Assembly: GCA_910585035.1 (NCBI GenBank) | Contig: CAJUEF010000004.1 | Location: 1,499 to 65,498 of the forward strand | Length of the DNA: 64,000 bases | Direction: 5' to 3' | Origin: an uncultured Christensenellaceae bacterium | Lineage (GTDB): Bacteria > Bacillota > Clostridia > Christensenellales > MGBC116941 | In this document: positions 1-64,000 of the stretch, one piece after another | How positions within the stretch are numbered: position 1 is the first letter of the stretch | How the letters are laid out: each line of letters opens with the position of its first letter | Program-made: the position numbers and the translations under genes | Notes under the pieces: model-generated | What the model was told of the DNA's origin: nothing | The model's database searches: none | Seen by the model: the letters and a program-made list of their open reading frames with translations, nothing else

Positions 1-497
1 CTGTTTTATCCTCCCAGCAAACTTCTACTGACGAACTTATACTTGATTCCATAAACAGCGCTATAAAAACGGGAATTGTGGAACCAGGGGATATGACGGT
101 TATAACTGCAGGATTGCCTATAGGAATGTCCGGCACTACCAATCTGCTTAAAGTGCAGGTTGTGGGTGATATTGAATGCCACGGTCTTGGAATAGGCTCA
201 GGAATTGTTGTTGGGAACCTTTGCGTGGCCTCTTCCATTGACGACGCAGTCAAAAATTTTAAAGAGGGAGACATATTAGTTACTAAATATACCATTCATG
301 AAATGCTTCCTATTATGAAGCAGTGTTCGGCTATCGTTGTTGAAGACGGGGATATTAACGGTCATGCACCGATTACTGCAATAGCTCTTGATATACCTAT
401 AATAATAGGTGTGGATAACGCAGCAAAAATATTGAAAGACGGTGCAAGAGCTACCCTTGATGTGGAACACGGAACTATACAATATACTTCATTTTAA
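1..497 (+). CDS. pyk: pyruvate kinase, 3' portion (5' end lies upstream of the window), with a PEP-utiliser-like mobile C-terminal domain
   Basis: The reading frame is open from the window edge and is the same frame as ORF 78..497. The translation ...GDMTVITAGLPIGMSGTTNLLKVQVV matches the conserved end of the PK C-domain. About 100 further aa (GDILVT...AIVVEDGDINGHAPITAIALDIPII) resemble the swivelling phosphohistidine domain appended to Bacillus-type PKs. A hairpin terminator follows. Confidence 0.8.
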   Translation, partial: VLSSQQTSTDELILDSINSAIKTGIVEPGDMTVITAGLPIGMSGTTNLLKVQVVGDIECHGLGIGSGIVVGNLCVASSIDDAVKNFKEGDILVTKYTIHEMLPIMKQCSAIVVEDGDINGHAPITAIALDIPIIIGVDNAAKILKDGARATLDVEHGTIQYTSF

Positions 498-564
498 AAC
501 GTACTTGGTTTTAATTTAAAAAGCTTTAACAAAAATAGATAATATAAATGTGTGGTGAATATTT

Positions 565-600
565 AAAAACGTTTCCTGATTATTGTGGAAACGTTTTTAT
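565..600 (+). terminator. intrinsic terminator downstream of pyk
   Basis: aaaaacgtttcc (565-576) pairs with ggaaacgttttt (587-598), and the stem runs into a T tract. Confidence 0.7.
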
Positions 601-718
601 TATAAAAATGTTTAAACATTTAAAAGCTTTTAACAGTATAAAATTTATCAAGAAAACAGCCTGATATTTTCAAAATTACAGTATATTGAAGAAAAAGGAG
701 CTTTTTAGCAACTTTTTG

Positions 719-748
719 TTGACGGATAACATATTAATAAAGTATACT
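719..748 (+). promoter_or_regulatory. candidate sigma-A promoter for the AGCS symporter gene
   Basis: TTGACG (719-724), an 18-nt spacer, then TATACT (743-748), about 65 nt upstream of the start codon. Confidence 0.4.
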
Positions 749-813
749 GTAGAAAATACTTTATCTTAGTAGAGTATAAAAAACACAAGTGTTGTTTAAG
801 GGGGATAAGTTTC

Positions 814-2178
814 ATGGAATTTATAGAAACGTTTGTAGCAACAACAAATTCCTGGCTTTGGGATTATTTGCTGCTGTTTTTATTATGCGGAACAGGAATA
901 TATTTCACAATAAGGTTGAAGTTTGTTCAAGTTACAAGGTTTAGAGAAGGAATGAAAAGGGTGTTTGGCGGTATTAAGCTTTTTGGAACAGATGCAGACG
1001 GGAATGGAATGTCATCGTTTCAGGCGCTTGCCACTGCTGTTGCAGCCCAGATAGGTACAGGAAATCTTGCCGGAGCAGCTACCGCTATTGTATCCGGCGG
1101 TCCAGGAGCTATATTCTGGATGTGGCTTTCTGCTTTTTTTGGAATGGCTACTATTTTTGCTGAGGCAAGTGTTGCCCAAAAATTTAAAAAGACTGTTGAC
1201 GGAGAGGTGACAGGCGGACCTGCTTATTATATAAGAGCTGCTTTTAATGATAATGGCTTTGGGAAATTCCTTGCTGCGATATTTTCTATTCTTATTATTT
1301 TTGCTCTTGGCTTTATGGGGAACATGGTTCAGTCTAACTCCATTGGAAGTGCGTTTCAAACAGCTTTTGGCGTTAAGGCATGGATTGTAGGTCTTATAGT
1401 TGCTGTGGTTGCAGGGTTCATATTCATTGGAGGAATTAAGAGAATTGCTTCTTTTACTGAGAAAATAGTTCCTCTTATGGCTGTTCTTTATATAGTTGGC
1501 GCTCTTGCTATAGTATTTATGAACTTTAATAAAATCGGTTATGCTTTTCAGCAGATTTTTATGGGTGCATTTTCTCCTAAGGCCCTCGGCGGTGCATTTA
1601 TCGGTATAACGGTTCAAAAGGCAATGCGTTTTGGCGTTGCAAGGGGCTTATTTTCCAATGAAGCCGGCATGGGTTCAACACCTCATGCACACGCTGTTGC
1701 CAAGGTTGACCATCCTTGTGAGCAAGGTACGGTTGCTATGATTGGTGTGTTTATTGACACCTTTGTTGTGCTTACTCTTACTGCGCTTGTAGTTATTATT
1801 TCAGGACTTAATGTTGGAACGGAGCTTGAAGGAATTAATCTTACCCAAGCTGCATTTTCCCAATATTTTGGAAGCTTTGGTAATGTGTTTATAGCTATTT
1901 GTCTTTTGTTCTTTGCTTTTTCCACAATTATAGGATGGTATTTCTTTGGTGAAGCAAATGTTAAATATCTCTTTGGTAAAAAGGCAGTTCCTGTATATGC
2001 TATTTTGGTGTTAGGTTTCGTTCTTCTTGGCTCTTTCTTAAAAGTATCCCTTGTTTGGGATTTATCAGATATGTTTAACGGACTTATGGTTATTCCTAAC
2101 CTTATAGGACTTAGCGCCCTTAGCGGTGTGGTTGCTATGTTATATAAAGAATATAATAATAAAAAGACACGCCTTTAG
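814..2178 (+). CDS. alanine/glycine:cation symporter (AGCS family)
   Basis: 454 aa polytopic membrane protein. The family-typical N-terminal region SSFQALATAVAAQIGTGNLAGAATAI..GGPGAIFWMW is present. RBS gggggat lies upstream of the ATG. Confidence 0.9.
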   Translation: MEFIETFVATTNSWLWDYLLLFLLCGTGIYFTIRLKFVQVTRFREGMKRVFGGIKLFGTDADGNGMSSFQALATAVAAQIGTGNLAGAATAIVSGGPGAIFWMWLSAFFGMATIFAEASVAQKFKKTVDGEVTGGPAYYIRAAFNDNGFGKFLAAIFSILIIFALGFMGNMVQSNSIGSAFQTAFGVKAWIVGLIVAVVAGFIFIGGIKRIASFTEKIVPLMAVLYIVGALAIVFMNFNKIGYAFQQIFMGAFSPKALGGAFIGITVQKAMRFGVARGLFSNEAGMGSTPHAHAVAKVDHPCEQGTVAMIGVFIDTFVVLTLTALVVIISGLNVGTELEGINLTQAAFSQYFGSFGNVFIAICLLFFAFSTIIGWYFFGEANVKYLFGKKAVPVYAILVLGFVLLGSFLKVSLVWDLSDMFNGLMVIPNLIGLSALSGVVAMLYKEYNNKKTRL

Positions 2179-2271
2179 GCTACAAAAGAAAAATAGACAA
2201 ATATTACTGTTGTAATTATAATAAAAAACTAGTATGATTGGTGTATAATTACAGATGGAGGTAAGCTGTAA

Positions 2272-3111
2272 ATGAGTAATTTCAGAGTGGTGGCAGACAG
2301 CTGTTGCGAAGTTACAAGGGATATGATAGGTGATATGGATTTAAAATTTGTTCCCTTTTCCATGACGGTGGATGACACTGTGTTTGTTGATAGTGAAGAT
2401 TTTGATAACAAGGCTTTTATTGAGGCTATGAAAAACAGTCCCAACTGCGCTAAATCCGGATGCCCTACTCCTTTTGATTTTGCAGAAAAAATAGACCCGG
2501 AAAAACAAACCTTTATAATAACCATTTCCGGAGCTCTTAGCGGATGCTATGAAAGCGCTACCATGGCAAGACAGGATGTGCTGGAAAAACACCCTGAGGC
2601 AAAAATTTATGTGTTTAATACCAAGTCTGCTGCTGCCGGAGAAGCTTTGGTTTTTTTAAAAATTAAAGATTGTATAGAAGAGGGAAAATCCTTTGAAGAG
2701 ATAATTGAGATAACTGAAGCATATATAAAAGATTTACAAACGCTTTTTGTTCTTGGAAGTCTTGACAATATGGTGAAAAACGGCAGAATGTCTAAAATCG
2801 CAGGCTCGGTTGCTTCATTGCTTTCTATACATCCTATTTTAATGGGAGACAGAAATGGAGAAATCGGCATTTTGGAAAAGTGCGTAGGCAGAAAGAAGGC
2901 CCTTAATAAGCTTGTTGAATCTGTTGGGAAAATGGGTGTTTCCATTTCCGGTAAACGTGCTTTTGTTACTCATTGCAACAACCTTGAAAGGGGAATGGAC
3001 ATTAAAGCAAAGCTGGAAAAGATGTATGACTTTTCTGAAGTGTTGCTTGTGGAAAACCGCGGACTTGGAACAATGTATGCCAATGACGGCGGAGTTATTG
3101 TTTGTTTTTAG
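2272..3111 (+). CDS. DegV family fatty-acid-binding protein
   Basis: 279 aa. The N-terminus ...VVADSCCEV...F.PFSMTVDD and the overall length and layout are typical of DegV/EDD-fold proteins. Confidence 0.85.
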   Translation: MSNFRVVADSCCEVTRDMIGDMDLKFVPFSMTVDDTVFVDSEDFDNKAFIEAMKNSPNCAKSGCPTPFDFAEKIDPEKQTFIITISGALSGCYESATMARQDVLEKHPEAKIYVFNTKSAAAGEALVFLKIKDCIEEGKSFEEIIEITEAYIKDLQTLFVLGSLDNMVKNGRMSKIAGSVASLLSIHPILMGDRNGEIGILEKCVGRKKALNKLVESVGKMGVSISGKRAFVTHCNNLERGMDIKAKLEKMYDFSEVLLVENRGLGTMYANDGGVIVCF

Positions 3112-3150
3112 GTTTTAAAATGCAATATTTAAAATTGTTTTGTGTAGTAC

Positions 3151-3187
3151 AAAATCCCATCTTAATAGATGGGATTTTGTTTTTTTA
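3151..3187. terminator. bidirectional intrinsic terminator between degV (+) and the M1 peptidase gene (-)
   Basis: aaaatcccatc / gatgggatttt hairpin followed by a T run. It sits between convergent genes. Confidence 0.75.
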
Positions 3188-3209
3188 GGATTATAGAAAT
3201 TAAAAATTA

Positions 3210-4664
3210 TTATACATTTGTGCTGTAAAGCCATTTATTAAAGAAAGCATCCCAATCGTATTCATAGGATTCTTTAATGTGGTTTTTTAACTGATCTGAC
3301 GATACTATGGAATAAGCGTATTTTTCATAATAGCTTTTTAAAATTTCGCATAGCTTTTCTTTGCCCATTATATTTTCCATATCTATATACATCATACTGC
3401 CTTTAATGTATACAAGCATAGACAGCTCTAAACTGGACTTGAATTTAGGAGTGTTTTTATGAACCTTGCCATCAGATACCAAATGCTTATATTTTGCATA
3501 AGGGGATAAGATGTATTGGTTTTTAAGCTGGTTGAAGGTGTTTTCATCATATTTAGAGCGGGTATATATAAGGGTGGAAAACTCTGTCAGGCTTTCATCA
3601 ACATAAGGGTCTTTTATTGGGTTGCTGCCTATAACCCCATACCACCACTGATGGGCAATTTCGTGGGCTACGGTCCATTCCAAGTCGGTTTTGCTTTCCT
3701 CGTCATATAGGTTTCCTGCTATTAATACAAGATTAGGATATTCCATGCCTCCTCCAAAATACTCACTGCCAACAACGCTGATTTGAGAATATGGGTATTT
3801 ACCAAAGGTATTATTATAAAAGGAAATGGAATCTTTGGCATAGGAAAGGGCTTCTCGTCCGTAGGTTTCATCTATAGCATAGCTTCGCACGCTGATACCA
3901 TCTACATTTTCCTCAAACATTTTTAAATGAGGGCTGGCAACAACAGCAACTTCTCTTACGTTATAAGCATCTATTTTAAGGGACTTCATTCCGTTTTCAG
4001 AGGTTGTAGTGTATTCGCCGGTGGCGGCAACTGTAAAATTTTCCGGAAGAGTCAGAGTGATGTGATAGTCTGCCATATCTGTGAAAAAGGGGTCGCCTAT
4101 ATAATTATAATCGTCTATTTGCCAGCCGTTATCATATACGGCAGCAACGGGATAAAAGCTTGTTAAATTGTAGCAGTCGTTATAATATCCCATGCGTCCT
4201 AGGCTGTTTGGAAGGCTGGTTTTATATTTAAAAGTAATTATAAGGGAATCCATTGGTGCAAGGGGATTATCGAGATTTATTTTAAGCAGTCTGTCTTTTA
4301 TTTCCGTATCCAGCTTAACGCCGAGAACAGACACTTCATATACCTCTATACCGCCTTTGTTAAAGCCACCGGGATACATGGTTTTCATATATGCAGGCTC
4401 TACCATGTTTTTATTTTGATACATATTTGGATAAAGGTGAAAATACAGTTCGCTTAGCGGCTGCTGTTCTTTGTTTACATAGTTTATACGCTGAGTGGCG
4501 GTAAAGGCGTTGTTTTCCAATACGCCGTCAATAAAATATGTATCTGAGCTTTGGGAGATTTCTATAGATTGACCGGTGGGCTGGTAATTTATTGCGGCTT
4601 CTTCTTTTGCACAGCCTGTAAACATTAAGATTGCTGCAAACAAAATTAAAGTATATTTTTTCAT
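3210..4664 (-). CDS. M1-family zinc metallopeptidase, lipoprotein
   Basis: HEIAHQWWY followed 18 residues later by E (the HExxH-x18-E gluzincin motif). The N-terminus MKKYTLILFAAILMFTGC is a lipoprotein signal with a lipobox Cys. Confidence 0.85.
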   Translation of the reverse strand: MKKYTLILFAAILMFTGCAKEEAAINYQPTGQSIEISQSSDTYFIDGVLENNAFTATQRINYVNKEQQPLSELYFHLYPNMYQNKNMVEPAYMKTMYPGGFNKGGIEVYEVSVLGVKLDTEIKDRLLKINLDNPLAPMDSLIITFKYKTSLPNSLGRMGYYNDCYNLTSFYPVAAVYDNGWQIDDYNYIGDPFFTDMADYHITLTLPENFTVAATGEYTTTSENGMKSLKIDAYNVREVAVVASPHLKMFEENVDGISVRSYAIDETYGREALSYAKDSISFYNNTFGKYPYSQISVVGSEYFGGGMEYPNLVLIAGNLYDEESKTDLEWTVAHEIAHQWWYGVIGSNPIKDPYVDESLTEFSTLIYTRSKYDENTFNQLKNQYILSPYAKYKHLVSDGKVHKNTPKFKSSLELSMLVYIKGSMMYIDMENIMGKEKLCEILKSYYEKYAYSIVSSDQLKNHIKESYEYDWDAFFNKWLYSTNV

Positions 4665-4782
4665 AAATTTGCTCCTTAAATATATTTGTTATAAGTATTG
4701 ACTCAGGTATAATAAATGTATGTTAATTTTAAGGGCGAATGATGTTATAATATTACTAATTAAGGCGAAGGCGGTGATAAAG

Positions 4783-5553
4783 GTGGACGATGCTCATAAG
4801 GAACACAGAAAAAGAATGATGACACGGTTAAAGAGAGATGGTGCATCAACATTTTTTGATCATGAGCTAGTTGAAATGCTGCTTTATTATGCAATTCCAA
4901 GGGGAGACACAAACCCAGCGGCCCACAGGCTTTTAAATGAATTTAACGGTATTAACGGCGTTTTCAAAGCCGACGCTTCTGCCCTTAAAGGAATTCACGG
5001 CGTTGGAGAGAAAAGCTCTATGCTAATTAATATTGTGGGAGAACTGCTGAGAAGAAGCGTTATTAAAACAGAAATATCCGAAAGCTACCGCATAACCAAT
5101 ACAAGTCAGGCGGTTACTTATTGCAAAACCCTTTTTCTGGATAAAAAATACGAATGCCTATATGCCATATGCCTTGATATTAAAGGTAAGGTTATTGCAG
5201 ACGGATACATTTGTGAAGGAGTTATAGACCAGGTGCCAGCCTATTCAAGAAAGGTTGTGGAAACAGCTCTTAGGCACACTGCATATACAGTTATAATTGC
5301 TCATAATCATCCGGGAGGGGAATGCAGCCCCAGCAGGGAGGATGACGAGGTTACGGAAAAGTTTCGCATTGCTCTTGAAGCTATTGGAATAACATTAAAC
5401 GATCATATTATTATTGGCGACGATGGTTATTTTTCCTATGCCAGCACAGGCAGGATGAACAGAGAAAGCCTAAGATACATGATTGAAGCGGCACAGAAAA
5501 ACAACCTTTTGCAAAAATCCCCTGAGGACTTTGACGATAAAACTATTGAGTAA
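4783..5553 (+). CDS. radC: RadC-family JAB/MPN-domain protein
   Basis: C-terminal motif HNHPGGECSPSREDDEVT (JAMM) plus an N-terminal helix-hairpin-helix region GIHGVGEKSS. The ORF track starts at 4720. I prefer the in-frame GTG at 4783, with ATG 4816 as an alternative, because family members begin close to the HR.R motif. Confidence 0.8.
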   Translation: MDDAHKEHRKRMMTRLKRDGASTFFDHELVEMLLYYAIPRGDTNPAAHRLLNEFNGINGVFKADASALKGIHGVGEKSSMLINIVGELLRRSVIKTEISESYRITNTSQAVTYCKTLFLDKKYECLYAICLDIKGKVIADGYICEGVIDQVPAYSRKVVETALRHTAYTVIIAHNHPGGECSPSREDDEVTEKFRIALEAIGITLNDHIIIGDDGYFSYASTGRMNRESLRYMIEAAQKNNLLQKSPEDFDDKTIE

Positions 5554-5667
5554 TATGCAAAAACCCTATATAATAATAAAATAATGTAAAGATAAAGGGC
5601 ATATAGAGTTGTTTTTTAAAATAAACAATAGGCGTTTTTTAAGGAAAACATAAAGGAGTAAAATTTT

Positions 5668-6453
5668 ATGGAGGTATGTTCACTGTTTAGCGGAAGCAGT
5701 GGAAATTGTATATATGTTGCAAAAGGCGAAACTAAACTACTGGTAGACGCAGGAGTTTCCGGTTCGAAGGTTATTAAGGCGCTTGAGGGAATAGGAGTAA
5801 AGCCTGAGGAGATAAATGGGATACTTGTAACTCACGAGCATACAGACCATGTTCAGGGAGCAGGAGTGCTTTCCAGAAAGCTGGATATTCCCATATATGC
5901 AACGGCTAAAACGCAGGAAGCAATGCTTGCTAAAATTGGTCAGGTTTCTTTTAAAAATCTTATAGAGATAGAAGCAAATAAAGACTTTTACATAGGGAAT
6001 ATAGATATTTCCCCGTATTCAATCCCCCATGACGCAGTGGATCCTGTTGCATATAATTTTATGAGCAGAGGGAAAAAAGTGGGAATATGCACAGACCTTG
6101 GTTTTATGCCAAAGCAGGTTTTTGAAAATGTTAAGGATTGTGATGTGCTTCTTCTCGAGGCTAACCACGACTTAAATATGCTTAACAGCGGGGCTTATCC
6201 ATATGAGCTAAAGAGAAGAATATCCGGAAAGCAGGGGCACCTTTCCAACGAAACCTGCGGAAAGGTATTGGCGCTTATAGCAGACAAGGTGCGCTCTGTC
6301 ATGCTGGGACATTTAAGCAAAGAGAATAACACAGAAGAACTTGCATTTTTAACTATAACGGAAATTCTTAAAAATGAAGGTATTACCTCTAAAGATATAA
6401 GCGTTGAGGTATTAAAGAGGGACAGATGTTCCAAAATATATAATGTAATATAG
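5668..6453 (+). CDS. MBL-fold metallo-hydrolase (YycJ/WalJ-like)
   Basis: 261 aa with motif [10 protein letters not shown] and the later D/H ligands. RBS aaaggag lies upstream. Confidence 0.85.
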
Positions 6454-6464
6454 GAGGAAATAAA

Positions 6465-8111
6465 TTGATAGCTGATAACTTTATTACGGACATAATAGAC
6501 GAGGATAATAAAACAGGAGTATACGACTCAAGAGTGCAAACGAGATTTCCTCCCGAACCTAACGGATATTTGCATATAGGTCATGCAAAATCCATAGTTC
6601 TCAATTTCTCACTTGCAAAGAGATACGGTGGGATATGCAACCTCCGTTTCGACGATACAAATCCAATAAAAGAGGATACAGAATATGTTGATGCAATAAA
6701 AGAAGATATAAGCTGGCTGGGATTTAGCTGGGAAAATCTTTACTATGCTTCAGATTACTTTGATAAATTGTATGAATACGCGGTCTTTCTTATTAAAGAC
6801 GGTCTTGCATACGTTTGTGACCTTAGTGCTGAGGAGCTTAAGGAATACAGAGGCACCTTGACTGAGCCCGGGAAAAACTCACCTTACAGGGACAGAAGCG
6901 TAAGCGAGAATTTACAGCTGTTTGAGGATATGAAAAACGGCAAATATAAGGACGGGGAAAAGGTTTTAAGAGCCAAAATTGATATGGCGCACCCAAATAT
7001 GAATATGCGGGACCCTGCCATGTACCGCATTATGCATAAAGAGCACCATAAAACAGGGAATAAATGGTGTATCTATCCTATGTATGACTATGCCCATCCT
7101 GTAAGCGACGCCATTGAAGGAGTTACTCACAGCGTTTGTACTTTGGAGTTTGAGGCCCATCGCCCGGTATACGAATGGTTTGTAAACCATCTTGATTTTT
7201 TAGCTCCGCCAAAACAGATCGAGTTTGCAAGACTTAACTTAACAGGCACAATTATGTCCAAGCGTTATTTAAAGCAGCTTGTGGACAGTAATTTGGTAGA
7301 TGGATGGGACGACCCGAGAATGCCGACTATTTGCGGTATTCGCAGAAGAGGGTTTACGCCGGAATCCATAAGGGATTTTTGCGGACGCATAGGCGTTGCA
7401 AAGGCGAACAGCGAAGTGGATTACGCCATGCTGGAATCCTGCCTGAGAGACGACCTTGGAGAAAAGGCGCCAAGGGCTATGGCGGTTATAAATCCTTTAA
7501 AGGTGGTTATTACCAATATGCCTGAGGATGAGCTTTTTGAAATTGAGCTGGAAAACAACCCTAACGACGAAAGCGCAGGCACGAGGACGTTAGAACTGAC
7601 AAGAGAGCTGTATATTGAAAAAACTGATTTTGAAATAGACCCGCCGAAAAAATTCCACCGGTTAAAACCAGGGGGAGAGGTGCGTTTAAAAGGTGCTTAT
7701 ATAATTAAGTGTGAAGATTATAAGACAGACGAAAACGGAGAGGTTGTTGAGGTTTACTGCACCTATGATCCCGCTACCCGCTCAGGGGAGTGTGAACGCA
7801 AGGTTAAAGGCACTATTCACTGGCTGCCTTGTGATTACTGCTATAATGCGGTGGTTAATGAGTATTCAAGTCTTCTTCTTGAAGGTGAAGGAGATTTGCT
7901 AAGCAGAATAAATAAGGATTCATTGACTGTGCATAATAATGTTAAAGTGGAGAAAGGTCTTGCTCTTAGCAAGGGAGGGGATAGGTTTCAGTTTATGCGC
8001 CACGGTTATTTTGTAAGAGATACTAAAAACGGCGGACTTGTTTTTAATAAAATTGTTGGCCTTAGGGATACCTGGGCCAAGATGAATAAAAATAATACGG
8101 AGGGGAAATAG
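6465..8111 (+). CDS. glnS: glutamine--tRNA ligase
   Basis: TTG start. [17 protein letters not shown] (HIGH), [10 protein letters not shown] and MSKR (KMSKS) closely parallel the E. coli GlnRS N-terminal core. Confidence 0.92.
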
Positions 8112-9545
8112 ATGAAAACGAGATTTGCACCAAGCCCTACCGGATATTTGCATATAGGCGGTCTTAGAACTGCCCTTTATTCTTGGCTTTACGCAAAGGG
8201 ACGAGAAGGAAAATTTGTGCTGCGTATTGAAGATACAGACAGGGAAAGATATGTTGAAGGGGCGACAGACCTGATTTACCGCACCTTAAAGGATACGGGC
8301 CTGACATATGACGAGGGTCCTGACGTTGGTGGTCCTAACGGACCTTATATTCAGTCTCAGCGCATGGATATATACAAAAAATATGCGGATGAGCTGGTGA
8401 AAAAGGGCAAGGCTTATTACTGTTTTTGTACTAAAGAACGTTTGGAGCAAATGAGAGAAAAAGATCCTACCTTTAAATATGACAAGCATTGCAAACGTCT
8501 TTCAGCAGAGGAGATAGAGGAAAATTTAAAAAATGGTGTGCCTTATGTTATAAGACAGGACATGCCTACAGAAGGGGAGATTTCCTATGAGGACATGGTG
8601 TTTGGAACGGTAACTGTGCCTGCAAGCGATTTAGACGATAACGTGCTGATTAAGTCTGACGGTATGCCGACTTATAATTTTGCCAATGTAATTGACGACC
8701 ATCTTATGGGAATAACCCATATTATCAGAGGAACCGAATATCTTTCCAGCACGCCAAAATACAATTTGCTGTATCAGGCCTTTGGCTGGGACGTGCCTTC
8801 GTATATCCATCTGCCCCCCGTTATGAAGGACGCTCACAATAAGCTGTCCAAAAGAAACGGGGATGCCAGCTATGAGGATTTGCTTGAAAAGGGATATTTA
8901 AAGGAAGCGATTATAAATTATATAGCTCTTCTTGGCTGGAGCCCCGGGGACAACCAGGAAATATTTACATTAGAGCAGTTAACAGACGCTTTTGACGTTA
9001 GAGGAATAAACAAAAGCCCGGCAATATTTGATGAGGCAAAGCTGCGCTGGATGAACGCTGAGTATATCAGGGCCATGTCAAAGGATGAATTTTTAGCAGC
9101 TTGCGAGCCTTATTTTAAACAGGTGTTTGGAGAAAAAGAATTTAACAGGGATATTCTTTGTGAAATACTTCAGCCAAGGCTCGAAGTGTTGACTGATATT
9201 TCAAGCAAGATAAGCTTTTTGGTTGACTTTGGAAATTATGATCCTGAGCTTTTCCTGCATAAAAAGATGAAGACTAACTTTGAAATTGCAAAGAACTCCA
9301 TTGCTTATGCCATTTCAGGATTAAATAATGTAGATTGGACTCATGACTCTATTTATGACTATCTTGTTGCTATTGCAGAGACTATTGGTTATAAAAAGGG
9401 ACAGTTTTTATACAGCATAAGAATTGCAATCACAGGGGTTGCAGTAACTCCGGGAGGAGCTATTGAAGCGGCGTTGCTGCTCGGCAAAGAGGAGACTCTC
9501 AGGAGACTTAATTATTCTCTTGAGATGTTGTCACTTCGTAAATAA
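8112..9545 (+). CDS. gltX: glutamate--tRNA ligase
   Basis: RFAPSPTGYLHIGGLRTALY (HIGH), LRIEDTD and KLSKRNG (KMSKS). The ATG directly abuts the glnS stop codon (TAG at 8109-8111). Confidence 0.92.
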   Translation: MKTRFAPSPTGYLHIGGLRTALYSWLYAKGREGKFVLRIEDTDRERYVEGATDLIYRTLKDTGLTYDEGPDVGGPNGPYIQSQRMDIYKKYADELVKKGKAYYCFCTKERLEQMREKDPTFKYDKHCKRLSAEEIEENLKNGVPYVIRQDMPTEGEISYEDMVFGTVTVPASDLDDNVLIKSDGMPTYNFANVIDDHLMGITHIIRGTEYLSSTPKYNLLYQAFGWDVPSYIHLPPVMKDAHNKLSKRNGDASYEDLLEKGYLKEAIINYIALLGWSPGDNQEIFTLEQLTDAFDVRGINKSPAIFDEAKLRWMNAEYIRAMSKDEFLAACEPYFKQVFGEKEFNRDILCEILQPRLEVLTDISSKISFLVDFGNYDPELFLHKKMKTNFEIAKNSIAYAISGLNNVDWTHDSIYDYLVAIAETIGYKKGQFLYSIRIAITGVAVTPGGAIEAALLLGKEETLRRLNYSLEMLSLRK

Positions 9546-9552
9546 TTATGAT

Positions 9553-9590
9553 ATTCACCGGGCTTTTATATGTCCGGTGAATTTATTTAA
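9553..9590 (+). terminator. intrinsic terminator after gltX
   Basis: ttcaccgg (9554-9561) pairs with ccggtgaa (9574-9581), followed by tttattt. Confidence 0.65.
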
Positions 9591-9602
9591 AAGGGAGGAT
9601 TT

Positions 9603-10175
9603 ATGAGGAAAAAGATAACCTTTATACTGCTTGAACTAGCCTTTATAATTGGAGGGGCATATATAATAAAACTTGGGCAGTTCCACAACTTATCTGTAAT
9701 AGCCTTTTGCCTTGCATTTACTTTTATAATGTATTTTCTTGCCAGCCATAATATAAAGCCGGTTGACGATGGAATTTATGTTACCCTGTGCGGTTTTGTT
9801 TTCTTTGCTTCTTTTCTTGGATCTTGTTTTGACTTTTATAACCTTATAAGGTGGTATGATGATTTTTTGCATCTTTGGTCAGGGATTATTTGCTGTCAGG
9901 TGGGATTTGCTGCCACAAAGCATTTGCTTGAACCAACAGAGCCTCTTAATTCAAAAAAGAAATGGTTTGTAATGCTGTTTGTGTTTTTCCTCACTATGGG
10001 CTGCGCTTCGGTTTGGGAAATTCTGGAGTTTGGCGCTGATAATTTGCTGGGACTTAATATGCAGGCTGGAGGGCTTTCCGACACCTGTTTTGATATGTTG
10101 GATGCGCTTATAGGATGTTTGCTGACCCTGCCATATATATATACAAGGGTGAATAAAATGCATATAAATGAATAA
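9603..10175 (+). CDS. polytopic membrane protein, probably YjdF/DUF2238-like
   Basis: 190 aa with multiple TM segments. The C-terminal region SVWEILEFGADNLLGLNMQAGGLSDTCFDMLDALIGCLL resembles the remembered YjdF pattern (YELIEW...LGTQGD.WDTQ.DM..AL.G). This is a memory-based assignment only. Confidence 0.5.
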   Translation: MRKKITFILLELAFIIGGAYIIKLGQFHNLSVIAFCLAFTFIMYFLASHNIKPVDDGIYVTLCGFVFFASFLGSCFDFYNLIRWYDDFLHLWSGIICCQVGFAATKHLLEPTEPLNSKKKWFVMLFVFFLTMGCASVWEILEFGADNLLGLNMQAGGLSDTCFDMLDALIGCLLTLPYIYTRVNKMHINE

Positions 10176-10280
10176 ATAATCATAAATAAATATAGTGAAC
10201 CATATAAAGTTACCTGTGACTAACACTTTAAGTAGTTGGTTTTGGGTAACTTTTGTTTTTGGATTTAAATCAAAAATAAG

Positions 10281-10309
10281 TTGACACAAATTAATAATTA
10301 TGATAATAT
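10281..10309 (+). promoter_or_regulatory. candidate sigma-A promoter upstream of the CDF transporter leader
   Basis: TTGACA (10281-10286), a 17-nt spacer, then TAATAT (10304-10309). Confidence 0.55.
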
Positions 10310-10366
10310 TATATAAAAACAAGGGAAATAAAATAAATTTATATATTATTGATTTTTGTAAAAATG

Positions 10367-10392
10367 CCTATTCTATAGAATAGGGGTTTTTT
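10367..10392 (+). terminator. intrinsic terminator-like hairpin in the CDF leader
   Basis: cctattctatagaatagg palindrome (10367-10384) followed by ggtttttt. It lies about 45 nt upstream of the CDF start codon and about 60 nt downstream of the candidate promoter. Confidence 0.55.
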
Positions 10393-10437
10393 AATTTACA
10401 GGCAGTTAGCCAAAGGAAACAAAAGGAGAAAATTAAA

Positions 10438-11319
10438 ATGGATAAAAGAAGCGACCAATATATTGCAAATAAAGTCTCGGTGGTTACTCTTATAGTTAAT
10501 ATTACCCTTTCATGCTTTAAGCTGGCGGCAGGTATAATTGCTCACTCAGGGGCTATGATATCTGACGCTGTGCATTCTACTACAGATGTGCTCACAACGA
10601 TAATGGTGCTGTTTGGCGTTAATCTTTCCGCAATGAAGGATGATGATAATCACCAATACGGTCATGAAAAAATTGAAAGTCTGGTAGGTGCGGTTATGGC
10701 GGTAATACTTATGATAACTGCGCTTGGCATAGGATATGCAGGAATAAAAAGCCTGTTTGCACTGGGCAGCGGAGTTAGTATAAAGGTTCCGGGAAGACTT
10801 GCGCTTATTGCAGCGGTTACATCTATTGCCAGCCAGGAAGCTATGTATTGGTATGCAAGGTCGGCAGCAAAAAAAATCAAGTCTCCTGCGCTTATGGCTG
10901 ACGCATGGCATCACCGCAGTGACGCTATGTCATCGGTGGGCAGTTTTATAGGTATAGGAGGAGCAATGCTTGGATGGACGTTTTTAGACCCTCTTGTGTC
11001 AATACTCATTTGTGCAATTATAGCTAAGGTAGCTGTTGATATTGGAAGGACTTCTATAGACCAGCTTTTAGATAAAGCCGCAGATAAAGAGACCGTTGAA
11101 ATAATTGAAAATGCCGTTATGGAAATAAACGGAGTTGTTAGGATAGATGATTTAAAGACAAGACTTCATTCTAAAAAACTTTTTGTAGATGTGGAAATAT
11201 CCGTTGACGGCAACATAACCACGTGGCAGGCTCACGGCATTGCAGAGAAAGTGCATGATAATGTTGAGGGAATTTGCAGTGACGTAAAGCATATTATGGT
11301 TCACGTAAATCCTGTATAG
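10438..11319 (+). CDS. cation diffusion facilitator (CDF) family transporter
   Basis: 293 aa with six TM segments, metal-ligand motifs ISDAVHSTTD and DAWHHRSD, and a C-terminal cytoplasmic domain. Confidence 0.9.
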   Translation: MDKRSDQYIANKVSVVTLIVNITLSCFKLAAGIIAHSGAMISDAVHSTTDVLTTIMVLFGVNLSAMKDDDNHQYGHEKIESLVGAVMAVILMITALGIGYAGIKSLFALGSGVSIKVPGRLALIAAVTSIASQEAMYWYARSAAKKIKSPALMADAWHHRSDAMSSVGSFIGIGGAMLGWTFLDPLVSILICAIIAKVAVDIGRTSIDQLLDKAADKETVEIIENAVMEINGVVRIDDLKTRLHSKKLFVDVEISVDGNITTWQAHGIAEKVHDNVEGICSDVKHIMVHVNPV

Positions 11320-11329
11320 CTAAAAATAT

Positions 11330-11542
11330 TTATATAAATAAATCGTCTATAAGATTATCTATATCTTTTTTGAGAAGGGCTGTCGCTTCTTTATCAAAGG
11401 TGTATATGCCGTTCTTTTTCCTAAGACAATCACCCTCCTTTGCGTCATCAGGCAGAAAACCGCGGGGCACATTTAACATTTCTTTGTTTTCTCCCTCAAG
11501 AACTGCAAGGTCTTCTTCAAATCTGTCAATTATATATTTCAT
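11330..11542 (-). CDS. DUF3006 domain protein
   Basis: 70 aa. MKYIIDRFEEDLAVLEGEN....VPRGFLPDDAKEGDCL is the characteristic DUF3006 pattern. It is translationally adjacent to the upstream MBL gene. Confidence 0.75.
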   Translation of the reverse strand: MKYIIDRFEEDLAVLEGENKEMLNVPRGFLPDDAKEGDCLRKKNGIYTFDKEATALLKKDIDNLIDDLFI

Positions 11543-11544
11543 AC

Positions 11545-12453
11545 TTACTCCTGTTTTTCCGTTTCAATATTAATATCAGTGCCGTTGCTTGTAACGGTTA
11601 TTGTACCGTTTTTGTCTGTTCTGTAAACGGTCATATGGTTTTCAAGACGTTTGAGTACCTCGCTGTGAGGATGACCATATGAATTATCTTTGCCGACGCA
11701 AATAACGCCATATTTGGGTTGAACAGCATTTATAAAGCCTTGAGTATTGGAAGTTCTGGAGCCGTGGTGAGGGCTTTTAAGCACGTCTGCCAAAAGTGTT
11801 TGCTTTGATGATAACAGCTCATTTTCGTTTACCTTTTCAATATCGCCGGTAAAAAGAAAAGCATTGTCTCCATAAGTAAGACGGATGACCACAGAATATT
11901 CATTTAGTCCGTCATATTTATCTTTAACAGGGGAAAGCACGTGGGCGGTTGCGCTGCCTATGCTATAGCTTTGCCCTGCCTTTGCAGCGGTTATCTTAAG
12001 CCCCTTTTTTTGGACTGCTGTTAAAACGTCTTTATATGTTTTTGAAGTATGGCTGACCTTTGGCATGATTATTTGCCCTATTTCAAACTCATTTATCACG
12101 TTATCAAGGCCGCCTATATGGTCTTCGTGGGGATGAGTGCCTACTACATAATCCAGTTTTGATATTCCAAGATTTTTAAGATATTCCACAACCATTTCAC
12201 CATCAGCATTATTTCCGGCATCAATAAGCATGGAAAATCCACCTTGGGTTATAAGCATACAGTCTGCCTGGTCTACGTCAATATATTTAACAGTAAGGAC
12301 GTCGCTTTTTGGTAAAGCATTTTGTGAGGAGCTTTCAGGCGGAAGATGATCTGCTGCTGTGATGCTTGTTTGTTTAACTTCCTGGCAGCCTGTAAGAGCA
12401 AGAATAAATATAAGTAAAAGAGATATGATGCGTAAGCTTTTTTTCATAAACAT
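11545..12453 (-). CDS. ComEC-C-terminal-like MBL-fold hydrolase, lipoprotein
   Basis: Lipobox LALTGC. Motifs THPHEDHIGG and SPHHGS are typical of the beta-lactamase-like domain of ComEC/Rec2-related proteins. Confidence 0.8.
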   Translation of the reverse strand: MFMKKSLRIISLLLIFILALTGCQEVKQTSITAADHLPPESSSQNALPKSDVLTVKYIDVDQADCMLITQGGFSMLIDAGNNADGEMVVEYLKNLGISKLDYVVGTHPHEDHIGGLDNVINEFEIGQIIMPKVSHTSKTYKDVLTAVQKKGLKITAAKAGQSYSIGSATAHVLSPVKDKYDGLNEYSVVIRLTYGDNAFLFTGDIEKVNENELLSSKQTLLADVLKSPHHGSRTSNTQGFINAVQPKYGVICVGKDNSYGHPHSEVLKRLENHMTVYRTDKNGTITVTSNGTDINIETEKQE

Positions 12454-12513
12454 GGCTCCTGTTTTTTTATTACAAATGGTAAAAACTGTGTTAACCCCAT
12501 TGCTTATTTACGT

Positions 12514-13254
12514 TTAAGGCATTTTGTTTACAGTTGCCTGAACTACAAAACGAGCGTCTTCAAAATTATATGCACAGGTTGAAAGAGACGCTATTTTATC
12601 ATTTGTACCCACTGTAAAGCTGGAATTAACGGCAGAACGCTCAACGAACTTATTTATCAAGTCGCTTCTTTGTTCCCCAAAATTAATGCTTGTATAAGGG
12701 TCGTTAGCGTGAACGGTGTAAGTGGAAAAGATGCGAAGTTCGTAAACGCCGTCAATAGTGTAATAATATATTACATTATGTTTATCATAAAACTCCTGGG
12801 AGCCGTATTCCGATAAAACGTGAAACATACTTTTGTTTTTCATGTTGTGACCGTAAATAATAGTATTTTGATCTGTAAAATTCATAGTGTTTCGGGCGTC
12901 AACAAATATAGCTCCGGCTTTGTTGTTCTCTCCGGAAAACAGGGTGTGTAAATATTTATCGTTGTTGTCGCACTGTACTACAGGATAGTCCACAACAGTA
13001 TCAGGAATATATATCCAGCCGATAACATCAGGATTGGTTTTTTTCAGCTCGTCGAAATTTATAACCCGCTTAAGGGGATTGTTTGTATCGCCGTCTTCAT
13101 AGGTCACCGCTAAATCAACCCATGAAGAATATTCATTACTGCCTTTTTTATAAACCATAATTTCTTTGTAAAGCATATAAGAGCTGACTATAAAAACGCA
13201 TGCGCAAATAACAAACAAAATATTTAAAACAATTGATTTACCTTTTTTGGACAT
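12514..13254 (-). CDS. srtB: class B sortase
   Basis: N-terminal TM anchor. Motifs VIGWIYIPDTVVDYPVVQCDNNDKYL, IYGHNMKNKSMF and the catalytic TLSTCAY match the SrtB pattern. Confidence 0.85.
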   Translation of the reverse strand: MSKKGKSIVLNILFVICACVFIVSSYMLYKEIMVYKKGSNEYSSWVDLAVTYEDGDTNNPLKRVINFDELKKTNPDVIGWIYIPDTVVDYPVVQCDNNDKYLHTLFSGENNKAGAIFVDARNTMNFTDQNTIIYGHNMKNKSMFHVLSEYGSQEFYDKHNVIYYYTIDGVYELRIFSTYTVHANDPYTSINFGEQRSDLINKFVERSAVNSSFTVGTNDKIASLSTCAYNFEDARFVVQATVNKMP

Positions 13255-13545
13255 TTATAATAAAATACCTTTCTGAAATAGTGTTATTTTTATTATAGCT
13301 TAAGCGGCAAAAAAAAGCTATAAAAGCTTTGCTGCTAAAAATTAACATAAATAAGGAAATTTTAAAAAAGTCTAACTTTAAATTGCGCATCCGTTTAAAA
13401 TTAGCCTATAAATATACATTGTCAATATTAAATAACTATTTTATAATCAAATCCATAAGCTGGAATTTTGAGAAAATAAAGAGGAAAATATGATGTGCTT
13501 GCGTCACATTTATAACGCTAAAGTGTAAATAAGGAGGAATTAAAT

Positions 13546-13893
13546 ATGCCGTTTACTGAAATATGTGTATATCAAGTTAAGCCGCAAAAAACAGAGGAAT
13601 TTGAAACATTAATGCTTAAAGCTAAAAGTTTTCTGGAAAAGCAAGAGGGACTTCTTTCGCTTAGGTTTATTAAACGAGGATATCGCATAGATATGGAGCA
13701 AATTAAAGAAGGGCTTCCACCGCTTAAAATTACTCGAATTGTAAAAAGTGTTAAGTATATGCTTTATTGGGAATTTGCCACAAAAGAAAGCTACGGAGCA
13801 GCTCAAAAAAATCTTTACGACAGCTATTGGAAGTCTATGGAAAAGTGTTTAATAGTTCCACATGATAAATATTTAGGAGAAGTATTGTTTTGA
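13546..13893 (+). CDS. hypothetical protein (possibly an ABM/dimeric alpha-beta-barrel-like fold)
   Basis: 115-aa ORF with a strong RBS (aaggagg) 9 nt upstream. I recognise no diagnostic motif. Confidence 0.5.
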   Translation: MPFTEICVYQVKPQKTEEFETLMLKAKSFLEKQEGLLSLRFIKRGYRIDMEQIKEGLPPLKITRIVKSVKYMLYWEFATKESYGAAQKNLYDSYWKSMEKCLIVPHDKYLGEVLF

Positions 13894-14106
13894 TGAAATT
13901 ATTATATTTTAGATTAAAAATAGATAAATGAGTAAATTTACGTTTATCACGGCATTAGGGCAGTGTAACTTTTATGATTACAAATAAATATATTTATTAA
14001 TATTTAAAACTTTGCGAAATGGTAAAACTTTTTTATGAAGCAAAAAATAATGTCTTGAAAAAAGAAAAAATTTGAAAAGATAATTTTAATATGTATTGTA
14101 TCTGCA

Positions 14107-14658
14107 ATGTGTATTGCTCTTGCGGGATGCTCTTCTATTTCTCTTTTTAAGGAAGGAGAAGGCGGAGAGGATGTTGTTAAGCAGTTTTTGTCGGCTGTTG
14201 CCAAGGACGACAGTGATAAAGCAAGGGCATGCCTTGTTAACCCAAGCGAATATGAATCCCTTACAACCGTTGCAAAAAGGCTTGGAATGGATGAGGAGAA
14301 AACCAAGAAATTTACAGACCAGTATACTTCAATAAAATATTCCATTGAAAAATCCGTAAAGGGAAATGATGCAAGCAGGTCCACAGTTATGGTTTTTATG
14401 ACTGTGCCTGATTATTCTGCTGCCTTTGCAAAAGGGATTAGCGAAACAAATAATGGTATGAACAGCGGTCAAGCCCTTAAAGTGATAATTGAAAAAATGG
14501 CTGATACAAAGCCTGAAACCGTGAATAAAGCGGTTGCCGTCTCCGTCGTCAAAAGCGGAGAAGATTGGCTCATTGATTATTCAAACAATAATATTGAGCT
14601 GGTCAATGCAATTAACGGCAACGTTTTAAATGCTTTACACGGCGGTTTGGCTATTTAA
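14107..14658 (+). CDS. hypothetical secreted lipoprotein with a problematic 5' end
   Basis: Lipobox LAGCSS lies directly at the annotated ATG. The hydrophobic and Lys-rich part of the signal peptide (KKKKFEKIILICIVSA) is encoded in frame upstream of the ATG but is cut off from any canonical start codon (see findings). Confidence 0.6.
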   Translation: MCIALAGCSSISLFKEGEGGEDVVKQFLSAVAKDDSDKARACLVNPSEYESLTTVAKRLGMDEEKTKKFTDQYTSIKYSIEKSVKGNDASRSTVMVFMTVPDYSAAFAKGISETNNGMNSGQALKVIIEKMADTKPETVNKAVAVSVVKSGEDWLIDYSNNNIELVNAINGNVLNALHGGLAI

Positions 14659-14668
14659 AAATTTCTTG

Positions 14669-14697
14669 TTGACAAAAGTTTTGTTTGTAAGTATAAT
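14669..14697 (+). promoter_or_regulatory. consensus sigma-A promoter driving the T-box leader and ilv operon
   Basis: TTGACA (14669-14674), a 17-nt spacer, then TATAAT (14692-14697). Confidence 0.75.
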
Positions 14698-14699
14698 AC

Positions 14700-14968
14700 T
14701 AAGAAATTGATAGGTAAATGTATTGATGGGGAAACCTGTTTTAGCTGATGTAAAGAGAGAAAATGGTTGGTGTAAATTTTCGTGAGGCTAAAATAAATCG
14801 GTCATCACCCCTGAACAGCAAGGCTGAAATTTAAAGTAGGCTGCGCCGGGACCTCCCGTTATTGAGGAGCAGTATTATTTGTACTGTGTTAAGCGCACAT
14901 TTTATTATGTGAATTTAGGTGGTAACGCGGATTTATTTCGTCCTTTAACGAGATAAATCCGTTTTTTG
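14700..14968 (+). promoter_or_regulatory. T-box riboswitch leader (tRNA-sensing antiterminator), probable Ile specifier
   Basis: Stem I elements are present: a tgatg/tgaa GA motif, an AGAGA box (about 14753), and distal loop ggttggtg closed by gaaaat/attttc. An AGTA box and an F-box (cccgtta) follow. The T-box sequence aatttaggtggtaacgcgg (14912-14930) overlaps the left arm of terminator gcggatttatttcg/cgagataaatccg (14927-14961), which is followed by a T run. Confidence 0.85.
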
Positions 14969-15014
14969 TTTTTATTGTGCCGGCTCTAAATATATATTAC
15001 CTAAAAAGCCTATA

Positions 15015-15061
15015 GGTTAGTTTTCTTTTACTGATTTTCTTTTTTATAAAAGAAAAATCAG
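15015..15061 (+). repeat. family A hairpin repeat, copy 1 (between the T-box terminator and ilvB)
   Basis: ggttagttttctttta flank, then ctgattttctttt / aagaaaaatcag stem with a 1-nt bulge. Confidence 0.7.
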
Positions 15062-15088
15062 ACAAAATTATGTTTGGAGGTTAAAGAA

Positions 15089-16714
15089 TTGAAAGGAGCA
15101 AAAATACTCATTGAAGCTCTTTTGGAGCAGGGGGTTGATACCTGCTTTGGATATCCGGGAGGTAAGATTTTGGACGTTTACGACCAGCTTTATATGTATA
15201 AAGATAAAATTCGTCATATTCTCACTGCTCATGAGCAGGGGGCAGCCCACGCGGCAGACGGATATGCAAGGCTTACAGGTAAGGTTGGGGTGTGCTTTGC
15301 CACATCGGGCCCGGGGGCAACTAACCTTGTTACGGGAATAGCAACAGCATATATGGATTCTGTGCCAATGGTGGCTATTACTGCAAATGTTCCCAGAAAT
15401 CTTATAGGAACAGACGCATTTCAAGAGGTGGATATAGTAGGGATTACCCTTCCCATTACCAAGCATAATGTGATAGTCAGGGATATAGACAGGCTTGCGG
15501 ACACGGTTAGAGAAGCTTTTCGCATTGCAAAGGAAGGAAGGCCTGGTCCTGTGCTTATAGATATTCCCAGCGACGTTTTAAAAATGGATGGGGAATTTAA
15601 AGCTAAAACACCTGAAAAACCAAGATGCAGAAATCTTTTTAGTGATGAAAATATTGAAAAGGCTGCAAAGATAATTGGTGCCAGCAAACGCCCTGTAATC
15701 CTGCTTGGAGGGGGCTGCGGCATTTCAGGCTGCGAAAAAGAGATTGAAGAATTAAGCAGTGCTCTTAACGCCCCTGTTGTTTCAACGCTAATGGGGCTTG
15801 GAAGCTATAATAAAGAGAATTTCTTCGGACTTATTGGTATGCACGGGAAAAGAGCTGCGAATTTTTCACTGGTTAAAAGCGATTTAATTATTGCTGTGGG
15901 AACCAGATTTAACGATAGGGTGGCCTCTAATTCAGGCAGCTATGGAAAGAATAAAAAAATACTTCATATTGACGTTGATAAGGCAGAAATAAATAAAAAC
16001 CTAATCTCTCACTACAATATTGTGGGAGATGCAAAGGCGGTGTTAAAAGAGCTTTTGCCAAAGCTTAAGCAAAGAGAAAACACAGAGTTTATGGAAGAAG
16101 TAAGGTTGAAGGTGCAGACACGTGAAAAAATATTTCCTCAGGAGATTATGGAAGCTATTGAAGAACTAAACCCGGATACTACAATGGTTACTGACGTTGG
16201 TCAGCATCAAATGTGGGCGGCTCAGTATTTCAACTTTAAAAGATACAGACAGCTCCTTACTTCCGGTGGACTTGGAACTATGGGGTACGGTCTTGGCGCT
16301 GCAATAGGCGCTAAGCTGGCAGATGAAAAAAGAAGCGTTACCCTTATTACAGGAGACGGGTGTTTTGGTATGAACTGCAATGAACTGGTAACTGTATCAA
16401 GGTACAAGGTGCCGATTGTTATATGCCTTATGAATAATGGCGTTCTTGGGATGGTGCGTCAGTGGCAGACACTTTTTTACGACCGTCATTATTCACATAC
16501 GGATTTAGGCGAAACAACGGATTATGAAGCGCTGGCAAAAGCATATGGACTGCAATATGCAAAGGCAGAAAATGAAAAACAGTTTAAAGATGCTTACGCA
16601 AACGCCATAAAGAGTAGTGGTCCTGTGCTTATTAACTGCATTATAGGCAAGGATGAAAATGTTGCTCCTATGGTAAGCGGCAGCGGAACTGCCGATAAAT
16701 ATATTCTGGATTAG
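15089..16714 (+). CDS. ilvB: acetolactate synthase, large (catalytic) subunit
   Basis: MKGAKILIEALLEQGVDTCFGYPGG and the ThDP motif GDGCFGMNCNEL. I prefer the TTG at 15089, 8 nt after GGAGG (15076-15080). The ORF track's TTG at 15074 is the alternative. Confidence 0.92.
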   Translation: MKGAKILIEALLEQGVDTCFGYPGGKILDVYDQLYMYKDKIRHILTAHEQGAAHAADGYARLTGKVGVCFATSGPGATNLVTGIATAYMDSVPMVAITANVPRNLIGTDAFQEVDIVGITLPITKHNVIVRDIDRLADTVREAFRIAKEGRPGPVLIDIPSDVLKMDGEFKAKTPEKPRCRNLFSDENIEKAAKIIGASKRPVILLGGGCGISGCEKEIEELSSALNAPVVSTLMGLGSYNKENFFGLIGMHGKRAANFSLVKSDLIIAVGTRFNDRVASNSGSYGKNKKILHIDVDKAEINKNLISHYNIVGDAKAVLKELLPKLKQRENTEFMEEVRLKVQTREKIFPQEIMEAIEELNPDTTMVTDVGQHQMWAAQYFNFKRYRQLLTSGGLGTMGYGLGAAIGAKLADEKRSVTLITGDGCFGMNCNELVTVSRYKVPIVICLMNNGVLGMVRQWQTLFYDRHYSHTDLGETTDYEALAKAYGLQYAKAENEKQFKDAYANAIKSSGPVLINCIIGKDENVAPMVSGSGTADKYILD

Positions 16715-16726
16715 GAGGTGCTAGAA

Positions 16727-17206
16727 ATGACAACATTATCTTTAATTGTTGATAACAGCGCCGGTGTGCTGACAAGGGTTTCCGGGCTTATTGCAAGGAG
16801 AGGCTTTAATATAGACAGCCTGGCTGTGGGAACAACGCAGGAACCGTCTCTTTCCAGAATAACCATTGTGGTATCCTGTGATGAGGCAACGGTAACCCAG
16901 ATGGTTGACCAGATTTCCAAGCTATACTGCGTAAAATCTATTACTGTTTTGGATAAAGGCACTGCCAAATCAAGAGAGCTTATGCTTTTAAGAGTGCAGG
17001 CGGATGCACAAAACAGAAACGATATAATTGGAATTTGCAATATATTTGAAGCAAGGATAATTGAAGCGACGGCAGATTCAGTGATGATAGAGTTCGCAGG
17101 TGATTTGGAAAAGGAAGCTGCATTTATGTCTATTATAAGCCAGCATAAAATATTGGAGCTGGCAAGGACGGGGGTTATTGCTCTGGCAAAGCAGCAGTAT
17201 ATTTAA
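16727..17206 (+). CDS. ilvN: acetolactate synthase, small (regulatory) subunit
   Basis: ACT-domain N-terminus MTTLSLIVDNSAGVLTRVSGLIARRGFNIDSLAVG. ATG 16727 lies 8 nt after AGGAGG. The in-frame GTG at 16718 overlaps the RBS. Confidence 0.9.
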   Translation: MTTLSLIVDNSAGVLTRVSGLIARRGFNIDSLAVGTTQEPSLSRITIVVSCDEATVTQMVDQISKLYCVKSITVLDKGTAKSRELMLLRVQADAQNRNDIIGICNIFEARIIEATADSVMIEFAGDLEKEAAFMSIISQHKILELARTGVIALAKQQYI

Positions 17207-17224
17207 TGATTATAAGACGAAAAT

Positions 17225-17300
17225 GTGTTATAATAACCTCACGAAATGCTTGCAAAAGCGAAGCTTTTGATCATTTCGGAGAACATTGAAACTTATAATT
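17225..17300 (-). repeat. family B dispersed element, partial copy (B1), inverted relative to the copy at 42127
   Basis: gttataataacctcac ... ggagaacattgaaacttataatt matches the reverse complement of 42192-42264. The internal nested hairpin is cgaaatg/catttcg with caaaagc/gcttttg. Confidence 0.7.
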
Positions 17301-17334
17301 ATATAAATAAAGAAAGTTGGATTAAACGTAATTA

Positions 17335-17375
17335 GTTTTCTTTGGTTTTACCTTTCTTTTTTAAAGGAGGGCAAG
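17335..17375 (+). repeat. family A hairpin repeat, copy 2 (degenerate right arm)
   Basis: gttttctttggttttacctttctttt is conserved, but the right arm has decayed to aaaggagggcaag. Confidence 0.6.
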
Positions 17376-17452
17376 CGGAGAAATAAAAGGGATGAGGGAA
17401 TTAAGTAATATTTTAAATAATGTGTTAAGGAAGCCCACATATTGATGCAACT

Positions 17453-20185
<2,733 letters not shown>

Positions 20186-20201
20186 CTTTTGTTAAGTGTA
20201 T

Positions 20202-20246
20202 CCAAAATCCCTAAAAAGCTGAAAACTTTTTGGGGATTTTTCTTTT
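20202..20246 (+). terminator. intrinsic terminator after ilvD
   Basis: ccaaaatccctaaaaag (20202-20218) pairs with ctttttggggattttt (20226-20241), followed by a T-rich tract. Confidence 0.7.
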
Positions 20247-20298
20247 ACTTTTCTTTTGTTACCTTTCTCTAAGAAAAGAAAGGTAACGCCAAAGAAAC
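20236..20298 (-). repeat. family A hairpin repeat, copy 4 (reverse orientation)
   Basis: Stem gttacctttc (20258-20267) / gaaaggtaac (20278-20287). The flank gccaaagaaac is the reverse complement of the GTTTCTTTGGC flank. Confidence 0.75.
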
Positions 20299-20440
20299 TT
20301 AATAGCAATGTGTATTGTGGTAAATATATAAGACTTTCGTTTGCTCCTTTATTTTTTTAAAAGAAGATGAAAGAGAAATGGAAAAAATAAAGACTGCCTG
20401 AATAAACAAATATATTTATTAAAGTGTTTATATGGAATAA

Positions 20441-20485
20441 GGTTTTCTTTTTGCTTCTTTTTCTTTTTTCTAAAAGAAAAAGAAG
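20441..20485 (+). repeat. family A hairpin repeat, copy 5 (immediately upstream of the cimA RBS)
   Basis: ggttttctttttg flank, then a perfect 14-bp stem cttctttttctttt (20454-20467) / aaaagaaaaagaag (20472-20485). Confidence 0.8.
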
Positions 20486-20504
20486 AAGAGAGAGGTGATA
20501 AATT

Positions 20505-22070
20505 ATGAATGTGTTGATGTATGACGCAACATTAAGGGAAGGCGCCCAGGGGGTTGGGGCATCCTTTAGCGTTAATGATAAGATAAAAATAGCGGTTATG
20601 CTGGATAAACTTGGCGTACCTTTTATTGAGGCGGGAAATCCATCCTCAAATCCCAAGGATAAAGAGTTTTTTGACAGGATAAAAAAACATGAAATGAAAA
20701 ACTCAAAGTTGGTTGCCTTTGGAGCAACTGCCAGAAAAGGCGTAAAGCCTGAGGAGGACGAGGGATTAAAGGCGCTTTTGAGCGCAGATACCGAGTATGT
20801 TGCTGTGTTTGGAAAGGCTTGGGATTTTCATGCAACAGAAATATTGAAAATAAGTCCAAAGGAAAATTTAGAACTTATTGGCAATACTATTAAGTACCTT
20901 TGCAGTAAAGGGAAAAAGGTGTTTTTTGATGCGGAGCATTTTTTTGATGGGTATAAGAATAATAGTGATTATGCTTTAAAGGTGCTGGAAACGGCTGAGA
21001 AATCCGGCGCCTACAGACTGGCGCTTTGCGACACCAACGGCGGTTGTTTTCCCCATGAGATAAGCGAAATTACGTGTGCAGTGGTGGAGCGTTTTGGGGA
21101 TATAATAGGAATTCACTGTCATAATGACACGAATATGGCGGATGCCAATTCCATTGCGGCAGTGAGAAGCGGCGCAAAAATGGTGCAGGCGACTATTAAC
21201 GGCATTGGCGAGCGTTGCGGCAACTGTAATCTTTGCACTATTATACCAAGCCTTCAGCTTAAGCTGGGTTATTCCTGCATTGACGGGGAAGCCCTTAAAG
21301 GAATTACAAAATTCAGCCGCCAGTTCAGCGAGATAGCAAATATAAGTTTAGACGCGAAGACACCTTACGTGGGCAAAAACACCTTTAAGCATAAGGGAGG
21401 AATGCATATTGACGCTGTAAATAAAAATCCTCTTTCCTTTGAGCATATATCTCCGGATATGGTTGGTCAGTCAAGACAGTTTATTTTAAGCGAGGTTGCG
21501 GGGCGCGTGGCTGTTATAGATAAGGCAAAGTCCATACTTCCAGGCATTGAAAAATCCAGCCCTATAGCTGTGAAAATACTGGATAGGCTGAAAGAGCTTG
21601 AAAACAAAGGCTACGTTTACGAGGAGGCAAACGCATCCTTTGAGCTGGAGATAAAAAGAATTGCAGGCTTAAAAAAGAACTGGTATGAGGTTAAGGAGTT
21701 TAAGGTCGTAACCGACAAGCCGAAGAAAAGAGGTATGGGGGTTGCATATGCTATAGTTGAGGCGGAAGTAGACGGAGAGGTTAAAATTACGGGAGGAAAG
21801 GGCAACGGTCCTGTTAATGCTCTTGATAAAGCTATGAGAAGCGCTCTTGAAGTATTCTTTCCGTGTCTTAAAGAAGTTGTGCTGACTGATTATAAGGTTA
21901 GAGTGCTGGATTCACGGCATGCTTCCGCTTCAAAGGTAAGGGTGCTTATTGAAAGCACGGACGGCACGGATACATGGAGCACTGTGGGCGTGTCTGACGA
22001 CGTTATTACCGCAAGCTATATTGCTCTTACTGACAGTATCGAATACAAACTGGACAAGGAGGAGAAATAA
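20505..22070 (+). CDS. cimA: (R)-citramalate synthase (LeuA/CimA family, CimA-type)
   Basis: N-terminus [51 protein letters not shown] follows the remembered CimA pattern rather than the LeuA DTTLRDGEQ pattern. The 521-aa length includes a C-terminal LeuA-dimer-like regulatory domain. The CimA versus LeuA distinction is inferred, not tested. Confidence 0.75.
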
Positions 22071-22071
22071 A

Positions 22072-23340
22072 ATGATGACTATGACGCAGAAAATACTGGC
22101 GCATTACAGCAAAAGAGACAAGGTTAATGTGGGTGAGATTTTAAGCTGTGACGTTTCCCTTACTCTGGCAAACGACGTGACTGCGCCCCTTGCAATAGAT
22201 GTGTTTCGTAAGACAGGGGTTAAGGATGTTTTTGATAAGGAAAGGGTTGCCCTTGTGCCCGACCACTTTGTACCCAATAAAGATATTGCTTCTGCAATGC
22301 AGGTAAAGAAAATGCGTGATTTTGCAAAGGAATACGAGCTGCCTAATTTTTTTGAGGTGGGCTGCATGGGGGTTGAACATGCCATAATTCCAGAAAAAGG
22401 CTTAGCCGTGCCCGGGGATTTAATTATAGGTGCAGATTCTCACACCTGTACCTATGGCGCTCTCGGCGCTTTTTCCACAGGCGTTGGCAGCACTGACCTT
22501 GGCTGCGCAATGGCAACGGGCAAGTGCTGGTTTAAAGTTCCGCCGACAATTCGGTTTAATCTTAGGGGCAGGCTTAACCCGGGGGTTACGGGCAAGGACG
22601 TAATACTATATATTATAGGTAAAATCGGAGTGGACGGCGCAGCGTATGCCGCTATGGAGTTTGGCGGCGACGGGGTTAAAACCCTTTCCATGGATGACAG
22701 ATTCACTATTGCAAATATGGCTGTGGAGGCAGGGGCCAAAAACGGTATTTTTGAGGTGGATGATGTTGCAATGTCCTATGCAAGGTATCACAGCAAAAGA
22801 GAACCAAAGGTGTTTACCCCCGATGAAAATGCAGAATATCTCGCTGTAATTGATATTGATTTGGAAAACGTGCCTATAACAGTGGCCTATCCTCATTTGC
22901 CATCCAACGCAAGGACTATAGAGCAGGCGAAAAAAGACCACATTGAAATTGACCAGGTGGTAATTGGCTCTTGTACTAACGGGCGACTGTCAGATATGGG
23001 CATTGCGGCAAAGGTACTTAGAGGACGGCATGTGGCAAAAGGAGTGCGCTGCATTGTAATTCCAGCTACCCAGCAGGTTTATAAGGACTGTATAAAGCTT
23101 GGGTATACAGATATATTTATTGATGCCGGATGTGCGGTGTCCACCCCGACATGCGGACCGTGTCTTGGCGGACATATGGGAATACTGGCAGAGGGCGAGA
23201 GAGCAGTTGCCACAACAAACAGAAACTTTGTGGGAAGAATGGGGCATCCAAAGAGCGAGGTGTATCTTGCTTCACCTGGTGTAGCTGCCATGTCCGCAGT
23301 GGCGGGATATATTACTGATGAAATAAAGGAGGATAAATAA
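22072..23340 (+). CDS. leuC: 3-isopropylmalate / citramalate dehydratase, large subunit
   Basis: [13 protein letters not shown]..., aconitase-family Cys ligands ([21 protein letters not shown]). ATG 22072 follows the cimA stop directly. The ORF-track start at 21949 would overlap cimA by 120 nt. Confidence 0.9.
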
Positions 23341-23829
23341 ATGACAGTGTTTAAATACGGAGACAATGTTGACACAGACGTTATTATTCCCGCCCGCTAT
23401 TTGCAAATTGCCGATATAAAAGAGCTTGCAAAACATTGCATGGAGGATATTGACGGCAGCTTTGTAAAAAATGTGAAAAGTGGCGACGTTATAGTCGGAG
23501 GACGTAATTTTGGAAGCGGGTCATCCAGAGAGCATGCGCCCCTTGTCATAAAGGAAAACGGAGTTGCCTGCGTTATTGCACAGAGCTTTGCACGAATATT
23601 TTACCGTAACTGCTTAAACGTGGGACTGCCTGTTTTAGAGTGTAAGCAGGCTGCAAAGGAGATAAACGGTGGGGACGAGGTGGAAATAGACTTTGAAAAG
23701 GGAATTATAAAGAACATTACCACAGGAAAAGAATATGAGGCGGAAAAATTCCCTGAATTTATAAAAAGGCTTATTGAAGCGGGGGGTCTTTTAGAATATA
23801 CCAAGGAGATGGTTAAATGTACAAAGTAG
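23341..23829 (+). CDS. leuD: 3-isopropylmalate dehydratase, small subunit
   Basis: 162 aa with the aconitase swivel-domain motif [14 protein letters not shown]. The ATG abuts the leuC stop. Confidence 0.9.
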
Positions 23830-24881
23830 CGCTGATAAAAGGAGACGGCATTGGCCCTGAAATTGTGGACTGCACTCTTATGGTTCTTAATAGGGTGTGC
23901 GAAAAGCATGGCATTGATATAGAATATGAAACTGCTCTTATGGGAGGAGAAGCCTTGGATGCTGTGGGCGTTCCTCTGCCTGATGAGACAGTGGCAAAAT
24001 GCAAAGAGAGCGACGCTGTGTTTCTTGGCGCAGTTGGCGGCGAAAAGTGGGATAAGCTTCCGGGGCACTTGCGCCCTGAAGCGGGACTGCTGGGTATTCG
24101 CAAAGCTCTTGGGCTGTATGCAAATCTGCGCCCTGCGGTTATGTATGAGGCTTTAAAAAGCGCATGCCCTTTGAGTCAAAAGTCCATAGAAGGCGGAGTG
24201 GACATAATGGTTGTGCGTGAGTTGACAGGGGGCATATATTTTGGCGAGCGTGGCAGCGGAGGAAAAGGCGAAGATGAGTATTCCTTTGATACGGAAAAAT
24301 ATACTGTAAAGGAAGTCAGGCGCATTGCCAAAAGGGCCTTTGAGCTGGCAATGGAAAGAAACAGGAAGCTTACAAGTGTGGACAAAGCCAATGTGCTGGA
24401 AAGCTCACGGCTGTTTAGAAGAGTGGTAAGCGAGGTTGCTGAGGAATATCCCATGGTGGAGCTTAATCACATGTATGCAGATAACTGCGCTATGCAGCTT
24501 GTGCGAAGTCCTGGGCAGTTTGACGTTATTGTGACTACAAACATGTTTGGAGACATTCTTTCAGACGAGGCTTCCATGATAACCGGTTCCCTTGGCATGC
24601 TGCCTTCCGCCAGTCTTGGTGACGGCAGGTTCGGACTTTATGAGCCAATTCACGGCTCTGCGCCTGATATTGCGGGAAAGGGAATTGCCAACCCTATGGC
24701 GTCCATTCTCTCCGCCGCTATGATGCTTAGGCATTCCTTTTGCGAAACTATTGCTGCAAGGGATATTGAGCAGGCTGTGGAAAATGTGCTTACTAGGGGC
24801 TGCCGCACTGCGGATCTAGCGACTGATAAAAACTATATGACTTCAATGCAGATTACAAAGGAGATTGTGAAAGAGATTTAA
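23817..24881 (+). CDS. leuB: 3-isopropylmalate dehydrogenase
   Basis: [42 protein letters not shown] and [14 protein letters not shown]. It overlaps leuD by 13 nt. Confidence 0.92.
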
Positions 24882-24884
24882 TTT

Positions 24885-24950
24885 CCATCTTTCTTTTACT
24901 TTTTACTTTTTCTTTTAAAAAAGAAAAAGTAACAAAAAGAAAATTATGAA
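24885..24950 (-). repeat. family A hairpin repeat, copy 6 (reverse orientation)
   Basis: Perfect palindrome ttactttttctttt (24903-24916) / aaaagaaaaagtaa (24919-24932). The flank caaaaagaaaat is the reverse complement of ATTTTCTTTTTG. Confidence 0.8.
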
Positions 24951-24971
24951 ATTAGAATAGTAAGCAGCAAT

Positions 24972-25006
24972 AAAAAAACCACGGAGACAGCAATTCCGTG
25001 GTTTTT
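24972..25006. terminator. bidirectional intrinsic terminator (leuB + / XRE gene -)
   Basis: An A run, then ccacgga (24979-24985) / tccgtgg (24995-25001), then a T run. Confidence 0.75.
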
Positions 25007-25044
25007 ATTTTGCATTATATACGAAAAATATTTATAAAATAATT

Positions 25045-25389
25045 TTAATTATTAGTTTGTTTTTGCGATTGCATTTCATTTTGCGCTATTAATAAATCGT
25101 TAGCTACTTTAATGAGGTAATCCTGCAAAGGAGGACAAAGCTTATTAAAGATTTCTAAAAGGTCCTGCTGCTTTTTCTGGTTGTCCAAAAACATTTCTCC
25201 TTCGCCTGTACGAAACCAATGTTCATTTACGGAAAATTGAGAGCAAATGATTTTAATATTTTGTTCCGTTATTTTAGAACCGGCTGTTTCCAGATAACTG
25301 ACAGTATTTTGTTTTAGACCAATTTTTTCAGCAAAGACTTTTTGGCTAAGTTTTAACGCTTTTCTAAGCTCTTTAATACGTTTGTTCAT
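25045..25389 (-). CDS. XRE-family helix-turn-helix transcriptional regulator (phage-repressor-like)
   Basis: IKELRKALKLSQKVFAEKIGLKQNTVSYLE is an HTH_XRE motif. The C-terminal part has no recognisable domain. Confidence 0.85.
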   Translation of the reverse strand: MNKRIKELRKALKLSQKVFAEKIGLKQNTVSYLETAGSKITEQNIKIICSQFSVNEHWFRTGEGEMFLDNQKKQQDLLEIFNKLCPPLQDYLIKVANDLLIAQNEMQSQKQTNN

Positions 25390-25455
25390 TACTATACCTC
25401 CTATAATACAATATCAATAAATGCTAATAAAAGCAAGAAAAAAATCATGGAACAG

Positions 25456-25484
25456 TTGACAACTATCAACATTTAAGATATTAT
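25456..25484 (+). promoter_or_regulatory. candidate sigma-A promoter with an overlapping inverted repeat (operator-like)
   Basis: TTGACA (25456-25461), a 17-nt spacer, then TATTAT (25479-25484). The inverted repeat gatattat (25477-25484) / ataatatc (25492-25499) overlaps the -10. The region lies between the divergent XRE gene and the small ORF. Confidence 0.5.
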
Positions 25485-25531
25485 CAAGTTAATAATATCT
25501 ATAATTGATGAATTAAAAAGAAGGTTTTAAT

Positions 25532-25714
25532 ATGGCAAGTAAAAATAATGATATACAATCTATTTTTAATAAACTCTCTGAACAAAACAAAGATATATTA
25601 ATTTTGGTAGCAACAAGCGTGAAAGTTGCACAGGATATAAACGAGCAAAATAAAAAAACAAGTAAAAACATTAGTCAGGTATCTTGTAAAATTAATAATC
25701 TAAGTGAAGAATAA
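25532..25714 (+). CDS. hypothetical small protein (60 aa)
   Basis: The ORF has a plausible RBS (gaagg) and lies downstream of the candidate promoter. There is no recognisable motif and the composition is low-complexity N/K-rich. Confidence 0.4.
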   Translation: MASKNNDIQSIFNKLSEQNKDILILVATSVKVAQDINEQNKKTSKNISQVSCKINNLSEE

Positions 25715-25757
25715 AAGGTAATATTTTGGAAAAGCAAAATAAAGGAAGTGAAAATAA

Positions 25758-26048
25758 ATGAAATCTCTTGGTCTTGTGCGTAAGGTGGACTGTTTGGGAA
25801 GAATTACAATTCCCAAAAGAATAAGAGAAGCCTGTAATATTCAAAAAGGCGATTATCTTGAAATATGTTTAAATAATCAATCAGAAATTATTTTTGTGCC
25901 ATGGCCAAACAAGTCGTATTCAAATATGGGAAATAAGGCAGAGGTTTTCAGGTCTAATCTGATTAATAAATTTGCTGAACAAAAAAATATAAATATTGAA
26001 AAAATTATTGAAATAATTGAAAATGAATATAAAAATTTAGATAATTAA
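25758..26048 (+). CDS. AbrB/MazE/SpoVT-family DNA-binding domain protein
   Basis: The N-terminus LVRKVDCLGRITIPKRIREACNIQKGDYLEI is a swapped-hairpin AbrB-type motif. RBS aaaggaag is present. Confidence 0.75.
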   Translation: MKSLGLVRKVDCLGRITIPKRIREACNIQKGDYLEICLNNQSEIIFVPWPNKSYSNMGNKAEVFRSNLINKFAEQKNINIEKIIEIIENEYKNLDN

Positions 26049-26127
26049 ATTACCTAATTTTTATTTTAAATTTTTTAATTTAAATATCATATTTTTTTGC
26101 CTGTATTAAATAATTCTTAAATTTTAT

Positions 26128-26150
26128 AACGCTTTAACAAGCGTTTTTTT
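26128..26150 (+). terminator. intrinsic terminator after the AbrB-like gene
   Basis: aacgctt (26128-26134) / aagcgtt (26139-26145) followed by a T7 run. Confidence 0.65.
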
Positions 26151-26253
26151 ACTTTCTGTCCCTGTTTTTTTTAAAAGAAATACATTATTAATAAAGTGTG
26201 TTTGTTATGGGAATGTCTATAATAAATGCACAAATACTTATTTGAGGATAATT

Positions 26254-26513
26254 AAGTTTTCTTTTGCTTACTTTTCTTTTTCTTAAAAGAAAAAATAATA
26301 AAATGTTTTTGTGGGTGAAATGACTATATAAAAGGAAAAAATTGTTTTAGAGGGTGAAATAAGTTTTCTTTTGCTTACTTTTCTTTTTCTTAAAAGAAAA
26401 AATAATAAAATGTTTTTGTGGGTGAAATGGCTATATAAAAGGAAAAAGTTGTTTTAAAGGGTGAAAATAAGTTTTCTTTTGCTTACTTTTCTTTTTCTTA
26501 AAAGAAAAGTAAG
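26254..26513 (+). repeat. tandem array (about 2.4 units of 107-108 bp), each unit starting with a family A hairpin repeat
   Basis: aagttttcttttgcttacttttctttttcttaaaagaaaa recurs at 26254, 26361 and 26469. Units 1 and 2 are near-identical. Only unit 3 keeps the perfect stem cttacttttctttt (26482-26495) / aaaagaaaagtaag (26500-26513). Confidence 0.9.
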
Positions 26514-26617
26514 AATTCATTGCTCTAATAATTATTATGTATTATAATAATTATCATACAAATATGCTTATATATAAAGCTTTGAAATAATCGTAATTAC
26601 TAAGAAGGAGATGTGTT

Positions 26618-27310
26618 ATGCAATATTCAAAGGAACTTGAAGAGATGGAATGTGTGCTTCAGGGTACTAACCACGGTCCTGCTCCTATTCCCGTAGAGGG
26701 CAAGTGGGTGCAGTCTACTCAGATAAGCGATGTAAGCGGTCTTACTCACGGGGTGGGCTGGTGCGCACCTCAGCAGGGCGGCTGTAAGCTTACGCTTAAT
26801 GTTAAAAACGGAATAATAGAGGAAGCTCTTATCGAAACAATAGGATGCAGCGGAATGACTCACAGCGCAGCAATGGCAAGTGAGATACTTCCCGGCAAAA
26901 CTCTCCTAGAGGCTCTTAATACCGACCTTGTATGCGACGCTATTAACTGCGCTATGAGAGAGCTGTTTTTGCAAATAGTATACGGCCGCACTCAAACAGC
27001 TTATTCACAGGGTGGTTTGCCTGTAGGCGCAGGCCTGGAAGATTTGGGCAAGGGCCACAGAAGCCAGGTTGGAACCATGTATGGCAGCAGGCTCAAAGGC
27101 GCAAGGTATATGGAAATGGCGGAAGGCTATGTGCTGGAAATCGGTCTTGATGAAAACAGTGAAATAATTGGTTATAAGTTTGTCAACATCGGTAAAATGA
27201 TGGACGCTATAAAAAAAGGAGTCGACCCTAAAAAGGCATTTGAAGATAATGTGGGAACTTACGGACGCATTGACGAAGCTGCAAAGCTAATCGACCCTAG
27301 AGAGAAATAG
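26618..27310 (+). CDS. IscU/NifU-like Fe-S scaffold-domain protein with a unique C-terminal extension of about 100 aa
   Basis: GVGWCAPQQGGCKLTLNVKNGIIEEALIETIGCSGMTHSAAMASEILPGKTLLEALN..LVCDAINCAMREL parallels the IscU layout (a Cys before the first strand, GC...A.S, a late Cys). RBS aaggag is present. Confidence 0.7.
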   Translation: MQYSKELEEMECVLQGTNHGPAPIPVEGKWVQSTQISDVSGLTHGVGWCAPQQGGCKLTLNVKNGIIEEALIETIGCSGMTHSAAMASEILPGKTLLEALNTDLVCDAINCAMRELFLQIVYGRTQTAYSQGGLPVGAGLEDLGKGHRSQVGTMYGSRLKGARYMEMAEGYVLEIGLDENSEIIGYKFVNIGKMMDAIKKGVDPKKAFEDNVGTYGRIDEAAKLIDPREK

Positions 27311-27324
27311 GAGGAATAAAGACA

Positions 27325-28323
27325 GTGATACAATTTGAAGGTTATGATAGAAGAATAGATAACATCAATGCTGTTTTAAAGGAAAACGGTTTTTCCTCTC
27401 TTGAAGAGGTGAAGCAGCTTTGCGAGAGCAAAGGCATTGACGTGCATAAAATTGTTTTCGGAGTGCAGCCAATTGCGTTTGAAAATGCCGCATGGGCATA
27501 CACTCTTGGTGCGGCTATTGCCATTAAAAGAGGGGTTAATAAGGCGAGTGACGCAGCAGCCGTAATTGGCGAAGGCTTGCAGGCGTTTTGTGTTCCGGGC
27601 AGCGTGGCTGACCAGAGAAAGGTTGGCAGAGGCCATGGAAATCTTGGAGCAATGCTTTTAAGAGAAGAAACAGACTGTTTTGCTTTCCTTGCGGGACATG
27701 AATCCTTTGCGGCGGCAGAGGGAGCAATAGGCATTGCAAGGGCTGCAAACAAGGTTAGGCAAAAGCCTCTTAGGGTAATTTTAAACGGCCTTGGAAAAGA
27801 CGCTGCTTACATTATAAGCCGTATAAACGGTTTTACTTTTGTGGATACCAAGTTTGATTATGACACTGATAGCCTAAGTGTGGTATCGGAAAAAGCATTT
27901 TCCAAAGGCGAAAGAAGCAAGGTTCGCTGCTATGGCGCCAACGATGTCAGAGAAGGCGTTGCTATCATGATTAAAGAGGGCGTGAACGTGTCAATTACAG
28001 GCAATTCCACAAATCCTGTGCGTTTTCAGCATCCTGTTGCCGGCACTTATAAAAAGTGGGCGGTGGAAAACGGCTTTAAATATTTTTCTGTGGCATCAGG
28101 AGGAGGAACAGGAAGAACGCTGCATCCTGATAATATGGGTGCAGGGCCTGCATCCTACGGGCTTACCGATACCATGGGAAGAATGCACTGTGACGCCCAG
28201 TTTGCAGGGTCATCCTCTGTTCCCGCTCATGTTGATATGATGGGGCTTATAGGTATGGGCAACAACCCAATGGTGGGAACCACCGTTGCCGTTGCCGTTG
28301 CCGTTGAAGAGGCAATGAAATAA
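27325..28323 (+). CDS. GGGtGRT-motif protein (uncharacterised conserved family)
   Basis: GTG start 9 nt after AGGAGG. The motif SGGGTGRT is encoded at 28096-28119 (GGGTGRT at 28099-28119). I recall a family named after this motif with no assigned function. There are no TM segments. Confidence 0.7.
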   Translation: MIQFEGYDRRIDNINAVLKENGFSSLEEVKQLCESKGIDVHKIVFGVQPIAFENAAWAYTLGAAIAIKRGVNKASDAAAVIGEGLQAFCVPGSVADQRKVGRGHGNLGAMLLREETDCFAFLAGHESFAAAEGAIGIARAANKVRQKPLRVILNGLGKDAAYIISRINGFTFVDTKFDYDTDSLSVVSEKAFSKGERSKVRCYGANDVREGVAIMIKEGVNVSITGNSTNPVRFQHPVAGTYKKWAVENGFKYFSVASGGGTGRTLHPDNMGAGPASYGLTDTMGRMHCDAQFAGSSSVPAHVDMMGLIGMGNNPMVGTTVAVAVAVEEAMK

Positions 28324-28365
28324 CAAAGGCAGTATAAAAGATGTGACTGCTAAGAGGTGGTTCTT

Positions 28366-28596
28366 ATGAAACAGAATAAAGGAGGAGCAATTCTCTGGGG
28401 CGGAATAGTGGTTGCTCTGGAACTGATATTTTTTCTCGGTCTTATTGTTGCCGCTTTTGCATTAAAGGATATGGTAATGGCAATTACTGCAATACTTCCC
28501 TTGCTTGTTGCTGTTTTTACGGCTTATTTTCTATGGCAGAGGCTTGGTGAAATTAAGGAAGAGCAAAAGCATGGCGATGAATATGATAAATATTAA
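28366..28596 (+). CDS. small two-TM membrane protein
   Basis: 76 aa from ATG 28366 (RBS aagagg 8 nt upstream; the track's alternative GTG is at 28357). It has two hydrophobic helices and a charged C-terminal tail. Confidence 0.55.
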   Translation: MKQNKGGAILWGGIVVALELIFFLGLIVAAFALKDMVMAITAILPLLVAVFTAYFLWQRLGEIKEEQKHGDEYDKY

Positions 28597-28612
28597 TTAA
28601 AAGGAGAATATT

Positions 28613-28924
28613 ATGATTATTGTTACAGTGGATACGGTTTCCGGCAGACAGCTTGAAACTATGGGTTATGTTAAAGGAGCGACAGTGCGTTCAAAAAACC
28701 TTGGCAAAGATATTGGCGCAGGGCTGAAAACCATTGTTGGCGGCGAGCTTAAGGGATACACTGAAATGCTTAATGAGGCGCGCCAGGAAGCCGTTGCAAG
28801 AATGGTGGATGAAGCTATGGCTTTAGGAGCAGACGCAATAGTGGGTCTTAGGTTTTCCTCTTCAGCGATAATGCAGGGAGCTGCCGAAGTGGTGGCATAT
28901 GGAACTGCTGTAAAGTTTGTGTAA
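28613..28924 (+). CDS. YbjQ/UPF0145 family protein
   Basis: 103 aa. ...GYVKGATVRSKNLGKDIGAGLKTIVGGELKGYTEMLNEARQEA...GADAIVGLRF is the typical YbjQ_1 pattern. Confidence 0.85.
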   Translation: MIIVTVDTVSGRQLETMGYVKGATVRSKNLGKDIGAGLKTIVGGELKGYTEMLNEARQEAVARMVDEAMALGADAIVGLRFSSSAIMQGAAEVVAYGTAVKFV

Positions 28925-28935
28925 AAATTAAAAAA

Positions 28936-28970
28936 GTACGGCGCAGGAATTTTTGCGCCGTGCTTTTTTT
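28936..28970. terminator. bidirectional intrinsic terminator
   Basis: gtacggcgca (28936-28945) / tgcgccgtgc (28954-28963), with an A run before and a T7 run after. It lies between convergent operons. Confidence 0.8.
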
Positions 28971-28998
28971 AATAAAATAAATAGATTTAATCTTTTAT

Positions 28999-29295
28999 TT
29001 ATTCTTTGTTGGCTTTTTTAATTTTTTTCTTGGGACAGGTATAGTTTAAAACCTCGTGACTGTCGCATAACCCTTCTGTGGTTGGATCTGTGACTGCATT
29101 CCAAATACTTATAACTATAAGACCAAGCACATATGGATTTAGCGCTGCGCTTTTAAAAAGGTTAAAAACAATAGTCCAGGTTGTCAGGTCTTCAAATGTC
29201 AGCTTTGCATAAGTAAGCATGGGCATAATTATAGCGAGCAAAAGCTGAACAATGAATACAGGATTTTTAAACCTGACCTTCCAGTTTATTTTCAT
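28999..29295 (-). CDS. phage-type holin (phi LC3 / Phage_holin_1-like)
   Basis: MKINWKVRFKNPVF...NAVTDPTTEGLCDSHEVLNYTCP matches the remembered NWKVR.KN...DPTT.G..DS...L.Y..P holin signature. ATG 29295 is preceded by AAGGAGG. The longer track ORF (to 29490) overlaps the upstream gene. Confidence 0.8.
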   Translation of the reverse strand: MKINWKVRFKNPVFIVQLLLAIIMPMLTYAKLTFEDLTTWTIVFNLFKSAALNPYVLGLIVISIWNAVTDPTTEGLCDSHEVLNYTCPKKKIKKANKE

Positions 29296-29311
29296 TTTGC
29301 TAACCTCCTTG

Positions 29312-29899
29312 TCACCACCTGCTGTAATGACCCCGAACATCCACATGGGTGAAATAGCTGTATTTGCCAACTCCGCCGCTGTCTCCCACAGTTTTATCAG
29401 CAATTTCATACATTTTTTCCGCAGAAATGTCTTTGGTCTGAATATCCGCAGCTGCAGCATAAAGGTGCTGTGATTCTTGAGCGCCTTCAACCTTTTTGTT
29501 ATATGAAGGTGTGCGGTATCCGCTCATAATGGTTACAGGAACATTTCCGTATGCAGAACGAACCTTTTCCAGCATATTCATTAAGGACTGTAAATTATTC
29601 CAATATTCCGGCGGAACATCGGTTCCGTCCTTACATTTGAATTCAGACATTTTAAAATGTTCACTGCGGGGTTCTTCTGAGCCTTGTGAAATTCCCAGTT
29701 TTTCATAGGTATCAGGTCCCACAATGCCGTCGGATGCAATGCCTTTTTCCTGCTGAAATTTTTTAACTGCAGACTGGGTTTGCTTGCCGAATATAGAATC
29801 CAGGTTTCCTTTATAAAAGCCTAAAGACTGCAACTTTTTTTGAGCGTCAAGAATTTGACTGCTTTTCATCATTGGATCTGTTAATTTTAGTAATTTCAT
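29312..29899 (-). CDS. peptidoglycan-binding domain + M15A (D-Ala-D-Ala carboxypeptidase-like) peptidase; endolysin-like
   Basis: N-terminal PG_binding_1 repeat (LQSLGFYKGNLDSIFGKQTQSAVKKFQQEKGIASDGIVGPDTY). C-terminal M15A zinc motifs SQHLYAAAADI and FTHVDVR. Confidence 0.8.
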   Translation of the reverse strand: MKLLKLTDPMMKSSQILDAQKKLQSLGFYKGNLDSIFGKQTQSAVKKFQQEKGIASDGIVGPDTYEKLGISQGSEEPRSEHFKMSEFKCKDGTDVPPEYWNNLQSLMNMLEKVRSAYGNVPVTIMSGYRTPSYNKKVEGAQESQHLYAAAADIQTKDISAEKMYEIADKTVGDSGGVGKYSYFTHVDVRGHYSRW

Positions 29900-30001
29900 T
29901 TTTATTCCCCCTTAATGCTTAATATTATTTTAATTTAAAAATTGTGCGTGTTTATCAGGAGATACTGCTTTTTATTAAAGGGGACTGGATTTTGATATAT
30001 T

Positions 30002-30030
30002 AAAAAAGCTGCCCTTTTGAGCAGCTTTTT
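30002..30030 (-). terminator. intrinsic terminator after murC
   Basis: aaaagctgc (30003-30011) / gcagctttt (30021-30029), 7 nt beyond the murC stop on the - strand. Confidence 0.7.
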
Positions 30031-30036
30031 AACAGT

Positions 30037-31398
30037 TTAATCCAGGAGTATTTTTACTTTTTCGCCTATATCGCCGGCGCCTATTGCAAGAATAATATCT
30101 TCATTTTCTTTTTTATCTGCAAAGTATTCTTTAACGCCTTCAAAGTCAGGAATATAAACGGCGTTTCCTCCTTTTGAGTTGACTGTTTGTACAATATCTT
30201 TTGCATGAATTTTTCCTTCGTCTTTTTCTCTTGCCGGATATATATCTGTAACTATAACCTCATCTAAATCCTTTAAAGCTTCCCCAAATTCATCGAGATG
30301 ATTTATGGCGCGGGTAAAGGTGTGGCATTGAAATATTCCTATTAGTCTGTCATGAGGAAGCGGCTCTGCGGTTTTAATACATGCTCTTATTTCTGTAGGA
30401 TGGTGAGCATAATCATGAATTAATGTCATGCTGCCAACCTTTCCGTAGTATTCAAAACGTCTTTTAGTAAGTTTGTATTCTTCTAAGTCTTTACAGCTGT
30501 TTTCTACAGGAATGCCTAAATTATAGCATACTATTATGGCGGCAAGGGCATTTTGAACATTGTGCTCTCCGGGCACGTTTAAGTTACATGAGGACAGCAC
30601 TTTTCCATTTCTCAGCACATTAAAGGTTGTTGAGCCGGAAGAATGATGAACGATATCCTTCGCTTGCCATTCCCCCTCTCCGTTTACGTTGTAGGTTTGA
30701 ACGCTGCAATTTACTTTTGCCGCAATATTACGAACTCGGTCGTCACCTGAGTTGGCTATAAGCAAGCCTGATTTTGGAAGCTGTTTTGCAAAAGTTAAAA
30801 ATGAAGCTGTGATATTTTCCATGCTGCCGAAAAAGTTTAAATGGTCATTATCAATATTATTTATTACAGCCATGGTGAGACTGAACTGATGATAGCTGTT
30901 TTCATATTCACAGGCCTCGGCTATAAAAATATTGCCGGAGCCAATGTGGGTTCCGCCGCCTTTAAAAAAGGGAACGCTTGCGCCAATATGAATAGTGGGG
31001 TCAACATTTTCTTTTAAAGTGATTAATCCTATCATAGAGGTAATGGTAGTTTTGCCGTGACAGCCGGCAATGCCTATCGCAGTTTCAAATTCTTTGGTGA
31101 TTTTGCCTAAAAAGGTTGCTCTGTCCACGGTCATTATACCTTTGCGGCGGGCTTCCCTTAATTCTTCATTATCTTCAGATATGGCAGCGGTATGAACCAC
31201 TATATCCTGATCCTTTATATTTTCTTTCTTCTGCCCTATTATAACCGGAATACCTTTTGATTCAAGATATTCCGTAAAAGGTGATTTTGCCATATCCGAG
31301 CCGGTGATTTCATGGCCTCTGCTTTTCATAATAAGCGCAAGGCCGTTCATGCTGGAACCGCCTATGCCGATAAAATGAATTTTTAATTTGTTTTCCAT
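30037..31398 (-). CDS. murC: UDP-N-acetylmuramate--L-alanine ligase
   Basis: IHFIGIGGSSMNGLA, GIAGCHGKTTITSM and the Mur-ligase middle and C-terminal domains. Confidence 0.92.
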   Translation of the reverse strand: MENKLKIHFIGIGGSSMNGLALIMKSRGHEITGSDMAKSPFTEYLESKGIPVIIGQKKENIKDQDIVVHTAAISEDNEELREARRKGIMTVDRATFLGKITKEFETAIGIAGCHGKTTITSMIGLITLKENVDPTIHIGASVPFFKGGGTHIGSGNIFIAEACEYENSYHQFSLTMAVINNIDNDHLNFFGSMENITASFLTFAKQLPKSGLLIANSGDDRVRNIAAKVNCSVQTYNVNGEGEWQAKDIVHHSSGSTTFNVLRNGKVLSSCNLNVPGEHNVQNALAAIIVCYNLGIPVENSCKDLEEYKLTKRRFEYYGKVGSMTLIHDYAHHPTEIRACIKTAEPLPHDRLIGIFQCHTFTRAINHLDEFGEALKDLDEVIVTDIYPAREKDEGKIHAKDIVQTVNSKGGNAVYIPDFEGVKEYFADKKENEDIILAIGAGDIGEKVKILLD

Positions 31399-31550
31399 AT
31401 GATGTGCCTCCGAAAGTAACAGCCGTTTCAGGCTGATGGTATATCTATTATACGCCTATAATTATAAATTTATCAATGCTAAAAAGTAATTTAGCTTTTT
31501 TTCTGTTTTTGAGGTATAATATTCATATATGCTACCAGGGAGGTTCAATA

Positions 31551-32372
31551 ATGGAAAGAATCAAGCGGAATGAACGCATAGCTGTTATGATGAAAATGTT
31601 TTTGGATGCGCCTAATACGCTTTTTACATTAAGCAGCTTTAGCAGTCTGTTTGGTATAGCCAAAACAACTATATCCGAAGATGTGCTGCTAATGCGTGAG
31701 ATTTTTGCAAAATATGATTTGGGGAAACTTGAAGCAAATATGGGGGCAAGCGGTGGAATAAAGTATATTCCTATGATTAGCAAGGAGGCGGCTCTTGACA
31801 GCATAATGGATATATGCAGTGTTCTCTCAAAAAATGACAGAAAGTTGGACGGTGGATATATATTTATAAGCGATCTAATGTCCAATCCTCGTTTTGTAAA
31901 CAGGATGGCGGATATATTTGTATCCAACTTTTACAAAACCCAGCCGGATTTTATTGTGACCATGGCGTCTAAAGGCATACCTCTTGCGGCTGCGGTTGCT
32001 ACAAAGTTGTCAAAACAGCTTGTTGTTATTTCAAGAGAAAAAAAGGTAACTGACGGCACTTGCGTCAGCATTCACTATTTTCCCCACGGAAAGACTGAAG
32101 GAAAGCAGATGACAGTGAGCAAAAAAATGATAAAGCCGGGACAAAGAGCGCTGGTAATTGATGACTTTATGCGCAACGGCGGAACCATTAAAGGTATATG
32201 CGAAATGATGAAGGAATTTTCCGCAACTGTTACGGGAATAGGCGTTGCCATAGCAACAAAGCAGCCTGCAAGAAAGGTTGTTGACGATTATAGATCCCTT
32301 ATGGTTGTGGATAACGTGCAGTTTACAAACGAAATATCCTTGGAGCCGTCAGAATGGATAAAATCATTGTAA
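31551..32372 (+). CDS. purR: pur operon repressor
   Basis: MERIKRNERIAVMMKMFLDAPN... is the PurR N-terminal winged helix. The C-terminal PRTase domain carries ALVIDDFMRNGGT. ATG 31551 follows GGAGG. Confidence 0.9.
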   Translation: MERIKRNERIAVMMKMFLDAPNTLFTLSSFSSLFGIAKTTISEDVLLMREIFAKYDLGKLEANMGASGGIKYIPMISKEAALDSIMDICSVLSKNDRKLDGGYIFISDLMSNPRFVNRMADIFVSNFYKTQPDFIVTMASKGIPLAAAVATKLSKQLVVISREKKVTDGTCVSIHYFPHGKTEGKQMTVSKKMIKPGQRALVIDDFMRNGGTIKGICEMMKEFSATVTGIGVAIATKQPARKVVDDYRSLMVVDNVQFTNEISLEPSEWIKSL

Positions 32373-32390
32373 AATGAGAACGTATATATC

Positions 32391-32419
32391 TTGTAAAATA
32401 ACAGAGTATATATTATAAT
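32391..32419 (+). promoter_or_regulatory. candidate sigma-A promoter for spoVG
   Basis: TTGTAA (32391-32396), a 17-nt spacer, then TATAAT (32414-32419). Confidence 0.55.
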
Positions 32420-32461
32420 ACAATCAAATACAAATAGTGACAAAAAGGAGAAGTACAAAAA

Positions 32462-32731
32462 GTGAACATTACAGATATCAGAATTCGTAAAATTAACTCT
32501 GAAGGAAAGATGAAGGCTATTGTATCAGTTACTATTGATGACATGTTCGTAGTTCATGACATGAAGGTAATCGAGGGACAAAGTGGTTTGTTTGTTGCGA
32601 TGCCTAGCAGAAAGACACCTGATGGCGAATATAAAGATATAGCTCATCCAATTAATACTGAGGCAAGAGAAATGATTCAGGGGAAAATTCTTGAAGCTTA
32701 TAACAATATGCCTGATGAGGATGCTGAGTAA
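32462..32731 (+). CDS. spoVG: septation/regulatory protein SpoVG
   Basis: GTG start. [63 protein letters not shown] is the canonical SpoVG sequence. Confidence 0.93.
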
Positions 32732-32831
32732 ACCGGGTTATTGATTTTAATAGAGCATATATGAAAACGGGAGTGAAAGAAAGTTTTCTCCCTTTCTTTA
32801 CTGCACGGTTTTACTATAGTTATTAAGATAT

Positions 32832-32878
32832 AACTCAAAGCAAAAAACTGTTTTTGTTTTGAGTTTTTTCTTTTTTTG
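32832..32878 (+). terminator. intrinsic terminator after spoVG
   Basis: 15-bp stem aactcaaagcaaaaa / tttttgttttgagtt (32832-32865, with one G-U pair) followed by a T-rich tract. Confidence 0.75.
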
Positions 32879-32954
32879 GTCTATATTAATTGCTTTTTAT
32901 ATAAACTAATTGTATTATTATAATAGCAGCATTTAAAAACGAAAGGGACATTTT

Positions 32955-34319
32955 ATGGAATTTGTAACGGTAATTATGGCGGCCGGAAAGGGCACCAGAA
33001 TGAAGTCGGAGCTTCCAAAGGTGCTTTTTAAGGCGTGCGGAAAGCCAATGATTGATTGGGTTTTGGAAGCATGCAGCGTGAAAAACAGGCCTATAGTTGT
33101 GGTAGGTCATAAAAAAGAGGATGTTATTGCCAAGATAAAAGGCAAGGCTGATTATGTGGTTCAGGATGAACAAAAGGGCACGGGTCATGCTGTTTCAATG
33201 GCAATGGATTATCTTAAAAATAATGCAGATGGTTACACTATTGTGCTTGCAGGGGATATGCCTCTTATAAAAAAAGATACAATTAATAAGCTTAAGGAAA
33301 TGGCAAAAAGCGGATATGACGGAATAGTGCTGACCGCAAAGGTGGATAATCCCTTTGGTTATGGGCGGATTGTCCGCGATGAAAGCGGAAAGTTTGTGGA
33401 GATTGTTGAAGAAAAGGACGCAAGCTGCGAGCAGCGCAAAATAAATGAAATTAATTCATCTGTTTATTGTATTCGGACAAAATTACTTATTGAATGTCTT
33501 GGCAAGCTTGGCTGTGATAATGCAGCGGGAGAATACTATCTTACGGACGTTATTAAAATTCTTTCATCTGATTATAAAATTTCTACATTATGCACCTCAT
33601 TTGAAGAATGCCTTGGGGTAAACTCCAAAGCACAGCTTGCGGCTGCATCTGAAGTGCTTCGCATACGCATTAATAACAGGCATATGGAAAACGGCGTTAT
33701 CATAATTGATCCAAATACAACCTACATAGAAGATACGGTACGCATAGGCGCTGACAGCACTATTTATCCAAATAATATTTTGGAAGGAAATACTGTTATT
33801 GAAGAAGAATGTGTAATTCTACAGGGAAACAGAATAGCAGATTCGCATATTGCAAAAGGAGCCACTATACAATCAAGCGTAATAACCGAGGCAAAAGTGG
33901 GAGAAAACACCACTGTTGGGCCTTTTGCATATTTAAGACCAAAGTCAGTAGTTGGCGCAGACTGCCGCATAGGTGATTTTGTTGAGGTGAAAAACAGCAG
34001 TATAGACGACGGCACAAAAGTATCTCATCTCACTTATGTGGGAGACAGTGATGTTGGCAAGGGCGTGAATATTGGCTGCGGAGTTGTGTTTGTTAATTAT
34101 GACGGTATAAACAAGCACAGAAGCGTAGTTGAGGATAACTGTTTTATCGGCTGTAATACAAACCTAATTTCACCGGTAAAGCTTGGACATGGCGCATATG
34201 TTGCCGCCGGCACTACAGTGACAGAGGATGTGGAAAGCGGAGCGCTTTGCATAGGCAGAAGCAGACAAACGGTTAAAACCGATTGGAATAATAAGTGGAA
34301 AAAGGAAAGGGATAAGTAA
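32955..34319 (+). CDS. glmU: bifunctional UDP-GlcNAc pyrophosphorylase / GlcN-1-P N-acetyltransferase
   Basis: AAGKGTRMKS and GTGHAV, plus C-terminal left-handed beta-helix hexapeptide repeats. Confidence 0.92.
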   Translation: MEFVTVIMAAGKGTRMKSELPKVLFKACGKPMIDWVLEACSVKNRPIVVVGHKKEDVIAKIKGKADYVVQDEQKGTGHAVSMAMDYLKNNADGYTIVLAGDMPLIKKDTINKLKEMAKSGYDGIVLTAKVDNPFGYGRIVRDESGKFVEIVEEKDASCEQRKINEINSSVYCIRTKLLIECLGKLGCDNAAGEYYLTDVIKILSSDYKISTLCTSFEECLGVNSKAQLAAASEVLRIRINNRHMENGVIIIDPNTTYIEDTVRIGADSTIYPNNILEGNTVIEEECVILQGNRIADSHIAKGATIQSSVITEAKVGENTTVGPFAYLRPKSVVGADCRIGDFVEVKNSSIDDGTKVSHLTYVGDSDVGKGVNIGCGVVFVNYDGINKHRSVVEDNCFIGCNTNLISPVKLGHGAYVAAGTTVTEDVESGALCIGRSRQTVKTDWNNKWKKERDK

Positions 34320-34321
34320 AC

Positions 34322-35272
34322 ATGACCAGTGAACGCGATATTAAAATTTTTACGGGCAATTCAAATCCTAAGCTTGCAAACGAGATTGCAGAGCTGCTTG
34401 GCGAAGAAATGGGCAATGCCACTGTTGGAACCTTCAGCGATGGAGAAATAAGCGTGAATATTATAGACTCGGTGCGAGGTAAGGATGTTTTTCTTATCCA
34501 GTCTACGTGTACGCCAGTAAACAACAATCTTATGGAGCTGCTTATAATGGTAGACGCATTAAAGAGGGCGTCTGCACAGACAATAACGGCGGTTATTCCA
34601 TACATGGGTTATGCGCGCCAAGACAGAAAGGTAAGACCCCATGACCCTATTACCGCAAAACTGGTTGCCGATCTTTTGACAGTTGCAGGGGTGGACAGAA
34701 TTCTTTCCATTGATTTACATGTGGAACAGATACAGGCATTTTTTAATATTCCTGTAGACCATCTAAAAGGCGTACCTGTTCTTGCCGCTCACTACCTTGA
34801 AAGAAATTTTGATACTAACGATATGGTTGTTGTGTCTCCTGATATTGGCAGCGTTACAAGGGCAAGATATTTTGCCAAAAAAGTGGACGCTCCTCTTGCT
34901 ATTATTGATAAGAGACGCCCTAAAGCCAATGTTTCACAGGTTATGAATATTATTGGCGAGGTTGAGGGCAAGCGCGCAGTTATTGTGGACGACCTTTTAG
35001 ATACGGGAGGAACCTTTATAAACGCTGCAAATGCTCTTATGGACAAGGGTGCTCTTGAGGTTTACGGCTGCATTACCCATGCGGTGCTTTCGGGAAATGC
35101 AATAAATAGAATTGAAGAATCATGTATTAAAGAAATAGTTGCTCTAAATACAATTCCAAGCGACAGGCTAAAGGATTCTACCAAATTCAGGACCCTTTCT
35201 GTTGCGCCTGTATTTGCAAAGGCGATTGAAAGAATTTATAAGAATAGGCCTATAAGTTCTCTTAACGAGTAA
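34322..35272 (+). CDS. prs: ribose-phosphate pyrophosphokinase
   Basis: IKIFTGNSNPKLANEIA, GYARQDRK and the PRPP-binding loop VIVDDLLDTGGT. Confidence 0.93.
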   Translation: MTSERDIKIFTGNSNPKLANEIAELLGEEMGNATVGTFSDGEISVNIIDSVRGKDVFLIQSTCTPVNNNLMELLIMVDALKRASAQTITAVIPYMGYARQDRKVRPHDPITAKLVADLLTVAGVDRILSIDLHVEQIQAFFNIPVDHLKGVPVLAAHYLERNFDTNDMVVVSPDIGSVTRARYFAKKVDAPLAIIDKRRPKANVSQVMNIIGEVEGKRAVIVDDLLDTGGTFINAANALMDKGALEVYGCITHAVLSGNAINRIEESCIKEIVALNTIPSDRLKDSTKFRTLSVAPVFAKAIERIYKNRPISSLNE

Positions 35273-35366
35273 CAGTATTTCGAGTTTTGGGGCTTTTGGA
35301 AAGGTTTTAGCAGTACCTGCCAAGGGGGCTTTTAAACTTATTTACATGTGATTATAATATTTGTAT

Positions 35367-35393
35367 CGGCGGGGATGTTGCCCCGCCGGTTTT
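35367..35393 (+). terminator. GC-rich intrinsic terminator between prs and pth
   Basis: cggcgggg (35367-35374) / ccccgccg (35381-35388) followed by gtttt. Confidence 0.65.
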
Positions 35394-35410
35394 AGGCTAC
35401 GGAGGAAAAA

Positions 35411-35956
35411 ATGTATTTAATTGCGGGTCTGGGAAATCCGGGAATAAAATATGAATTTACAAGGCATAATGCAGGATTTCTCACAGTGGATTATTTATGC
35501 GATGAATTGAATATAAAATGCAACAGAAACGGTTTTTTTGCTAAAAGCTGTTCTGTTAATCATAAAGGGCAAAAGCTTGTTATAGCAAAGCCCCAAACCT
35601 ACATGAATGACAGCGGGCGCAGTATCCGTGTGCTAATGGATTATTACGGCATTAAAGCGGATAAATTGATTGTAATTTATGATGATGTTGACATTCCATT
35701 GGGTAAGCTGCGAATAAGACCAAAGGGAAGCAGCGGACACCATAACGGTATGAAAAGCATAATTGAGCATGTAGGTACAAATGATTTTGCACGTATACGC
35801 ATGGGAATAGGGAAACCTGAGCATGATATGGTAAATCATGTTCTTGGAAGAATGAGCGATGAGGAGCTAAAGACAATTCCTTTTGACAAGGGAGCGGGGG
35901 CTGCCTTAACCATTGTTGAATATGGTGTGGAAAGAGCGCAGGCCGCTTGTAATTAA
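35411..35956 (+). CDS. pth: peptidyl-tRNA hydrolase
   Basis: MYLIAGLGNPGIKYEFTRHNAGF and GHHNGMKS. Confidence 0.93.
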   Translation: MYLIAGLGNPGIKYEFTRHNAGFLTVDYLCDELNIKCNRNGFFAKSCSVNHKGQKLVIAKPQTYMNDSGRSIRVLMDYYGIKADKLIVIYDDVDIPLGKLRIRPKGSSGHHNGMKSIIEHVGTNDFARIRMGIGKPEHDMVNHVLGRMSDEELKTIPFDKGAGAALTIVEYGVERAQAACN

Positions 35957-35972
35957 TCTTTACGGAGAAAAG

Positions 35973-38900
35973 ATGAAAGATACTGTTTACGGGCTTACAG
36001 GTGCGGCAAAGCTGCACTATGCCTATGAAATGGCAAAAAAAGAAAACAGACCTTTGCTTTATATTACTTTTAATGAAATTGAACGGGCAAAGGCTCATAT
36101 GGATTTATCAGCATTTATGGACGCCGTATCCTTTGAGGGCAGAAGCATTCAGTTTATGGAAAGCGGAATACGCACTGATTCTGCAAAGAGGATAGAGGCA
36201 ATAACAGGCGCTCTTGAGGGGAAGAGCGTTGTGGCATCCATAGATGCTCTTTTGCCATACCTTGCTCCAAGGAGTGAATTTGAAAAATCTGTTACAAACT
36301 TAAAGACAAATATGGAGATAGAGCTGGAGGATTTGAAAGTCAAGCTTCTGTCTTTGGGGTATGAACGGGTTGACATGGTTGAGGCTCAGGACCAGTTCGC
36401 AATAAGGGGAGATATTGTTGATATTGGCTGCGGCTACCGCTTAGAATTTTTTGACAATGTTATATATTCCATTAAAGAGTTTAATTTGGAAACCCAGCTG
36501 AGTGGAAATACAGTTGATAAAATAGATGTAATTCCCGTTATCAGCGTGCCGGTGTTATCCTATGACAGGATATATGGGTTTTTAAACGAAGAATACGAAA
36601 AGCGCAGCAGCTCTGTAGAAGCAGGGGATTCTAAAATGGCTGCCAGGCTGCTTTCGTATATAAATTCAATAGGCAAGGGGATGCCTTTTGCAGATTTGGA
36701 GAATTTTGCTTTTTATGCTTTTAAAACTCCGGCTTCACTTTTGGATTATATGAATAATCCCATTGTTGTGTTTGACGACTTAGATAAAGTAAAGGAAAGG
36801 ATTGAGACTTTAAAATCCAACTACACACAAAAGTTTACCGCCCATTTTAGTAAGGGGCAAGCTTTGGTTTTCCACGAAAACGCTTTAGACTTTGGGCTTG
36901 CAGACAGACTTACAGATACCTGCGTGGACTTTAAGGAATTTATAGATGCTGATGCCAGGTCGGTTATTAACACTAAAAGTATTTACTATAAGCCTGCAAT
37001 GGGGGAAGAATTTTTCAACTTTGTAAAAAGCGGAAAGGATTACAAGACATACGTTTTTTGCGGCAGTGAAAACAGGGCGAAACGCTTTTTGGAAATGCTC
37101 CGTGAAAGAGATATAGGAGCATTTTACGGTGAAGAATTCGGGGATATGGATTATGGCAGAATATGTGTACTGCCTCTTGCTTTAAGCGGCAGTGCGGAAT
37201 ACACCGACAGAAAAATTCGGCTGATTTCCGACCAGGTTCAGCCAAAGAAAAAACAAAAACAGCGGTCTGCCATAGATGTATTTACCGATATAAAAGCAGG
37301 AGACTATGTGGTGCACGACGTTCATGGCATAGGCAGATACCTTGGTATAAAATCTGTAACTTCCATGAAAAAGACAAGGGATTATCTCAGCATTGAATAC
37401 AGGGACGGGGGAATGCTCTATCTTCCCACAGAGCAGATGGACAGGCTGCAAAAGTATGTGGGAGGCGGGGAGCAGTCTCCCCGCCTTTCTAAGATAGGCG
37501 GCAATGAATGGAAAAAGGTTAAGGAAAAGGTAAGCAAAAACGTTGAGGATATGGCTGAGGATTTAGTGCGCCTTTATGCCAGCAGGGCGTCTAAAAAAGG
37601 GTATGCCTTTTCTCAGGATACGCCGTGGCAGCAGGAATTTGAGGATAGCTTTGAATATGAGGACACTCCTGACCAGGCAGCCAGTATTAAAGAAATTAAA
37701 GCAGATATGGAAAGCGGAATGATAATGGACAGGTTGCTTTGCGGGGATGTGGGTTACGGAAAAACAGAGGTAGCCATTCGGGCAATGTTTAAATGTGTTA
37801 TGGATGGTAAGCAGGCGGCTATGCTTGCGCCGACTGTAGTGCTTGCAAAACAGCATTATAACACGGTATCCGAGCGCCTTAAAGGCTACCCGGTAAAGGT
37901 TGCACTGCTGTCAAGATTTTCAGGAACAAAAGAGATTAAGGAAACGGAAAAAGCTCTTAAAAATGGAGAGATAGATATTATTATAGGTACGCATAAGCTG
38001 CTGAATAAAAGTGTTGAATATAAAGATTTAGGTCTTTTGGTGGTGGATGAGGAGCAGCGGTTTGGGGTTAAACATAAAGAGCAGATAAAAATACTCAAAA
38101 ATAACGTGGATGTGCTCACCTTATCTGCAACTCCTATTCCAAGAACACTTTATATGTCCCTTACGGGAATAAGGGATATTAGCGTTATAAACACTCCTCC
38201 GCTTTTAAGGCAGACAGTTGCAACTTATGTTATGGAATATAATCTGGATTTGGTTGTAGACGCCATTAACGATGAAATACAAAGGGGAGGGCAGGTTTAT
38301 TTTCTTTACAATGACGTGTCCTCCATTGAAAGCTTTGGTTACCGGCTCTCCCAAAGTCTGCCGGGGGTAAGCATAGATATAGGTCACGGACAAATGAATA
38401 AAGACAGACTGGACAAAGTTATGCTTGACTTTTATTCAGGAGATACTCAGGTGCTGCTGTGTTCTACAATTATAGAATCCGGCCTTGATGTGACCAATGC
38501 CAATACCATAATTGTTTATGATGCGGACAGGTTTGGTTTAAGCCAGCTTTATCAGTTAAGGGGAAGAGTTGGAAGAGGACAAGCTCAAGCATATGCTTAT
38601 TTTACTTACAGGGGAAATTTATCAGAAAAAGCTTATAAGCGCCTTTCCGCCATAAAGGATTTTACGGAATTTGGCTCAGGATTTAAAATAGCTATGAGGG
38701 ATTTGGAAATAAGGGGAGCGGGGAATATTTTAGGAAGCGCTCAGTCAGGCAATATGGCGGCTGTTGGTTATGATATGTATTGCCGGCTCATACAGGGCGC
38801 CGTGAATAAAATTCGCGGTATTGAAACAAAGCAGGATTTTGAAACAACAATCAAGCTGGATGTTGACGCGTTTATTCCGGATAATTACATTGAAAATGAA

Positions 38901-39272
38901 GAGATTAAAATAGATGTTTATAAACGCATAGCAGAGGTGGATTCAAAAGAGGCGGCGGAAAAAATTGCGGATGAACTTGCAGACCGTTTTGGCAAACTGC
39001 CTTTCGCTGTTATGAGACTGCTCTATGTTGCTGTTTTAAAAGCGCTTTGCCAGAGGATGAAAATACCTGCAGTGGAACAGGGCATTAACACTATTGTAAT
39101 AAAGATGGATGAGGGGAGCAAAATAGATAATGAAAAGCTTTTGGAGCGCATGGCAAAACTTAATCTGACGCTGGAAAATGGTTGTAAAATCCGTTTTCCT
39201 ATGAGTGGCAAAAATGAAGAAGCTATGATTTTAGAATTAGTAGATTTCCTTAAATCCATTTGCTGTGGTTGA
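35973..39272 (+). CDS. mfd: transcription-repair coupling factor
   Basis: CarD-like domain (GDYVVHDVHGIGRY), superfamily-2 helicase motifs (GDVGYGKTEVA, DEEQRFG, SATPIPRT, QLRGRVGR) and a TRCF C-terminal domain. ATG 35973 follows GGAG. The track start at 35913 overlaps pth. Confidence 0.92.
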   Translation: MKDTVYGLTGAAKLHYAYEMAKKENRPLLYITFNEIERAKAHMDLSAFMDAVSFEGRSIQFMESGIRTDSAKRIEAITGALEGKSVVASIDALLPYLAPRSEFEKSVTNLKTNMEIELEDLKVKLLSLGYERVDMVEAQDQFAIRGDIVDIGCGYRLEFFDNVIYSIKEFNLETQLSGNTVDKIDVIPVISVPVLSYDRIYGFLNEEYEKRSSSVEAGDSKMAARLLSYINSIGKGMPFADLENFAFYAFKTPASLLDYMNNPIVVFDDLDKVKERIETLKSNYTQKFTAHFSKGQALVFHENALDFGLADRLTDTCVDFKEFIDADARSVINTKSIYYKPAMGEEFFNFVKSGKDYKTYVFCGSENRAKRFLEMLRERDIGAFYGEEFGDMDYGRICVLPLALSGSAEYTDRKIRLISDQVQPKKKQKQRSAIDVFTDIKAGDYVVHDVHGIGRYLGIKSVTSMKKTRDYLSIEYRDGGMLYLPTEQMDRLQKYVGGGEQSPRLSKIGGNEWKKVKEKVSKNVEDMAEDLVRLYASRASKKGYAFSQDTPWQQEFEDSFEYEDTPDQAASIKEIKADMESGMIMDRLLCGDVGYGKTEVAIRAMFKCVMDGKQAAMLAPTVVLAKQHYNTVSERLKGYPVKVALLSRFSGTKEIKETEKALKNGEIDIIIGTHKLLNKSVEYKDLGLLVVDEEQRFGVKHKEQIKILKNNVDVLTLSATPIPRTLYMSLTGIRDISVINTPPLLRQTVATYVMEYNLDLVVDAINDEIQRGGQVYFLYNDVSSIESFGYRLSQSLPGVSIDIGHGQMNKDRLDKVMLDFYSGDTQVLLCSTIIESGLDVTNANTIIVYDADRFGLSQLYQLRGRVGRGQAQAYAYFTYRGNLSEKAYKRLSAIKDFTEFGSGFKIAMRDLEIRGAGNILGSAQSGNMAAVGYDMYCRLIQGAVNKIRGIETKQDFETTIKLDVDAFIPDNYIENEEIKIDVYKRIAEVDSKEAAEKIADELADRFGKLPFAVMRLLYVAVLKALCQRMKIPAVEQGINTIVIKMDEGSKIDNEKLLERMAKLNLTLENGCKIRFPMSGKNEEAMILELVDFLKSICCG

Positions 39273-39328
39273 TTTTTTAATATAATTTTTATACAATAAA
39301 AGTTATTATATGAAGAACAGGAGACGAT

Positions 39329-40747
39329 ATGTTGAATAAAGTGTTGAAAAGGGTCGGGGCGGCAGCTCTTGCGGCAGCATTTCTTTTTATGGCAGGCTGC
39401 TCGAACAATAAAAATAAAAACAATAGAGAATTTTTAAATGTAAACGGTGTTTCATTTACTGAGAGCGAGATGTATCACAATATTTATTATTCTGTAGGAA
39501 GTTCATTTTCAGGAATAATCGACTATAATGAAATAGCCGATATCAATGAAATTAAAGAAGCTGTTGATAATCTTGAGAAAGATGAAAAGTATTCTGATTT
39601 TGTGAAACAGCAAAAAATTGCTTTTGTGAAGCAAAAGGTAAGTGATGAAAAACTGCTTGCAATAGCAAAAGAAAATAACATTACCCTTACGGAAGATGAG
39701 CAGGCAGAGGTTGATCAGGAATACAATTCCATTGTAGATTTCTTTAATTCCGAAGAAACTTTAACGCAGATTAAGGAGCAATTTTATCAGTCTGCAAACA
39801 ATCCTGAGCAAAGCTCAAAAAGCTATTTGGAAAAATACAAAAAATTCTATTTAAACCTTTATGCCGTAAGCTCCATGGAACAATTAAAGGACAAGTTTAA
39901 TGCTTTGGCAATTGAAAATAAAGTTTTGGAGCAAAAGGCAAATCAGGTGCCTGATGATGAAGAACATATTAAAGCTTATTATGAACAAAAAAAGGAAACG
40001 CAAAAAGCTGATTATGAAAGGGATATAAGCAATTTTGATTACGATTATGATTATGGTGAGATAATCTGTCATTATCCTGCGGGACTTAGATATGTAAAAC
40101 ATATTCTTGTGAAGTTTACCGATGAGGACCAGGAAAATCTTTTACAGTATGAAACTAAAATAAGCGAGCTGGAAGCAAAAGAAAACAGGACAGATGAGGA
40201 AAATTCAGAACTTGAGGATACTAAAAACAAGGCGAACCAGCTATCCTCGGATATGGATAAAAAAGCAAAGACTAGGGCTGATGAAGCTTATGCCAAAATA
40301 ACCGGCGGCGCCGATTTTGACGCTGTGTTAAAAGAATACGGCGAGGATGCAAGCATGTCTGATGAATCCAGCCAGTATGCACAAAAAGGATACCTTATTA
40401 ACGAAAGCTCTAATATGGTTAAGGAATTTCTTACAGTTGCAATGGCGCTTAAAAATCCCGGCGATGTTAGCAAGCCTGTAAAAAGCACTTATGGCTATCA
40501 TATAATAAAATATGTGGAAAAAGGCAAAGAAGGCGATGTTCCTTATGAAGAAGTGAGAGACCAGCTGCTTACAATAGCAATGGATGAAAAGAGGCAGCAG
40601 GAAATAACAAATTATTATGATTCTCTTTATGATGAAATGCTTGCAAGCGGTCAGGTTAATATTAATTATGACGTTCTTGGTTTTGACAAAGAAACATATG
40701 ACAGGCTTTATCAGGAGCTTAAAAACGCTGCCACAACAGAGTCTTAA
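39329..40747 (+). CDS. PrsA/SurA-like peptidylprolyl isomerase lipoprotein (parvulin type)
   Basis: Lipobox FMAGCS. Parvulin core VKHILV... and STYGYHIIKY. Confidence 0.8.
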   Translation: MLNKVLKRVGAAALAAAFLFMAGCSNNKNKNNREFLNVNGVSFTESEMYHNIYYSVGSSFSGIIDYNEIADINEIKEAVDNLEKDEKYSDFVKQQKIAFVKQKVSDEKLLAIAKENNITLTEDEQAEVDQEYNSIVDFFNSEETLTQIKEQFYQSANNPEQSSKSYLEKYKKFYLNLYAVSSMEQLKDKFNALAIENKVLEQKANQVPDDEEHIKAYYEQKKETQKADYERDISNFDYDYDYGEIICHYPAGLRYVKHILVKFTDEDQENLLQYETKISELEAKENRTDEENSELEDTKNKANQLSSDMDKKAKTRADEAYAKITGGADFDAVLKEYGEDASMSDESSQYAQKGYLINESSNMVKEFLTVAMALKNPGDVSKPVKSTYGYHIIKYVEKGKEGDVPYEEVRDQLLTIAMDEKRQQEITNYYDSLYDEMLASGQVNINYDVLGFDKETYDRLYQELKNAATTES

Positions 40748-40770
40748 ATAGATAAAGGGGAGTTTACTGA

Positions 40771-42087
40771 ATGAATTTTAAAAAAATTGCAGCAGGTATA
40801 ATGATTTGTCTTATGAGCAGCGCTCTTTTTGGATGCGAGCTTGTAAGCGTTAATAAACAAAGGGATAATGAACAAGTGGTTATTACCGTTGGTGAGACCA
40901 ATTACACCAAGGAAGTTATAAGCGGCATGACAGAGAGCGTGCTGTCTATGTATGGCATTAAAGATGCAAAAGCCAGCACTTATGATGAATACCGAATGGA
41001 AATGGCAAAAAGCTTTGCAGAGCAAAAGGCCTTTAATTATTATGCAATACAAAACGGGTATAAGGACAGGCTTACTGAAGAGGATAACAAAGAAATCGAT
41101 GAAGCTTTTGAAGAGGCAAAAAAATATTATAACGAGGATATATATAACGAAGTAAAAAAGGAACAGGGCTATACAGATGAAGAGGGAGCTCCTGAATTTG
41201 ATGAGGGTGCAAAGTCTAAGGTTGAAAGGGAGACAGCAAATAAACAAAAGGATTATTTAATGACCCTTGGAGTCAGTAATTTAGACGATTATAAAAATGT
41301 TCTTATTGATAATAAAGCAGGGGAGCTTTATTCTGACAGCCTTAAGAATTCCGTAAATATTTCTGATGAAGAGGTCAAAAATCATTATGACAGTATGGTA
41401 AATAAGCAAAAGTCGTCTTACGAGAGCAATTCTGCTTCATATGTTGACGATACTGAAGAAGGCAGCTCTGCAACTGTTGTTTACGTTCCTTCAGGATTTA
41501 GAAGAGTTAAACATATTTTAATTAAAATAGACGAAGAAGCTTCATCTAAAATAAAGGCTCTTGAAAGCGAAATTAATGCTTTAGAGGATGGAGAAGAAAA
41601 GACAAATAAGCAAAGCGAACTGGATATTTTAAAAAAGGATGCTTACGGTAAAATTCAACAAAAGGCAAATGAAGCTTTAAACCAGGCAAAAAGCGGGGAG
41701 GATTTTGACCAGCTTATTTCAAAATACGGTGAAGATGAAGGTGCGAAAACAAATACGGAGGGGTACCTTATGCATGCAAGTGTGACGGATAAATATGTGG
41801 AAAATTTCCAAACAGCAGGTATGGCGCTTGAAAAGGTTGGAGATATAAGCGAACTGGTTGAGACGGAATACGGATACCATATAATGCTTTATGCAAGCGA
41901 TGTTCAAGGCGGTCAAATAGCTTTTGATAAAGTTAAAGATAAGGTAAAGGAAGAAGCGCTGGAAGAGAAAAGAACAAAGGCGGTAAGCGATAAAACAACG
42001 GAAATCCTTGATAACTATAAAGCAGACGGCACGGTTAAATTATATCTTGACAGATTAAAAACCGCTTCTGTGCCAGGCAAGAATTAA
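40771..42087 (+). CDS. PrsA/SurA-like peptidylprolyl isomerase lipoprotein (parvulin type), tandem paralog
   Basis: Lipobox LFGCE. Parvulin core VKHILIKID... and TEYGYHIMLY. Confidence 0.8.
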   Translation: MNFKKIAAGIMICLMSSALFGCELVSVNKQRDNEQVVITVGETNYTKEVISGMTESVLSMYGIKDAKASTYDEYRMEMAKSFAEQKAFNYYAIQNGYKDRLTEEDNKEIDEAFEEAKKYYNEDIYNEVKKEQGYTDEEGAPEFDEGAKSKVERETANKQKDYLMTLGVSNLDDYKNVLIDNKAGELYSDSLKNSVNISDEEVKNHYDSMVNKQKSSYESNSASYVDDTEEGSSATVVYVPSGFRRVKHILIKIDEEASSKIKALESEINALEDGEEKTNKQSELDILKKDAYGKIQQKANEALNQAKSGEDFDQLISKYGEDEGAKTNTEGYLMHASVTDKYVENFQTAGMALEKVGDISELVETEYGYHIMLYASDVQGGQIAFDKVKDKVKEEALEEKRTKAVSDKTTEILDNYKADGTVKLYLDRLKTASVPGKN

Positions 42088-42103
42088 AAAGAAAATATTT
42101 TTT

Positions 42104-42128
42104 GGAGACCTTTTAGGTCTCCTTTTTT
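42104..42128 (+). terminator. intrinsic terminator after the second PPIase gene
   Basis: ggagacc (42104-42110) / ggtctcc (42116-42122) followed by a T6 run. Confidence 0.8.
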
Positions 42129-42266
42129 ATAACATAATTAAACTTTGCGTCAGCAAAGAATAGCGATAGCTATTTAAACCGTCAGGTTTTAATTATAAGT
42201 TTCAATGTTCTCCATAACTTTCAAAATCTATGATTTTGTAAAAGTTATGTGAGGTTATTATAACAT
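42127..42266 (+). repeat. family B dispersed element, full-length copy (B2)
   Basis: About 140 bp bounded by a direct repeat ttataacata (42127 and 42255). It contains hairpins ctttgc-gtca-gcaaag and aatagc-gata-gctatt, the motif ccgtcagg, the nested hairpin cataacttt[caaaatc-tat-gattttg]aaagttatg, and the terminal gtgaggttattataac. Confidence 0.75.
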
Positions 42267-42398
42267 ACAATTCAGTTATTTTTTTAAACTGGTTTTATTT
42301 TACAGTGAGTTTTGATATAATGAAGGCGTGGCGGCAACAGGCTTGCCGGCAGAAAAGCGCCATTAAAGTATTGGCGCTCTCAAAGGAGGAAATGTTGT

Positions 42399-44474
42399 AT
42401 GAAAGCTTATGAGTCTGACAAAATCCGTAACGTGGCATTATTAGGGCATGGAGGTCAGGGAAAAACCACCCTTGCCGAAGCTATGCTTTTTAACGCCAAG
42501 GTTATAGACAGAATGGGAAAGGTTCAGGATGGAACCACTGTTAGTGACTATGACCCTGAAGAGATTAACAGGCATATTTCCATTGGGCTGTCATTATTGC
42601 CTTTTGAATATAACGAACACAAAATTAACATGCTTGATACTCCGGGATTTTTTGATTTCGCAGGACAGATGCGTGAAGGTATTTCGGCGGCAGACAGCGC
42701 GGTTATAGTTATAAGTGCAGTTTCCGGCGTGGACGTGGGAACAAAAAAGGCTTTTGAGCTTTGTAACCGTAACGGTGTTGCTAAAATGGTGTTTATAAAT
42801 TCCTGTGACAGGGAAAACGCAAACTATAAAGATGTTGTTTTAGCTCTTCAGCAGCAATACGGTAATTTTGTAACAGCAATTCAGCTGCCTATTATGCGGG
42901 ATAAAGACTTTGCAGGATTTGTTGATTTGGTTGCAAATAAAGCTTATGAATTTGATAAAGATATTGGACTTAAAGAAATTCCAATTCCTTCGGATATGGT
43001 AAATGAGTGTTCTGTATACCGGGAAAAGATAATTGACGTTGCCGCTGAGAGCGACGATAATCTTATGGAAAAATATTTTGACGGTCAGGAGCTAACTCTT
43101 GAAGAGATAATAGCAGGTCTTAGGATAGGCTATTGCAGCGGAAGAATATGCCCTGTTTCCTGCGGTTCAGCCGTAGAAAATAAAGCGGTTATTAAGCTGA
43201 TGGAAAATATTATTTTCTATTCGCCGTCACCTCTTGACAGGGGAGACAGAATGTTTGTTATGGGAGACGAACCTGTAAACGTAAAGTGTGATTCAAACGG
43301 ACCTCTTGCACTGCGGGTGTTTAAATCCATTGCAGATCCGTTTATTGGTAAGCTATCCTTTGTGAAAGTAAAGAGCGGCACACTTAAAAATGGTATGTCA
43401 ATTATAAATACCAGAACTGAAAAAAGTGAAAAGCTCAGTAATATTTCCACCATAAGAGGCAAAAAGACTATTCCTGTAGATGCTCTTTGCGCCGGAGATC
43501 TTGGGGTTATTGCAAAGCTTGCGGGAACAAAGACAGGTGATATGCTTTGCGATGCTTCCATGCCTTTAAAACAGGCAGGCATAGATATGCCTCATCCTTG
43601 TATTGATATGGCTGTTTATGCTGTAAAACAGGGAGATGAGGAAAAGATAGCTTCCGGTCTTGCCAAGCTGGCAGAAGAGGATTTAACCCTTTCTATTAAC
43701 AAGAATATCGAAACTAATGAAACAATACTTACGGGTATAGGCGAAGTGCAGCTTGAAGTGGCAATTAAAAAGCTTAAAGATAAATACAATGTTGAAGCGG
43801 AGCTGAGGGCGCCGCAAATTGCATATAGAGAGACGATACGAAAGAGTGCATCCGCTGAAGGAAAGTATAAAAAACAGTCAGGCGGCCATGGACAATACGG
43901 TCACTGTATTATTGAATTTGAGCCAAATGAAGGAAAGGGCTTTGAGTTTGTGGATGAAATTGTAGGCGGAGTTGTGCCTAAACAATTTATTCCGGCGGTT
44001 GAAAAAGGGCTTAAGGAATGTATGAACAGTGGAGTTTTGGCAGGCTACCCTGTTGTTGACGTTAAATGCACATTAAAGGACGGTTCTTACCACAGCGTTG
44101 ATTCATCTGAAATGGCGTTTAAATCTGCTGCAAGGCTGGCCTTTAAAAAGGCTTGTGAAACAGCAAATCCTGTGCTTTTAGAGCCGATTTATAAGTTTGA
44201 GATATTTGTTCCAAATGAATACATGGGAGACGTTATGGGTGAGCTTAATAAGCGCAGAGGACGTATTCTTGGCATGAATCCTTACGAGGATATACAAAAG
44301 CTCGAAGCAGAAGTTCCTCTTTACGAGATGTTTAAATATGCTACAGATCTGCGCTCTATGACTCAGGGACAAGGATATTTTAAAATGTGGTTTGAAAGAT
44401 ATGAGCAATGCCCGGCAAACGTTGCTGAAAATATTATTGCGAAAAGCAGTAAAAAGGGAGATTCAGAAGAATAA
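42399..44474 (+). CDS. elongation factor G family GTPase (EF-G paralog, not in the str operon context)
   Basis: G1 GHGGQGKTT, G3 DTPGFFDF, and domains II-V, 691 aa. It stands alone rather than following rpsL-rpsG. Confidence 0.85.
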   Translation: MKAYESDKIRNVALLGHGGQGKTTLAEAMLFNAKVIDRMGKVQDGTTVSDYDPEEINRHISIGLSLLPFEYNEHKINMLDTPGFFDFAGQMREGISAADSAVIVISAVSGVDVGTKKAFELCNRNGVAKMVFINSCDRENANYKDVVLALQQQYGNFVTAIQLPIMRDKDFAGFVDLVANKAYEFDKDIGLKEIPIPSDMVNECSVYREKIIDVAAESDDNLMEKYFDGQELTLEEIIAGLRIGYCSGRICPVSCGSAVENKAVIKLMENIIFYSPSPLDRGDRMFVMGDEPVNVKCDSNGPLALRVFKSIADPFIGKLSFVKVKSGTLKNGMSIINTRTEKSEKLSNISTIRGKKTIPVDALCAGDLGVIAKLAGTKTGDMLCDASMPLKQAGIDMPHPCIDMAVYAVKQGDEEKIASGLAKLAEEDLTLSINKNIETNETILTGIGEVQLEVAIKKLKDKYNVEAELRAPQIAYRETIRKSASAEGKYKKQSGGHGQYGHCIIEFEPNEGKGFEFVDEIVGGVVPKQFIPAVEKGLKECMNSGVLAGYPVVDVKCTLKDGSYHSVDSSEMAFKSAARLAFKKACETANPVLLEPIYKFEIFVPNEYMGDVMGELNKRRGRILGMNPYEDIQKLEAEVPLYEMFKYATDLRSMTQGQGYFKMWFERYEQCPANVAENIIAKSSKKGDSEE

Positions 44475-44537
44475 TTATAAGTAAAAGCAGTGGGCGTAAA
44501 TGCGTCTCTTGCTTTGCAAAGGAAGGGTAAACAAATT

Positions 44538-45173
44538 ATGAAATACATAATCGAAGAATATAAAAAAGAATGGCTGTTTTTTAAAAAGGAAATGAAAGTT
44601 ATCTTTTTGATAATGCTTGTTGGGCTTATCTTACTTATGGTAGGGTCACACTTTCTTTTGTCTGCGCTTATTAAATCGCAACCGGGCTTAATTAACAGTA
44701 TTGCAGCTACTATACAAGAGGCATTAAGCGGTGTGGATCTGGCAAATGATTCCCCGTTTACATCTGTTATAAAGCTGTTTTTTAATAATGCAAGGGTGTG
44801 TCTTATATCCATAAGCCTTGGAATAGTTCCTTTTTTATTTCTTCCAATTTTTACATATTTCATAAATGGCGCAATTGTTGGAGCGGTAACTGCTTTTAGT
44901 TCGGCGGTTGCAAATTTTGGCCTTTCTTTCTTTATGGCTTCCTTGCTTCCCCATGGAATATTTGAGTTTCCGGCAATAGTTTATGCATGCGCTCTTGGCA
45001 TATATTTGTGCAAAGAGAATACTAAAATTGTACTGAAAAAAAGTGATAAACGCTTTATTAATGTTGCCATTGATACTCTTAGAAGTTATGTGATTGTAAT
45101 ATTACCTTTGCTGGTTTTTGCTGCAATAATAGAAGGAACTATTACTATTAATATAGCAATGAAATTTATTTAA
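44538..45173 (+). CDS. spoIIM: stage II sporulation protein M
   Basis: FFNNARVCLISISLGIVPF...INGAIVGAV...LPHGIFEFPAIVYACALG is the SpoIIM/DUF95 pattern. ATG 44538 is preferred over the upstream GTG at 44490. Confidence 0.8.
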   Translation: MKYIIEEYKKEWLFFKKEMKVIFLIMLVGLILLMVGSHFLLSALIKSQPGLINSIAATIQEALSGVDLANDSPFTSVIKLFFNNARVCLISISLGIVPFLFLPIFTYFINGAIVGAVTAFSSAVANFGLSFFMASLLPHGIFEFPAIVYACALGIYLCKENTKIVLKKSDKRFINVAIDTLRSYVIVILPLLVFAAIIEGTITINIAMKFI

Positions 45174-45190
45174 CCGGATATAACAAATAA

Positions 45191-45219
45191 AAAAACCTCA
45201 CATATGTGGGGTTTTTTTT
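45191..45219. terminator. bidirectional intrinsic terminator (spoIIM + / fur-family gene -)
   Basis: An A run, then the cctcacatatgtgggg palindrome (45196-45211), then a T8 run. Confidence 0.8.
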
Positions 45220-45257
45220 ATTTAAAATTATTAATATTTTTAATTTCAACACAGATA

Positions 45258-45656
45258 TTAATTTAAAATTTCATCATTTTTATAGCACTCAGAACAAATG
45301 CCTTCAAATAATGCCCGGTGTCTTTTAATGTGAAAGCCGGTATCCTTTGTTATTTGGTCGTCGTATTCGGGATTGTAGCTTAAAGGAGCGTCAAAAACCT
45401 TTTTACAGTTAGAACAAACCATATGATAATGAAAGTCCAAGCGGGAATCATAGCGTTCCGCGGGAGAAAGCTTTACATTTGCAATTTGACCACTACTATA
45501 AAGGGCTCCAAGATTGCGGTATACTGTTCCTCTGCTAATTTTGTTATCTACTTTACGCACATCTAAATAAATCTGGTCAGCAGTTGGATGGTCGCATCTT
45601 GCCATTACAGCATCAAAAATTAACTGGCGTTGTTTTGAATTACGTTGATTTTTCAT
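45258..45656 (-). CDS. Fur-family metalloregulator (Fur/PerR/Zur type not resolved)
   Basis: N-terminal winged helix (SKQRQLIFDAV...HPTADQIY...ISRGTVYRNL) and two CxxC pairs (CSNCKK, CSECY). Confidence 0.85.
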   Translation of the reverse strand: MKNQRNSKQRQLIFDAVMARCDHPTADQIYLDVRKVDNKISRGTVYRNLGALYSSGQIANVKLSPAERYDSRLDFHYHMVCSNCKKVFDAPLSYNPEYDDQITKDTGFHIKRHRALFEGICSECYKNDEILN

Positions 45657-45910
45657 TATGCCCCCTTTTAATATTAGGACTTTGTATTATTGTAAATATA
45701 TTTTTTATTACTGTCAAGAATAAATCATGCAGAAAATATTTAACTGTAAAGTTTATGAGTAAATATTATCCTATATCTTTAGCTTAAATTTATTGCAGAA
45801 TTATCTAGGATTTTGGAAAATATTTCCACTGATGCAAGATATAAAATCTTAAAAGAAATTAAGTATTTTTAAGGTTTTAATATCTTTTCCATAAATGTTC
45901 CAAATAAATT

Positions 45911-45955
45911 TTAGTACATATATTTACTAAAGTCAATAGTAAATATATGTACTAA
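45911..45955. promoter_or_regulatory. perfect 19-bp inverted repeat (operator-like) upstream of a small XRE regulator
   Basis: ttagtacatatatttacta (45911-45929), a 7-nt spacer aagtcaa, then tagtaaatatatgtactaa (45937-45955). The repeat ends 50 nt upstream of ATG 46006. Confidence 0.55.
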
Positions 45956-46005
45956 TAACGGCGCAGAATATGCGTATCGTGTTATTTTATTTGAGGAGCT
46001 TTTTT

Positions 46006-46209
46006 ATGGAAATATACGTGCGTAGAATTCGTGAGTTGCGCGAAGATAATGATTTTACACAAACCCAAATAGCAAAATATCTTGGAACTTCACAAACTAT
46101 GTATGCCAGATATGAAAGGGGAGCTAACGAGCTTCCTGTTCGCCATTTAATAGCCCTTTGTAAACTTTATCATGTGTCTGCTGATTATATTTTAGGATTA
46201 AAAAGTTAA
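46006..46209 (+). CDS. XRE-family HTH transcriptional regulator (67 aa)
   Basis: IRELREDNDFTQTQIAKYLGTSQTMYARYERG is an HTH_XRE motif. ATG 46006 lies 7 nt after GAGGAG. Confidence 0.85.
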   Translation: MEIYVRRIRELREDNDFTQTQIAKYLGTSQTMYARYERGANELPVRHLIALCKLYHVSADYILGLKS

Positions 46210-46231
46210 TCTGTTCCGGTAAAATTTGCTT

Positions 46232-46999
46232 TTATGAATAAAGAGCCGCTTTAAGCAGAGGCAATTTGTTTTCATCGGAAGAATATATGTCTATTTGTTG
46301 AATATTATCATCGCTATTTAGCATGCCTTTTTCACAAAGTATATTTTTTAAGTGCCGGGACGTTCCTATGCTGCCGTCAACTATGATCACGTTTTTACCA
46401 AAGTTATTTAAAACCTTATTAATGGAATTTTGGGCAAAAGCGTAATGAGTGCAGCCAAGCACACATGAATCTATGGGAATATCTTTAATTGCAGACAGTT
46501 TATTTGTTAGGTATTCTTCCATAACAGGCCCCTCCCAAACGCCTTTTTCAATTAGCGCAGCAAGCCCCTCACAGGGCATTTCTATAACGTCTTTTTCTGC
46601 GTTAAGATTGCAAACCAAATTTATGTATTTATCCTGACGGAGAGTTGCGGGAGTTGCCATTACAAGAATCTTTCCGCCGTGAGCATTTTTCATGCCGACT
46701 TTTACCGCAGGCTCCATTGATACAAATGGAATTGTATACATACTTCTAAGCCGTTTAACGGATACGCCTGTGGCTGTGTTGCAAGCTATAACTATTGCCT
46801 TTACATTTCGCTGCACAAGAAAATCCACACAGGCTTTTGACAAATCAAATATTTCACTTTTGCTTTTAATTCCATATGGAGCGTGTTTATTATCCCCGTA
46901 ATATATAAAATTTTCATGGCAGAGAATGTTTTTGGCAACCTTTAAAACCGCTATACCTCCCATGCCCGAATCAAATATTCCTATTGGTCTTTTATCCAT
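46232..46999 (-). CDS. murI: glutamate racemase
   Basis: IGIFDSGMGG, catalytic ACNTA and GCTHY. Confidence 0.92.
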   Translation of the reverse strand: MDKRPIGIFDSGMGGIAVLKVAKNILCHENFIYYGDNKHAPYGIKSKSEIFDLSKACVDFLVQRNVKAIVIACNTATGVSVKRLRSMYTIPFVSMEPAVKVGMKNAHGGKILVMATPATLRQDKYINLVCNLNAEKDVIEMPCEGLAALIEKGVWEGPVMEEYLTNKLSAIKDIPIDSCVLGCTHYAFAQNSINKVLNNFGKNVIIVDGSIGTSRHLKNILCEKGMLNSDDNIQQIDIYSSDENKLPLLKAALYS

Positions 47000-47049
47000 T
47001 TAAAGCTTCCTTTACAAGATAGTCGATTTTTATATTTTAGCAAAAAAAA

Positions 47050-47970
47050 CTATTTTTGTATAGTGGATGCAACAGCGCTTGCAAGGTATGGAACGCTTCT
47101 TAAAACCTCGTCCATATTATTGCCGGTATATCCCATTTCAATGAGTATTGCGCGTTTGGATATATGCTGGTTATATCTGCTTTTATTTACACGCACGTTT
47201 TTTGCAAGTCCTTTTACTTGGGAATTTATGTTATCTGTTATTTTTTTTGCATATGCGTAGTTAGATTTATAATCGGGTCTTGGGAGGATTGGTGTGCCGT
47301 TATTGCCTTCTCCGGTGCCTACAACCACCATAATTTTTGCAACGGGATTTCCGTCTACAGTGACTGTTTGCCCCTCCATATAATCAAAGGCATCCCTGTG
47401 AATGTCAATATATATATCATACTCTCCGTCGTTTTTTATACGTTTCTCCAACATGGAAAGGGAGCGGGTGTAGGCAGTGCCGAGCTTTGGGGGTTCAAAA
47501 TTTGTTGTGTCGTGAACAACAGAGACACCGTGATTATTTTGAAGGCTATCAGCCAGCTCTTTGCCTACCTTTGCCACGCTTTTATCCTGTTGGTTTGTTC
47601 TATAGCTGCCGCTTTCTTCGTATTTGTAAGTGTCGGTTTGTGCATATGCTTCTGTTATATGGGTGTGGTATATAAGTATTTTTGCATTGCCCTTTGGTAT
47701 TGCAGGAGTTATGTAGCTGTTGTCTATTTCCAGTTTTATCTCTGTGTCCGTGTCCTCATCTTCCTCATATATTTTTGAAAACACGTTTTTGCTTTCACCG
47801 CTTAAATCTAAAATGGGAATTTGATTTTTCATTAGCAAGTTTGGGTCTGTTAGCTTGCTTACAGCTATGGAAGTCACACTTTCCTTAAATTTTCCGCCGC
47901 CTCTTACGGCAAGGCTCATAAGAACTACCATGCCTACAAGTAATACGGATACCCATGCTTCTTTTTTCAT
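47050..47970 (-). CDS. spoIIP: stage II sporulation protein P
   Basis: N-terminal TM anchor, ILIYHTHITEAY and IDIHRDA, as in the SpoIIP amidase-like family. Confidence 0.85.
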   Translation of the reverse strand: MKKEAWVSVLLVGMVVLMSLAVRGGGKFKESVTSIAVSKLTDPNLLMKNQIPILDLSGESKNVFSKIYEEDEDTDTEIKLEIDNSYITPAIPKGNAKILIYHTHITEAYAQTDTYKYEESGSYRTNQQDKSVAKVGKELADSLQNNHGVSVVHDTTNFEPPKLGTAYTRSLSMLEKRIKNDGEYDIYIDIHRDAFDYMEGQTVTVDGNPVAKIMVVVGTGEGNNGTPILPRPDYKSNYAYAKKITDNINSQVKGLAKNVRVNKSRYNQHISKRAILIEMGYTGNNMDEVLRSVPYLASAVASTIQK

Positions 47971-48080
47971 AGTGAATACACCTCTTAATAAATTGTACTA
48001 AGGACAAGTTGTTATTATGAACACTAAACAAAAAACCACATAAAATGATAGTGTAGAAAAACATATAAAGGAGAGTTATC

Positions 48081-48761
48081 ATGGCAAAAGTACTTATATA
48101 CAACAACGATGAAAATAAAATGGAAACCTTTGAGAGAAAAGAAACAGACGCTATGCCTTACATCACAGGCAGAAGCATGACAGTAGGCGAATTTAGGGGC
48201 AGCAGCAAATCCAATGTGCTTTGGTCTGACAAGACCACAATGGAGACATGGAATGCTTTTAGAAGGTATTACGGGGATCCTATATTTATTGGCTATGCCT
48301 TTAAACGTATTTGGGAAGGCGGACACGGTAAACAAAGCCAGCACTATGCGGGAGTTTCTTTTGATACAGGTCAAAATTTAAGTACATCCGGGAGGAACAG
48401 GCTTCACAGCGCTGCCGTATCCTTTGGCAGATGGACTTATGTTGAACCTAAAAGCCTTACTCCAACCTGGGTGCATTTTGACAAGCGTTACGGCACACCG
48501 GCTTGCTCTTCCGGCGGTTACCCTGTGAGGAGAAAAGGAGATAAGGGAATTTATGTGCTGGTTCTTCAGGACGCTCTTAACGCTCTTGGCTTTTCAACCA
48601 GGACTTTGGATGGAATATTTGGTGACTGGACTTTGAATGCAGTAAGACAGTTTCAAACGGATAGCGGACTTACTTCAGATGGAATAGTGGGCTGCGGTAC
48701 ATGGAGAAGTCTTACGGACAAAGCTGTTAAGATTGGCAGAACAAGTACAGTAATTGACTAA
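48081..48761 (+). CDS. M15A peptidase-like domain + C-terminal peptidoglycan-binding domain protein
   Basis: SQHYAGVSFD ... TWVHFDKR (H-x6-D ... H zinc pattern), then PG_binding_1 (LQDALNALGFSTRTLDGIFGDWTLNAVRQFQTDSGLTSDGIVGCGTW). There is no signal peptide. Confidence 0.7.
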   Translation: MAKVLIYNNDENKMETFERKETDAMPYITGRSMTVGEFRGSSKSNVLWSDKTTMETWNAFRRYYGDPIFIGYAFKRIWEGGHGKQSQHYAGVSFDTGQNLSTSGRNRLHSAAVSFGRWTYVEPKSLTPTWVHFDKRYGTPACSSGGYPVRRKGDKGIYVLVLQDALNALGFSTRTLDGIFGDWTLNAVRQFQTDSGLTSDGIVGCGTWRSLTDKAVKIGRTSTVID

Positions 48762-48867
48762 TCGGCTTATTATCTGTTATAATAGCTTCATCCATCTTTA
48801 TTTAAGAAAGGTAAGGTGGAGCAGGAGAAACTTAATTATAAGTTAAGAAATTAAAGTGGAAAATATA

Positions 48868-48912
48868 AGGTTTTCTTTTTATTGCTTTTTCATTTTTCTA
48901 AAAGAAAAAGTA
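48868..48912 (+). repeat. family A hairpin repeat, copy 8 (left arm degenerate)
   Basis: ggttttcttttta flank and an intact right arm aaaagaaaaagtaa (48899-48912). An isolated right-arm fragment, aagaaaggtaag, lies at about 48806. Confidence 0.6.
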
Positions 48913-48941
48913 AAATAGAAGTATAGAAAAAGCAACAAAGT

Positions 48942-49006
48942 ATATTGTAATAACTTTACGACATGCAAAGGCGAAACTTTTGCGTGCTTTGAAGTATATA
49001 TTATAA
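48942..49006 (-). repeat. family B dispersed element, partial and diverged copy (B4)
   Basis: attgtaataactttacgacatgcaaaggcgaaacttttgcgtgc aligns with 17227-17270 (gttataataacctcacgaaatgcttgcaaaagcgaagcttttgatc). Confidence 0.5.
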
Positions 49007-49138
49007 TAAAAAGAGTATATGGCTTTGTGCAGGGAGTAATTCTTATATAAGTGGTGATATGACGGATTTAAGAGATAATTGATGAATTAAGTACTGCCCG
49101 GGAAATATACAAAAGAAAAGGAATTTAGTGGAGGAAAT

Positions 49139-50479
49139 ATGAAAGATAACAAAAGAGTTCATTTTGCCAGCAAGATTGGATTTCTTCTGGCAACAGCAGG
49201 CTCCGCCGTGGGGCTTGGAAATTTATGGAAGTTCCCGTATATGACAGGTCTTAACGGCGGCTTTCTGTTTATTATAGTATCATTAGTTATGGTATTTTTA
49301 ATAGGCATGCCGGTTATGATGTCGGAAATGGCTATTGGACGAAATACGCAGAAAAGTCCTGTGGGCGCTTATTCTGCAATAAACAAAAAATACCGTATAT
49401 TTGGTATAATGCCAACGATTGTGGCGTTTATAATTTTGTCTTACTACAGCGTTATAGGCGGATGGGTTTTAAAATACCTGTTTACATATGTAACAGGGGG
49501 ATTAAACGGCGTTTCAGCGGCAACAGCCTTTGAAAGCTTTGTTACCAATCCGTGGGAGCCGTTAATATGGCATGGAATATTTATGGCTATTACCATTGGC
49601 ATATGTTATATGGGTGTTAATAAAGGAATTGAAAAAGCAAGTGAATTTATGATGCCTGCGCTTTTTATAATAGTTATAATCACTTGTATTCGTTCAATAA
49701 CTTTGCCGGGCGCAATGGATGGTGTTAAATTTTTATTTCAGCCGAATTTGGATAAGATATTTTCTCCTGAGCTTTATATAGGCGCTCTGTCACAGTCTTT
49801 CTACTCTCTTAGTCTTGGTATGGCGATTATAATTACTTATGGAAGCTATATGAATAAAAGTGAGAATATAGGCAAGAGCTCTGCAATAGTTTGTTCAATG
49901 GATTTATCTGTGGCCGTACTTGCCAGTATAGCAATTATGCCTGCGGTATTTTCCGCAGGATTGGAGCCAACTTCAGGACCAAAGCTGATATTTGTTACTT
50001 TGCCTTATGTATTTGAAGCAATGCCAATGGGCGTTTTATTTGCGGTTCTGTTCTTTGTGCTGGTATTATTTGCAGCTGTTACAAGTTCTATATCCCTGCT
50101 TGAGACAACGGCTGCTTATGCTATAGACGAGAGAGGCTGGTCAAGAGCAAAGGCGGTTTTGGTGCTTGGAACTATTATGGCTATAATAGGTATACCTTCA
50201 TCTCTTTCTCAGGGAGTATGGGCTGAGTATACCGTTATGGGTATGGGTTGCCTTGATTTTCTTTCGTTCCTTACAGATAATATTATGCTTCCAATATGTG
50301 CCTTTTGCAGTTGTATTTATATCAGCCGCTGCTGGAAAACCAGTAACGCTTGTGATGAAATGGGTCTTAAAGGTGCCTTTAGAAAGGCTTACAGCTTTAT
50401 TATAAGCTATGTGGCTCCGATAGCCATTGCGGTAGTATTTATATATGGCTTGCTGCCTTTCTTTGGGGTTAAGGTTTAA
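49139..50479 (+). CDS. sodium-dependent transporter, SNF (neurotransmitter:sodium symporter) family
   Basis: SKIGFLLATAGSAVGLGNLWKFPY is the NSS signature. 446 aa, about 11-12 TM segments. Confidence 0.9.
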   Translation: MKDNKRVHFASKIGFLLATAGSAVGLGNLWKFPYMTGLNGGFLFIIVSLVMVFLIGMPVMMSEMAIGRNTQKSPVGAYSAINKKYRIFGIMPTIVAFIILSYYSVIGGWVLKYLFTYVTGGLNGVSAATAFESFVTNPWEPLIWHGIFMAITIGICYMGVNKGIEKASEFMMPALFIIVIITCIRSITLPGAMDGVKFLFQPNLDKIFSPELYIGALSQSFYSLSLGMAIIITYGSYMNKSENIGKSSAIVCSMDLSVAVLASIAIMPAVFSAGLEPTSGPKLIFVTLPYVFEAMPMGVLFAVLFFVLVLFAAVTSSISLLETTAAYAIDERGWSRAKAVLVLGTIMAIIGIPSSLSQGVWAEYTVMGMGCLDFLSFLTDNIMLPICAFCSCIYISRCWKTSNACDEMGLKGAFRKAYSFIISYVAPIAIAVVFIYGLLPFFGVKV

Positions 50480-50505
50480 TTTTTGCTTTTATAAAAAGAA
50501 GAATA

Positions 50506-50540
50506 AAAAGTCTATCTAATTATACAGATAGACTTTTTTA
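50506..50540 (+). terminator. intrinsic terminator after the SNF transporter gene
   Basis: aagtctatc (50508-50516) / gatagactt (50527-50535) running into a T tract. Confidence 0.75.
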
Positions 50541-50641
50541 TTTTGTAATTTTTAGATTATAAATCAGTAAGCTTTTTTTAAATTTCTAAAATTACGTACA
50601 ATTAATAAAACCACTAATATTTACTATGTATATTATTAAAA

Positions 50642-51097
50642 TCAAGTGGTTTTGGCTAATTCGTCGTAATAAAAAATATGTTTTTTCATTATTTTGGCAT
50701 ATTTCGTAGCTCTTAGCACATTTTTCTCAGGAGTGTTATAACATGTGATAATATAATCAGATTTATGTACCATCCATATATGCCTGATAAAATCTGAAAG
50801 ACGGTTGCGTTTATGGTCAAGTATTTTTGGACAAATCATTTTGTCACATAGGTCTATCTCCCGCCGCATCAAAACTATTACTCCTCGGTCTAAAATCATA
50901 AAAACGCCCATTTGCGGGTATTTTTCTTTTAAAGTATTAATTGTCTTTACACTGCAATAATGAAGATCTTTATCAGGCTTAAAATAAAATTTAGTTACGT
51001 TTTCTTCATTTATTAATTTTTCTGCAATGTTTTTAATTTTATCCTTAGTTTCGTCATCTAGATTTCCATAATCAAATAAACTGCATATTTTCTCCAT
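50642..51097 (-). CDS. hypothetical protein (151 aa; the alternative start at 51121 gives 159 aa)
   Basis: Clean ORF in a very AT-rich islet. ATG 51097 is preceded by aggagagg. I see only a vague resemblance to YpsA/DUF1273-like SLOG proteins (LKEKYPQMGVFMIL; SDYIITCY) and do not rely on it. Confidence 0.45.
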   Translation of the reverse strand: MEKICSLFDYGNLDDETKDKIKNIAEKLINEENVTKFYFKPDKDLHYCSVKTINTLKEKYPQMGVFMILDRGVIVLMRREIDLCDKMICPKILDHKRNRLSDFIRHIWMVHKSDYIITCYNTPEKNVLRATKYAKIMKKHIFYYDELAKTT

Positions 51098-51244
51098 TGT
51101 TTTATTTACCTCTCCTACCATATTTTGTTATTTGTACCCTTTTTACATACATTATATACCCTAATAATCTCTAACACAATAGGTTAAATTAATGTAGACT
51201 AGAAGAAAACGAATTGTATACTGTTAGTTTACACTGGGTGGAAA

Positions 51245-51574
51245 ATGAAAAAGAGCAATTTAGGATCTAGAATTAAAATAGCAAGAAGTAGTTTAGGAAT
51301 TACATCTGAAAATTTGGCTGAGGCATGTAATATAAGCAACACATATATGCGTAAAATTGAAAGTGGTTCACAAATTCCAAGTGTAGCTGTGTTTATTACT
51401 ATATGCAATGAGCTTAAAGTTTCTGCAGATTATCTTTTGCAGGACTTTTTGGATTGCAATGAATTAGATGATTTACCTGAGCTGAAAGAGCTTTGGAAGA
51501 AAGCTTCGCCAAAACAAAGCGGTATGGCAATATCTATGATAAAGGAAGCAATGAAGCATACCAACACTAAATAA
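51245..51574 (+). CDS. XRE-family HTH transcriptional regulator
   Basis: IKIARSSLGITSENLAEACNISNTYMRKIESG is an HTH_XRE motif. It is divergent from the hypothetical gene at 50642. Confidence 0.85.
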   Translation: MKKSNLGSRIKIARSSLGITSENLAEACNISNTYMRKIESGSQIPSVAVFITICNELKVSADYLLQDFLDCNELDDLPELKELWKKASPKQSGMAISMIKEAMKHTNTK

Positions 51575-51610
51575 TATAAAATATTCTGTAAATTACAAAA
51601 ATATATCAGC

Positions 51611-51645
51611 AAAAAAGAACCCCATTCTTTTGAATGGGGTTTTGG
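51611..51645. terminator. bidirectional intrinsic terminator
   Basis: An A run, then aaccccattc (51618-51627) / gaatggggtt (51632-51641), then ttgggtt. Confidence 0.75.
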
Positions 51646-51661
51646 GTTATGTTTATTTATT

Positions 51662-51706
51662 GGTTTTCTTTTTGTTACTTTTTCTTTTTTCTAAAAGAAA
51701 AAGTAA
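51662..51706 (+). repeat. family A hairpin repeat, copy 9 (near-consensus)
   Basis: ggttttctttttg flank, then a perfect 14-bp stem ttactttttctttt (51675-51688) / aaaagaaaaagtaa (51693-51706) with loop ttct. Confidence 0.85.
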
Positions 51707-51711
51707 GCAGT

Positions 51712-51945
51712 TTATTTTCTTACAATAAAAGGTTTTAATATCTCATAGTCGGAAGGTTCGCTAAGGCTGAGCTCCCACTCAATGTTGTTGTCATCATCAA
51801 ACATTTGTGTAATTGCGATATACTGGCAAAGAGTGGACCTAAGGTTAAGCTTATCGCCGTCCCCAGTTATAAGCTCGACTTCACCTTTGCATTGCAGCAC
51901 AGCTTTAAAGAACTCCTTTAAGTTAATAATACCTTTAATATCCAT
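51712..51945 (-). CDS. small hypothetical protein (77 aa) translationally coupled to nfnB
   Basis: Its start lies 4 nt after the nfnB stop codon. It is acidic and has no recognisable motif. Confidence 0.55.
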   Translation of the reverse strand: MDIKGIINLKEFFKAVLQCKGEVELITGDGDKLNLRSTLCQYIAITQMFDDDNNIEWELSLSEPSDYEILKPFIVRK

Positions 51946-51949
51946 TTAG

Positions 51950-53341
51950 TTATCCTCGTGTTAAATATTCATCTATGGCTTTGGCAGCCGTTTTTCCTGC
52001 GCCCATGGCAAGAATAACCGTTGCTGCGCCGCTGACAGCGTCTCCTCCGGCATAAACTCCCTCAACGCTTGTTTTTCCGTTTTCATCTGCAATAATGCCA
52101 CCCCAGCTTTGGGTTTTAAGGCCGTCAAGAGATTCGCGGACAAGAGGGTTTGGAGTTTGACCTATAGCTATTATAACGGAATTTACATTAATTGTATAGT
52201 TGCTTCCGTCAATTTTAACAGGACGCCTTCTTCCACTTGCATCAGGCTCACCAAGTTCCATGCGAATACATTCCATACCGGTGACGTTTCCTTTTTCATC
52301 GCCAAGTATTTGAATAGGGGAGGTTAGCTCTATAAGCTCAATTCCTTCTTCAATAGCATGATGTATTTCTTCTGCACGCGCAGGCATCTCTGCCCTGGTT
52401 CTTCTGTAGACAATATATACTTTTTTTGCGCCAAGCCTTTTTGCTGTGCGGGCAGCGTCCATAGCCACGTTGCCGCCGCCGATAATAGCACAGGCATTGC
52501 CTACATAATAAGGGGTGTCTACCTTAGGATATTCATATGCTTTCATAAGGTTTACCCTTGTTAAAAACTCGTTGGCAGAAAATACAGTATTAAGGTTTTC
52601 ACCAGGTATTCCCATAAAGGACGGAAGCCCTGCTCCTGTAGCTATAAACACAGCTTTAAAGCCGTATTCGTCCTTTAATTCGTCAATTGTGAGGAGTCGT
52701 CCTATAACGCTGTTTACCTCAATTTTAACGCCTAGTTTTTCAAGAGCGGCTATCTCTTTGCTTACGAGACTTTTTGGCAAACGGAACTCAGGTATACCGT
52801 AAGTAAGCACGCCGCCGGGAGTGTGGAGGGATTCAAATACTGTAACGTCATAGCCTAGTTTTGCCAGGTCTCCTGCACAGGAAAGTCCTGCGGGACCGCT
52901 GCCGATAACGGCAACTTTAATTCCATTTTTTTCAATTTTGTCTTCTTTCTTATAACCGTTTGCCATTGCATAATCGGCGCAGAAGCGTTCAAGGCGACCG
53001 ATGGCAACAGGCTCGCCTTTCCTGCCACGGACACACTGCCCTTCACATTGGGTTTCCTGAGGACATACGCGTCCGCATATTGCAGGCAGGGCATTGGTAG
53101 TTTTAATAACGTCATAGGCTTCGGTAAACTTACCCTGTGCCACAAGCTCTATAAATTCGGGAATACGCACGTTTACGGGACATGCGCCAACACAAGGCTT
53201 GTGTTTACAGTTTAAACACCTGGTGGCTTCTTCGATTGCCTGCTCAGGCGTGTATACCCCTGCAACCTCTTCAAAGTTAGAATTTCTTATATTAGGATCA
53301 AGCTCTTTATTTTGAACCTTTGTTTCTCTCTTATTAATCAT
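51950..53341 (-). CDS. nfnB: NADH-dependent reduced ferredoxin:NADP+ oxidoreductase subunit B (GltD/SudA-like, annotated in many genomes as NADPH-dependent glutamate synthase)
   Basis: N-terminal 2x[4Fe-4S] Cys clusters (CLNCKHKPC..GCP; CGRVCPQETQCEGQC) and two dinucleotide folds (VIGSGPAGLSCA, IIGGGNVAMDAA). It is paired with a PyrK-like subunit. Confidence 0.85.
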   Translation of the reverse strand: MINKRETKVQNKELDPNIRNSNFEEVAGVYTPEQAIEEATRCLNCKHKPCVGACPVNVRIPEFIELVAQGKFTEAYDVIKTTNALPAICGRVCPQETQCEGQCVRGRKGEPVAIGRLERFCADYAMANGYKKEDKIEKNGIKVAVIGSGPAGLSCAGDLAKLGYDVTVFESLHTPGGVLTYGIPEFRLPKSLVSKEIAALEKLGVKIEVNSVIGRLLTIDELKDEYGFKAVFIATGAGLPSFMGIPGENLNTVFSANEFLTRVNLMKAYEYPKVDTPYYVGNACAIIGGGNVAMDAARTAKRLGAKKVYIVYRRTRAEMPARAEEIHHAIEEGIELIELTSPIQILGDEKGNVTGMECIRMELGEPDASGRRRPVKIDGSNYTINVNSVIIAIGQTPNPLVRESLDGLKTQSWGGIIADENGKTSVEGVYAGGDAVSGAATVILAMGAGKTAAKAIDEYLTRG

Positions 53342-54170
53342 TAACCTTTACCCCCATAAGCTTACAATCCTGTTCTCTTTCTTGGCTTTTAAATACACTG
53401 TTACGGCGCATTGCTTCGTCAAAATCCACTTTGTGACCGTCAAAGTCGGGACCATCAACACAGGCAAACTTTACCTTGCCGTCATAGGTAAGGCGACAGC
53501 AGCCGCACATACCTGTGCCGTCTATCATAATTGTGTTCATGCTTACAATGGTTTTTATACCATACTCTTTGGTTAAAAGAGATACAAATTTCATCATAAT
53601 CAGAGGACCTATGGCAATTACTAAATCATAGTTTTTTCCCTTTTCGATTTCTGCTTTTAAAGCATCGGTTACAAGGCCTTTATTGCCGTTGCTGCCATCA
53701 TCGGTCATAACTATTAAGTCACGGCAGACAGCGCGCATTTCATCTTCCAATATAATATAATCGGTGTTTCTAAAACCGGCGATAATATCCACGTTTACTC
53801 CCATGCTGCTAAGCTTCTTTGCTTGTGGATAACTTATGGCGCAGCCAAGGCCACCGCCGATAACAGCTACATTTTTACATCCTTCAAATTCGGAAGGCTT
53901 GCCAAGAGGACCTGTAACATCCATTATGCTGTCGCCAGTGTTTAACATATCAAGACGCTTTGTAGAGACGCCTATTTTTTGAAACACTATTGTAATGGTG
54001 CCGCCGTCTTCGTCATAATCGTTTATGGTAAGGGGAACACGTTCGCCTTTATCATCTATACGGAAAATTATGAACTGTCCCGGCTGTGCTTTTTTGGCAA
54101 TTAACGGAGCCTTGATTTTCATAAGCACGATATTTTCACAAAGGTCTCTTTTTTCAATTATTTCATACAT
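53334..54170 (-). CDS. nfnA: NfnA / PyrK-like FAD and [2Fe-2S] ferredoxin-NADP reductase subunit
   Basis: FNR-like fold (PGQFIIFRI, GGGLGCA) and the C-terminal cluster CGCCRL....ACVDGP. It overlaps nfnB by 8 nt. Confidence 0.85.
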   Translation of the reverse strand: MYEIIEKRDLCENIVLMKIKAPLIAKKAQPGQFIIFRIDDKGERVPLTINDYDEDGGTITIVFQKIGVSTKRLDMLNTGDSIMDVTGPLGKPSEFEGCKNVAVIGGGLGCAISYPQAKKLSSMGVNVDIIAGFRNTDYIILEDEMRAVCRDLIVMTDDGSNGNKGLVTDALKAEIEKGKNYDLVIAIGPLIMMKFVSLLTKEYGIKTIVSMNTIMIDGTGMCGCCRLTYDGKVKFACVDGPDFDGHKVDFDEAMRRNSVFKSQEREQDCKLMGVKVND

Positions 54171-54213
54171 TTATTTCACTTCCTTGAATGAGGTTGTACT
54201 TTATATTTTAGCT

Positions 54214-54987
54214 TTATTTATATTTATCCTGCAGCATTTTTAATTCGCCGCTGTTTTCCATGTTTTCTATTGCCGAATTAATTTTTTCCAAAAGCTCTGT
54301 GTCATTATAGCGCACCACTACGCAATATTTGCATTCCCCAACAGTAAATCTTTTTAATCCTGATGATGGTAAAAAAATTCGGTTCGTACAAAATACGTCT
54401 ATTTTTCCAAGCTGCACGGCTTCAACGCCGTCACTGTAGCCCTCGTAGCTTACGAAGGATGCTTCAAGCTTAGCTTCCTTTATAAGTGACTGTAATCTCT
54501 TATGTGCATAAGAATTGTTTATAACGCCAATTTTTTTACCTGCCAAATCACTCAAAGACATAATGCTGCCGTTTGCATAAACACATTCGACGTAATCTGT
54601 ATAATAAGGACGGGAATACCTGTATTTATCGCTTTTTTCATCTGTAATGGGCTGAGTGGCTATAATACAGTCTATTTTTTTGTTATTGAGAAAATACTGA
54701 GCAGTTTTCATGCTTACACTGTTAAGCTCTAAAAGTGATTCATCCCCATATATGTACTTTGCAAGATGTTTTGATAAATCCACTTCCATTCCTGAGAGTT
54801 CGTCGTCATAATATTGCTGATAGCCCATATTCTTAACATCATAGTGTACGCCGACACGGAGGGCGTCTATAAGCTGTTCTTCATTATAAGCGTCGGCAGT
54901 GTTTGTTGGGCCGCTGTTATTTATGACGAAAACAAGCAGCGTTAAAAATGCTACGCCACCCATTAATATAAGCAGTTTTTTTAACAT
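54214..54987 (-). CDS. amino-acid-type periplasmic substrate-binding domain protein (SBP_bac_3), membrane anchored
   Basis: N-terminal TM helix with no lipobox. Its length and patterns (VGVHYD, KIDCIIATQPIT, KKIGVINNSYA) resemble type 2 PBPs. No permease or ATPase gene is adjacent. Confidence 0.7.
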   Translation of the reverse strand: MLKKLLILMGGVAFLTLLVFVINNSGPTNTADAYNEEQLIDALRVGVHYDVKNMGYQQYYDDELSGMEVDLSKHLAKYIYGDESLLELNSVSMKTAQYFLNNKKIDCIIATQPITDEKSDKYRYSRPYYTDYVECVYANGSIMSLSDLAGKKIGVINNSYAHKRLQSLIKEAKLEASFVSYEGYSDGVEAVQLGKIDVFCTNRIFLPSSGLKRFTVGECKYCVVVRYNDTELLEKINSAIENMENSGELKMLQDKYK

Positions 54988-55184
54988 ATACCGTCCTTTA
55001 TATAAAGTTGATTTACGTTTAATTATACTAAAGCTATATGTGAATGTAAAGGACGAAAGGAATAAATATTGACAAAATGTGCCTTAAAAAAATGACACAG
55101 TAGGTGATTTTTTAAAAATTTATATTTACAATTCCAGTAGGTTTGTTTTATGATATAAAGGACATTTGCTTGGGAGAGGGAAAA

Positions 55185-56618
55185 ATGATTTATATATTTG
55201 TAATTTTGTATATTGTTGGGCTGGCTGCAATATCCGTTATAACCAGTAAAAAATTTAATTCGGTAGACGATTTTTTACTCGGAGGAAGGGAAATGGGCCC
55301 ATGGATAAGCGCTTTTGCCTATGGAACAACATATTTTAGCGCCGTTATATTCGTGGGATATGCGGGAAGCGTGGGATACGGCAACGGCATATCGGGAATT
55401 TTGGTTGGTTTTGGAAATGCTTTTATAGGAAGTATGCTGGCATGGTTTGTGCTGGCGAAGCGCACCAGGTCTTTCACCGGTAAATATAATATTTCCACTA
55501 TGCCGGAGTTTTTTGAAAAACGATATGATTCCAAAGGGCTTAAAATAGCAAGCGCAGTTATTATATTTGTGTTTTTGGTGCCATATTGTGCATCTGTTTA
55601 TCAAGGATTGTCCTATCTTTTTGAAATCAGCCTTGGAATTAAGTTTGAGTATTGCATAATTGCAATGGCTGCCATTACTGCTGTGTATCTCTTTTTCGGC
55701 GGATATTTTACAACGGCTTTTGTAAATATGTTCCAGGGTATAATTATGATTGTAGGCGTAATCTTAATGGTTGCATTTATTATGTATAATCCTAAAGTCG
55801 GCGGATTTGTAAATGGTATATCCCAGCTTAAAAGTATTGATCCAAAGCTTGTGTCATTTAATCCCTTAGATATTAGCAACGTAATAGTTATGACCCTTCT
55901 TACCAGCGTTGGAAGCTGGGGATTACCCCAAATGGTGCACAAGTTTTATACGATTAAAGATGAAAAAGCAATTAAAAGCGGAATGATAATATCTACGTTA
56001 TTTGCTTTGCTCATTGCCACAAGCGCATATTTTGTTGGAGCGTTCGGAAGGTTTTTTATTGAATCGGGTGCAGTGGCAGACACTTCGACGGTTGTTCCCG
56101 TGATGATAACTGCCGCACTGCCTGAATTGCTTGTTGGACTTGTAATAGCGCTTGTACTGTCTGCATCAATGTCAACTTTATCATCTTTAGTACTTGTTTC
56201 CGCTTCGTCTATTGCCGTTGATTTGTTAAAGGGACACTTTAAAAAGGATATGGACAATAAAAGCGTAGTGCTGGTTCTTAGAGTTCTTTGTGTAATCTTT
56301 GTTATTGTATCTCTTATAGTTGCTTTAGATAAAAATAACGCTATAGTTACTCTTATGTCTTATTCCTGGGGCACAATATCAGGCTGTTTTATTGCACCGT
56401 TTTTATATGGGCTTTATTGGAAAGGCATGACAAAGGCAGGTGCGGTCTCAGGCATTATTTGCGGACTGGGCATTAATCTTATTGGCTTTTTATTTGTACA
56501 TAATGCGCCTCTTACAGGTGTTATTGCAATGTTTGCATCACTGGCGGTTGTTCCTGTTGTCAGCCTTTGCACGGCTAAATACAGCAATAAGTTTAATGAA
56601 GAAATAATGAAGTTTTAG
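55185..56618 (+). CDS. sodium:solute symporter (SSS) family transporter (PutP/PanF-like)
   Basis: DDFLLGGREMGPWISAFAYGTTYFSAVIFVGYAG is typical of the SSS N-terminus. ATG 55185 follows gggagaggg. The track's TTG is at 55143. Confidence 0.88.
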   Translation: MIYIFVILYIVGLAAISVITSKKFNSVDDFLLGGREMGPWISAFAYGTTYFSAVIFVGYAGSVGYGNGISGILVGFGNAFIGSMLAWFVLAKRTRSFTGKYNISTMPEFFEKRYDSKGLKIASAVIIFVFLVPYCASVYQGLSYLFEISLGIKFEYCIIAMAAITAVYLFFGGYFTTAFVNMFQGIIMIVGVILMVAFIMYNPKVGGFVNGISQLKSIDPKLVSFNPLDISNVIVMTLLTSVGSWGLPQMVHKFYTIKDEKAIKSGMIISTLFALLIATSAYFVGAFGRFFIESGAVADTSTVVPVMITAALPELLVGLVIALVLSASMSTLSSLVLVSASSIAVDLLKGHFKKDMDNKSVVLVLRVLCVIFVIVSLIVALDKNNAIVTLMSYSWGTISGCFIAPFLYGLYWKGMTKAGAVSGIICGLGINLIGFLFVHNAPLTGVIAMFASLAVVPVVSLCTAKYSNKFNEEIMKF

Positions 56619-56638
56619 TAGTTATCGGGAAGCTTATT

Positions 56639-56746
56639 AGGTTATTATAACGCAATTAAGCTTTGCGATAGCAAAGTAATGGCGGCAGCTAATTAGGCCG
56701 TCAGGTCGTAATTGTGTTCCAGTGTTTTGTGAGGTTATTATAATGT
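56639..56746 (+). repeat. family B dispersed element, short copy (B3)
   Basis: Bounded by a direct repeat aggttattataa (56639 and 56732). It shares ttataac..aattaa.ctttgcg..agcaaag...agcta.tta..ccgtcagg..taatt and gtgaggttattataa with copy B2, but lacks the nested hairpin. Confidence 0.75.
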
Positions 56747-56797
56747 GGGATTTGCAGGTAATACAGAGATAAATTTAGAGAATAAGGAGAAAGAGTT

Positions 56798-58171
56798 TTG
56801 AAACAGAGAGAAAAATTTTCATCCCGAATGGGATTTGTGCTTATTTCGGCGGGGTGCGCCATAGGTCTTGGAAATGTATGGAGGTTTCCTTTTATTACAG
56901 GTAAATATGGCGGAGCTGCATTTGTCCTGTTATATTTGATATTCCTTGTAATTATGGGGCTGCCAATAATGATTATGGAGTTTACTGTAGGTAGAGCTAG
57001 CCAGAAAAGTGTTGCCATGTCCTTTGATGCTTTGGAACCGGCGGGTTCTAAATGGCATTTGCACAAATATACGTCTATTGCAGGCAATTACCTGCTTATG
57101 ATGTTTTATACAACGGTGGCAGGGTGGATTCTTATTTATTGCTGGAAAATGGCTGTCGGCGGATTTCAGGGCATGAGTCCCACTCAGATTTCAGATGTGT
57201 TTTCACAAATAAACGCCCAGCCTCTTGTAACAGTTGGAGCCATGTTTATCGTAGTTATCGGCTGTTTTAGCATATGCTCCTTTGGCTTAAATAATGGTGT
57301 GGAAAAAGTTACAAAGATTATGATGCTGTGTCTTCTTGCGATTATGCTGGCCCTTGCAATTCATTCTGTTACTATGCCCGGGGCTGCTGAAGGCTTGTCA
57401 TTTTATCTTTTGCCGGATTTTTCAAAGCTGACGGAATACGGTCTTTTTAATGTGATTTTTGATGCAATGGGTCAGGCGTTTTTCACCCTTAGCCTTGGTA
57501 TGGGTTCCATTGCAATTTTCGGAAGCTATATTGGGAAAGAAAGATCTTTAACAGGAGAAGCTGTTATAGTTACCCTTCTTGATACATTTGTTGCGCTAAT
57601 GGCAGGATTTATTATATTTCCTGCATGCTTTACCTTTGGATTGCAGCCGGATAGCGGACCAAAATTAATTTTTGAAACCTTGCCAAACGTGTTTGCAGGT
57701 CTTCCGGGAGGGAGAATGTGGGGATTTTTATTCTTCGTTTTTCTGCTTTTTGCAGCACTGTCAACGGTTATTGCGGTGTTTGAAAACATTTTGGCATGGT
57801 GGATGGATTATAAGGACTGGAGCCGTAAAAAAACTGTTTTAATCAATGTTGTATTAATGTTAATACTATGTCTTCCATGTGTTTTGGGATTTAATTTGCT
57901 TAGCGGTGTTCAGCCTTTTGGCGCAGGAAGCACAATTATGGATCTTGAGGATTTTATTGTTAGCAATAATGTTCTGCCTTTAGGCTCCCTTATCTATTTG
58001 CTGTTTTGTACCAGCAAATACGGCTGGGGATGGAATAATTTTCTGGAGGAAGCAAACACAGGACTTGGGGCAAAATTTCCTAAATGGGTGAAGGTGTATG
58101 TGTCATATGTGCTGCCTCTTGTTATTTTGGTGATATTTATACAAGGCTACGTTGCTAAATTTTGGATTTAA
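56798..58171 (+). CDS. sodium-dependent transporter, SNF family (second paralog)
   Basis: TTG start after aaggagaaagag. SRMGFVLISAGCAIGLGNVWRFPF is the NSS signature. Confidence 0.9.
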   Translation: MKQREKFSSRMGFVLISAGCAIGLGNVWRFPFITGKYGGAAFVLLYLIFLVIMGLPIMIMEFTVGRASQKSVAMSFDALEPAGSKWHLHKYTSIAGNYLLMMFYTTVAGWILIYCWKMAVGGFQGMSPTQISDVFSQINAQPLVTVGAMFIVVIGCFSICSFGLNNGVEKVTKIMMLCLLAIMLALAIHSVTMPGAAEGLSFYLLPDFSKLTEYGLFNVIFDAMGQAFFTLSLGMGSIAIFGSYIGKERSLTGEAVIVTLLDTFVALMAGFIIFPACFTFGLQPDSGPKLIFETLPNVFAGLPGGRMWGFLFFVFLLFAALSTVIAVFENILAWWMDYKDWSRKKTVLINVVLMLILCLPCVLGFNLLSGVQPFGAGSTIMDLEDFIVSNNVLPLGSLIYLLFCTSKYGWGWNNFLEEANTGLGAKFPKWVKVYVSYVLPLVILVIFIQGYVAKFWI

Positions 58172-58185
58172 CTGAGATAGGAAAT

Positions 58186-58235
58186 CCTCTTACTTTTCTT
58201 TTTAGGAAAAAAGAAAAGTAAGCAAAAGAAAAACC
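58186..58235 (-). repeat. family A hairpin repeat, copy 10 (reverse orientation)
   Basis: Perfect 14-bp stem cttacttttctttt (58189-58202) / aaaagaaaagtaag (58209-58222). The flank caaaagaaaaacc is the reverse complement of GGTTTTTCTTTTG. Confidence 0.85.
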
Positions 58236-58302
58236 AGTTGATTTTAATATTTTATTATTTATAAATATTTTTGCAAACTTATTGTAGAAACAGAAGATAA
58301 TT

Positions 58303-58322
58303 GAAGTAAGCAAAAGAAAAAC
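58303..58322 (-). repeat. family A repeat, half copy (flank + one arm)
   Basis: gaagtaagcaaaagaaaaac repeats 58217-58234 almost exactly, but no partner arm is present. Confidence 0.6.
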
Positions 58323-58520
58323 TTTATTTAATTAAACAATGTTAGTGATAAAAAAGACAATTATCAAAAGAAAAATCAATTAACGTGTAATACATCAAAT
58401 CGGAAATTTCATTTGAAAATAGGTGATAAATTGAAAATAAAAGCCATTATAATGTAAAAAATTTAAAATAAAATGTCCGAAAATAGGTTGTTATATCTGA
58501 TTTTAAATTAATTTAAGATA

Positions 58521-58556
58521 AATAAAAAATCCCATTTAAATAATGGGATTTTTTTA
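58521..58556. terminator. bidirectional intrinsic terminator (serves cysK on the - strand)
   Basis: aaaaatcccatt (58525-58536) / aatgggattttt (58542-58553), flanked by A and T runs. Confidence 0.75.
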
Positions 58557-58586
58557 GTGTATGTAAATAATACTTTTATTAACTCT

Positions 58587-59507
58587 TTAGTTGAAAGTAT
58601 CTGTTGAAAGATATCTAAGACCTGTATCTGGAAGGATAACAGCGATATTCTTTAATTTGTTTTCAGATCTTTTGCCAACTTTTATAGCTGCTGCTAGAGC
58701 GGCACCGGAAGATATACCTACCATTAAACCCTCTGTTTTTGCAAATTCTTTTGCCTGTGCCTTTGATTCTTCCGTGGTAACGGTTATGACTTCATCTATA
58801 ACGTCCATATTAAGTACTTTTGGAATCATTCCAGCTCCTATTCCCTGAATTCCGTGAGGGCCAGGCTCTCCGCCGCTGAGGACAGGGCTGGTGCTGGGTT
58901 CAACTGCAATAACCTTTAAATTAGTGTTGTGCTTTTTAAGCTCTTCACCTACGCCTGTTATAGTTCCGCCTGTACCTACACCTGCAATGAATATGTCTAT
59001 ATTTGGGACATCGGAAAGAAGCTCGAAAGCCGTAGTAATACGGTGCGCCTGTGGGTTGGAAGGGTTTTCAAACTGAAGAGGCGAAAAGGCGTTTTCTGTT
59101 GTCATAACCAGCTCGGAGGCTTTTTTTAACGCTCCCTTCATGCCGTCTTTACCTGGGGTGAGAACTAACTCGGCTCCGTATGCTTTCATTGTTTTTTGTC
59201 TTTCAACACTCATAGTGTCAGGCATAACAATAATACATTTATAACCTAATATAGAAGACAGGTATGCAAGGGCAATTCCGGTATTTCCGCTGGTTGCTTC
59301 AATTATTGTTCCGCCGTTTCCGATAATGCCTGCCTGCTCCGCTGTTTTTATCATGGAAAGACCAATTCTATCTTTAACTGAACCTCCTGGATTAAAGTAT
59401 TCCAGCTTTAAATATACATTTGCTTCTATCCCATTAGCTTTTTCAAAGCGATTTGCTTTTAGAGTAGGGGTATTTCCTATTAATTGAGATACATCTTGGA
59501 CTAGCAT
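58587..59507 (-). CDS. cysK: cysteine synthase A (O-acetylserine sulfhydrylase)
   Basis: LIGNTPTL, the PLP-Lys motif NPGGSVKDRI, and GTGGTITG. ATG 59507 is preceded by aggaag. The track's longer start (59585) has no RBS. Confidence 0.9.
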   Translation of the reverse strand: MLVQDVSQLIGNTPTLKANRFEKANGIEANVYLKLEYFNPGGSVKDRIGLSMIKTAEQAGIIGNGGTIIEATSGNTGIALAYLSSILGYKCIIVMPDTMSVERQKTMKAYGAELVLTPGKDGMKGALKKASELVMTTENAFSPLQFENPSNPQAHRITTAFELLSDVPNIDIFIAGVGTGGTITGVGEELKKHNTNLKVIAVEPSTSPVLSGGEPGPHGIQGIGAGMIPKVLNMDVIDEVITVTTEESKAQAKEFAKTEGLMVGISSGAALAAAIKVGKRSENKLKNIAVILPDTGLRYLSTDTFN

Positions 59508-59700
59508 ATAAAAAACGCTTCCTTTCTTTTCCATATAATAATTGCCCGATGTGGTTATTTGACACGGTTTACAAGCAATTGTCATTCTATGACTATTCTA
59601 TTTTAACATAAAATGATTGAATATGTATGAAATAATTTATGAACTATTTGTGAACATTTAAACATATAGTGTCGAAATATTGCCATAGCTGTTTTGCAGG

Positions 59701-59729
59701 TTGACAAAAAATGCATGATATTTATAATT
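59701..59729 (+). promoter_or_regulatory. consensus sigma-A promoter for the fabG-fabF-accD-accA operon
   Basis: TTGACA (59701-59706), a 17-nt spacer, then TATAAT (59724-59729). Confidence 0.7.
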
Positions 59730-59822
59730 AAACCTATGTAAAATATCGGCACTAAAGGAAAGTCTTTTTATTTTATGGCCGGTTAATAGACAAAGAGTGC
59801 TTTAAAAATAAAGGAGAAAATA

Positions 59823-60554
59823 ATGGGCTGTGCAATTATTACCGGTGGCAGCAGAGGGATAGGCAGACAAATTGCTATAAATCTTTCAAGGCAAGGATAT
59901 GACATCCTAATAGGATATTTTGGAAACAGCAGTGCAGCGGAAAAGGTTTTAAGTGAGCTTAAAGCAAACGGAGTAAAGGCGGAAAGCTTTAAAGGCGATA
60001 TAAGTATGGAGCAGACTGCTAAGGATATGGTTTCAATGGCTGTAAACAGCTTTGGAACAATAGATGTGCTTGTAAATAATGCAGGTATTACAAGGGATAA
60101 TCTATTACTTAGAATGAAAACGGAAGATTTTAAAGCAGTGACAGACACGAATCTGACAGGAGCTTTTAATATGATAAGAGAAACTGCTAAACACATGGCA
60201 AAAGCAAGATATGGCCGTATAGTAAACATTACGTCGGTGGTTGGAATAGTTGGAAACAGCGGGCAATGCAATTATTCTGCAAGTAAAGCGGGACTTATAG
60301 GCCTTACAAAATCAGCGGCAAAAGAGCTGGCGGCAAGGGGAATAACTGTTAACGCCGTTGCTCCGGGATTTATAGAAACAGATATGACTGATGTTTTAAG
60401 TGACGGCTTAAAGGAAAATATTCTTTTAAATATTCCACAAAAGCGCTTTGGAAAGCCGGTGGATGTTGCTGCTGCTGTGGAATTTTTAACAAGCGAAAGG
60501 GCGGGCTATATTACGGGTCAGGTTATAAACGTATGCGGCGGAATGGTAATGTAA
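59823..60554 (+). CDS. fabG: 3-oxoacyl-[ACP] reductase
   Basis: SDR motifs TGGSRGIG, NNAG and YSASKAG. 243 aa. Confidence 0.9.
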   Translation: MGCAIITGGSRGIGRQIAINLSRQGYDILIGYFGNSSAAEKVLSELKANGVKAESFKGDISMEQTAKDMVSMAVNSFGTIDVLVNNAGITRDNLLLRMKTEDFKAVTDTNLTGAFNMIRETAKHMAKARYGRIVNITSVVGIVGNSGQCNYSASKAGLIGLTKSAAKELAARGITVNAVAPGFIETDMTDVLSDGLKENILLNIPQKRFGKPVDVAAAVEFLTSERAGYITGQVINVCGGMVM

Positions 60555-61769
60555 ATGAGAAGAGTAGTAGTTACAGGTATGGGGGCGGTTACGCCTGTTG
60601 GAAACAACGTAAATGAATTTTGGACAGGATTAAAGGCAGGAAAGCTGGGAATCAGCCCTATAGATTTTTTTGATACCGAAGGTTTTAAGGTGAAGGTGGC
60701 TGCAAAGTGTGATATTAATGTGGCAGACTACCTTGATAAAAAGGAACTTAGAAGGATGAGCCGTTTTATGCAGTTGGGTATGATTGCTGCAAGCGAGGCA
60801 ATAGAGCAGTCTGAAATTGAGAAGGGCGGCTATGAAAAGGAACGTATTGGCGTGCTTGTAGGCAGCGGTATTGGTGGTCTTTTGGCTTTTGAAACAGAAG
60901 TGCTTAAAATGGATGCTAAAAAGGTGTCTCCTTATTGTATACCCATGCTGATACTGAATATGCTTTCCGGAAGCATTGCAATTAAATATGGTTATAAAGG
61001 GCATTGCTCCGCAGTTGTAACCGCTTGTTCAACGGGCAACAATGCAATTGGAGATGGTGCAGATTTAATACGCTATGGCAAGTTGGATGCTGTCATTGTA
61101 GGCGGCAGTGAGGGGGTGCTCGGCAAGACGGAAATTGCAGGCTTTGCCAATATGATGGCTCTTACAAAGAGCGATGACCCTAAAAGGGCGTCTATTCCTT
61201 TTGATAAGGAAAGAGGCGGCTTTGTTATGGGCGAAGGCGCAGGAATATTGGTGCTTGAAGAATATGAGGCAGCTGTTAAAAGGGGAGCCAATATTCTCTG
61301 TGAAATAACCGGATATGGCTCTACATGCGACGCATATCATCTTACTGCGCCTTGTCCTGACGGAGACGGTGCAAAGAGGGCTATTGAAATTGCAATTAAG
61401 GAAGCAGGCATAGAAAAGTCAGAAGTTGGTTACATAAACGCTCACGGAACGGGAACCGCTTTAAACGACCGTATTGAAACTTTGGCTATTAAGTCGGTTT
61501 TTGGAGCCTATTCGCCTCCTGTATCTTCAACTAAATCAATGACAGGACACTTACTTGGGGCAGCGGGAGCTGTTGAGGCGATTTGCTGTATTATGGCTAT
61601 AAAAGATGGATTTTTGCCGCCGACTATTGGCTATAAAGAATTTGACCCTGAATGTGATTTGGATATAATTCCAAACAAGGGAAGAGAGCAGAAGATATCA
61701 TGTGCTCTGTCAGACTCTTTTGGTTTTGGAGGACATAATACTGCGCTTATATTTCAAGAATGCAAATAA
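60555..61769 (+). CDS. fabF: beta-ketoacyl-[ACP] synthase II
   Basis: RRVVVTGMGAVTPVGN, active-site TACSTG, and the HGTGT and GHLLGAAG motifs. Confidence 0.92.
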   Translation: MRRVVVTGMGAVTPVGNNVNEFWTGLKAGKLGISPIDFFDTEGFKVKVAAKCDINVADYLDKKELRRMSRFMQLGMIAASEAIEQSEIEKGGYEKERIGVLVGSGIGGLLAFETEVLKMDAKKVSPYCIPMLILNMLSGSIAIKYGYKGHCSAVVTACSTGNNAIGDGADLIRYGKLDAVIVGGSEGVLGKTEIAGFANMMALTKSDDPKRASIPFDKERGGFVMGEGAGILVLEEYEAAVKRGANILCEITGYGSTCDAYHLTAPCPDGDGAKRAIEIAIKEAGIEKSEVGYINAHGTGTALNDRIETLAIKSVFGAYSPPVSSTKSMTGHLLGAAGAVEAICCIMAIKDGFLPPTIGYKEFDPECDLDIIPNKGREQKISCALSDSFGFGGHNTALIFQECK

Positions 61770-61775
61770 AAAGCT

Positions 61776-62573
61776 TTGGAGATGAAGGCAATAGATAATA
61801 TATTAGAATGTATAAAATGTACCCGCTCTTTTTCTGAGCAGGAACTGGAAGAGAATATGATGGTCTGTAAAGGCTGCGGATACCATTTTCGTTTACCTGC
61901 TAAAAGGAGATTGGAATATACTGTTGATGAGGGAACTTTGACAGAATTTGAGGGAGCTGCCATTGGCAGTGATCCCCTTTCTTTTCCTGAATACAAGGAT
62001 AAACTGTTTAAGACGAGGAACGAGCTTAATATTACGGAAGCTGTTATAACTGCAACCGGAGAGATTGATGGACATAAATGCGTTGTTTGCGCTATGGATG
62101 GACGGTTTTTAATGGGAAGCATGGGTATGGCTGTTGGTGAAAAAATAACCCGCGCTTTTGAGCTTGCAACGCAAAAAAGGCTGCCGGTAATTATATTTTC
62201 GGTATCAGGCGGCGCAAGAATGCAGGAAGGTATTGTTTCTCTTATGCAAATGGCGAAAACGGCAGGAGCAGTAAAAAAACACAGCGATGCGGGGTTGCTT
62301 TATATTAGCGTACTTACAGATCCTACTACGGGAGGAGTGCTTGCCAGCTTTGCCGGGCTTGGAGATATTATTCTTGCAGAGCCAAAGGCTTATATTGGTT
62401 TTGCAGGTAAACGGGTAATTGAAAACACCCTTGGACAGACGCTGCCTAAAGGATTTCAAACCAGCGAATTTATGGTACAAAAGGGTTTTGTTGATAAAAT
62501 AGTCCACAGGAAGGATATGAAAGACACAATTTCTGCTTTGCTGGACATACATAAAGGGGGTACAGAGCTTTGA
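61776..62573 (+). CDS. accD: acetyl-CoA carboxylase carboxyltransferase subunit beta
   Basis: N-terminal zinc ribbon (CIKC...CKGCGYHFRL) and the crotonase-like CT domain (GGARMQEG). The start codon is uncertain (TTG 61776 or ATG 61782). Confidence 0.88.
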   Translation: MEMKAIDNILECIKCTRSFSEQELEENMMVCKGCGYHFRLPAKRRLEYTVDEGTLTEFEGAAIGSDPLSFPEYKDKLFKTRNELNITEAVITATGEIDGHKCVVCAMDGRFLMGSMGMAVGEKITRAFELATQKRLPVIIFSVSGGARMQEGIVSLMQMAKTAGAVKKHSDAGLLYISVLTDPTTGGVLASFAGLGDIILAEPKAYIGFAGKRVIENTLGQTLPKGFQTSEFMVQKGFVDKIVHRKDMKDTISALLDIHKGGTEL

Positions 62574-63373
62574 TGACTCCTTATGAAAAGCTAAAGACAG
62601 CTAGAATGCAGGGCAGACCAACCAGCATTGCTTACATAGAGCATATAGTTGATGGATTTATTGAACTGCATGGCGACCGCTGTTTTATGGATGATGCATC
62701 TATTATTGGCGGTGTGGGAAAGATAAACGGAATTCCTGTAACAGTTATTGCACAGGAAAAGGGCACTGATATTGAATCAAGAATGGAACGCAATTTTGGA
62801 TGTCCAAATCCCGAAGGTTACCGAAAAGCTATGCGTCTTATGAAACAGGCGGAAAAATTTCACCGTCCTGTGCTTTGTCTGGTGGATACCCTAGGAGCTT
62901 ATTGCGGGGTTGGTGCGGAAGAAAGAGGACAGGGATTTGTTATTGCAAATAATCTTGCGGAAATGATAGATTTAAAAACTCCTTGTATATCTGTTGTTAT
63001 TGGAGAAGGAGGAAGCGGCGGAGCCCTTGCCCTTGCATGCAGCGACAGAGTTTATATGCTGGAAAACTCTGTTTATTCAATTTTATCTCCGGAAGGCTTT
63101 GCAAGCATACTTTGGAAGGATAAAAACCGTGCTCCCGAGGCATGTGAAATTATGAAAATAACTGCACAGGATCTTTTATCTTTACAAATAATAGATGGCG
63201 TGATTGATGAGCCGGAGGGCGGTGCAGTTTTAAAGAGTCTAGACTTGTTTACAAAAGTTAAAAGTCTTGTATATGATGAATTTACTGCGCTTATGAAATT
63301 AGATACTGATGATTTAACCGCTCTTAGATATGATAGGTTTAGGAAAATAGGCTGTCAGATGCAGAAGATTTAA
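62570..63373 (+). CDS. accA: acetyl-CoA carboxylase carboxyltransferase subunit alpha (short form)
   Basis: RPTSIAYIEHIVDGFIELHGDR, PEGYRKA and IGEGGSGGALA. It overlaps accD by 4 nt. Confidence 0.88.
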   Translation: MMTPYEKLKTARMQGRPTSIAYIEHIVDGFIELHGDRCFMDDASIIGGVGKINGIPVTVIAQEKGTDIESRMERNFGCPNPEGYRKAMRLMKQAEKFHRPVLCLVDTLGAYCGVGAEERGQGFVIANNLAEMIDLKTPCISVVIGEGGSGGALALACSDRVYMLENSVYSILSPEGFASILWKDKNRAPEACEIMKITAQDLLSLQIIDGVIDEPEGGAVLKSLDLFTKVKSLVYDEFTALMKLDTDDLTALRYDRFRKIGCQMQKI

Positions 63374-63470
63374 AAATTGTTTTATTTTATCTTTAAAAAG
63401 CATTGTCTTTACTGTTTTATGTAATTACAATTATAAACTGATTTTGTTGATTATAATTAATTTTAAAGTA

Positions 63471-63510
63471 TTCCACCTTTGTTCTTATATAAAGGTGGAA
63501 TATTTACTTT
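63471..63510 (+). terminator. intrinsic terminator after accA
   Basis: ttccaccttt (63471-63480) / aaaggtggaa (63491-63500) followed by tatttacttttt. Confidence 0.6.
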
Positions 63511-63840
63511 TTAAGAGTATTTATATCTATAAATATATCGTTTTTATAATATAATCTATAAATATATTTGCTTTTTTTAAAGGAAAATGACGAATAAAAT
63601 TTTCATTGTATTAAGAGAAATGTTTATAATTTAGCATATTTATATCTTTTTATTAATTATAAGTCAAATTATAAGTCAAAAAAGTTGATACAATAATGAC
63701 TGTTTTTTACAAATTTTTTACTAATAATAATAAAATTATTTGCAAAATTACTGATATTATATTATTATATTATATTATATTGTAAGGTAAAATTATCTTA
63801 CTGTCAGTTGACTTAAAAACTTTACTTTCAAGGGGGAACT

Positions 63841-64000
63841 ATGAAATACATTCTTTTTGTTGGAGACGGAATGGCGGATTTACCTATTAAGGAACTTCAA
63901 AATAAAACTGTTTTGGAATATACTCTTTGTCCTGTTATGAGCAAGCTGGCATCTGCCGGAGAAATAGGCACGGTGCAGACTGTTCCGGTTACAGTGTCTC
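63841..64000 (+). CDS. cofactor-independent (archaeal ApgM-type) phosphoglycerate mutase family protein, 5' fragment
   Basis: MKYILFVGDGMADLPIKELQNKTVLEY matches the remembered ApgM N-terminus (M.Y....GDGMAD.P...L.GKTPL). RBS aggggga is present. The ORF continues past the window end. Confidence 0.7.
   Translation, partial: MKYILFVGDGMADLPIKELQNKTVLEYTLCPVMSKLASAGEIGTVQTVPVTVS

Follow-up and report, generated by a model that had tools for sequence, protein, structure and literature searches.

The tandem array at 26253-26508 of the window (the whole 64-kb stretch of DNA that was analysed) is real and varies between strains. It is built from copies of a short element, which we call family A, and pattern scans point to family A as a widespread group of intergenic elements in bacteria and archaea that has apparently not been described before, rather than a palindrome specific to one species. 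Each complete copy carries a pyrimidine tract (Py1) followed by a hairpin with a pyrimidine arm (Py2) and a purine arm (Pu). Across copies in many phyla Py1 mirrors Py2, and therefore reads parallel to the purine arm, with T for A and C for G; this parallel, co-varying register is, as far as sequences can tell, characteristic of an intramolecular pyrimidine-motif triple helix. The best explanation overall, and one that we consider rather probable, would combine a genuine array made variable by recombination with a cross-phylum family of triplex-type elements.

The array occupies one locus, with a period of 107, 2.4 copies, 97% matches and no indels (score 484, Tandem Repeats Finder); both the program and direct reading of the sequence find near-identical units arranged head-to-tail, as in a tandem repeat. 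Direct reading agrees with the earlier note in placing the starts of three units at 26254, 26361 and 26469, and AAGTTTTCTTTTGCTTACTTTTCTTTTTCTTAAAAGAAAA opens every one of them. Units 1 (107 nt) and 2 (108 nt) do differ little, by three substitutions and one inserted base, and the third unit does have a perfect stem, being the sole array copy with one: 14 bp, CTTACTTTTCTTTT/AAAAGAAAAGTAAG, at 26482-26513, which matches once within the 64-kb window where chance would give none. To these units we add an older, degenerate one further upstream, at about 26147-26253; 26189-26295 and 26296-26402 are 79% identical overall, and about 65% identical within the tail part. The repeat region is made up as follows.

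26128-26150, + strand: intrinsic terminator of the upstream AbrB/MazE-like gene (25758-26048), a 7-bp stem AACGCTT/AAGCGTT followed by a T run (terminator scan)
26147-26253, + strand: unit 0, an old degenerate copy (repeat search at 79%, and alignment), its core shrunk to T8/AAAAGAAA at 26165-26180 and followed by tail0
26254-26360, + strand: unit 1 (107 nt), a hybrid element and then tail A (Tandem Repeats Finder, sequence, RNA fold); Py1 26257-26265, linker G 26266, outer 5' arm CTTAC 26267-26271, Py2 26272-26280, loop TCTT 26281-26284, Pu 26285-26293, outer 3' arm absent
26361-26468, + strand: unit 2 (108 nt), the same hybrid element as in unit 1 and then tail G (Tandem Repeats Finder); Py1 26364-26372, Py2 26379-26387, Pu 26392-26400
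26469-26513, + strand: terminal, complete family A element, with the perfect 14-bp stem and Py1 parallel to Pu; Py1 TTTTCTTTT 26472-26480, linker G 26481, outer 5' arm CTTAC 26482-26486, Py2 TTTTCTTTT 26487-26495, loop TCTT 26496-26499, Pu AAAAGAAAA 26500-26508, outer 3' arm GTAAG 26509-26513

The gene at 25758-26048 has a Pfam match to MazE_antitoxin, and its terminator coincides with the left boundary of the repeat region.

As RNA, the terminal element forms a hairpin of -15.1 kcal/mol (z = -4.7) and unit 1 an inner stem of 9 bp at -8.1 kcal/mol, energies that cover the hairpin alone, ViennaRNA and RNAalifold handling Watson-Crick and G-U pairs only. The right arm of units 1 and 2 had been described as decayed, a description that alignment does not sustain; these units are crossover hybrids, in which the left part of the terminal element is fused, at the AAAAGAAA core, to the sequence 3' of the unit 0 core. 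The copies in units 1 and 2 may be non-functional, because the outer stem is missing. Given that the two units are recombinant hybrids, unequal crossing-over between element copies is the most likely origin of the array: unequal crossing-over, or template switching during replication, between neighbouring copies of the ~45-nt element would have produced it, with the crossover joint in the TTTT...AAAAGAAA core that is common to the terminal element and unit 0.

That the amplification is recent, as the earlier note proposed, is supported by the 97% identity of the units and by the differences in copy number and structure among strains. Assemblies of the same species show one unit fewer, possibly one more, or the old diverged version only. 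Contig L001 has one unit fewer together with a tail0/tailA recombinant, L002/L008 have only the old version of the array with two diverged tails, and L129 with L006 suggest at least three recent units; all of these are short-read assemblies in which unit numbers are inexact, and copy number in L001 and L129 is possibly distorted by repeat collapse or expansion. It is very improbable, even so, that the array or its copy number is an artefact of assembly in which a repeat was expanded or collapsed. The breaking of same-species short-read assemblies at this locus, where at least ten contigs terminate within the array (L003-L005, L007, L009, L130-L133), is what such an artefact would lead one to expect, but four positions separate units 1 and 2, and an independent MAG (GCA_948509565.1) repeats the unit-specific variants: one of its contigs ends in the array and another starts from it (L129 with the A-type, L006 with the G-type), with unit-specific SNPs matching those of the window. 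Independent contigs from other samples that span the array likewise carry related multi-unit structures with structural variants (L001, L002/L008), and the recombinant in L001 is not one that collapse could produce.

The proposal that the array is a recombination hot spot gains support from a second locus. Upstream of ilvC the same kind of element-bounded duplication or insertion is present in some strains and absent from others, which have a single copy. Tandem arrays that contain the element, with periods of 72 and 74, are found in another genome (L117), and short-read contigs of the species from which the window comes break at element copies. The repetition of the element and its potential to form structure would together make element loci prone to duplication; in bacteria, genome rearrangement has been associated with intrastrand triplex motifs (Holder et al., 2015, PMC4666352).

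Downstream of the array lies an operon with an IscU-like gene and a GGGtGRT gene.

26520-26548, + strand: candidate sigma-70 promoter of the IscU-like/GGGtGRT operon, TTGCTC-17 nt-TATAAT, as read from the sequence
26605-28924, + strand: the downstream operon (ORF list, Pfam)
26605-26610, + strand: ribosome-binding site AAGGAG of the operon
26618-27310, + strand: IscU/NifU-like gene
27325-28323, + strand: GGGtGRT gene
28357-28596, + strand: small membrane ORF
28613-28924, + strand: YbjQ gene

The earlier note put the array some 100 bp ahead of the promoter region; the best candidate promoter instead begins 7 nt past the last hairpin, and it was omitted by the consensus scan because its -35 hexamer matches at 3 of 6 positions. 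The gene order of the operon is identical in L001-L009. Among labelled sequences, those nearest to the IscU-like protein come from uncultured Eubacteriales/Christensenellaceae MAGs. In the closest relative, with an IscU-like protein that is 94% identical, the operon comes directly after leuA and the array is absent; in this relative and in those at 82-83% identity no element precedes the operon. We therefore rejected a conserved leader of the IscU-like operon, and consider it unlikely that the array has a conserved regulatory role there.

We also considered whether the array is a cis-regulatory module of this operon in its own right, made of operator- or iteron-like sites or of a UP-like A/T tract at the -35 hexamer, with the sub-repeats TGTTTTnGnGGGTGAAAT bound by the neighbouring HTH or AbrB-like regulators, for example. 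The location is suggestive, with the array ending 7 nt before the candidate -35 hexamer and regulator genes just upstream of it, and each unit holds two copies of the ~18-nt sub-repeat. The second sub-repeat, however, is merely the usual 5' flank of the element, found likewise at 20442 and 48870, and strains of the same species vary in the number and sequence of the units; with the absence of the array at 94% identity and of any upstream element at 82-83%, we regard such a module as improbable. A CodY box was tried and dropped, the spacing of the half-sites being a misfit. The cold-shock protein Bs-CspB prefers GTCTTTG/T, which is a lead only. Rather than a conserved regulator of the operon, the array at this locus is probably a by-product of element instability that has come to lie directly against a promoter; in practical terms, strains differ in the copy number found beside the promoter of the IscU-like/GGGtGRT operon.

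On alignment, the dispersed unit of family A is about 45 nt in length, not about 110 nt. The larger figure had been derived from the spacing of the copies, yet the 119-bp spacing upstream of ilvC and the 107-bp array unit have only the ~45-nt element in common, and a composite element of ~110 bp was rejected because the ilvC and array spacers lack homology outside the element. The hairpin, formerly assigned to the 5' end of the element, is its 3' end in more than 180 copies from other genomes, where the conserved unit consists of the 5' flank, Py1 and the hairpin. What stands of the earlier interpretation is thus the recent amplification and the recombination hot spot; the ~110-bp element, the decayed arm, the distance to the promoter and the conserved role in the operon do not. 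The mirror-repeat, triplex-type architecture and the broad distribution had gone unnoticed there.

Family A has a common layout of the 5' pyrimidine tract Py1 (GTTTTCTTTTG), a linker of 1-2 nt, and a hairpin with a variable outer stem of 4-6 bp and the inner stem TTTTCTTTT/AAAAGAAAA. The 64-kb window holds 12 copies, nine on the + and three on the - strand, and all are intergenic; a loose pattern for the family found 12 sites where 0.31 were expected, and a strict pattern seven, with 0.00 expected in the shuffled window. Outside the array, the copies are these.

15020-15061, + strand: copy between the T-box leader/terminator and the ribosome-binding site of ilvB
17335-17496, + strand: two copies flanking a 75-nt insert, upstream of ilvC; the copy at 17335-17375 is a hybrid without the 3' arm, the copy at 17454-17496 is complete, with register 4-C-3 / 3-C-4 / 4-G-3
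20258-20299, - strand: copy in opposite orientation after the ilvD terminator
20442-20485, + strand: copy abutting the ribosome-binding site of leuA, register 4-C-5 / 5-C-4 / 4-G-5
24903-24944, - strand: copy between the leuB stop codon and a bidirectional intrinsic terminator
48870-48913, + strand: copy upstream of a sodium:neurotransmitter symporter (SNF) family gene (49139-50479)
51663-51706, + strand: copy some 20 nt past the intrinsic terminator of an HTH gene (51245-51574), with breaks inside it in several assemblies
58189-58234, - strand: copy abutting the stop codon of an SNF transporter gene (56798-58171), register 5-C-4 / 4-C-5+ / 5-G-4

Py1, Py2 and Pu follow one another on one strand in every complete copy of the window, as they do in over 180 copies from elsewhere. 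The register can be measured by counting T after the C in Py1 (f), T before the C in Py2 (a) and A after the G in Pu (d), and f = a = d in 119 of 132 copies; the loci come from pattern scans, the first of which used a pattern that was itself mirror-symmetric, and copies from the same genome are not independent. A metagenome scan that left Py1 unconstrained returned 75 copies with an upstream pyrimidine tract; the C stands three T from the 3' end of that tract in 71 of them, the counterpart of a G three A from the 3' end of Pu, and direct copies of Py2 were found upstream in none. Mirror arrangements outnumber direct ones overall by 212 to 15. Asymmetric variants keep the register across Py1, Py2 and Pu (5-C-3 / 3-C-5 / 5-G-3; 3-C-5 / 5-C-3 / 3-G-5; 5-C-4 / 4-C-5 / 5-G-4), and so do variants with two C: TCTTCTTTT / TTTTCTTCT / AGAAGAAAA, TTCTTCTTT / TTTCTTCTT / AAGAAGAAA and TTCTCTTT / TTTCTCTT / AAGAGAAA. 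At the ilvD-leuA site, where a related species (L280) has an orthologous copy with register 5-C-4 / 4-C-5 / 5-G-4, all three segments differ in register together.

Co-variation is seen in the outer stem too, where each pair shows 19-29 double compensatory changes among 68 copies; its internal non-Watson-Crick pairs, taken on the pyrimidine strand, are G.T in 15 cases and A.C in three, which is indirect evidence for a fold in the transcript. In nearly all copies the outer stem measures 4-6 bp and the linker 0-2 nt. There are 8-10 triplets, Py1 and Py2 stand 5-7 nt apart and the hairpin loop has 2-6 nt, sizes of stem and loop that fall within published limits for triplex-motif searches (at least 6-8 triplets; loops of 0-10 nt).

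The fold that we propose on this basis begins with a 5' flank (K1), which is followed by Py1 (T4-5 C T3-5), a linker of 1-2 nt, the outer 5' arm of 4-6 nt, Py2 as the mirror of Py1, the loop, Pu (A4-5 G A3-5) and the outer 3' arm. Py2, Pu and the outer arms would form the hairpin, with Py1 placed in its deep groove and parallel to Pu, forming 8-10 U.A-U (T.A-T) triples whose register would be set by one central C+.G-C triple; the short linker would cross the groove of the outer stem in the manner of loop 1 in an H-type pseudoknot. In the terms of Hoyne and Maher, the inferred fold is a class IV pyrimidine-motif intrastrand triplex. Of the contexts for a C+.G-C triple, an internal position between U.A-U triples in an intramolecular triplex shifts the pKa most favourably (review, PMC7583470). 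A DNA triplex of the purine motif (A.A-T) on the opposite strand is possible in principle.

Py1 might more simply have arisen by slippage as a direct copy of Py2, or might compete for Watson-Crick pairing with Pu in a switch of the attenuator kind; since the register is mirrored and not direct, neither was accepted as the main constraint. In some RNA folds Py1 pairs in part with purine-rich Shine-Dalgarno regions 3' of the hairpin, pairing which these models make a possible secondary feature. More generally, the element could be an ordinary A/T-rich palindrome or weak hairpin that has no third strand, Py1 being a partial copy left by slippage or a protein-binding or UP-like tract, and the array a plain duplication. 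The hairpin alone does explain the folding energy (z from -2 to -4.7), T- and A-rich sequence of low complexity is common in A/T-rich genomes, and most A/T-rich triplex matches are possibly due to chance according to Holder et al. (PMC4666352). Slippage nonetheless predicts a direct repeat, and the tallies run the other way, both in the unconstrained set (no direct against 71 mirror) and overall; proteins read direct or inverted repeats, not mirror repeats; and the three segments co-vary in register, the two-C variants included. Members of the family also occur in G/C-rich contexts, with G/C-rich loops and outer stems, and the seven sites with the full pattern would not be met in a shuffled window, all of which leaves a plain palindrome with little probability.

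In many lineages the triplex-type fold may be completed by a further helix. The bases 5' of Py1 (K1) are complementary to the hairpin loop, as in an H-type pseudoknot; the sequences concerned differ by lineage, and two copies on one contig co-vary as GCACC/GGTGT and GCGCC/GGCGT (K1/loop). Of 75 copies, 25 have a K1:loop helix of at least 4 bp, whereas 1000 permutations gave 6.4 on average and never more than 15. The window copies have TCTT or TTCT loops and their K1:loop pairing is weak or absent, amounting at most to UAAG:CUUA in the array copies only; it is in the lineages with G/C-rich loops, as in L161 and L141, that K1 would pair with the loop and complete the H-type pseudoknot.

The family A architecture is found in Bacillota, Thermodesulfobacteriota, Nitrospirota, Bacteroidota, CPR (candidate phyla radiation) bacteria and archaea, with more than 119 loci in diverse taxa among the matches listed by the pattern scan; some species are likely, judging from these scans, to have hundreds of copies per genome. 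Cultured carriers include Butyricicoccus porcorum BB10 (L077) and Mucilaginibacter sp. E4BP6 (L040). A search of Rfam 15 at the gathering score, covering the window and 20 element-bearing loci, returned no family matching the element and reported the T-box leader and one tRNA only; for 26100-26650, matches in Rfam at E up to 10 stayed at chance level. In open-access full texts, searches met with reviews of RNA triple helices and with general studies of intrastrand DNA triplexes, and no text among them described the family; an earlier description elsewhere is possible. An intrinsic terminator was considered for the element and discarded, the stem being A/T-rich with no T run after it and the terminator at 26128-26150 being the sole one listed for the region; canonical terminators are not enriched beside elements (7-12% per side and strand).

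[quoted passage not shown] We give slightly less than even chances to the narrower idea that the fold forms in RNA of the pyrimidine strand and makes a compact module at gene boundaries, resistant to nucleases or ribosomes. A function as stabiliser or insulator of RNA is proposed from position alone, with REP elements and ENE-type stabilisers for comparison.

The structure might instead arise in single-stranded DNA, not RNA. The element would then be a selfish or recombinogenic repeat of REP-like or MITE-like kind, perhaps mobilised in trans by an HUH/Y1 transposase or spread by recombination only, and a hairpin or triplex on the lagging-strand template or under supercoiling would cause stalling, slippage and duplications. 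Several observations fit with this: the element has many intergenic copies, in either orientation, and assemblies break at it; duplications or insertions bounded by it are polymorphic at two loci and arrays exist in other genomes; its pyrimidine strand is the strand with positive GC skew for nine of the 12 window copies; and intrastrand DNA triplex motifs have been tied to rearrangements (Holder et al., 2015, PMC4666352). Some copies lie just downstream of canonical terminators (those at 51663 and 24944 in the window), which is awkward for an obligate cis-acting RNA, and 33 of 183 copies have their hairpin right next to the stop codon of an oppositely oriented gene, which could reflect an insertion preference. 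Against this, all-against-all BLAST of ORFs within 2.5 kb of 133 matches revealed no recurrent neighbour gene, such as a transposase or RAYT, at a fixed position, and the element is rare in viral contigs, with eight matches in 2.9 million, which speaks against a phage origin too.

The geometry and the gene context also weigh against a DNA structure. A linker of 1-2 nt over an outer stem of 4-6 bp would suit the A-form deep groove better than the B-form, given what is established for pseudoknots. Spacers between co-directional genes have the element in sense in 39 cases and in antisense in 20, an antisense share of about one third that tells against the main reading; in operon-like spacers of up to 200 nt the bias is 15 to four. 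A copy directly against the Shine-Dalgarno sequence of leuA has been kept at the orthologous site in two species. We judge a structure confined to single-stranded DNA to be on the unlikely side.

If the fold forms in vivo, family A would offer an abundant prokaryotic system for triple-helix biology, with regard to RNA stability and to translation at operon junctions; it would open pH and temperature sensing through the C+.G-C triple to study, supply a compact module for RNA engineering, and give a concrete sequence explanation for the local duplication hot spots and broken assemblies of gut Clostridia and other MAGs. RNA triple helices known from nature are considered rare and short, typically of 3-6 triples, and those of prokaryotes are mainly found in riboswitch pseudoknots and group II introns (reviews). 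A novel RNA class of the kind outlined above would have a longer triple helix than any natural one apart from MALAT1-type elements, would provide prokaryotes with their first abundant one, and might respond to pH or temperature.

Among known systems, REP and BIME sequences are similar in being short hairpin repeats with a conserved 5' flank, present in many copies, in either orientation, in the spacers of operons and at the ends of genes, with local clusters and tandem groups; the functions of REPs include mRNA stabilisation. Family A has the many short intergenic palindromes in both orientations, but REPs are G/C-rich palindromes with a 5' GTAG, lineage-specific and linked to RAYTs (REP-associated tyrosine transposases), whereas the 5' flank of family A is G-TTTTCTTT(T)-G, its stem core is A/T-only, the same core recurs across phyla with a mirror-repeat third strand, and no associated gene was seen near the 133 matches. 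ENE/MALAT1-type triple helices resemble the proposed fold in their long stack of U.A-U triples broken by one C+.G-C and in having an A-rich 3' strand between two U-rich strands, and a stabilising role is plausible for family A as it is for them. In an ENE, however, a U-rich internal loop clamps a distal 3' A-rich tail, and these elements are eukaryotic or viral and differ in topology and context; the order in family A is Py1, Py2, loop, Pu, with the hairpin's own 3' arm as the purine strand, so that only the composition of the triples is in common.

The potential intrastrand triplex (PIT) motifs, including TMECO (Hoyne et al., 2000; Holder et al., 2015, PMC4666352), likewise consist of three consecutive blocks on one strand, and their copies are likewise numerous, mostly intergenic and conserved; the loci with PIT motifs are more rearranged among related strains, and those of family A are alike in this. 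In PIT nomenclature family A would be class IV (5' Hoogsteen block, pyrimidine block, purine block), a class that made up 4% of matches in the survey of Holder et al. (PMC4666352), which did not characterise A/T-rich motifs. TMECO is G/C-rich, of the purine motif (class II, C-G-G) and confined to Proteobacteria, whereas family A is A/T-rich with a single central C/G, has in addition a variable outer stem and often a loop pseudoknot, occurs in many phyla and in archaea, and may fold as RNA. A further structural parallel would be with H-type pseudoknots that contain a major-groove triplex: the order S1a, U-rich loop 1, S2a, S1b, S2b is the same, the deep groove of S2 takes up a U-rich loop 1 whose U.A-U triples run parallel to the purine strand, and the connector across the groove is very short. 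Curated pseudoknot families (SAM-II, SAM-V, preQ1-II and others) gave no Rfam 15 match in the window and 20 loci. The known triplex pseudoknots are single-copy structures of 3-6 triples, each linked to a particular gene or ligand; family A, by contrast, has 8-10 predicted triples, S1 in some lineages only, and many copies per genome in both orientations beside unrelated neighbours.

The tandem array reported in the earlier note, built from the family A element (a dispersed repeat of ~45 nt) upstream of the IscU-like/GGGtGRT operon, is present as claimed: Tandem Repeats Finder gave 26253-26508 with a period of 107, 2.4 copies, 97% matches and a score of 484, and this together with direct reading placed the unit starts at 26254, 26361 and 26469. 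Units 1 and 2 (107 nt and 108 nt) indeed differ little, by three substitutions and one inserted base, and the truncated third unit does carry a perfect stem, a 14-bp CTTACTTTTCTTTT/AAAAGAAAAGTAAG helix with loop TCTT at 26482-26513 that is found in the last copy only (folding energy as RNA -15.1 kcal/mol, z = -4.7). Upstream of unit 1 lies a degenerate older unit, unit 0 (~26147-26253); its tail, the sequence following the element core, shares ~65% identity with the recent tails, and the core has shrunk to T8/AAAAGAAA. Two features frame the repeat region:

26128-26150: intrinsic terminator of the AbrB/MazE-like gene; the repeat region starts directly after it
26520-26548: best promoter candidate for the IscU-like/GGGtGRT/YbjQ operon, read from the sequence (TTGCTC, 17 nt, TATAAT)

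The repeat region ends 7 nt before the candidate -35 hexamer, and a consensus scan did not list this promoter because that hexamer matches at 3 of 6 positions only. An 18-nt sub-repeat, TGTTTTnGnGGGTGAAAT, occurs twice in each 107-bp unit (26304-26321 and 26343-26360 in unit 1, with corresponding positions in unit 2), and its second occurrence serves as the 5' flank of the element that follows. Comparable flanks lie before the copies at 20442 and 48870 (AAAGTG...GGAATAAG and AAAGTGGAAAATATAAG); the sub-repeat might be a binding site for a protein or, in this species, belong to the element itself.

The right hairpin arm of units 1 and 2 had been described as decayed, which a comparison with unit 0 does not bear out. 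Both units join the left part of the terminal element, up to its AAAAGAAAA core, to a homologue of the sequence that follows the unit 0 core, keeping the upstream pyrimidine tract (Py1) and the pyrimidine and purine arms of the hairpin (Py2 and Pu) while the outer 3' arm is gone. To judge from their sequence, these hybrids have exactly the form that unequal crossing-over between two element copies would give. The simplest account would be repeated unequal exchange between element cores, one old event and then a recent one, leaving two hybrid units and one complete element against the promoter. In another genome (L117) the element and a private tail form tandem arrays with periods of 72 and 74 (3.5 and 2.8 copies), and tandem pairs at closer spacing occur at L013, L046, L088 and L126.

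Exact matches to the IscU-like and AbrB-like proteins are found on many contigs of other samples, and at least 10 short-read contigs end within the array. Among those that span it, L001 has one recent unit fewer and a recombinant first tail (left half from unit 0, right half from a recent tail), and L002 and L008 have two old, diverged tails, the recent amplification being absent. In the MAG GCA_948509565.1, one contig (L129) enters the array through two identical A-type units, with the unit 1 tail, and a third start, and another (L006) begins in a G-type unit, with the unit 2 tail, and runs on into the operon; this suggests at least three recent units, in a kind of repeat for which short-read assembly is unreliable. 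Given these structural variants, the array is real, young and structurally polymorphic, in keeping with the recent amplification first proposed.

The ilvC locus shows the same duplication process. In the window and some strains, two element copies surround a 75-nt insert upstream of ilvC, a hybrid without 3' arm at 17335 and a complete copy at 17454; strains L263, L265 and L266 have a single copy. Alignment showed no homology between the ilvC spacer and the array tail, so the full-length element of ~110 bp deduced earlier from the two loci does not hold. In the three single-copy strains a G/C-rich stretch, GCTTTGGGCTATCGCCCTTGCAGCTGGCGCTGCTGCTTGCTGTCGCAAGC, is also inserted ~60-130 nt ahead of the element; it is absent from the window and perhaps represents another repeat family, and farther upstream L263 has a similar second piece. 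Directly after the complete window copy, AAGGAGAAAATATGTAAG (17489-17506) reads as a Shine-Dalgarno sequence, a start codon and an immediate stop (ATG TAA).

In related operons, at 94% and 82-83% protein identity, neither an element nor an array lies upstream, and both unit number and unit sequence vary among strains of the window's species, which argues that the array is not a conserved regulator of the IscU-like/GGGtGRT operon. In the closest relative (L280) the operon directly follows leuA; leuCDB and three small regulator genes lie between them in the window. The operon is adjoined by a pair of genes near which no further phage genes were found:

28999-29899, minus strand: Phage_holin_1 gene and peptidoglycan-binding M15 peptidase gene, between YbjQ and murC

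The element itself is far more widespread than the array. With a loose pattern we counted 12 copies in the window against 0.31 expected, all intergenic and beside unrelated genes (ilvB, ilvC, ilvD, leuA, leuB, two SNF transporters, an HTH gene and the IscU-like operon); each is built of G-TTTTCTTT(T)-G, 4-6 variable bases, TTT(T)CTTTT, a short loop, AAAAGAAA(A) and a stretch complementary to the variable bases. The same pattern, applied to one genome per species, recovered at least 119 loci; loci were gathered by pattern scans throughout, and copies within one genome are related. Carriers among the matches listed include Oscillospiraceae, Butyricicoccus, other Clostridia, Selenomonadaceae, Thermodesulfobacteriota, Nitrospirota, Nitrospinota, Bacteroidota, Melainabacteria, CPR bacteria and four archaeal MAGs with a common sub-type of their own; the taxonomy of MAGs is open to binning errors. 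Outer-stem complementarity, which the pattern did not impose, is present in nearly all matches listed, with 19-29 double compensatory changes per outer-stem pair (RNAalifold, 68 diverse copies). Several matches are only 5-9 nt away from a contig end, and in the window's species contigs break at copies of the element, so the element is a high-copy repeat. No recurring neighbour protein family was found beside it, viral contigs seldom carry it, and a search of Rfam gave no match.

One window copy (15020-15061) lies between the terminator of a T-box and the ilvB ribosome-binding site:

14714-14948, plus strand: T-box leader upstream of ilvB (Rfam RF00230, 110 bits)

Between the two ilvD-leuA elements, a repeat search (69%) found a degenerate T-run/AAAAGAAG-type hairpin at 20341-20375, which may be a remnant of another copy. 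In Thermodesulfobacteriota, subsets of elements (for example L029, L058, L086 and L091, ~70 nt 5' of the element, and L037, L045, L069 and L123) have conserved lead-ins of 50-70 nt, among them ...ttgccagggcaagg..gtatccaagggtggccacaggtga.gttagtggc... and ...acgcggggcgca..gtg..., mostly followed by G(G/A)(G/A)AA(A/T)TCTTTT, and the element may there be a piece of a longer unit.

Our structural conclusions derive from sequence patterns throughout. Writing Py1 as T^e C T^f, Py2 as T^a C T^b and Pu as A^c G A^d, we found f = a = d in 119 of 132 distinct matches listed (value 3 in 71, 4 in 46 and 5 in 2). Since this first pattern fixed e, b and c, copies outside it were sought, giving the registers 5-C-3 / 3-C-5 / 5-G-3 (four copies), 5-C-4 / 4-C-5 / 5-G-4 (two, one being window copy 58234), 3-C-5 / 5-C-3 / 3-G-5 and 4-C-2 / 2-C-4 / 4-G-2. 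A metagenome scan that defined the hairpin alone (Py2 3-C-5+, Pu 5+-G-3) and left Py1 unconstrained yielded 75 oriented copies in which a pyrimidine tract lies no more than 4 nt away from the outer stem: exactly three T follow the Py1 C in 71, with (e,f) of (4,3) in 33, (5,3) in 29, (2,3) in 5, (6,3) in 2 and (3,3) in 2, and a direct copy of Py2, (3,5), in none of the 75. Two-C variants keep the mirror register: TCTTCTTTT / TTTTCTTCT / AGAAGAAAA (L015), TTCTTCTTT / TTTCTTCTT / AAGAAGAAA (L161), TTCTCTTT / TTTCTCTT / AAGAGAAA (L205) and 5-C-3-C-4 in all three segments (L146). Asymmetric purine 8-mers with a Watson-Crick partner and an upstream pyrimidine copy, taken across all collected loci, gave 212 mirror and 15 direct arrangements. 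These counts and variants indicate that Py1 is the mirror image of Py2: read 5' to 3', it follows Pu base by base, T standing for A and C for G. This is exactly the arrangement needed by a third strand of the pyrimidine motif, with T.A-T and C+.G-C parallel to the purine strand. Slippage would give a direct repeat, and protein recognition uses direct or inverted repeats; neither would account for the mirror.

A second feature of the unconstrained metagenome set is that K1, the 4-6 bases directly 5' of Py1, is often the reverse complement of the hairpin loop. The pairs differ by lineage (GGTGGC/GCCACC, GCCTG/CAGGC, CTTGAT/ATCAAG, GTGC/GCAC, CGCG/CGCG, GTCGCC/GGCGAC) and co-vary between two copies on one contig (GCACC/GGTGT and GCGCC/GGCGT); of the 75 copies whose loops have 4 nt or more, 25 show a K1:loop helix of at least 4 bp, against a mean of 6.4 and a maximum of 15 in 1000 permutations. 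K1, Py1, the 5' arm of the hairpin, the loop and the 3' arm follow one another as in an H-type pseudoknot, in which Py1 would be loop 1, lying along the deep groove of the hairpin from loop end to base, parallel to Pu. This pairing is independent of the mirror repeat and so points to the same fold. One or two nucleotides can bridge ~5-7 bp across an A-form deep groove; the outer stem of 4-6 bp and linker of 0-2 nt, seen nearly always among the matches listed, would fit such a crossing. The pseudoknot is not established for the window copies, because their loops are T/C-only and allow at best four pairs (UAAG:CUUA, array copies).

Several observations favour folding of the pyrimidine strand, probably as RNA. 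Internal non-Watson-Crick pairs of the outer stem, read on that strand, comprise 15 G.T and 3 A.C. Between co-directional genes 39 copies are sense and 20 antisense (15 and 4 in spacers of at most 200 nt), a bias we count for RNA, and in sense copies the 3' arm frequently touches or runs into the Shine-Dalgarno sequence (20442 before leuA, 15020 before ilvB, L036, L084, L126). The relative with the 94% identical IscU-like protein (L280) keeps the element at the ilvD-leuA position in register 5-C-4 / 4-C-5 / 5-G-4, compared with 4-C-5 / 5-C-4 / 4-G-5 in the window, the three segments having shifted together; in the 760-822 region of L280, its 82-nt ilvD-leuA spacer is mostly one element with a 3' arm that extends into the Shine-Dalgarno sequence of leuA.

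The main rival to an RNA module is an element that acts as single-stranded DNA or is a selfish repeat. Against an obligate cis-acting RNA stand the antisense third of copies between co-directional genes and the window copies 51663 and 24944, 20-30 nt downstream of canonical terminators; the opposite strand could also form a purine-motif DNA triplex. A further point against such an RNA comes from 33 of 183 elements (in the window and loci L010-L253; for example L014, L025, L097, L117, L224), in which the stop codon of an opposite-strand ORF of at least 100 codons lies -1 to +12 nt from the hairpin 3' end; on the Py1 side the nearest gene is typically 120-250 nt away. Possible reasons for the asymmetry are an insertion preference, shielding from convergent transcription, or a hairpin that serves the 3' end of that gene.

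In the nomenclature of Holder et al. (PMC4666352) the element belongs to the class IV intrastrand triplex motifs; the motif described there is G/C-rich, class II and proteobacterial, unlike the family A element, which that paper does not describe and which may already figure among the uncharacterised class IV entries of the ITxF database. Protonation within an intramolecular triplex is most favoured at a single internal C+.G-C with U.A-U on either side (PMC7583470), a further point for the fold. We infer that the element is best read as a compact structural module at gene boundaries that would work chiefly as RNA, forming a barrier against nucleases or ribosomes; being repeated and structure-forming, it would also promote local duplication. 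The barrier role proposed here is comparable to that of REP or ENE elements.

Follow-up and report, generated by a model that had tools for sequence, protein, structure and literature searches.

A two-gene cassette, made up of a peptidoglycan peptidase and a phi-LC3-type holin, lies by itself among housekeeping genes in the 64 kb stretch of DNA that we analysed (hereafter, the window). The cassette is of phage origin and is isolated from any prophage, and the pattern of polymorphism in it indicates that it is not decaying neutrally and that purifying selection is ongoing. We favor the explanation that it is a phage lysis module that the host has kept and exapted as a holin-gated device for autolysis or export, and we consider this reading probable. 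A preliminary description of this DNA had left it open whether the host domesticated a lysis module or whether the pair is all that is left of a decayed prophage; phage origin and retention by the host under selection both hold up, while neutral decay does not.

Both genes are on the minus strand, with the peptidase first (29312..29899; 195 aa) and the holin (28999..29295; 98 aa) downstream after a gap of 16 nt. The holin has its own ribosome binding site, AAGGAGG, read from the sequence at 29304..29310 (minus strand), 8 nt before its ATG. On one side lies murC (30037..31398, minus strand) and on the other ybjQ (28613..28924, plus strand), which is convergent with the holin gene; both flanking genes were identified with Pfam. 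Besides murC and ybjQ, the cassette has a GGGtGRT operon as a neighbour in the window. An intrinsic terminator consisting of a hairpin and a U-run (29995..30036, minus strand) divides murC from the cassette, and its fold of -17.3 kcal/mol (z -4.6) was equalled by none of 200 shuffles. At the other end, a bidirectional intrinsic terminator (28938..28961, both strands) is common to the holin and ybjQ; its fold reaches -20.7 kcal/mol (z -4.8) on one strand and -26.1 kcal/mol (z -5.7) on the other. Ahead of the peptidase gene is a pair of conserved boxes that we presume to be a promoter (29919..29949, minus strand), with ACGCAC at 29949..29944, a 16-nt spacer and TAATATTAA at 29927..29919; the peptidase ribosome binding site, AAGGGGG, follows. 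The arrangement ACGCAC-N16-TAATATTAA gave no convincing promoter fit to the sigma-70, SigE, SigK, SigF, SigG or SigH consensus sequences. A weak sigma-70-like match (TAAACA-16-TAAAAT, 29954..29927) is all that was found near the boxes, and inspection of the conserved upstream region by eye gave no match to a SigK-like AC-N16/17-CATANNNTA. A search for Rfam elements at 20-36 kb of the window found none. GC3 and codon usage of the cassette are like those of the host's housekeeping genes.

By profile, zinc ligands and fold, the upstream gene product is an M15A/LAS zinc peptidase. Pfam places a PG_binding_1 domain at residues 14-68 (7e-18; about 29696..29860, minus strand) and Peptidase_M15_3 (PF08291) at residues 83-187 (6e-24), and the M15A/LAS catalytic domain, with H145, D152 and H185, spans about 29339..29653 on the same strand. 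In an alignment of 39 sequences H145, D152, H185 and D187 are invariant, and the zinc ligands follow the pattern H-x6-D ... H. The AlphaFold model (pLDDT 90.8) has as its top Foldseek match 1LBU, an M15A Zn DD-peptidase (E 3e-11), with Hedgehog N-terminal domains next; the TM-score against 1LBU is only 0.49, probably owing to the orientation of the two domains relative to each other. There is no sign of a signal peptide, the maximum 15-residue hydropathy within the first ~55 residues being 0.32. Without a signal peptide or SAR domain and next to a holin, the protein has the features of a canonical holin-dependent endolysin, and PHROG 894 'endolysin' matches it at 4e-36; what does not fit that class is that, across the 64 kb window, it is not encoded inside a phage or prophage genome. 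Its closest relatives (55-59% identity) are mostly larger proteins of 257-341 aa with a longer N-terminal region and extra PG-binding domain matches. A scan of viral contigs with the peptidase as query returned just four weak, partial matches, and neither the peptidase nor the holin matched any PADLOC defence-system model.

The downstream protein belongs to the phi-LC3 holin family by profile and residues, and on that basis it is predicted to make membrane lesions and set the timing of lysis. It is matched by Pfam Phage_holin_1 (PF04531; 6e-24, with 84.7 bits where the cut-off is 22) and by NCBIfam holin_phiLC3 (TIGR01598; 48.1 bits against a cut-off of 39.7), and all 30 family-invariant residues, defined as columns common to 14 homologues, are kept. 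Its layout consists of a basic N-terminus, hydrophobic segments at about residues 12-32 and 49-70, and a charged, basic C-terminal tail that carries Cys77 and Cys87. Thus far the preliminary description was accurate: its leaderless 195-aa PG_binding_1 and M15A peptidase agrees with the Pfam matches, the invariant motif residues and the low N-terminal hydropathy; its 98-aa phi LC3-type holin 16 nt further on, with its own AAGGAGG, agrees with the profiles and the sequence; and the flanks are housekeeping genes, as it had said. One holin 'variant' (P0122) that might have been taken for a frameshift allele was rejected, as its altered C-terminus is translated Illumina adapter (DRKSTRLNSSH).

That the cassette came from a phage follows from the location of its nearest homologues, which sit in prophages. 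The nearest holins (64-68% identity) are found in integrase-bearing prophages, between tail genes and GH25/CHAP endolysins, and the nearest peptidases (55-58%) are in prophages as well; in L088 and L184, peptidases at 48-56% identity come after a tail-fibre or tape-measure gene. In L185, which is related to the host, a holin at 64% identity forms part of a prophage-like lysis module. The order of the two genes had been flagged as the reverse of what is usual in phage lysis cassettes. In phage cassettes with a phi-LC3-family holin, the holin does precede the lysin; peptidase-first order is, however, native to the phage relatives L088 and L184, is found in L183 too, and carries no special meaning.

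Nothing else of a phage accompanies the cassette. As had been noted from the letters alone, integrase, terminase, capsid and tail genes are absent, here by Pfam in ~50 ORFs across the 64 kb window; no tRNA was found in the window, and the only att-like direct repeats round the cassette are short, chance-level ones, none of them convincing. By gene content and att repeats, the locus is not a prophage in this 64 kb, whether intact or defective. An XRE/AbrB low-GC island 3.6 kb away was considered as the far end of the same prophage and was rejected, both because the housekeeping GGGtGRT and ybjQ genes intervene and because the island is missing from L086, which has the holin.

Evidence for retention comes from within the species. 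The cassette is intact and at the same locus in all 8 same-species contigs, which derive from different samples. Variants in the clusters of the 195-aa peptidase and the 98/124-aa holin differ by substitutions alone, and the shorter cluster members look like contig-end truncations or the adapter artefact. Counting unique segregating sites as synonymous to nonsynonymous, we obtained S5:N0 for the peptidase, S10:N3 for the holin and S21:N2 for murC; the counts for the cassette are small (18 sites), with a binomial P of about 2e-7 when 21% of random single-base changes are taken as synonymous. A cassette that is unbroken and fixed throughout the species and that varies almost wholly at synonymous sites is not decaying neutrally; both of its genes are under purifying selection.

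Comparison with other genomes shows that this retention is old. Material for the window species includes GCA_948509565.1 and samples SRR29764151-164. In a related species (L086/L087; ERR14042363, ERR13935975; MurC 80% identical, pS 0.66-0.89 and so saturated), an intact orthologue of the holin is present at the syntenic site. Between the two species the holin has a pN of 0.23 against a pS of 0.89, and a 95-codon open reading frame has stayed open at 67% identity. The homology extends over the promoter boxes, the ribosome binding site and the first 20 codons of the peptidase, and the boxes agree in sequence and in spacing despite the saturation of synonymous sites between the species. Among 121 holins each of the two host proteins has the other as its nearest neighbour, and the pair makes up an exclusive clade; Cys87 is common to both and occurs in none of the phage-side holins of this set. 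Taken together, these observations indicate that the cassette predates the split of the two species. The peptidase fared differently in the related species, where it is a 47-codon stub that is drifting neutrally; within that species the polymorphism is S6:N0 in the holin and S1:N5 in the stub. Accordingly, where inactivating mutations in relatives had been put forward as evidence against a domesticated module, we find them in the peptidase and not in the holin. Only the first 20 codons of the stub are demonstrably homologous to the peptidase; its C-terminal half was considered as the peptidase C-terminus (FSHI against FTHV) and rejected, the alignment score of 18 being matched by 87% of shuffles. 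Because the holin is intact and selected beside a dead stub, it is the component under long-term selection, presumably for membrane permeabilisation or export, and the best reading of the peptidase, which is dispensable in the related species, is that of a dispensable accessory that the window species still uses.

The synteny check proposed in the preliminary description thus finds the holin conserved at this locus in one related species, and it finds no cassette adjoining murC in three further relatives (L180, L181 and L182). The lineage can therefore do without it. Given a star-like species phylogeny, one gain followed by losses is indistinguishable from a gain in the ancestor of the window species and L086. 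The slot between murC and ybjQ is a variable region that holds different junk in each species; in L086 the neighbours are a flavodoxin gene and ABC/GntR genes. These ABC/GntR genes were compared with decayed ABC fragments in L180 as a possible common ancestral arrangement, which was rejected as no homology was found. Among GTDB species representatives, a MurC query returned only relatives at or below 45% identity, with no conserved synteny, and short 'peptidase' matches there proved to be unrelated PG_binding_1 proteins. A scan of JGI metagenomes with the holin gave a best match of 62% and no further host-resident orthologues.

The most probable scenario is that a temperate tailed phage integrated beside murC before two or more species of an uncultured, spore-forming Clostridia lineage diverged from their ancestor and that the remaining prophage was lost. 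The host has kept the module as an operon complete in itself, preceded by conserved upstream signals of its own and bounded by terminators on either side. The leaderless M15A-type zinc peptidase would fold and build up in the cytoplasm as the class-II-like holin builds up in the membrane; on reaching a trigger level the holin would permeabilise the membrane, and the peptidase, targeted by PG_binding_1, could get to the wall and cut peptide stems or cross-links. The outcome would be that the producing cell is lysed or locally opened. We infer the expression of the genes, hole formation, wall cleavage and an occasion for firing, and sequence does not decide between the roles that such a module might have, among them spore or mother-cell lysis, altruistic lysis, non-lytic export and service to a phage-like element elsewhere. 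Mother-cell lysis, eDNA release and toxin-style export had been suggested in the preliminary description; the cassette has no adjoining cargo gene and no recognisable sporulation-sigma promoter.

The known systems closest to the cassette are the phi-LC3 lysis cassettes of temperate siphophages of Bacillota (e.g. the prophages in L089-L095), which have a holin of the same family, size and invariant residues, likewise adjacent to a leaderless peptidoglycan hydrolase; among named phages, Psychrobacillus phage PVJ1 and Bacillus phage Mgbh1 (56%) come closest. In the siphophage cassettes, however, the order is holin then lysin, and the holin is placed between tail genes and an endolysin that is mostly of GH25/CHAP or amidase type. 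Here phage genes are absent, and both the terminators and the upstream boxes belong to the cassette itself. Nearby M15 domains were rare among viral and metagenomic loci (10 of 160). The endolysin of Faecalibacterium phage FP_oengus (Peptidase_M15_3) is 45% identical to the window peptidase and has the same two-domain plan and H-x6-D...H pattern. The zinc D-Ala-D-Ala carboxypeptidase of Streptomyces albus G (MEROPS M15A, 1LBU) also combines an N-terminal PG_binding_1 domain with a C-terminal LAS-fold zinc peptidase, but it is secreted, whereas the window peptidase has no signal peptide.

There is precedent for a phage holin being kept by a host outside a prophage. In the C. difficile PaLoc, TcdE is accompanied by TcdL, an endolysin fragment (PMC6200909, PMC9527704); of this system, only the pattern of a holin plus an endolysin fragment recurs, in L086/L087. 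Toxin genes and a dedicated sigma factor adjoin TcdE, and no counterpart of either was found here. In the type 10 systems, a chromosomal holin and peptidoglycan hydrolase are likewise used by the host, as in Serratia ChiW/ChiX, the Yersinia Tc lysis cassette and Salmonella chitinase export (PMC10847048, PMC10109510); judging from the reference list of PMC9527704, the Serratia hydrolase partner, ChiX, is an endopeptidase. The present locus shares with these systems a holin and a peptidoglycan hydrolase that the host maintains outside a prophage. It differs in that the type 10 hosts are diderm and have spanins and adjacent cargo genes, whereas the host here is monoderm and no toxin, chitinase or bacteriocin gene was found by the cassette in the window or in L086. 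With regard to enzyme type, ChiX is an M15-type metallopeptidase. The holin and endolysin genes of the Rhodobacter capsulatus gene transfer agent (RcGTA) are encoded apart from its structural cluster; they too are a stand-alone, host-maintained pair without adjoining phage genes, although the protein families are unrelated.

The export systems bring up the possibility that the cassette is a non-lytic device in which the holin passes a leaderless protein without killing the cell, with the M15 peptidase as cargo here, remodelling or opening the wall locally, and other cargo in the related species. Consistent with this idea are the selection on the L086/L087 holin beside a degraded endolysin, the derived Cys77 and Cys87 in the tails of the host holins, which hint at altered gating, and a review's account that Clostridia lack Tat and secrete via holins. 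Against it are the lack of adjoining cargo genes in both species, the difference in family between this holin (Phage_holin_1) and TcdE (Phage_holin_4_1), and the retention of all 30 invariant residues, with no mark of change from lytic phage holins; we regard pure export as rather unlikely. We think it more doubtful still that the cassette lyses the cell on behalf of an element of phage descent at another site in the genome, be it a gene transfer agent, a tailocin or a defective prophage. It is true that the module is complete, canonical and selected and yet has no partner within 64 kb, that prophages of host relatives carry the same holin family and that RcGTA offers a precedent. Nevertheless, the holin of the related species, having no endolysin, would release no particles unless another lysin were supplied.

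The same data bear on two further accounts. Were the cassette a functionless scrap of prophage whose decay is still pending, its short length and the loss of everything else of the prophage would be expected, as would the destroyed peptidase in the related species, the three relatives without the cassette and a slot with varying junk. This account has, in our estimation, very little chance of being correct, as it has to contend with synonymous-dominated polymorphism in both genes here and in the related-species holin (against the S1:N5 of a stub that is in fact dead), with an open frame at 67% identity despite saturated synonymous divergence, with conserved upstream boxes and with host-like codon usage. 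Alternatively, two related prophages could have integrated independently at one hotspot and both decayed to their lysis genes, in which case the between-species signal of selection would stem from phages and not from the hosts. The holins of the two species are hardly closer to each other (67-69% identity) than to phage holins (64-68%), and the slot is variable. We find this scarcely credible given the exclusive clade of host holins, a Cys87 that phage-side holins lack and homology that reaches into non-coding promoter boxes with identical spacing. Furthermore, within-species polymorphism points to ongoing purifying selection in each host independently, so that retention by the host would hold even if there had been two integrations.

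We therefore return to a host-kept, holin-gated module as our working model. In a bolder form of it, set in an uncultured, deep-branching family of spore-forming Clostridia of gut or rumen type, the phi-LC3 holin, having acquired a lineage-specific Cys77/Cys87 tail and a non-sigma-70 promoter, would now be a bona fide host gene that serves as a regulated membrane gate, either for a Gram-positive, type 10-like export of leaderless wall hydrolases or other cargo or for mother-cell lysis and spore release, with the M15 peptidase as an exchangeable client. We put this forward tentatively, as it seems to us improbable in this full form. No new kind of system emerges from the case, which joins TcdE/TcdL, type 10 secretion and the lysis genes of gene transfer agents. 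The holins known to serve their hosts come from a few pathogens (TcdE, TpeE and the type 10 systems of Serratia, Yersinia and Salmonella), and the locus adds a different holin family and a Clostridia lineage that is uncultured and of commensal type. Evolution has left an unusually clean signature, with the holin selected in two species and the endolysin selected in one and reduced in the other to a drifting stub. This contrast speaks for the holin, rather than the lysin, as the part that bacteria domesticate, and the two species offer a natural pair, with and without the lysin, in which the function of a host holin could be studied.

With regard to sporulation, the mother-cell lysis hydrolases CwlB, CwlC and CwlH are Amidase_3-type enzymes under SigK, whereas the window enzyme is an M15 peptidase. 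The mechanism of mother-cell lysis and spore release in Clostridia seems to be poorly known. The genes spoIIM, spoIIP and spoVG are present in the organism, which leaves room for a role of the cassette in sporulation.

The cassette lies on the minus strand and comprises a 195-aa peptidase gene (29312..29899) followed, after a 16-nt spacer containing AAGGAGG (29310..29304, minus strand), by a 98-aa holin gene (28999..29295). Pfam places PG_binding_1 at peptidase residues 14-68 (7e-18) and Peptidase_M15_3 at residues 83-187 (6e-24), and the protein matches PHROG 894 'endolysin' (4e-36). Its closest solved structure by sequence, the Streptomyces albus G zinc DD-peptidase (1LBU; M15A), has the same two-domain plan and was again the top Foldseek match (E 3e-11) of the AlphaFold model (pLDDT 90.8), ahead of Hedgehog N-terminal LAS domains; H145, D152, H185 and D187 are invariant across the 39 homologues compared. 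As the N-terminus is hydrophilic, the peptidase lacks a signal peptide. The holin is of the phi-LC3 family (Phage_holin_1, 6e-24; TIGR01598, 48.1 bits with a cut-off of 39.7 bits); two hydrophobic segments lie between its basic N-terminus and its charged tail. The preliminary description had recognised a PG_binding_1/M15A peptidase without signal peptide and, 16 nt downstream, a phi LC3-type holin with its own AAGGAGG; the Pfam domains and N-terminus bear out the former, and the coordinates, Pfam and TIGR01598 the latter. Neither protein is unusual for its family, the M15A/LAS peptidases and the phi-LC3 holins respectively.

The claim that the window lacks integrase, terminase, capsid and tail genes held when about 50 ORFs spread over its 64 kb were scanned with Pfam; the hits were to housekeeping and sporulation genes only. 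These include ilv/leu, GlnRS/GluRS, prsA-like, EF-G, spoIIM, spoIIP and fab/acc, as well as purR, spoVG, glmU, prs, pth and mfd, the Pfam hits for the latter set being taken from an identical same-species contig. The scans also agree that the neighbours are housekeeping genes, murC on one side and the YbjQ operon on the other. There are no tRNA genes in the window, a search for direct repeats flanking the cassette gave none that were convincing, and cassette GC, GC3 and codon usage are those of host genes. The murC terminator just upstream has a strong hairpin and U-run, and the terminator downstream of the holin is bidirectional and shared with the convergent ybjQ; the cassette is therefore a separate transcription unit. 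In sequence it is a complete, intact and canonical pair of holin and leaderless endolysin, transcriptionally insulated and with no phage around it. The preliminary observation is thus borne out on every point.

P0123 (69%), the single closest holin outside the species, occupies this same locus in L086 and L087, two contigs of one related species. The next nearest (64-68% identical) are in obvious prophages, in the order tape measure/tail genes, 106-aa ORF, holin and GH25/CHAP endolysin, with an integrase and S24 repressor farther along. Peptidase identities fall from 100% directly to 59% or less; P0002 (56%), the best match, is encoded on contig L088 downstream of tail-fibre-like genes and upstream of a 98-aa membrane ORF, and another homologue, P0098, has a tape-measure/tail block upstream and a 101-aa ORF downstream. 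Among cultured phages, the holin is closest to those of Psychrobacillus phage PVJ1 and Bacillus phage Mgbh1 (56%), and the peptidase catalytic domain to the endolysin of Faecalibacterium phage FP_oengus (45%) and to microvirus peptidases. A prophage-type lysis block whose holin is 64% identical is also present in a relative of the host itself (contig L185; Na/Ala symporter 86%, DegV 81%). These prophage homologues, L185 included, show that the cassette is phage-derived. The peptidase-holin order, earlier remarked on as reversed, has no special significance, since phage relatives of the peptidase natively have the peptidase first. The L185 block (L185:2-2780) encodes a lysin with repeated PG_binding_1 and, in tandem, a Phage_holin_1 holin and a TcdE-family Phage_holin_4_1 holin, followed by an ImmA-like M78 peptidase and an S24 repressor; it adjoins DegV and the Na/Ala symporter, in synteny with window 814-3111.

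Direct pairing of a phi-LC3 holin with an M15 peptidase is uncommon: an M15 domain was near the holin at 10 of 160 viral and metagenomic holin loci and immediately upstream at none of the 160. A tight pair also occurs on contig L183 (L183:410-1578), apparently again outside a prophage. There, a 193-aa PG_binding_1+M15 peptidase (58%), 12 nt, a phi-LC3 holin (57%) and a 96-aa TM and coiled-coil protein lie between an NhaC-like transporter gene, with its terminator, and TetR and lipoprotein genes; L183 and the relative L181 come from one sample, SRR14289618.

Within the species, murC, peptidase, holin and ybjQ occupy exactly this locus in eight contigs from different samples, including GCA_948509565.1. 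Within the 90% clusters, substitutions are the only differences among the 195-aa peptidase variants and among the 98/124-aa holin variants. The shorter sequences in these clusters seem to be cut off at contig ends or to reflect an adapter artefact. P0122 (ENA contig, 770 nt) was considered as a C-terminally altered holin allele and rejected as a public-data assembly artefact, its end, DRKSTRLNSSH, being the translated Illumina adapter GATCGGAAGAGCACACGTCTGAACTCCAGTCAC. Unique segregating sites, synonymous to non-synonymous, number 5 to 0 in the peptidase, 10 to 3 in the holin and 21 to 2 in murC. A random single-base change in these genes has only about a 21% chance of being synonymous, so that 15 synonymous sites out of 18 in peptidase plus holin are far more than chance would give (binomial P about 2e-7). 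The cassette is thus fixed in the species and under purifying selection now.

In L086/L087 (MurC 80%, PurR 90% and YbjQ 76% identical to the window) the arrangement is murC, flavodoxin (minus), a 47-codon ORF, holin, ABC/GntR (minus) and ybjQ. DNA alignment with the window finds homology in the holin, in the first 20 peptidase codons with their RBS, and in two upstream boxes; about 460 nt of peptidase sequence beyond these codons are missing, and the tail of the 47-codon stub has no significant similarity to the peptidase. Synonymous divergence between the two species has reached saturation in every gene (pS 0.66-0.89), yet the holin has a pN of 0.23 with every family-invariant residue kept. 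Neighbour-joining of 121 holins places the two host copies as reciprocal nearest neighbours in an exclusive clade. In the C-terminal tail (holin residues 77-89; window 29029-29067, L086:8073-8111) both have a Cys pair, GLCDSHEVLNYTCPKK and GFCDSEQALGYTCPKK: Cys77 is rare (8/121 holins), and Cys87 is confined, among the 121, to these host copies and absent from the phage-side holins. Between L086 and L087, about 4% divergent, there are six synonymous and no non-synonymous differences in the holin, one and five in the stub, and a single difference in the 154 nt upstream of the stub. With the counts within the window species, this shows the holin to be selected in both hosts. The peptidase is selected in the window species and dead in the other, and the cassette is older than the window species. 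The upstream boxes, ACGCAC-N16-TAATATTAA (window 29919-29949, minus strand; L086:7655-7690), are non-coding and identically spaced in window and L086 despite synonymous saturation; they fit no recognisable sigma-factor consensus, and no SigK- or SigE-like promoter is evident upstream of the cassette. The flavodoxin gene adjoining the holin is about 13% divergent between L086:7092-7550 and L087:6129-6587, against the 4% or so of the two contigs otherwise and the one base upstream of the stub, which suggests local recombination or allele replacement.

The suggested synteny comparison gave a split result: the holin is at the same locus in L086/L087, and the cassette is absent beside murC in three further relatives (L180, L181 and L182; MurC 75-79%). 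The murC-ybjQ slot is a variable region (window 28925-30036, L086:7032-10184, L180:2622-3870), holding the lysis cassette in the window, the flavodoxin gene, holin and ABC/GntR operon in L086, and decayed TetR and ABC-transporter fragments in L180; the L086 and L180 contents are not homologous. MurC distances among the relatives are nearly star-like, so one ancestral gain with losses and a gain in the common ancestor of the window species and L086 cannot be told apart. The nearest MurC proteins in GTDB species representatives, from Christensenellales-like Clostridia MAGs, are at most 45% identical, and only some eight sequences among 5.8 billion proteins fall at 55-80%, which suggests a deeply branching, seldom sampled lineage with little coverage in public data. 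Next to the slot, a block at window 26618-28924 (NifU-like 230-aa protein, GGGtGRT protein [PF14057, 1.7e-189], 79-aa membrane protein and YbjQ) is conserved in L180:3871-6227, its NifU-like, GGGtGRT and YbjQ members at 86-94% identity and the small membrane protein at only 53%; the GGGtGRT pair is absent in L086. A low-GC island at 25000-26600 (28-31% against about 39%) carries an XRE-family HTH gene (25045..25389, minus), a 60-aa ORF (25532..25714, plus) and an AbrB/MazE-like gene (25758..26048, plus), and is missing from the syntenic stretches of L086 and L180. This island, possibly a small insertion of a mobile or toxin-antitoxin-like kind, is unlinked to the cassette.

The cassette had been proposed to be either a domesticated lysis module or a prophage remnant. 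Each is right in part: the cassette descends from a phage and is retained by the host under selection, with the peptidase dead in the L086/L087 species. In general kind it resembles the host-retained lysis modules TcdE/TcdL, type 10 secretion systems and GTA lysis genes; it belongs to none of these, as the holin family differs, there is no adjacent cargo and the organism is monoderm, and we therefore file it as an 'exapted phage holin/endolysin' rather than under any named system. No cargo gene adjoins it in the window or in L086, and its proteins have no defence-system match. A phage-like element elsewhere in the genome might make use of it. By analogy with what is established for canonical holin-endolysin systems, the peptidase would build up folded in the cytoplasm and the holin in the membrane; on a trigger the membrane would be permeabilised, PG_binding_1 would dock the peptidase on the wall and the peptide moiety would be cut, and the producing cell would lyse or its wall open locally. 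Since the L086/L087 species keeps the holin alone, the activity selected in the long term is probably membrane permeabilisation or export. Its holin without an intact endolysin echoes TcdE/TcdL, and PMC9527704 states of some clostridial systems that the endolysin associated with the holin 'has been fragmented or deleted'. To us the cassette is a neat evolutionary case and a fair lead for experiments; the mechanism is not new. The host is likely a spore former, given the presence of spoIIM (44490..45173), spoIIP (47050..47970, minus) and spoVG. A divergent 226-aa protein (48081..48761), without a recognised catalytic domain, also carries a C-terminal PG_binding_1.

Follow-up and report, generated by a model that had tools for sequence, protein, structure and literature searches.

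A 64,000-nucleotide stretch of DNA (referred to as a whole as the window) carries four related sequences in the spacers between its genes, and the initial annotation offered two readings of them, a MITE-like element or a cis-regulatory or small-RNA module. The question raised by the locus is which kind of sequence these are and how they came to lie where they do. The results described below make it probable that all four are copies of one non-coding, modular, palindromic repeat family, which spreads within the genomes of Oscillospirales-type Clostridia and has lodged at the -10 boxes of sigma-A promoters. The family is apparently undescribed, though repeats of this kind are already known.

Four copies of one repeat in the window

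A repeat search showed that the longest inverted repeat of the window pairs 17226-17301 with 42190-42265 (76 nt, 80% complementary). The sequence GTGAGGTTATTATAA occurs exactly at 17228-17242 (minus strand), 42249-42263 (plus) and 56729-56743 (plus), and when up to three mismatches were allowed the window gave 11 matches where 3.2 were expected, a number equalled in none of 100 shuffles. A covariance model trained on copies from other genomes was then scored on the window and recovered 17222-17299 (plus strand, 59.8 bits), 42192-42269 (minus, 52.8 bits) and a degenerate match at 48939-49012 (plus, 20.3 bits, E 0.08); at 56709-56749 (minus) it identified a copy with a deleted hairpin, in which both flanks align and 39 model positions are reduced to 5 nt. 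These results confirm that the four sequences are related, as had been proposed. The 5' block of the original description is common to the two long copies only (CTTTGCGNNAGCAAAG at 42143 and 56661; AGCTA.TTA..CCGTCAGG at 42168 and 56687), and the copy at 17225, which had been called partial, is a complete core that merely lacks this block. The informative strand turned out to be the reverse complement of the one on which the sequences had been read. On this strand the unit consists of an extended -10 box (TRTG-n-TATAAT), AACCTCAC, a bulged hairpin, (T)GAGAGAACATTGAAAC, optional mini-hairpins and a second -10 box. The features of the four copies are as follows.

17224..17234, plus strand: left promoter box of copy 1, TGTG-T-TATAAT, an extended -10 box with the TRTG motif that matches TGTTATAAT, 18 nt past the ilvN stop
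17235..17292, plus strand: core of copy 1, with AACCTCAC at 17235-17242, a bulged nested hairpin at 17242-17278 and GAGAACATTGAAAC at 17279-17292
17293..17299, plus strand: second -10-like box of copy 1, TTATAAT, directly 3' of the core
42192..42269, minus strand: box and core of copy 2, with TGTTATAAT at 42257-42265, AACCTCAC at 42249-42256, the hairpin at 42213-42248, GAGAACATTGAAAC at 42199-42212 and a middle TTATAAT at 42192-42198
42126..42191, minus strand: optional module of copy 2 (the 5' block of the original description), with three mini-hairpins, CTTTGC-GTCA-GCAAAG, AATAGC-GATA-GCTATT and AAACC-GTCA-GGTTT, and an AT-rich closing stem
42126-42134, minus strand: terminal degenerate box of copy 2, TGTTATAAA, adjoining the terminator of the upstream gene
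48775..48783, plus strand: TGTTATAAT box at the SNF site, 12 nt past the stop codon of the upstream gene
48939..49012, plus strand: degenerate core of copy 3, with TTGTAAT, AACTTTAC, an imperfect hairpin and TTATAAT at 49001-49007, facing the SNF transporter gene at 49139
56709..56749, minus strand: core of copy 4 with the hairpin deleted (covariance model), with ATTATAAT at 56737-56744, AACCTCAC and then AAAACACTGGAACAC
56652-56712 (within 56636..56712), minus strand: three-hairpin module of copy 4, DNA fold z -3.0 on the plus strand
56639-56651, minus strand: terminal box of copy 4, GTTATAATAACCT, the first 13 nt of a further unit (covariance model match 56605-56656)

The core of copy 1 (E 2e-10 in the covariance model) folds as DNA at -14 kcal/mol (z -4.3), and the fold of 42124-42272 is a four-way junction of -26 to -27 kcal/mol, with z-scores of -6.4 and -6.8 on the two strands. 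A terminator scan at copy 2 found the terminator of the upstream gene (42104-42122) and, weakly, flagged the last mini-hairpin together with TTTAATTATG as terminator-like on the minus strand; it gave nothing else. At the SNF site, the box at 48775 is the left one of two -10 boxes that bracket approximately 217 nt of inserted repeat DNA, made up of a family A copy and copy 3. The suggested outward-facing -10 box at the 3' end is not the usual arrangement: TGTTATAAT lies on the opposite strand, from which it reads into the element and out at the far side; only in copy 4, where ATTATAAT (56737-56744) is a palindrome with TATAAT readable on both strands, does the box also occur in the direction first supposed.

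The neighbouring genes, ilvC, an EF-G paralog and two SNF transporters, had been named correctly. By position all four copies do lie in 5' regions, as had been stated, but only copies 17222-17299 and 48939-49012 face the gene in question (ilvC and the SNF transporter gene, respectively). Copies 42126-42269 and 56636-56749 are reversed and point away from the downstream gene to the 3' end of the upstream one, copy 2 being directed towards the end of a rotamase gene and away from the EF-G paralog. These reversed copies are probably neutral, or a source of short antisense or read-in transcripts. No -35 hexamer was found at the window copies and, as a consequence, a promoter scan requiring two hexamers called nothing there.

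A freely drifting hairpin between two conserved boxes

The compensating changes noticed in the nested hairpin proved to be both real and general. Across 44 distinct copies from other genomes, among the matches listed, both sides change in 12 of the 16 pairs and 95% of cells are paired, whereas none of 500 shuffles reached the observed covariation and slid structures also fell far short. The hairpin (12-16 bp) is thus free in sequence with its pairing kept, and it drifts while AACCTCAC and GAGAGAACATTGAAAC on its two sides are nearly invariant across approximately 60 species among the matches listed. G-U pairs make up only about 2% of hairpin pairs and are equally rare on both strands (23 versus 31), which indicates that the constraint acts at the level of DNA. 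The element is modular, a core being followed by an optional block of mini-hairpins (three in the window); this "cloverleaf" module has 2-3 mini-hairpins and a closing stem of AACATAAT/ATTATGTT, and spacers of 2-3 hairpins equivalent to the copy 2 module are present in arrays of other genomes. The mini-hairpin loops read GNNA on one strand and the purine loop of the large hairpin lies on the other. In the arms, ATTATGTTATAATAACCTCA and TGAGAGAACATTGAAACATAAT, the outer pairing is 8/8, followed by nine Watson-Crick pairs in the next 14 positions.

The core always follows (T)TATAAT, and the next box on its right side is (T)TATAAT or ATAAT. The right ends are ragged: the last bases may be TATAAT, AAC or AACCT, or the end may fall within a further unit. 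Locus L137 opens with a partial unit, the final mini-hairpin of which stands before the left box. These observations suggest that the flanking boxes may reflect unit periodicity rather than target duplication. The direct repeats reported at 42127/42255 and 56639/56732 are indeed present; what they appear to mark are successive -10 boxes, the boundaries of tandem units, and not a random target duplication.

Several other identities were considered and rejected. A small reading frame that begins with the TTG of CATTGAAAC remains open in several genomes, yet it encodes unrelated peptides of varying length. The inner palindrome CAAAATC-N3-GATTTTG, a possible CodY or LexA-type operator, gives way to GC-rich palindromes in other genomes, and GAACATTGAAAC does not fit a GAAC-N4-GTTC box. 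An intrinsic terminator is not apparent in the core, where the sequence after the hairpin is GAGAGAACATTG on one strand and GTGAGGTTATTAT on the other and there is no GC-rich hairpin with a T-run. Successive units of an array have near-identical "spacers", not unique ones as in a CRISPR array, and the element ends GTT...AAC on both strands, the reverse order to that of an integron attC site, with units of 98-138 nt that lack an ORF.

Distribution, arrays and spread within genomes

An exact-pattern scan with one genome per species identified at least 117 loci in at least 60 assemblies, and all of the matches listed came from Clostridia labelled Oscillospiraceae, Ruminococcaceae, Acutalibacteraceae or unclassified Clostridia. 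These listed matches comprised at least 152 instances and at least 114 distinct cores, many of them in tandem arrays of 2-5 units, and the covariance model found 188 copies in the 724 kb of scanned loci. Candidate carriers in culture are Faecalispora jeddahensis JCD, F. sporosphaeroides DSM 1294, Anaeromassilibacillus senegalensis mt9, Clostridium minihomine and C. merdae. In every array all the units lie on one strand, head-to-tail. The arrays are mostly extragenic, 19 of 119 overlapping an ORF predicted by a crude caller. Among dispersed copies, hairpin identity is 83% inside an assembly compared to 62% between assemblies (P = 2e-43); a hairpin sequence recurs at unrelated loci of one genome, but not at the corresponding locus of other genera. 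Orthologous arrays vary in copy number (L179/L190, L121/L161 and L124/L196), while in sister species the element has been retained at the same gene (proB in L135/L149, Tex in L176/L210).

No Rfam family matched the window or ten array-bearing loci at the gathering score, and raising E to 10 gave chance-level matches only, in agreement with the initial statement that the family was not a recognised one. Searches of phage and plasmid collections with a 149-nt unit (blastn) gave no match. One "viral" contig carrying an array (L008) is 96% identical to a chromosomal locus of Faecalispora jeddahensis (L123). In the literature neither form of the conserved 15-mer was found in any paper, and keyword searches returned only general papers on mobile promoters and REPINs.

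Filled and empty sites in related species

The element is absent from close relatives at all three orthologous sites examined, and at two of these one plain -10 box stands in its place. Relatives with ilvC or EF-G proteins 87-91% identical to those of the window have no core in approximately 60 kb spanning the three sites. In the ilvN-ilvC spacer the core is absent from L229, L230, L231 and L234; in the related species L230/L231 this spacer is 69 nt long with a single TGTGCTATAAT box that corresponds in position to the left box of copy 1, and to the right of copy 1 homology resumes (TTATAAT-TATATAAATAAAG in the window, CTATAAT-TAATACTATAAAATAAAAT in L230). Copy 2 is absent from L234 and L236. 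The SNF spacer of L236 (130 nt) has one TGCTATAAT box, 20 nt past the stop codon, and no core, and the sequence 3' of the window's right box (TATATGGCT) matches that 3' of the L236 box (TTTATGGCT); the flanks in these empty-site alignments are short, diverged and AT-rich. In a second lineage (leuC, 89-93% identical) the relatives have plain promoters where the rightmost box stands. Within the species of the window, the element occupies identical positions in each of three MAG assemblies and in several metagenome contigs, copy 2 being identical in the three assemblies; empty sites were seen in other species only.

The unit starts with a consensus -10 box

The box that opens the unit, TRTG-n-TATAAT, is the consensus extended -10 box of Gram-positive bacteria, and it agrees with a sigma-A promoter in its base counts, in the enrichment of -35 hexamers and in its distance from the ATG. 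The T-R-T-G positions, which lay outside the scan pattern, are kept in the 146 copies listed (T 108, R 131, T 140, G 141; TG about 95%), and 57 copies not forced by the scan pattern retain TG and T-A-x-A-A-T but differ at the neutral n (A27, T21, C5, G4). The leftmost box often has a host -35 hexamer upstream: at least four of six TTGACA matches were present at 16-18 nt in 43 of the 106 copies that start a run, compared with 13/106 at a control distance (P = 4e-6). Beyond the last core an extended -10 box was found in 48 of 67 loci, in 26 of these 48 exactly TGTTATAAT, with a median of 78 nt to the start codon; the rightmost box lies 25-100 nt upstream of the start codon. TRTGTTATAAT is the commonest promoter box of the carrier genomes. 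The core has a fixed orientation with respect to the box and the -35 hexamer of that box. Among the matches listed, 71 of 86 genes on the GAAAC side run in the direction of the element (P = 7e-10), a ratio of 28 to 7 being obtained for head-to-tail gene pairs; only 4 of 68 cases lie in convergent spacers. This bias could partly reflect the co-orientation of genes with replication. The TTGAAA of the right box was discarded as a -35 hexamer, there being no -10 box 16-18 nt downstream, and the strand read in the initial annotation was discarded as the RNA strand, as it has no conserved promoter and neither fold energies nor G-U counts lend it support.

The genes downstream are unrelated: 66 of their proteins match 129 Pfam families, none of which is matched by more than two proteins. 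They therefore do not constitute a regulon, as would be expected for a riboswitch, a T-box or another cis-regulatory leader. The family is not a gene-specific switch, and the window copies are not ilvC-specific or transporter-specific regulators.

The unit might still be an sRNA gene or a cis-acting 5' leader RNA; the transcript would start from the unit's own TGTTATAAT box, form the large hairpin and the mini-hairpins and stop at the last mini-hairpin with its U-rich tail, and the arrays would be tandem sRNA genes. The promoter at the start, the strong covariation, the stable folds, the terminator-like last mini-hairpin with TTTAATTATG on the working strand and the fact that the core makes up the whole 5' UTR of the downstream gene at L206 and L187 are all consistent with this idea. 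However, the strand proposed as RNA has no higher frequency of G-U pairs (about 2%) than its complement, the GNNA loops and the purine loop fall on opposite strands, and most of the tails beyond the last hairpin are not U-tracts. Functionally the downstream genes are unrelated, the copies are homogenised within genomes and missing from close relatives, some array units (L149, L196) have no TATAAT and are otherwise kept, and Rfam has no match. We consider an RNA gene or leader unlikely. The regulatory or small-RNA half of the initial reading is not favoured because the downstream genes share no function, G-U pairs are rare on both strands and the copies are near-identical within genomes but differ between them; the other half comes close, in that the repeat is dispersed, non-coding and palindromic, amplifies within genomes and is placed upstream of genes.

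The best reading is a non-autonomous, copy-spreading repeat which supplies a promoter and a 5' hairpin leader. If so, each insertion or duplication would leave a working promoter at both sides, the downstream gene would retain its own start and acquire at least one upstream promoter, and transcripts from the element promoters would start 1-3 nt ahead of a stable stem-loop. In the Firmicutes, a 5'-terminal hairpin of this kind shields mRNA from 5'-end-dependent decay. The promoter activity and the effect of the stem-loop leader on transcripts are both predictions from sequence.

Comparison with known repeats

Correia elements (CREE) of Neisseria resemble the element in being short (about 100-155 bp), non-coding, palindromic, intergenic and multi-copy, with sigma-70 promoter boxes at their ends that alter neighbouring expression and transcripts that fold as a long hairpin. 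They are unrelated in host and sequence, and they have clear 26-bp terminal inverted repeats, a TA duplication, both orientations and no head-to-tail arrays, whereas the element has poor inverted-repeat termini, whole -10 boxes as brackets, a biased orientation and common arrays. The BOX elements of Streptococcus pneumoniae are also modular and intergenic (boxA, a variable number of boxB and boxC) with strong predicted secondary structure. They share with the element a position near gene starts, a Gram-positive host and tandem repetition, but BOX repeats one internal module where the element repeats whole units, there is no sequence similarity, and the BOX modules are not bounded by -10 boxes and have no consensus extended -10 motif.

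REP, BIME and REPIN sequences are extragenic imperfect palindromes of 20-40 nt, multi-copy, species-specific in sequence with the structure kept and often found in mosaic clusters, and they are thought to move as single-stranded hairpins by means of Y1 (HUH) enzymes, the RAYT transposases. With 188 model matches in 724 kb the element is likewise a short extragenic imperfect palindrome in many copies. REPINs, however, are inverted doublets, whereas the units here are strictly head-to-tail, with no REPIN doublets or BIME alternation; REPs lie mostly at gene 3' ends, the element at 5' ends on promoter boxes; REP sequences vary between species, while the two flanking boxes of the element hardly vary throughout an order. 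None of the loci examined showed a RAYT gene with the element on its flanks. PATEs, which derive from IS200/IS605, lack good terminal inverted repeats, have sub-terminal hairpins and a strand-specific orientation, and insert beside a short specific sequence that also ends the element. The element resembles PATEs in its poor inverted repeats and sub-terminal hairpins, and may also resemble them in insertion adjacent to a short sequence and in strand-specific orientation. At least two carrier genomes have an IS200-type tnpA, but the ends of the IS200 at L119 are unrelated to the element, and we know of no member of the IS200/IS605 family with a 6-7 nt target equal to a -10 hexamer.

A further comparable category is that of the putative mobile promoters of Matus-Garcia, Nijveen and van Passel (2012), near-identical upstream sequences before unrelated genes, sometimes across genera, families and orders, which are mostly without an Rfam match and whose mode of movement was not established (PMC3575422). 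The same paper cites Correia elements as mobile, promoter-bearing elements, and its screen covered positions -150 to -50, so that the -10 box was mostly excluded (PMC3575422). Putative mobile promoters are a bioinformatic category, whereas the present family is defined by its box, its covarying hairpin and its arrays.

How the element might move

As a tentative model, which we regard as possible though doubtful, the repeat could be "promoter-homing", with the sigma-A -10 hexamer itself as the insertion site, perhaps as easily melted single-stranded DNA. The box would be rebuilt on both sides, so that a promoter is never killed, and each insertion would create two new targets, re-insertion of the element into itself giving tandem promoter arrays. 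A partner transposase or other enzyme was not found near the copies. IS200-type tnpA genes occur near copies in two of the 117 loci listed, no better than chance, and a tblastn search with a Y1 transposase consensus as query found one intact IS200-type tnpA (L119, 6818-7288) and a pseudogene (L111), neither flanked by the element; the L119 IS200 ends in GC-rich hairpins. A full-length IS with the element's ends was not present in approximately 1 Mb of loci, and a search for lone arms gave truncated copies only, with no pair of arms around an ORF.

Single-strand mobilisation of the HUH type, or template switching, is more likely than the movement of a classical cut-and-paste MITE, since the hairpins are restricted to Watson-Crick pairs, the terminal inverted repeats are poor and the orientation to the box is fixed. 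A classical MITE would have imperfect terminal inverted repeats, (ATTA)TGTTATAATAACCTCA and TGAGAGAACATTGAAACA(TAAT), would be moved by the DDE transposase of an IS and would duplicate a short AT-rich target, TA or TTATAAT. In favour of this, the element is small, non-coding and multi-copy with AT-rich ends, its arms form an imperfect inverted repeat (outer ATTATGTT/AACATAAT 8/8, with the nine further pairs described above), and TTATAAT is found on both flanks of the insert in the two filled-versus-empty comparisons (ilvC and SNF). But taking TTATAAT as the duplication leaves AACCTCAC and CATTGAAAC as the true termini, and these do not form an inverted repeat; counting the box as part of the repeat instead leaves copy 17222-17299 without a TA duplication. 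Symmetric cut-and-paste also predicts both orientations per site, whereas the orientation observed is fixed and the array units are all head-to-tail, and an IS with such ends is missing from the 1 Mb of loci; this reading is rather improbable.

The insert is invariably flanked on both sides by one 7-11 nt box (TRTGTTATAAT), which is also the promoter box most often seen in these genomes. The sequence might be no transposon at all, but spread from one promoter to another through microhomology-mediated template switching or gene conversion at near-identical -10 boxes, with forks stalling at the hairpins and unequal exchange giving arrays. The ragged right ends and partial left units are as the dynamics of tandem repeats predict, and both the different copy numbers of orthologous arrays and the lack of a transposase fit this view. 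Most known systems, however, require more than 7-11 nt of homology for copying between distant loci, and the near-invariance of AACCTCAC and GAGAGAACATTGAAAC over approximately 60 species beside a drifting hairpin resembles recognition by a protein, leaving copying of this kind quite improbable. Least probable is a fixed host promoter architecture, in which the two invariant boxes bind a conserved regulator or an RNA polymerase accessory factor, the hairpin is a spacer and the copies are ancient and kept gene by gene: the order-wide conservation of both boxes, the consistent placement and orientation upstream of genes and the retention at proB and Tex in sister species agree with it, but not the reversed copies behind gene 3' ends (two of the four in the window among them), the arrays of up to five units, the hairpins shared across unrelated loci of a genome and not by the same locus across genera, the absence from close relatives at three orthologous sites or the preserved pairing, for which a double-stranded spacer has no need.

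Implications for gut Clostridia

The Oscillospirales (the Ruminococcaceae, Oscillospiraceae and Acutalibacteraceae groups) are dominant gut anaerobes that are poorly studied and mostly known from metagenome-assembled genomes. Many metagenome contigs carrying the window's ilvC end approximately 210 nt upstream of that gene, within the repeat-filled spacer, and the repeat accounts for one class of assembly breaks. It also offers a compact cassette of promoter and 5' hairpin, ready for use in organisms without genetic tools. With its position on promoter boxes ahead of housekeeping genes in at least 60 species, the repeat would affect where many genes start transcription, how strong their promoters are and what 5' ends their mRNAs have. 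If insertion at the -10 hexamer is true, it would be an unusual choice of target for a bacterial repeat and would show plainly that a mobile sequence can duplicate promoters; the promoter-homing repeat would then be a selfish element with the promoter as its niche, and a natural source of promoter multiplication and of 5'-hairpin leaders across an order of gut bacteria.

Four family B copies in the window

The longest inverted repeat of the entire window pairs 17226-17301 with 42190-42265 (76 nt, 80% complementary), and the 15-mer GTGAGGTTATTATAA occurs exactly at 17228 (-), 42249 (+) and 56729 (+), with a number of near-matches that no shuffle of the window equalled. The four related copies of the initial annotation are therefore real, and the neighbouring genes are as named there. 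A covariance model trained on 44 distinct family members recovered exactly these four places, together with two terminal remnants.

Family B copies in the window
17222-17299 (+): faces ilvC
42126-42269 (-): reversed, behind the 3' end of the rotamase gene
48939-49012 (+): diverged fourth copy, near-match to GTGAGGTTATTATAA at 48945 (-); faces the SNF transporter gene
56636-56749 (-): reversed, behind the 3' end of the SSF symporter gene

The 5' block (CTTTGCG..AGCAAAG, then AGCTA.TTA..CCGTCAGG) is common only to the two long copies (42127 and 56639); on alignment, the hairpin has been lost from the 56639 copy and the block is missing from the 17225 copy. A T-box leader (110 bits) lies at 14714-14948, upstream of ilvB-ilvN, which places the copy at 17222-17299 inside a T-box-controlled operon, ahead of ilvC. 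An exact CTTTGCGNNAGCAAAG match at 27418-27433, within the coding region 27325-28323, was judged to be a chance palindrome and no family B copy.

Distribution and anatomy of the family

Among viral contigs scanned for the 15-mer, one carried four tandem copies, with GC-rich hairpins of identical shape; this contig is in fact chromosome-like Faecalispora DNA. A search pattern consisting of the two conserved flanks, applied to one genome per species, detected at least 117 loci in at least 60 assemblies. Among the matches listed there were at least 152 pattern instances and at least 114 distinct cores, often arranged head to tail (2-5 units per array, period 98-138 nt), and all carriers were Clostridia (labelled Oscillospiraceae, Ruminococcaceae, Acutalibacteraceae, Anaeromassilibacillus, Faecalispora, Neglectibacter and similar). 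The covariance model found 188 copies in 724 kb of the listed loci. Family B is a widespread family and no peculiarity of the window.

Read on the strand opposite to that of the initial annotation, every copy starts with TGTTATAAT, followed by AACCTCAC, the core hairpin (a 5-7 bp outer stem, a bulge of 2-4 nt whose side never changes, a 6-7 bp inner stem and a loop of 3 nt) and (T)GAGAGAACATTGAAAC. In most genomes two or three mini-hairpins with four-base loops come after the core, closed by a AACATAAT/ATTATGTT stem and then another TGTTATAAT. The 5' block is this mini-hairpin module, the predicted fold being a four-way junction of three hairpins; for the 149-nt unit at 42124-42272 the predicted fold has z = -6.4 and -6.8 on the two strands. 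Since the unit runs box, core, mini-hairpins, box, the short direct repeats that bound both long copies, present as described, are successive promoter boxes, i.e. unit boundaries. Across the 44 copies, 12 of the 16 pairs had changed on both sides with 95% of cells paired, and 500 shuffles and slid partners both fell far short, so that the compensating changes noted in the nested hairpin were confirmed many times over.

Internal array units of some genomes carry GATTGAAT in place of TGTTATAAT, and the promoter box is thereby lost (loci L149, about 1950-2450, reverse complement; L196, 560-1120; L113; L124; L145; L212). In these units AACCTCAC, the hairpin and GAGAGAACATTGAA are all intact, so something besides the box is also conserved.

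The promoter box

The search pattern constrained only the TTATAAT of the box. In 146 copies, the two bases preceding it were T in 140 and G in 141, and the next two upstream were T in 108 and A or G in 131. The sequence TRTG-n-TATAAT is an extended -10 promoter typical of Gram-positive bacteria, and by its sequence the family B box is a putative promoter of this type. A further 57 copies outside the pattern kept the TG and the strong TATAAT positions, with the functionally neutral position n being A in 27, T in 21, C in 5 and G in 4, as predicted by selection on promoter function. A -35-like hexamer lay 16-18 nt from 43 of 106 boxes that start a run, against 13 of 106 at a control distance (P = 4e-6). 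The flanks outside these boxes are unique sequence, so the hexamers are the host's own; as judged from sequence, the leftmost box is a component of a complete host promoter.

Beyond the last core, an extended -10 box was present in 48 of 67 loci (exactly TGTTATAAT in 26), typically 35-70 nt past the core and 25-140 nt ahead of a start codon with a ribosome-binding site; TGTTATAAT-N27-GGAGG-N6-ATG and similar arrangements were common. Where a second box is lacking, as at L206 and L187, the core itself forms the 5' leader. The suggestion that the element ends supply an outward-facing -10 box mostly failed, as the box is on the opposite strand; it may hold only at 56737-56744, where the box is the palindrome ATTATAAT and so, alone among window boxes, could fire also towards the SNF gene at 56798. 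A separate extended -10 box, TGATATAAT at 42313-42321, serves the EF-G paralog by position and is kept in relatives (L234, about 8690-8700, TGCTATAAT; L236, about 9885-9895). Downstream of it lies a GC-rich leader of ~75 nt (GGCGTGGCGGCAACAGGCTTGCCGGCAGAAAAGCGCC...) that looks structured.

Placement relative to genes

Gene orientation around the loci was taken from a simple ORF caller. The gene flanking the element on its GAAAC side pointed away from it in 71 of 86 cases (P = 7e-10), placing the element upstream and co-directional; the gene on the other side was randomly oriented. Between head-to-tail gene pairs the element was co-directional in 28 and reversed in 7, and only 4 of 68 cases fell in convergent spacers. 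The 66 downstream proteins matched 129 Pfam families, none more than twice, and included RNA methyltransferases, LeuC, PfkA, Tex, RNase H, S-adenosylhomocysteine hydrolase, a glycoside hydrolase and peptidases. This functional mixture makes a riboswitch-like or operator-like role unlikely, and the downstream genes do not make up a regulon.

Minimum-energy folds of 114 variable hairpins contained ~2% G-U pairs (promoter strand 23, complement 31), indicating that neither strand tolerates transition mismatches in G-U form any better. The constraint appears to be on Watson-Crick pairing in DNA, or in both strands. The loop asymmetries conflict as well: purine loops occupy one strand in the big hairpin and the opposite one in the mini-hairpins. 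Family B is probably not an RNA acting from one strand. Of the original interpretation, the MITE-like, promoter-proximal part stood and the regulatory RNA mostly did not.

Probable gain of cores in the window lineage

Hairpins were 83% identical (median 88%) between loci within an assembly, compared with 62% across assemblies (P = 2e-43), and the unit number of orthologous arrays varied among sister species. In the syntenic DNA of relatives with 87-91% identity to the window in the ilvC and EF-G proteins, which covers three of the window's four sites, the covariance model found no core at any point. One relative's ilvN-ilvC spacer is 69 nt long with a single TGTGCTATAAT box 40 nt ahead of the ATG; the window has TGTGTTATAAT, a 58-nt core and TTATAAT before the sequences re-align (TATAAATAAA...), and past the re-aligned stretch two copies of another repeat. 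At the SNF gene, a relative's spacer (130 nt) has one TGCTATAAT box 20 nt past the upstream stop codon, and that of the window has TGTTATAAT 12 nt past the stop, ~217 nt of repeat DNA (a copy of a second repeat, family A, plus a degenerate family B core), TTATAAT and the shared TATGGCT. In a second lineage, box, core, mini-hairpins, box and 31 nt precede the ATG of leuC at L137, and relatives with LeuC 89-93% identical show plain promoters at 35-45 nt without any core. Three gains in the window lineage are more economical than repeated precise losses.

Other repeats in the same spacers

Family A of the initial annotation (GGTTTTCTTTTTGCTTACTTTTTC-TTTTTTCTAAAA-GAAAAAGTAAG, a long AT-rich palindrome) shares the repeat-filled ilvN-ilvC and SNF upstream spacers with family B, and is also found in the ilvN-ilvC spacer of a relative without family B (L229, 2200-2250 and 2500-2545). 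A third, GC-rich repeat is present in relatives' ilvN-ilvC and rotamase/EF-G spacers; the same spacers thus gather different repeats in different species.

Other dispersed repeats
Family A, 7-9 window copies: 15013-15067, 17330-17368, 17449-17487, 20437-20491, 24901-24941, 26251-26519, 48865-48919, 51658-51712, 58190-58240 (three tandem units at 26223-26519)
Third repeat: L229 2330-2420 and 2550-2580, L236 9430-9670; ...GCGGCGGGATGTGGGCATCC(C/T)GCCCTACGAA..., ...GGGCACGCCGCCCTACGGGTGATGTGG...
Different ~100-nt tandem repeat: L210 5525-5754, three copies (one in sister species L176); ...GGCGTGACGCCGCTCACAATTCGAGCAGA(C/T)AGGTTTGACAAATTAGAAGTCTTTTTTGCCC...

Metagenome assemblies break at these spacer repeats: eight of ten contigs with the window ilvC (the L218-L225 set) stop 205-214 nt upstream of ilvC, within the repeat-filled spacer.

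Proposed working and mobility

The anatomy, covariation, placement, orientation bias, within-genome homogeneity and presence or absence among relatives are most likely those of a copy-spreading, non-coding palindromic repeat living at promoter -10 boxes. From their sequence, the boxes would fire as promoters, and transcripts from the upstream box would begin 1-3 nt before the hairpin, with +1 set 6-8 nt past TATAAT. A 5' stem-loop stabilises mRNA in other Firmicute leaders, and by analogy that of family B may do so; arrays would act as stacked promoters.

Several features fit single-strand, HUH-type movement as in IS200/IS605 or REP/RAYT, namely hairpins with Watson-Crick pairs only, the orientation, and a short sequence that is fixed at each junction. 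However, a search with a hand-written consensus gave just two Y1 transposase genes; these have unrelated ends and occur at chance-level frequency.

Y1 transposase genes
L119 6818-7288: intact IS200-type gene, 156 aa (HIVFAPKYRR...CPDHIHMLV...FWSRGYYVDTVG); 360 nt from a family B core, adjoining a fragment resembling a transposase C-terminus
L111 about 4750-5150 (complete genome AP031437.1): decayed, frameshifted relative, 4 kb from a 5-unit array

Copying by template switching from one near-identical box to another would account for right ends being ragged and for L137 having a partial unit on its left, but leaves unexplained why the two flanking boxes hardly vary throughout an order. The case for a classical MITE is weakened by the poor terminal inverted repeats, the fixed orientation relative to the box, the strictly head-to-tail arrays and the absence of a full-length partner in ~1 Mb of loci.

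A copy-spreading repeat at -10 boxes works like Correia, BOX, ERIC and REP/REPIN elements, but by sequence family B is no member of any of them. It has neither inverted doublets nor clear inverted repeats plus TA duplication, its arrays lack CRISPR-type unique spacers, no attC core sites were found in it, and no Rfam model matches it. No description was found in Rfam, phage, plasmid and paper collections, which are themselves incomplete, so that its status as undescribed is provisional. It falls in the category of "putative mobile promoter" (PMC3575422). Provisionally, family B is a new family within a known class of bacterial repeats, unusual in its association with the -10 box.
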